Source: an uncultured Thermococci archaeon
GTDB taxonomy: Archaea > Methanobacteriota_B > Thermococci > Thermococcales > Thermococcaceae
Reading direction: 5' to 3'
Length of the DNA: 13,341 nucleotides
Assembly (NCBI GenBank): GCA_964615185.1
Contig: CAZTOS010000063.1
Location: 1 to 13,341, forward strand
In this document: positions 1-13,341 of the stretch, piece after piece
Layout of the letters: each line of letters opens with the position of its first letter
Position numbering within the stretch: the first letter of the stretch is position 1
Translations under genes and position numbers: made by a program
Notes under the pieces: model-generated
What the model saw: only the letters and a program-made list of their open reading frames with translations
Told to the model about the DNA's origin: nothing
Databases searched by the model: none

Positions 1-27
1 GGGTAATCAGTAGTACTATAAGTGAAA

Positions 28-46
28 GTACTATAAATACTTTTCC
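28..46 (-). promoter_or_regulatory. Putative divergent promoter for a gene left of the window
   Basis: The minus strand reads GGAAAAGTATTTATAGTAC, i.e. a purine-rich BRE followed by TTTATA. Confidence 0.4.
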
Positions 47-180
47 AATTACGAACAACCAAAAGTACAAAAATTACAACCACCAACAACCAAACATAAA
101 CATCCCAAAACAACAAAGTAAAAGAAAATTACCCAAACTTCAATAAACATTCAAAAAACTGAGAATTCACGGCAACCTTT

Positions 181-200
181 AAAAGCCAAACCCTTATAAA
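181..200 (+). promoter_or_regulatory. Putative BRE/TATA promoter for yhbY-rps19e
   Basis: A-rich AAAAGCCAAA followed by TTATAAA (194-200), about 45 bp upstream of ATG 245. Confidence 0.5.
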
Positions 201-244
201 CTCTTTTGCCTCTTTGCGAGAGGTTGGGATTTGAGGTGAGAGAG

Positions 245-661
245 ATGGAGAAACGCCTACCCGGAAAGGTGAGAAGGGCTATAAGAGCCAAATATTATGA
301 TATTCAACCTAAAGCGTGGATTGGAAAGAAAGGATTAGAGGAGGGTGTGATTAACGAAATCAACACTCAGCTCAAGAAAGACGGTATTCTCAAAGTGGAA
401 ATAAGAAAAGGGGCGCTTATTGCAACAAGAATGGACAGAAAGCAGATAGCCGAGAAGGTTGCTGAGCTGACTGACAGCGAGCTGATTGAAGTTAGAGGCA
501 AAAGATTTATATTATTCCGTCCGAGAGAGGGATGGGAAAAGTATTTAAGGAAGCTTAAGCTTAAGGAACTCTCAAAGGAGAAGCGGGAAGAGAAGCCCGT
601 TAAAAAGGTCAAGCTCGATATTGCTCAATTTAGAAAGAAGTTCAAGAAAGGGAGGGATTAA
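245..661 (+). CDS. YhbY/CRM-domain RNA-binding protein with a Lys-rich C-terminal tail
   Basis: The motifs [34 protein letters not shown] and [12 protein letters not shown] fit the CRS1/YhbY family. Start moved from TTG 206 to ATG 245 because GAGGTGA (233-239) precedes it. Its position next to rps19e is typical of archaea. Confidence 0.88.
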
Positions 662-663
662 GG

Positions 664-1116
664 ATGGCGACAGTTTATGACGTTCCCGGTGATTTGCTCG
701 TTGAGAGGGTTGCTCAAAAGTTGAAGGAGATACCTGAGATTAAACCACCAGAGTGGGCACCATTTGTCAAAACAGGAAGACACAAGGAAAGACTTCCAGA
801 ACAAGAGGACTGGTGGTATTATAGAGTTGCTTCAGTCTTCAGAAAGATATACATCGACGGCCCTGTTGGTATTGAAAGGCTTAGGACTTGGTACGGAGGA
901 AGAAAGAACAGGGGACATGTTCCGGAGAAGTTTTACAAGGGAAGCGGAAGCATAATCAGAAAGGCTCTTCAACAGTTAGAAGCAGCTGGATTCATTGAAA
1001 AGATTCCCGGCAGGGGAAGAATCGTTACTCCCAAGGGAAGAAGCTTCCTTGACAAAGCAGCAACCGAACTTAAAAAGGAACTTGAGGAAGTTATTCCAGA
1101 GCTTAAGAAATACTGA
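664..1116 (+). CDS. rps19e: 30S ribosomal protein S19e
   Basis: 150 aa with [50 protein letters not shown] and [14 protein letters not shown]. Confidence 0.98.
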
Positions 1117-1218
1117 ACTTCTGTTTTCATCCTAACTTTCTAAATTTAATTACGTCAATCTCTGTTACAATAACTTTTTAACTATTTTATCATAAATCCC
1201 CTTGGCGAGGTGATGTAA

Positions 1219-1557
1219 ATGGCTGAGGACATTGAGGAAATTAGAAAGAGGAAGCTCATGGAATTACAGAAAAGGCTTGCTGAGCAGCAAAAAGCTCAGG
1301 AAGAAGCTGCAAGACAGCAGGCTGAACTTGAAGCCCAAATACAAGCAATTCTCAGGAGAATACTAACTCCAGAAGCAAGGGAAAGGCTTTCAAGGGTTAA
1401 ACTTGTCAAACCCGAACTTGCTCAACAAGTTGAGCTTATATTGGTTCAACTTTACCAAGCAGGACAGATTAGAGAGAGAATTGATGATGCAAAGCTTAAG
1501 AAGATTTTAGCTCAGATTGATGCAAGGACAAGAAGAGAATTTAGGATTAGGTGGTAG
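1219..1557 (+). CDS. PDCD5/TFAR19-family dsDNA-binding protein
   Basis: EEIRKRKLMELQ and ILTPEARERLSRVKLVKPELAQQVELILVQLYQAGQI; RBS GAGGTGA upstream; commonly follows rps19e. Confidence 0.93.
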   Translation: MAEDIEEIRKRKLMELQKRLAEQQKAQEEAARQQAELEAQIQAILRRILTPEARERLSRVKLVKPELAQQVELILVQLYQAGQIRERIDDAKLKKILAQIDARTRREFRIRW

Positions 1558-1640
1558 CGAGAGTTACATTACTTTGCTTTGACACCCTTAAAATTTATAT
1601 ACCTTTTGTGTGTAAATAAACAAAGACGAGTGAGAGAAGT

Positions 1641-1913
1641 ATGGAAATCAAAAGAATAATAAAAGAGCTTGACTTAAAAGGCGAGGTTAGCTTAGAGACT
1701 TGGAAGCCTATCTCTGCCAAGAAAAATAGTGACGGGACAATTGATGTCCTTTATCGTAACTTGTTGCTTGGAGATGAAAAAGATCCCGTGTTCCTCTGGG
1801 TTTATGTTAACGTGGTCGAAGATGAAGAAATTGATGTTAGAGTTTTGGAAAAGATGACATTCAAAAAAGAGGACTTACTATGGATAACGAAGTTTGTATC
1901 AAAGTTTGGTTAA
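1641..1913 (+). CDS. Hypothetical protein (90 aa)
   Basis: Clean ORF filling the gap between core genes, with TTTATAT about 40 bp upstream. No recognised motif. Confidence 0.75.
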   Translation: MEIKRIIKELDLKGEVSLETWKPISAKKNSDGTIDVLYRNLLLGDEKDPVFLWVYVNVVEDEEIDVRVLEKMTFKKEDLLWITKFVSKFG

Positions 1914-1964
1914 TTTTATATAGTATGAGTTTATTAACCGTAACCCGCAGATGGGGGTGTCAAA

Positions 1965-2864
1965 GTGGAAAAGCGTAGGGTCTGCCCAGTTTGTGGTTCA
2001 ACTGAATTTATTTATGATCCCGAGCATGGAGAAATTGTTTGTGCAAAGTGTGGATTCGTCATAGAAGAAAATATAGTAGATATGGGACCAGAATGGCGTG
2101 CTTTTGATGCTTCTCAGAGGGAAAAGCGTTCAAGAACTGGCGCACCTGAGAGTATTCTGCTTCACGATAAGGGTTTATCCACGGACATCGGGAGCGACAG
2201 GAATATTACCGGCTTGATGAGGGAGAAGATGTATCGTTTGAGGAAGTGGCAGTCTCGCTTGAGAGTGAGTGATGCGGCCGAGCGTAATTTAGCTTTTGCC
2301 TTAAGCGAGCTTGACAGAATTGCTTCCCAACTCAAGCTTCCAAAACATGTTGAGGAGGAAGCGGCAAGGCTGTATAGAGAGGCCGTGAGAAGAGGGCTCA
2401 TTAGAGGGAGATCTATTGAAAGCGTTATTGCTGCATGTGTTTACGCTGCCTGTAGGCTCTTAAAAATACCAAGAACTCTCGATGAGATTGCTGATATTGC
2501 AAGAGTTGACAAGAAAGAGATTGGAAGAAGCTTTAGGTTTATTGCAAGGAATCTCAACTTAACTCCAAAGAAGCTCTTTGTTAAGCCAACTGATTACGTC
2601 AACAAGTTTGCTGACGAGCTTGGCTTGAGTGAAAAAGTAAGGAGAAGAGCAATTGAACTCTTGGAGGAAGCATATAACAGGGGATTAACAAGCGGCAAAA
2701 GTCCAGCCGGATTAGTTGCCGCTGCATTATACATTGCTTCACTGCTCGAGGGCGAGAAGAGAACTCAAAGGGAAGTTGCTGAAGTTGCAAGAGTCACGGA
2801 AGTCACAGTCAGAAACAGATACAAAGAATTAGTAGAAAAACTCGGACTGAAAATAACAATCTGA
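1965..2864 (+). CDS. tfb: Transcription initiation factor IIB (TFB)
   Basis: Zn ribbon CPVC..CAKC, B-reader GPEWRAFD, two cyclin repeats (RGRSIESVIAACVYAACR, GKSPAGLVAAALYIA) and HTH TQREVAEVARVTEVTVRNRYKEL. GTG start with GGGGGTG RBS. Confidence 0.98.
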   Translation: MEKRRVCPVCGSTEFIYDPEHGEIVCAKCGFVIEENIVDMGPEWRAFDASQREKRSRTGAPESILLHDKGLSTDIGSDRNITGLMREKMYRLRKWQSRLRVSDAAERNLAFALSELDRIASQLKLPKHVEEEAARLYREAVRRGLIRGRSIESVIAACVYAACRLLKIPRTLDEIADIARVDKKEIGRSFRFIARNLNLTPKKLFVKPTDYVNKFADELGLSEKVRRRAIELLEEAYNRGLTSGKSPAGLVAAALYIASLLEGEKRTQREVAEVARVTEVTVRNRYKELVEKLGLKITI

Positions 2865-2948
2865 TTTTTCTTTTTATTTATCCAGCAAATTGGATGCTCA
2901 ATACTAATGCTGACATATGGTATTAGAAAATCAAAACAAAAAGAAAAA
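2865..2948. terminator. Convergent oligo-T terminator region between tfb and fen
   Basis: TTTTTCTTTTTATTT follows the tfb stop on the + strand. The A-tracts at 2927-2948 are T-tracts after the fen stop on the - strand. Confidence 0.55.
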
Positions 2949-3977
2949 TCACTTCTTCTTCATGAACCAGCTCTCCAAAGTTGATTGTTTTCCTGCTCTT
3001 ATTGCTTTCTTCAGCCTTTCGAGACCGTTCTTTACCCTCTCCTCGCTGAAGTCGTGTTCATCACAGAGGAACTTTAAAATGCCTTCTTCATCTGGCATCT
3101 TCCAGACGAGCTTGTAATCATCTGTAACAGGCGGATTTAGGAAGAACTCCTTGATTGCATATAAATCAACGTCGCTCATCTTCTGATACTTCTTCAGTGG
3201 ATCTTTTGAATATCTGGCAATCTCCAGAGCTTTCTTTGGACCAACCCCCTTGATTCCTCCCGGATTATAATCGGTTCCAACCAAGATAGCCAGTTCTATG
3301 AGCTTTTCCCTGTCAATCTTCAGTTCTTTTAAAACTTCCTCCAAAACAATCAGCTCTGGCTTTACTTCAACATAAACATCTTTTCCAGGAAGCTTTCTTC
3401 TACCTGTTATTGTCAAATTCCTAACAAGCCTTGGTGCTCCAAACAAAAGTGAGTCATAATCCTGAGAAGCTGAAGCCCAGACTTTACCCTTTGATGCCAT
3501 ATAAGCCGCTTGAGCCTCACCTTCACTTGGAGCCTGCACCCATGGAATGCCCATGAGTTCTAAGAGTTTTTTGGCATCTTCAATCAGCTGCTCATTCACC
3601 CTTGAAGCTCTCTGAGCATATTTCTTTGCCTCCTCCAGATCACCTCTCGCCAAAGCCTCTTGCCACTTTTCCTCAGCTTCTTCCCTCGCTTCCGCTCTCT
3701 TTTCAAGTTCCTTCTTTTTGAATTCTGGCGGCTTTCCATCAAAGACATACGCCGGCTTTATTCCTGCTTCCATGAGGTTTATCGTCCTGTAGAACAGCCC
3801 GGAGAGATGTGAAGTTATCCTCCCCTTAGAGTCCATGAGAGGGGTTCCATCTCTTTGTCTGATGATAGACAAGAACTGATAAATTGCATTCAGGGCATCG
3901 ATGGCTATCTTCCTTCCGTTTAGATTTTCAATCTCAATTTCTTTTCTTGGAACAAGCTCACCTATCTGAACTCCCAT
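2949..3977 (-). CDS. fen: Flap endonuclease-1
   Basis: [41 protein letters not shown]3[19 protein letters not shown] and C-terminal PIP box QSTLESWF. Confidence 0.98.
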
Positions 3978-4205
3978 TACTCCCCACCCATCTTAATGTA
4001 TAGTATCCTAAATACAAATATAAGGCCTGCGATTGCAAAGAGCTTTATAGCATCCTAAAATCGGAAGCAACAACAATCTTTTGAATTAATGCAACAATCC
4101 CAATACATGAATCAGGCCAACACGGTGCTGCCTCAAATAACTACCATATCAAAGTTCTGAAGGCTTTATGAACCTGCGTACATTGGACGACTTTCTCTTG
4201 CCATT

Positions 4206-4263
4206 TTCATCAGCCTACCGGTGTGCTCATCACCCCTCAGATGAGGGGAAGGGTCATCATCAC
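4206..4263 (-). ncRNA. Box C/D methylation-guide sRNA
   Basis: The minus strand reads ATGATGA (C, 4260-4254), CCCTTCCCCTCAT, CTGA (D', 4240-4237), GGG, GTGATGA (C', 4233-4227), GCACACCGGTAGG, CTGA (D, 4213-4210). All four boxes are consensus and both guides are 13 nt. Ends are approximate. Confidence 0.92.
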
Positions 4264-4282
4264 TTTTATTTTCTGTCCTTGA

Positions 4283-4295
4283 CTTTAAAACATTG
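4283..4295 (-). promoter_or_regulatory. Putative TATA box for the C/D sRNA
   Basis: Minus-strand TTTTAAAG lies roughly 20-27 nt upstream of the predicted sRNA 5' end. Confidence 0.5.
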
Positions 4296-4366
4296 TTCCC
4301 CTAATGGATAGGTGATTTTTAAAGCGATTTTGGAAAGCTACTGATGGCATGTAAATGTACATAAAT

Positions 4367-4597
4367 TTTTGATTACTCTTCAAAGTTTTTGATTTTTAAT
4401 TTTTGTGTATTTTGAAATTAGAGCCTTTTTAGTGCTTACTTTTTTTCCAAAGCTATTTTTACTATTATAAATCAAAAAATTTAAATAACCTAATGGACAT
4501 AATAGTCATGAAAATTTCCCATGGTGATGTCAATGAGGTGGAAGTTGCTTGGTGTTTTGTTACTAAGTTTGTTGGTTTTAAGTTCTTTTGGTAGTGC
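4367..4597 (+). repeat. Promoter + RBS + signal-peptide module, copy 1
   Basis: Colinear with 7625-7855. Shared blocks: ACTCTTCAAAGTTTTT, TTTTTAGTGCTTACTTTTT, ACTATTATAAATCAAAAAATT, GACATAATAGT, TGGTGATGTCAATG, AGTTCTTTTGGTAGTGC. Confidence 0.95.
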
Positions 4598-5750
4598 CGC
4601 AGTGCCAAGTAATGAAGTTTCTCCAGTACTTGCTGAAAAAGCTGCCAAAACCTACGTGAATTGGATTGCTGTCAACATTCCTGACTTCAAAGAGTGGAGA
4701 GGTGCAACTCTTGGAAAACCCATTACTTACTACTTTCCCAATGGTGAGAAAAGTGCTTATGAGTTTGCAGTTTTTAAGAACGGCAAGAATGTTGGATTTA
4801 TTCTTGTTTCGGCAAGAAAAGACATGCCTCCAGTTTTGGAGTTCAGCAAGGCAAAACCACCAAGCTGGAACTTAGAAAAAGTTAAAGAACTCGCAGAAAA
4901 GAAAGATTACAAGGCTGGGAAACTACTCTATTACGGAGCACTAACTTACAGCGTTGATATTGGAAACGGGAAAGCAATAGGCTTAAAAGACATGAAAGTG
5001 AGAAAATATCCAATGAACGTAGAACTAAAATTCAACAAAGAAAAAGCAAGAAAAGACTGGGAAAAAATTGCAAATACCGGAACCATCACTGATACAAAGG
5101 AAATAGTACCCTTGGCTACTGCAGTAATAGGATTCATTGAGGGAGTACCAGCCTGGACATCAACGGATTATGGAGATGCTTATTATCTTGACTATCCGGA
5201 TAATGTGGGGCCCGCAACTGATCCTTGGGATGACTGGGACGGTTGTGCAGCAATAGCCGCTTCAATGATTATTGCGTATTATGAGCCACAATTACAGGAT
5301 GACTGGAACAGGGAAGCAATAATTGATGTGCTTCACTACACTATGAATATTGATTATAATGGAGGATCCTATTGGTGGAATCAAGTAGAGGGCATTAAAA
5401 ACTTTAAAGAGGAATGGGACAGCTTAACTGGATGGATAGTATCTGATTCAGTATATCATGACTTTACTGCAACATTCTATGAAGACTATAATGATCTCGA
5501 CATAATATCTGAGGTTAACAGCGATCACCCATTTATACTTGGACTTGAAGGAGGTGGGAGTGCAAATGACCGTAATGTTCCATATGGAAATCATGCCGTA
5601 ACTGGTGTGGGTTATATTGCTGCGTGCTCAGGAAACTATTACTGTGATGTAGCATATATTGAAATACATGACACTTGGGACTTTGAAACTCATTACATTG
5701 CCAACGGAAACTGGCAGGATGCAGACATGATAAAGGTGAGGACTGCATGA
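4533..5750 (+). CDS. Secreted papain-fold cysteine peptidase (C10/C39-like) with signal peptide and Spi/I69-like propeptide
   Basis: Signal peptide MRWKLLGVLLLSLLVLSSFGSA. Prodomain motif GFILVSARKDMPPVLEFS. Catalytic-type motifs GCAAIAASMIIAYY (Cys codon 5244), GNHAVTGVGY (His 5592) and IEIHDTW (Asp 5670). Start ATG 4533 is preferred over 4521 because GGTGA at 4523-4527 precedes it and the 4521 equivalent is TTG in copy 2. Confidence 0.82.
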   Translation: MRWKLLGVLLLSLLVLSSFGSAAVPSNEVSPVLAEKAAKTYVNWIAVNIPDFKEWRGATLGKPITYYFPNGEKSAYEFAVFKNGKNVGFILVSARKDMPPVLEFSKAKPPSWNLEKVKELAEKKDYKAGKLLYYGALTYSVDIGNGKAIGLKDMKVRKYPMNVELKFNKEKARKDWEKIANTGTITDTKEIVPLATAVIGFIEGVPAWTSTDYGDAYYLDYPDNVGPATDPWDDWDGCAAIAASMIIAYYEPQLQDDWNREAIIDVLHYTMNIDYNGGSYWWNQVEGIKNFKEEWDSLTGWIVSDSVYHDFTATFYEDYNDLDIISEVNSDHPFILGLEGGGSANDRNVPYGNHAVTGVGYIAACSGNYYCDVAYIEIHDTWDFETHYIANGNWQDADMIKVRTA

Positions 5751-6763
5751 AATCTTCACATGCTTCTTTTGTCGTTCTGCTAATTTTTGTTTTAATTGTA
5801 GTGGGCCTAGTTTACTATCTACCAACACCAAGAACTAATGAAAATAATTATCCCCAAAATTTCAGCAAATCTCTTCTATCAAAAAATGTCATTTCTCAGA
5901 CATTGGAACCATTTACACTCTTTTATGGTCAGATTGAAAACAAGAGCTGGACAACTTTTAAACTCCCAGGATATTTAGATAAGTTTGAGGGAAGAATAGA
6001 AGGGATAGAAACAGTTGTTTATGCTTATCCTAACGTAAGCTCTTGCATACCTGTTTATGAGCGCATAAAAGATGCTCTTTTCAATGGAGGATTTCAGATT
6101 TATAATATCTCCGAAGAGAGCAAGCATGATTGTAAGTGGATTATACTTACAAATTCCAACGAAACATATTATATTGAATGTAGCGAATTTCTGGAGCATG
6201 GAAGACTGCTAATAATTTACGGAAATTTGTCTGAGGTTATCAAACTTGCACAGAGAATACCAACTCAAAGTTGTCAGCCCCCTAGGAGTGAATCAGTTTA
6301 TTATGGACCCTCTGTCCAGAAGGTTATCTCATATACTCTTGGAGTGACAAGAGCTGAGGAACCGATCCCCCTCTGGCAAAAAGAATGGACAGCAAAATTT
6401 AACCTAACTCCATCGAATTATATTCTCTCAAAAGAAGGGTATTTGAATTTAACCCTCAATCCACGGTTTCCTGTGAATACAACTGCAAATATGGGAATTT
6501 TCATTTATGAGAACCTGACTACATGTAAAATTGAAGTCAAAGAGCTTTCCAATAGACTCTTAAGAAAAGGCTATCAAGAAAAAGACATCCCCAAAAGAGT
6601 CCCCGCAAGGATAACCGTCAGTAGAGTATTACTTTCAAAAATGCTTCAAAAAGATGAGGACGCAGTGTACATTGAATGCACCTATGTTATGGGATACGGA
6701 AGGCTAATAATTCTGAAAGGAAAACTGGAAGAATTGGAAAAATTAGTTTCTATTCTCTCATGA
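5747..6763 (+). CDS. Membrane-anchored extracellular protein with two copies of an uncharacterised YIEC..GRL domain
   Basis: One N-terminal hydrophobic helix and 10 N-x-S/T sequons. Repeats YYIECSEFLEHGRLLIIYG and VYIECTYVMGYGRLIILKG. ATGA overlap with the protease stop, with AGGTGA RBS at 5734-5739. Confidence 0.85.
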   Translation: MKSSHASFVVLLIFVLIVVGLVYYLPTPRTNENNYPQNFSKSLLSKNVISQTLEPFTLFYGQIENKSWTTFKLPGYLDKFEGRIEGIETVVYAYPNVSSCIPVYERIKDALFNGGFQIYNISEESKHDCKWIILTNSNETYYIECSEFLEHGRLLIIYGNLSEVIKLAQRIPTQSCQPPRSESVYYGPSVQKVISYTLGVTRAEEPIPLWQKEWTAKFNLTPSNYILSKEGYLNLTLNPRFPVNTTANMGIFIYENLTTCKIEVKELSNRLLRKGYQEKDIPKRVPARITVSRVLLSKMLQKDEDAVYIECTYVMGYGRLIILKGKLEELEKLVSILS

Positions 6764-6788
6764 GATGCGTGACATTGAGGTGTGAAAT

Positions 6789-7586
6789 ATGAAGAGAAAT
6801 TTTGTTCTTTTGCTTGTTTCATTCTTTTTCTTTGTTGGAGTTTTGCTGAAATTATCTGACAGGGCAATGTTGTTCATCCCCTTCTTTATATTTGCCTTCA
6901 TCTTCTCGTTCACTGGTGAAAAGCCCTTAACCGGATTTATTGCATTTGGAGGGGGTTTGTTATTTGCCAAAGTAGTTGAAGAATGCTGGGCACTTCTTTC
7001 TGACCTTTACAAAATTCAGGGATGGATAGTTTGGATTATTGGAATATTCGTGCCAAGTATTATATTCTCCCATTTTGTATCCAAAATTACACAAAAAAAC
7101 AAGCACATTGTTTTCGCTGTTTTTGTTCTTTTTCTAATCCTAACAAGCATGAATATAGACTCGCCCCCACAGGCAGTTGCATTTCGAACAGCTTACGCTC
7201 TTGGAGCATCTTCTAAGGATTATGATGATAGCTGGCTCAAGGAGTACCCCTTTCTGCCCAAGCACTATGGTGGATTGTGGGTAGGGAGAACTTCAGAGTA
7301 TTATGTTGCAGTATACGTTTGGCGTTGTTATGCTTTCTGCCCATTAGGAAGTTCTCTATGCAAGAGAGCATATGATGAATCTTTGAAGAACTTAAAAATG
7401 ATGAGATTTAAAGAACTAAACATTACAATACAACGAAGAGCAGAGAACAAGGTCTTACTCTCAAATGGGACAACCATGATATATCTTGAATGTTCTGAAA
7501 AATCTGGATACCAAAGACTAATCTTCCTTGTTAGGAACACCAATGAAACTGAAAAATTTCTCCGACTTATTGAAGACCTTAGATGA
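6789..7586 (+). CDS. Multi-pass membrane protein with a C-terminal YLEC..RL domain
   Basis: About 4-5 hydrophobic segments in the first ~120 aa; the soluble C-terminal part is paralogous to 12566-13261; GAGGTG RBS. Confidence 0.85.
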   Translation: MKRNFVLLLVSFFFFVGVLLKLSDRAMLFIPFFIFAFIFSFTGEKPLTGFIAFGGGLLFAKVVEECWALLSDLYKIQGWIVWIIGIFVPSIIFSHFVSKITQKNKHIVFAVFVLFLILTSMNIDSPPQAVAFRTAYALGASSKDYDDSWLKEYPFLPKHYGGLWVGRTSEYYVAVYVWRCYAFCPLGSSLCKRAYDESLKNLKMMRFKELNITIQRRAENKVLLSNGTTMIYLECSEKSGYQRLIFLVRNTNETEKFLRLIEDLR

Positions 7587-7624
7587 GTTACGAAGAACCT
7601 CCCATCTATATCAAAAATGCAATG

Positions 7625-7855
7625 TTTTGGTCACTCTTCAAAGTTTTTAAAACTTAAGTTTCTCCCCATTTCAAAAATCAGGACGTTTTTAGTGCTTACT
7701 TTTTGATTAGATCTTTACAACTATTATAAATCAAAAAATTAAATAGTCTGGTAGACATAATAGTTACGAAAACTTCCGTTGGTGATGTCAATGCGGTTGA
7801 AGTTGTTAAGCTTTTTGTTACTAAGCTTGCTGGTTTTGAGTTCTTTTGGTAGTGC
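7625..7855 (+). repeat. Promoter + RBS + signal-peptide module, copy 2
   Basis: Colinear, diverged copy of 4367-4597; similarity stops abruptly after the ...GGTAGTGC codons (GSA). Confidence 0.95.
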
Positions 7856-9146
7856 AGGAATTGGCAACAGTGATAAGGCCAAGAGTTGTCAGCTTGTGAG
7901 TTATTGGGTTTTTGAGAATGGGCAGTGGGTTGAGAAGAGCGAATCCAGAGTTTGGTGGTATTGCCAAGAACCTGAAAAAGCCAAGGATTTTGATGGGTTT
8001 GCCTTCAGGGAAATGTCTTATGGATTGTTCAAAAAGCCTGATGTTAGGATTCTACATCAAGCTGCAAGGGATTTAGCTGATTTGGTGGGGATTGACGAGC
8101 TTCATGGCAAATTCTCAACAAATCTGCCTTCTTACGGAGGAATGTTTATTAACGAGGAGAAAGGATTAATCTTTGTGTACGTGAAGAACGAAAAAGACAA
8201 GGAAAAAATCAAACAAGTATTAGGAAAATATAGGGGAAAAGTAAACATAGTGTTCCTTAAGGGAAGATACAGCTTTGACCAGCTAGTAAAGTGGAAAGAA
8301 AAGGCAAGAAAACTTTTTAGAATCAGAGAACTTGAAGTTACAATGCTTGACGCCGATGAAGCCCACAACACTTTAACAATTGGTTTAGCGAACGTAACAT
8401 CAGAAAAACTGAAACTTCTTGAAAACGAATTAGAAAAACTCGGGATACCAAAAGAAGCCGTAAGAATAGAAAAGAGGAATCCTGGTATGCCCACTTTATC
8501 ACCAACTGATGAATTTGATCCTCTCATTGGTGGAAGTAAAATAACTGCTCCTAGAGGATCACGTACGCTAGGATTTACATCCAAAATTAACGGAGAAGAT
8601 TATTTTGTAACAGCTGCACATTGTGCGGAATTTGGAGTAACTGGAAAACCAGTGTATCAACCTTGGGGTATTGGTTCATGGCGTAAAGTTGGAATCATTA
8701 TAAAGAATCCACCCTTAAGTTCAAATTTCCCTTCGAGACTTACGGATAGCATGTTAGTCAAAGTTTCGGGAAGGGATATTGATCACAAGGTTTACTCAAA
8801 TTGGAATGTTGTCGGAACTGCAGAAAGTTACGTAGGAGCTTATGTTTGTAAGATGGGAGTAGCTACATACACAACATGTGGATACATAACAGAAACACAC
8901 AGTTCAATTGGTATAGACAGAGATAATGACGGATACACTGACTATTGGCTCTTTGATGTTGGTATAACTTGTTGTATGGATAGGGATGAAGGCGATAGCG
9001 GTGCTCCTGTCTTTTATGAATCGTGCTACACAAACGACATCAGTATCGTTGGCATACTAAACGGTAGATACTATGATGGGATATATTACAGTGAAATTGA
9101 TGGTATATTCACAGAACTTGGCAATATGGAGGTGTCTTGGAGTTGA
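7791..9146 (+). CDS. Secreted S1-family (alpha-lytic/streptogrisin-like) serine protease with a long prodomain
   Basis: Signal peptide MRLKLLSFLLLSLLVLSSFGSA. Motifs TLGF, YFVTAAHC (His codon 8619), TDSMLV (Asp 8745), VCKMGVATYTTCG and GDSGAPVF (Ser 8997). Start ATG 7791 follows GGTGA at 7781-7785. Confidence 0.9.
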   Translation: MRLKLLSFLLLSLLVLSSFGSAGIGNSDKAKSCQLVSYWVFENGQWVEKSESRVWWYCQEPEKAKDFDGFAFREMSYGLFKKPDVRILHQAARDLADLVGIDELHGKFSTNLPSYGGMFINEEKGLIFVYVKNEKDKEKIKQVLGKYRGKVNIVFLKGRYSFDQLVKWKEKARKLFRIRELEVTMLDADEAHNTLTIGLANVTSEKLKLLENELEKLGIPKEAVRIEKRNPGMPTLSPTDEFDPLIGGSKITAPRGSRTLGFTSKINGEDYFVTAAHCAEFGVTGKPVYQPWGIGSWRKVGIIIKNPPLSSNFPSRLTDSMLVKVSGRDIDHKVYSNWNVVGTAESYVGAYVCKMGVATYTTCGYITETHSSIGIDRDNDGYTDYWLFDVGITCCMDRDEGDSGAPVFYESCYTNDISIVGILNGRYYDGIYYSEIDGIFTELGNMEVSWS

Positions 9147-10381
9147 AAAGACTCTTCCTTCTAATCCTTCTTTTCCTTTTGATGTTCTTGATATCCACAT
9201 TCTATATCTTCCCCTACGTGAAGGAGAGAACTGCATACTTTGCAGTGAACGTTTACTATCCGGGTGAGCTTGAATATAAAGGCTATGAAATTGAAGGGGA
9301 TAAAATTATCTTTAAGTTTGAGGTTAAAGAAAGGAGTAACGAGATTATCAGGAACCGTGCCTTTCAAAGGATAATTAAACTTTTTGGAAAGAGTCCCTGG
9401 GATGTGCCTGGTGTTTACGTATCTATCAATGGAAAAACATTCAAAGCATATTTTGGGGTAAGTGATTTTGTGACTATAAGCTATTGCGCTTCGCCCTATG
9501 ATATGGAAGAACTTGTCGAAATCTACACTCCAAACGGATATCAAGTTAAAGAGATCTCTCTTGAAAACAAAAGTTTAGTTATATCACTTGAAAAAGGCAA
9601 TCAAACAAAACCAAAAATTGTGAGATATGAATCTTTAGCTTGGATACTGAGGCATAATCGGATAAAAGTGGTTTATGTGAGTGAAAACAAAATGTGGGAT
9701 GGTATGGTTGGAGATAAAGGTCCCAAATGTCCCGTTGTCATTTTACCCAAGGAAAACGTTGAGAATATGCATCAAACTAATTATTCTACTCTTAACTCGT
9801 TGAATGATAATATTAGTATTTCATATAAAAAAGCATATTTCACACTCTTCCTTTACTATCCAGGTGAAGCAAAATACGTAGGCTATGAAATCACAAATAA
9901 CAGTATACTCTTCAAATTTGAACACCTCTCAGAAAATGTCTCTTTAAAGCTCATTAAAGTAAAGGAGCTCATCGAATTTCAAGACGAACCAGACGTTAGG
10001 GTTCTCGTGTTTGTCAATGGAACTCCAGAATTCATTAATGTGGTAAAAGGTCTCGGACAGCCAACACTACCACCACGCTATTTTTATCATGCCTCTCCTC
10101 TTGATCTCGAAACCATAGCGATAATTCTTCCTCCAGAGAACTCAACGGTACAAGGAATAAGCTTTGAAAATGGGACCTTATTTATTAATTGTTTAAGGAG
10201 TGAAGGAATACATGGAAAAATAATCTCATCAGAAATAATAAAAGAACACCGCAAAGAGATTTTCGAGGATAAAATAGTCTTTGTAATAGATAATAACAAC
10301 AAGATGATTAAAGTTAAAGGCTGTGCAACATACAGTGGAGAAAAAACACCACCCCTAATAACATTATGCAATAAAAACTGA
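9143..10381 (+). CDS. Membrane-anchored extracellular protein with a tandem ~200 aa duplicated domain
   Basis: N-terminal TM helix and 9 sequons. Repeats AYFAVNVYYPGELEYKGYEI (from 9233) and AYFTLFLYYPGEAKYVGYEI (from 9833). TTG 9143 is preferred over 9137 because GGAGGTG at 9128-9134 is properly spaced and it gives a TTGA overlap with the protease stop. Confidence 0.85.
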   Translation: MKRLFLLILLFLLMFLISTFYIFPYVKERTAYFAVNVYYPGELEYKGYEIEGDKIIFKFEVKERSNEIIRNRAFQRIIKLFGKSPWDVPGVYVSINGKTFKAYFGVSDFVTISYCASPYDMEELVEIYTPNGYQVKEISLENKSLVISLEKGNQTKPKIVRYESLAWILRHNRIKVVYVSENKMWDGMVGDKGPKCPVVILPKENVENMHQTNYSTLNSLNDNISISYKKAYFTLFLYYPGEAKYVGYEITNNSILFKFEHLSENVSLKLIKVKELIEFQDEPDVRVLVFVNGTPEFINVVKGLGQPTLPPRYFYHASPLDLETIAIILPPENSTVQGISFENGTLFINCLRSEGIHGKIISSEIIKEHRKEIFEDKIVFVIDNNNKMIKVKGCATYSGEKTPPLITLCNKN

Positions 10382-10400
10382 ATACTGAATCTCACTCACA

Positions 10401-10410
10401 CTTTTTTTAT
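10401..10410 (+). terminator. Oligo-T terminator of cassette 2
   Basis: T7 run at 10402-10408, about 20 nt after the stop codon. Confidence 0.5.
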
Positions 10411-10480
10411 CATCCAACAATTGTTCAAAACCCATGGTCTATTTAACAAGTGCCGATGTATGACTCGGCAAATTGATAAG

Positions 10481-10494
10481 AGAAAAGTTATAAC
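10481..10494 (+). promoter_or_regulatory. BRE/TATA promoter of acdA
   Basis: AGAAAAG followed by TTATAA, about 50 bp upstream of ATG 10540. Confidence 0.65.
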
Positions 10495-10539
10495 TGATTT
10501 TTCAGATTAACCTTTGTAAAGTTTATTGGGGTGAAGGAA

Positions 10540-11928
10540 ATGAGTATTGAGGCACTATTTAAGCCAAAAAGCGTTGCCGTCATTGGAGCGTCTGGGAAGC
10601 CAGGGAAGATAGGTTATGCCATTATGAAGAACCTTATTGAGTACGGCTACGAAGGAAAAATATACCCGGTTAATATCAAAGGTGGAGAAATTGAGATAAG
10701 TGGGAGAAAATTCAAGGTTTACAAGAGCATTCTTGATATTCCCGATGAGGTTGATATGGCTGTTATCGTTGTTCCAGCCAAGTTCGTTCCTCAGGTCGTC
10801 GAGGAATGCGGTAAGAAAGGGGTCAAAGTATTGCCTATCATAAGCTCGGGATTCGGTGAACTTGGACCAGAAGGTAAAAAAGTCGAAGAGCAGCTTGTAG
10901 AGACAGCACACAAGTATGGAATGAGGATTCTCGGCCCAAACATTTTCGGTGTTGTTTACACGCCAACAAAACTCAACGCCACATTTGGTCCAACCGATGT
11001 CCTCCCCGGAAAGCTCGCCTTCGTCTCCCAGAGCGGTGCTCTTGGAATAGCCCTTATGGGATGGACAATCCTTGAGAAAGTTGGCCTCTCAGCCCTCGTG
11101 AGCATTGGAAACAAGAGCGATATTGACGATGCTGACCTCTTGGAGTACTTTAAGGATGATGAAAACACAAAGGCAATTCTCATTTACATGGAAGGTATCA
11201 AGGATGGTAGAAAATTCATGAAGGCTGCAAAAGAGGTCAGCATGAAGAAGCCAATCATAGTCATCAAGGCTGGAAGAAGTGAGAGAGGTGCAAAGGCAGC
11301 AGCATCACACACAGGCAGCTTGGCAGGTGCTGACAGCATCTACACCGCAGCATTCAAGCAGAGCGGTGTTTTGAGAGCATTAACAATTGGCGAAGCTTTC
11401 GACTGGGCAAGAACACTCAGCAACTTACCGGAACCATCAGGAGATAATGTCGTCATAATCACAAACGGTGGTGGAATTGGAGTTATGGCAACAGATGCCG
11501 CTGAAGAGGAAGGACTTCACCTCTATGACAACCTCGAAGAGCTTAAGGTCTTTGCAAATCACATGCCACCATTCGGAAGCTACAAGAACCCAGTTGACTT
11601 GACCGGTATGGCAGATGCAAAGGCTTATGAAGGTGCTGTTAGAGACGCTTTAGCTCATCCAGAGATGCATGCAGTAGCTGTTCTCTACTGTCAGACCGCT
11701 GTTTTAGATCCAAGAGATTTAGCAAGAATAGTCATTGATGAGTACGAAAAGAGTGGAAAGAAGAAGCCAATAGTTGTTGCAATCGTCGGTGGAATTGAGG
11801 CAAAGGAAGCAATTGACATACTCAACGAGAACGGCATCCCAGCATATCCAGAACCAGAGAGGGCCATCAAGTCATTAGCCGCTCTGTACAGATGGAGCAA
11901 GTGGAAGGCAAGCAAGAGGAAAGAGTAA
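10540..11928 (+). CDS. acdA: Acetate--CoA ligase (ADP-forming) alpha subunit
   Basis: LFKPKSVAVIGAS, RILGPNIFG, SQSGALG, GNKSD, phospho-His motif ASHTGSLAG, TNGGGIG and NPVDLTG. 462 aa from ATG 10540 with GGGGTGA RBS. Confidence 0.95.
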   Translation: MSIEALFKPKSVAVIGASGKPGKIGYAIMKNLIEYGYEGKIYPVNIKGGEIEISGRKFKVYKSILDIPDEVDMAVIVVPAKFVPQVVEECGKKGVKVLPIISSGFGELGPEGKKVEEQLVETAHKYGMRILGPNIFGVVYTPTKLNATFGPTDVLPGKLAFVSQSGALGIALMGWTILEKVGLSALVSIGNKSDIDDADLLEYFKDDENTKAILIYMEGIKDGRKFMKAAKEVSMKKPIIVIKAGRSERGAKAAASHTGSLAGADSIYTAAFKQSGVLRALTIGEAFDWARTLSNLPEPSGDNVVIITNGGGIGVMATDAAEEEGLHLYDNLEELKVFANHMPPFGSYKNPVDLTGMADAKAYEGAVRDALAHPEMHAVAVLYCQTAVLDPRDLARIVIDEYEKSGKKKPIVVAIVGGIEAKEAIDILNENGIPAYPEPERAIKSLAALYRWSKWKASKRKE

Positions 11929-12110
11929 TTTTCTGTCCTGTTTACTTTTATTCTTCTCGTTTTTCTAAGGCATTTTGAGAATTGGAAACCTAATTTGGCT
12001 TAAGTGGCTTTTATCAGAAAACTCAAATTCCAACAAAAAGTTTTAATATAATTGTGAAGATATGCTAATATATAAAATACCACGAACTAAAGGGAGAATG
12101 AGAGCTGTGA

Positions 12111-12563
12111 TTGGGGAGTGGGATAGTGAACTGGGAAAGAACCTTAGAAAATTATGAAAGAGCAAACCGAAGAATAGGGCGAACTTTTATTTTACTGGGA
12201 ACTGTAATCGCCGTGTTTGGAATTGTAAGCGTCTACCTGAATTTTGAATACCTCTGCATTCAAGCGTTTGGAACAATACCTCCAGATACCAACAGCGCTT
12301 TGGCTTTCATGGCATTTTCACTCCCCTACCTCTTCACAGGCATTGGACTTGGATTGTTGGGAATAACAATTGAGAGGAAACTGAACTTAAAGAATGCAAA
12401 AGTCCCTTTAGTTGTGTTGATATTTCTACCAGCCATTTATTCTGTAACAAAGTTTTCTCTGGCTTATCTAATGGGAACATACTACCCACCAATCAGCGTG
12501 CTTAGGGAAACCTTGCTAACAGCGGTTCTAATAGCGGGATATATACTTCTGAAAAGGGGATAA
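12111..12563 (+). CDS. Hypothetical 4-TM membrane protein
   Basis: Four hydrophobic segments. The true start may be GTG 12126, which follows GGGGAGTG. It ends 2 bp before the next gene. Confidence 0.75.
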   Translation: MGSGIVNWERTLENYERANRRIGRTFILLGTVIAVFGIVSVYLNFEYLCIQAFGTIPPDTNSALAFMAFSLPYLFTGIGLGLLGITIERKLNLKNAKVPLVVLIFLPAIYSVTKFSLAYLMGTYYPPISVLRETLLTAVLIAGYILLKRG

Positions 12564-12565
12564 AG

Positions 12566-13261
12566 ATGAAGAGCAAGAGCATTCTCATCCTCGTGATCTT
12601 AGCATGTGGCATTGTGATGTCTCCCATCTTTCAGTATGCATTAATTTCTATTGCAGAGCTCTTTGGATTAAGATTATCATTTTTCACGGCTTTTAGTATT
12701 TCCGCATTAGTTGTTTCATTACTTCCAGCATGGTATGTCAAAACCTACATTAAAGAGCATGACACTGCAATAAAAGCCTTCACAGTAACATTAATCCTCG
12801 CCTTCTCCATATCTTTCATACTATCACTCAGAACAGGTCCAAGTCCTCAAGCAGCAGCTTACCTTACCATACATCCAAGAGACAGACCCAGCTTTAATTC
12901 ACAAAATCATGAATGGCTCGAAGAATATCCCTTCCTTCCAAAAAACTACAATGGCTTATGGGCTGGGCAAGTTTTGGATTATTACATAGCAATCTACACG
13001 TGGCGCGAGAATCTTTTCTTGGGCGAATATCTATGCAGAAAAGCCTTCAACTCTGCAGAAAAAGAATTGAAATCCAAAGGATTCAAAGAATTGGACATAA
13101 CAATTCAGAGAAAAGCTTACAAGAAAGCTATTTTGTCAAACAAGACTACACTGATTTACATTGAATGTTCCGAAAAACTTGGATATCGGAGGCTGATTTT
13201 TCTCGTCGGAAATACCAACGAAACTGAAAAATTCCTCCGATTTATTGAAGATCTTAGATAA
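12566..13261 (+). CDS. Membrane protein with a C-terminal YIEC..RL domain; paralogue of 6789-7586
   Basis: Three hydrophobic segments, then WLEEYPFLPKNYNGLWAG ... IYIECSEKLGYRRLIFLVGNTNETEKFLRFIEDLR. Confidence 0.85.
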   Translation: MKSKSILILVILACGIVMSPIFQYALISIAELFGLRLSFFTAFSISALVVSLLPAWYVKTYIKEHDTAIKAFTVTLILAFSISFILSLRTGPSPQAAAYLTIHPRDRPSFNSQNHEWLEEYPFLPKNYNGLWAGQVLDYYIAIYTWRENLFLGEYLCRKAFNSAEKELKSKGFKELDITIQRKAYKKAILSNKTTLIYIECSEKLGYRRLIFLVGNTNETEKFLRFIEDLR

Positions 13262-13273
13262 AGAAGAGAGGCA

Positions 13274-13341
13274 TTAAATATCTTTCCCTATACCTACAAC
13301 TCTTCTAAGGATCAAAAACAGAAGGACAAGCATCAACATAA
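13274..13341 (-). CDS. Partial 3' end of a convergent membrane protein gene entering from the right edge
   Basis: The minus frame reads MLMLVLLFLILRRVVGIGKDI-stop, a hydrophobic helix followed by basic residues. Confidence 0.45.
   Translation of the reverse strand, partial: MLMLVLLFLILRRVVGIGKDI

Follow-up and report, generated by a model that had tools for sequence, protein, structure and literature searches.

Exchangeable secreted proteases and matched membrane-anchored partners in Thermococcales resemble a polymorphic effector-immunity system

Introduction

SpeB/Spi and staphopain/staphostatin each combine a protease with its own co-encoded inhibitor, and in SpeB/Spi the inhibitor is homologous to the prodomain of the protease. 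Fighting and mutual recognition among archaea are poorly characterised. Papain-like C39 peptidases are listed among the toxin domains of polymorphic toxins (Zhang et al. 2012, PMC3482391); the string "Thermococc" occurs 0 times in the available portion of that text. According to the accessible part of the VARTIG paper (2021, PMC8416519), predicted archaeal polymorphic toxins had not been tested up to then, and VARTIG is a system without an identifiable toxin.

Here we analyse a window of 13,341 nucleotides (the whole stretch of DNA studied) from an uncultured Thermococci archaeon. Our literature searches found no description of such loci, which agrees with a preliminary description of this DNA that had recognised no characterised system of the kind in Thermococcales; Makarova et al. 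2019, on archaeal polymorphic toxins, lay outside the scope of the searches and could mention them. Judged from sequence comparison, the locus resembles a polymorphic effector-immunity system in its behaviour over the 99 Thermococcales genomes examined.

A variable island with two protease cassettes

Runs X6 and X14 contain sequences that lack the island (Table 1) and in which its two end points are joined directly. The open reading frames lie where the preliminary description had placed them, and the promoter and signal-peptide module that it proposed as common to both cassettes is borne out: the two copies are 78.5% identical over 233 nt (E 1e-46), and their identity ends directly 3' of FGSA, the end of the signal peptide. 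No third copy occurs in the 2.26-Mb assembly. Copy 1 carries AAAAAATTTAAATA (4474-4487), which we take to be a BRE/TATA-like element, and the ribosome site GGTGAT, with a likely start at ATG 4533. This ATG is the likely start because it is invariant in 18/18 aligned module copies. The module is linked to one CysP lineage, went undetected at most Thermococcus CysP loci, and also bears payloads without a protease match, for example LssY_C-like and coiled-coil proteins. A guess that the payload of locus L041 is a G1 peptidase found no support.

Table 1. Features of the window discussed in the text
Feature	Position	Strand	Basis and parts
Variable island, whole	4290..10407	.	Related strains join both points directly (empty site)
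Shared module copy 1	4367..4597	+	AT-rich upstream part, promoter, ribosome site, signal peptide to FGSA
CysP, papain-fold proprotease with signal peptide	4521..5750	+	Pfam matches under cut-off; Cys242, His358; prodomain about 4599-5120, catalytic domain about 5121-5750 (boundary inferred)
Partner 1	5747..6763	+	One N-terminal TM and two PsbP/DcrB-like domains; domain A about 5879-6280, domain B 6293-6760
Orphan partner	6789..7586	+	4 predicted TM and partner-1 domain
Shared module copy 2	7625..7855	+	Likely start ATG 7791
SerP, alpha-lytic-protease-like proprotease with signal peptide	7779..9146	+	Profile match; His281, Asp323, Ser407; prodomain about 7857-8498, catalytic domain about 8499-9146
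Partner 2	9143..10381 (or from 9137)	+	Single TM and two-domain fusion; domain A 9218-9751, domain B 9750-10378
Second orphan partner	12566..13261	+	3 predicted TM and partner-1 domain

The two proteases, one a papain-like cysteine type and the other an alpha-lytic-like serine type, have only the signal peptide in common. The two partner families are likewise unrelated (hhalign probability 0.6%), and each partner has a single predicted N-terminal hydrophobic helix; on these points the preliminary description was correct. Its 4-bp overlap between protease and partner genes holds for cassette 1 (ATGA), whereas in cassette 2 the overlap depends on the start and is 4 bp (TTGA) from TTG 9143, the start favoured because of GGAGGTG spacing, or 10 bp from 9137. 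Coupling is tight in relatives too, but with overlaps or gaps of up to tens of bases in place of the 4-bp overlap.

The Pfam matches of CysP to Peptidase_C39_2 (E 1.9e-4) and, in the prodomain, to Spi/I69 (E 6.8e-4) are both under the cut-off, as is a C10 match in its relative L135 (E 3.9e-4). Its catalytic C and H are invariant in 23/23 sequences, and homologues are present in named species, among them Thermococcus nautili, T. indicus, T. camini and T. thermotolerans. The SerP family profile matches alpha-lytic protease at E 2e-14, with the chymotrypsin-fold domain and the His/Asp/Ser triad of that family; the SerP prodomain has no Pfam match. The range of SerP was drawn from the 99 genomes, one metagenome scan and the PDB. 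Given that position 8562 encodes Arg in the window's SerP and a conserved Cys in a relative, the window's own enzyme may be impaired. None of the cassette proteins has an NCBIfam match above cut-off, and no partner matches an Imm-family Pfam profile.

Catalytic domain and partner family change together

Among the sequences compared, prodomains stay conserved, and the type of catalytic domain predicts which partner family lies behind it. At 11 SerP loci (55 pairs), prodomains are 59-83% identical throughout. Partners are homologous (>=32 bits) in 16/16 pairs with catalytic identity of at least 51%, and unrelated (<=6 bits) in 39/39 pairs with catalytic identity of 39% or less. Each of the 32 SerP C-termini for which downstream DNA is available has a clade-matched partner family behind it (11 P2, 8 C5, 11 C15a, 1 C51 and 1 BsuPI), a count in which partner families were defined with seeds from the same loci and observations are not independent because the genomes are kin.

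The CysP catalytic tree (29 sequences) also groups by partner class, with support of 100/98 for the window plus L130, 100/99 for D240, 100/100 for TM155 and 100/99 for E300, whereas in the prodomain tree D240 and TM155 are intermingled and the window no longer groups with L130. The C3tm class forms no clean clade, and rank correlations barely separate the catalytic domain (0.45) from the prodomain (0.41). The preliminary description had staked its proposal on specific co-occurrence of protease and partner across genomes, which both the SerP count and the CysP tree display. Its notion of interchangeable payloads also stands in a refined form: the exchanged unit is mainly a catalytic domain with its partner, behind a conserved prodomain.

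Partners are fusions, and orphans match alleles not detected here

The partners had been read as tandemly duplicated domains. That reading is ruled out by low identity and stand-alone counterparts: because the halves are distant paralogues (27-29% identical) and genes encoding either half by itself occur at other places, partners with two domains are fusions. In partner 1, domain A is the type accompanying the window's CysP clade, and domain B has a stand-alone counterpart (P0003, 49%). Domain A of partner 2 is the cognate type and domain B is the partner of SerP allele L076 (93% DNA identity); contigs of runs X2, X3, X4 and X13 bridge the junction, which rules out mis-assembly.

Also reassessed were the genes at 6789 and 12566, previously called spare. 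The partner-1 domain is indeed present in both (blastp E 3e-4 and 2e-7, respectively), but they are cognate partners of CysP alleles that were not detected in this genome. The first shares 80% identity with the gene that immediately follows the L037 allele (dN/dS 0.26), and the second 77% with the gene that follows the L032 allele (dN/dS 0.12-0.20). Orphan partners have dN/dS of 0.10-0.32 overall and 0.12-0.30 in orphan-orphan pairs, values that also cover time spent as cognate genes.

Partners carry 9-10 N-glycosylation sequons (10 in partner 1) versus 0-1 in proteases, which fits an outward-facing partner domain. The predicted model of partner 1 has a PsbP/DcrB fold, matching only unnamed clusters in the ESM Atlas (about 0.9); likeness to the immunity proteins Tsi3 (Z 5.5) and Smlt3025 (Z 5.2) was dropped as within noise. 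The model of partner 2 is all-beta (pLDDT 88), with no Foldseek match at E<=0.001 and no usable match in the ESM Atlas. The partner-2 family is small, with 8 representatives at E<=1e-10. Homology of P2 to C15a is unsupported (probability 5%), as is a guess that C15a resembles PrcB_C. The PsbP-like domain is also found without a nearby protease, in four-repeat proteins of ~640 aa in many genomes, and P2 homologues without one recur at a single site shared by about six genomes; both families may have other jobs.

Exchange and decay among close strains

Strains ~98% identical differ by insertion of a different catalytic domain and a new partner, with the old partner kept. Runs X3, X4 and X6 are ~98% identical over cassette 1 and depart from the window's sequence at 8342 for an L033-type protease, and these runs and X13 re-enter it at 9127 from the end of a C5-type gene. 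Contig L181 contains the swapped order in one continuous piece, which no single run contig spans. Studies P3 and P4 could be one campaign, and bins without read coverage were left out of the evidence.

Elsewhere, 3' remnants of proteases precede cognate partners and form remnant-plus-partner arrays (e.g. L031, L043, L044, L123, L134, L141, L151 and L182). More than half of the SerP copies (17/33) are broken, and an open partner is kept in 16/17 broken or remnant copies and in 15/15 intact full-length ones. Frameshifted partners accompany 3 of the 30 intact CysP genes (L132, L147 and L164) and SerP allele L076, so that partners may be dispensable, or these may be assembly errors. Some orphans are broken as well (L054, the C5 copy of L036, and L160).

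Discussion

We hypothesize that the secreted proteases attack the surfaces of neighbours and that cognate surface proteins neutralise them, and from the genomic comparisons we put the probability of this at about 0.68. Each cassette would supply a signal-peptide proprotease and, directly behind it, a membrane-anchored partner predicted to neutralise its own protease allele at the producer's surface. The protease would be Sec-exported and mature outside the cell, and the mature enzyme could then act on neighbours without the matching partner by cutting their surface proteins (S-layer, pili, binding proteins). At the loci above, exchangeable catalytic domains sit behind a conserved promoter, signal peptide and prodomain, and new catalytic-domain/partner pairs have displaced old ones, with remnants, orphans and fused partners remaining. 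Homologous recombination within the module or prodomain, coupled to a 3' junction without homology, probably drives the exchange, and orphan and fused partners may widen protection against the alleles of other strains.

Thermococcales grow on peptides (PMC8416519, in the portion available), and the proteases could instead be nutritional, with partners serving as surface receptors or tethers and orphans capturing neighbours' enzymes in a form of public-goods piracy. Allele-specific pairing, outward-facing partners and kept orphans also fit specific capture, and PsbP/DcrB/PknH is a general binding fold. We nevertheless consider this unlikely: the proteases are often broken (17/33 SerP) or absent (matches in 23 and 41 of the 99 genomes), related proteases have partners with wholly unrelated folds, which fits an arms race better than a tether, and one partner, that of the distant SerP relative L129, matches Pfam BsuPI "intracellular proteinase inhibitor" above cut-off.

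Slightly less probable still is self/non-self signalling, in which the cognate membrane partner would be a receptor or substrate that the protease binds or cleaves, reporting kin without harm. Several membrane passes and small loops characterise some partners (TM155, TM105 and C17), the module has payloads without a protease match (for example LssY_C-like, coiled-coil), and for a Thermococcales locus of similar build the VARTIG authors considered this possibility too (PMC8416519, available part). The single-TM partners, however, are almost without a cytoplasmic part, and the loci show no recurring signalling gene. It is just as improbable that partners protect only from their own protease, as in SpeB/Spi and staphopain/staphostatin, with orphans as neutral recombination leftovers: tight coupling, the weak I69 match in the prodomain and some broken orphans agree with this, but partners mostly stay open while proteases decay (16/17), orphan-orphan dN/dS is 0.12-0.30, and cognate partners carry in-frame fusions to non-cognate domains.

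Attack on surfaces and its neutralisation would, if true, mean that hyperthermophilic archaea have an effector-immunity system working outside the cell, and would make the locus a source of heat-stable protease inhibitors, one of them without a matched fold; several new thermostable protease-inhibitor families are predicted. We lean slightly towards a wider picture of strain-level warfare in Thermococcales, in which diffusible, allele-specific proteases would digest the surfaces of rivals, a surface-displayed, recombining repertoire of at least eight families would block them, and the module would act as a loading dock for unrelated effectors (DUF6345, LssY_C-like, coiled-coil and a 356-aa protein of no assigned family). 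Because its enzymes can be assayed, cognate and non-cognate combinations are predicted and strains vary naturally, the system makes archaeal antagonism and kin discrimination directly testable.

Comparison with known systems

The zymogen layout and catalytic residues are like those of the alpha-lytic protease family and, by the sub-cut-off matches to I69 and C10, may be like those of SpeB/Spi, but the partners here fall into many unrelated families and are not homologous to the prodomain: CysP has no sequence similarity to partner 1, whose fold is PsbP/DcrB-like. The comparisons that follow draw on the accessible parts of the cited texts. Antagonism by halolysin HlyR4 and HFX_0892 (PMC12893001) also involves a secreted archaeal serine protease, but there the protease activates a separate precursor, and no polymorphic cassettes or cognate immunity are described in the part seen. 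Cpe1/Cpi1 (PMC12136450) sets a papain-like protease and a cognate immunity protein between microbes, with T6SS or CDI delivery and cleavage of cytoplasmic topoisomerases, unlike the signal peptides and surface partners here. VARTIG (PMC8416519) is also a hypervariable Thermococcales locus with a variable C-terminus, clade-specific downstream membrane proteins and interspecies exchange; large multi-Ig proteins are at its centre, and no toxin domain was found by its authors, in contrast to the catalytic domains here. Membership in VARTIG is ruled out because a large (>500 aa) multi-Ig secreted protein is absent, the longest island ORF being 455 aa without an Ig or CARDB Pfam match. In Vibrio cholerae T6SS arrays (PMC5361080), as here, a new pair displaces the old effector, the old immunity gene is kept and 3' remnants persist, but this locus is archaeal, is without a T6SS, and would use secreted zymogens as effectors.

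The likeness is broadest with polymorphic toxins (PMC3482391). A conserved N-terminal export part is joined to a variable C-terminal effector domain, a cognate, effector-specific gene lies directly downstream, effector domains are exchanged between close strains, and there are orphan C-terminal cassettes and counterparts of orphan immunity arrays, polyimmunity loci and polyimmunity fusion proteins. Unlike in those toxins, the conserved part here consists of a signal peptide and prodomain, without an RHS, filament or injection domain, and the partners are predicted to be membrane-anchored and to face outward. We regard the locus as a probable variant of polymorphic toxin systems, newly seen here.

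Layout of the two cassettes

The window is an entire contig of a Thermococcales assembly that is 95.6% complete. Between conserved flanks it carries, in order, the papain-like cysteine proprotease CysP, its partner (partner 1), a related membrane gene, the alpha-lytic-like serine proprotease SerP, and partner 2. This modular layout includes a 233-nt module common to the CysP and SerP genes (78.5% identity). It covers the signal peptide along with a TATA-like box and a ribosome site, and beyond it the two show no similarity. The preliminary description, which proposed two cassettes with a common module, unrelated proteases and membrane partners, is borne out. No further copies of the module, CysP or SerP were found in the rest of the assembly.

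CysP has weak matches to C39_2 and I69, and 23/23 aligned relatives share its Cys and His. The SerP family profile matches alpha-lytic protease at E 2e-14, and the catalytic triad is present in SerP. At the codons of 8536 and 8562 the window SerP encodes Ser and Arg, and its AAHC cysteine is without the usual disulphide partner; both positions are T in a contig of a related strain (run X6, depth 23), giving Ile and Cys, as in locus L036. The window copy may be an impaired allele.

The partners have a single N-terminal hydrophobic helix and 9–10 glycosylation sequons, versus 0–1 in the proteases. This topology fits an effector-immunity relationship: against protease effectors acting outside the cell, immunity would have to sit at the surface. 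The partner-1 domain model (pLDDT 88) has a PsbP/Mog1/DcrB-like fold, close to TM1622 (Z 10.6, rmsd 3.1, 113 aligned), DcrB (9.2, 3.6, 106) and the PknH ectodomain (9.1, 3.2, 120); the model of the partner-2 domain, likewise at pLDDT 88, is all-beta. Such likeness of fold says nothing of function. The sole annotated partner, a BsuPI protease-inhibitor family member, lies behind the divergent L129 protease.

Positions of features in the window and at comparison loci (L-numbers)
Locus	Position	Feature	Remark
Window	2949-3977	Left flank	Presumably a FEN-1-like gene
Window	3977-4230 (-)	Decayed small membrane gene	Presumably PsiE-like; intact copy adjoins FEN-1 in L031, L032, L036, L038
Window	4367-4597; 7625-7855	Module copies	
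Window	4521-5750	CysP	
Window	5747-6763	Partner 1	
Window	6789	Orphan partner	80% identical to partner behind L037 CysP allele
Window	7779-9146	SerP	
Window	9143-10381	Partner 2	
Window	at 10531	Right flank	Presumably an acetate-CoA ligase-like gene
Window	12111-12563	150-aa three-helix membrane gene	Ahead of orphan 12566
Window	12566	Orphan partner	77% identical to partner behind L032 CysP allele
L040	2254-4206	Four partner-1 domains	630-650 aa
L047	486-2375	Four partner-1 domains	630-650 aa
L046	10128-12083	Upstream half of module, 244-aa and 401-aa proteins	
L048	7362-9107	SerP read into P2 partner	One 581-aa frame
L209	4170-4532	Haloarchaeal CysP-relative locus	
L213	4235-4696	Haloarchaeal CysP-relative locus	
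L214	2075-2383	Haloarchaeal CysP-relative locus	

Partners follow the catalytic domain

Cognate pairing was examined first at 11 SerP loci, ten of them intact and one truncated in its catalytic frame; L129, which is divergent, and the remaining broken copies were excluded. Prodomains in this set are 59–83% identical and catalytic domains 28–96%. Among these genomes, which are kin, and with partner classes assigned by the analyst, partners are homologous in 16/16 pairs with catalytic identity of at least 51%, unrelated in 39/39 pairs at 39% or below, and of the clade-typical family behind 32/32 SerP ends at all loci, five duplicates (L174, L176–L179) and L183, which has no downstream DNA, having been removed. 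For 29 full-length CysP sequences, the catalytic-domain tree has strongly supported groups that correspond to four partner classes; a quick prodomain tree intermixes two classes and sets the window apart from L130. The window and L130 CysP have the same partner type at 43% prodomain and 73% catalytic-domain identity, and the window and L031 have different types at 90% and 51%. Specific co-occurrence of protease and partner, the check put forward in the preliminary description, holds. Counting against a catalytic-domain rule for CysP are nearly equal rank correlations (0.45 for the catalytic domain, 0.41 for the prodomain); the C3tm partner class forms no clean clade, and the caveats of kinship and analyst-assigned classes apply to CysP too.

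Distribution and payloads of the module

At E<=0.01 the module is matched in 30 of 99 genomes, and for 21 of these the match is at E<1e-9. At E<=1e-4, SerP matches 23/99 and CysP 41/99, counts that take in fragments and signal-peptide-only matches. The loci compared were the surroundings of most matches plus 11 metagenome loci. Payloads behind the module are of at least six types: SerP, CysP, a DUF6345 protein (Pfam match above cut-off), LssY_C-like proteins (weak match), a 356-aa protein with no family assigned, and a coiled-coil protein incomplete at a contig end. A membrane protein gene follows each type wherever downstream DNA exists. Most CysP loci of the largest genus have no module match; the module is thus a feature of SerP and of a single CysP lineage.

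At L046, the upstream half of the module precedes another secreted protein (244 aa) and a helical membrane-anchored partner (401 aa), a pair with no informative Pfam match. Cassettes frequently lie within variable islands (L039–L048, L050), which we take to be rich in GNAT acetyltransferase, methyltransferase, MFS and CAAX-protease-like genes. Haloarchaeal CysP relatives, with twin-arginine-like leaders, have a small lipoprotein or membrane protein behind them at 3/6 loci examined, and Dehalococcoidales also contain relatives; protease-partner pairing may extend beyond Thermococcales.

Displacement between close strains

Contigs of 7 of the 16 listed runs were compared with the window. X3 and X4, ~98% identical to the window over cassette 1, diverge at 8342, inside the SerP prodomain, into L033-type protease sequence (29/30 nt), and rejoin it at 9127, where the sequence just before is the end of a C5-type partner (20/20 nt to L181), retaining the last codons of the old SerP and partner 2. 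Both ends of this swap also occur in X6 and the second end only in X13; no single contig among the runs compared spans the replaced piece. The corresponding order at L181 is module, L033-type SerP, C5, then window 9132–9205. Cassette 1 is lost between the two module copies in X6 (joint 4445–7720), and a joint at 4290–10407 in X6 and X14 is an empty site, its short side only 25 and 41 nt.

Orphans, fusions and partner retention

Neither the L037- nor the L032-type CysP allele, whose partners the orphans resemble, was found in the window's assembly. Partner 1 joins two domains, one found singly at L130 and L171, after CysP of the same clade, and the other by itself in gene P0003. Partner 2 is a mosaic: 9001–9747 is 86% identical to L036, whose partner consists of one 208-aa domain, and 9750–10432 matches L076 at 93%, where the domain sits behind another SerP clade; contigs from four other runs bridge the junction.

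Partners are retained when enzymes are lost. Protease 3' remnants precede cognate partners at many loci, arrays hold three to five partners, and an open partner is kept by 16/17 broken or remnant SerP copies and 15/15 intact full-length ones. Counter-examples are frameshifted partners at L076, where the contig end cuts the protease, and at 3/30 intact CysP. Orphan dN/dS is 0.10–0.32 versus 0.03–0.06 for flanking core genes, although the orphan pairs also cover the period in which these genes were cognate partners.

The P2 family of SerP partners occurs in 21/99 genomes; in three of them a P2 gene directly follows a SerP that is intact and full-length. For several copies no protease match lies within 1.5 kb, and some of these are at one recurring site; stand-alone homologues there (L198–L201, L204, L206) presumably neighbour PheRS-alpha-like and/or threonine-dehydrogenase-like genes. 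The L048 SerP, frameshifted in its prodomain, reads stop-free into its P2 partner. The three-helix gene at 12111–12563 sits, in L202 and L203, behind a fused P2+C15b partner at the same site as in the window, which therefore looks like a second orphan-partner hotspot. The partner-1 domain occurs in 43/99 genomes, partly as four-repeat surface proteins, these being among the search seeds; such proteins, common in one genus with no adjoining CysP, may be polyvalent shields, or the partner domain may derive from them.

Proposed mechanism and comparison with known systems

The proprotease would be exported by Sec and matured outside the cell with help from its prodomain; the mature enzyme would attack neighbours' surface proteins, and the outward-facing partner would neutralise it. 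We consider it unlikely that the partner is a receptor, or that piracy is at work, and slightly less likely again that the pairs serve kin signalling or, equally, mere self-protection. A tether or chaperone role suits the data less well than conflict, because related enzymes have unrelated partner families and partners survive enzyme loss.

We found no account of the protease-partner system in the literature covered, which lay outside the main archaeal survey (Makarova 2019), and the portion of PMC6393860 available does not describe it. Going by the accessible parts of the following papers, identity with VARTIG (PMC8416519) was rejected; the system is not S8-PTS (PMC9424270), in which the peptidase processes a separate toxin; and bacteria have protease toxins that come with immunity (PMC12136450), while protease-linked antagonism is described for haloarchaea (PMC12893001). 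The four genomic hallmarks of polymorphic toxin systems are found here, and the protease-partner system probably works like one, its toxicity and its neutralisation by the partner being predictions.
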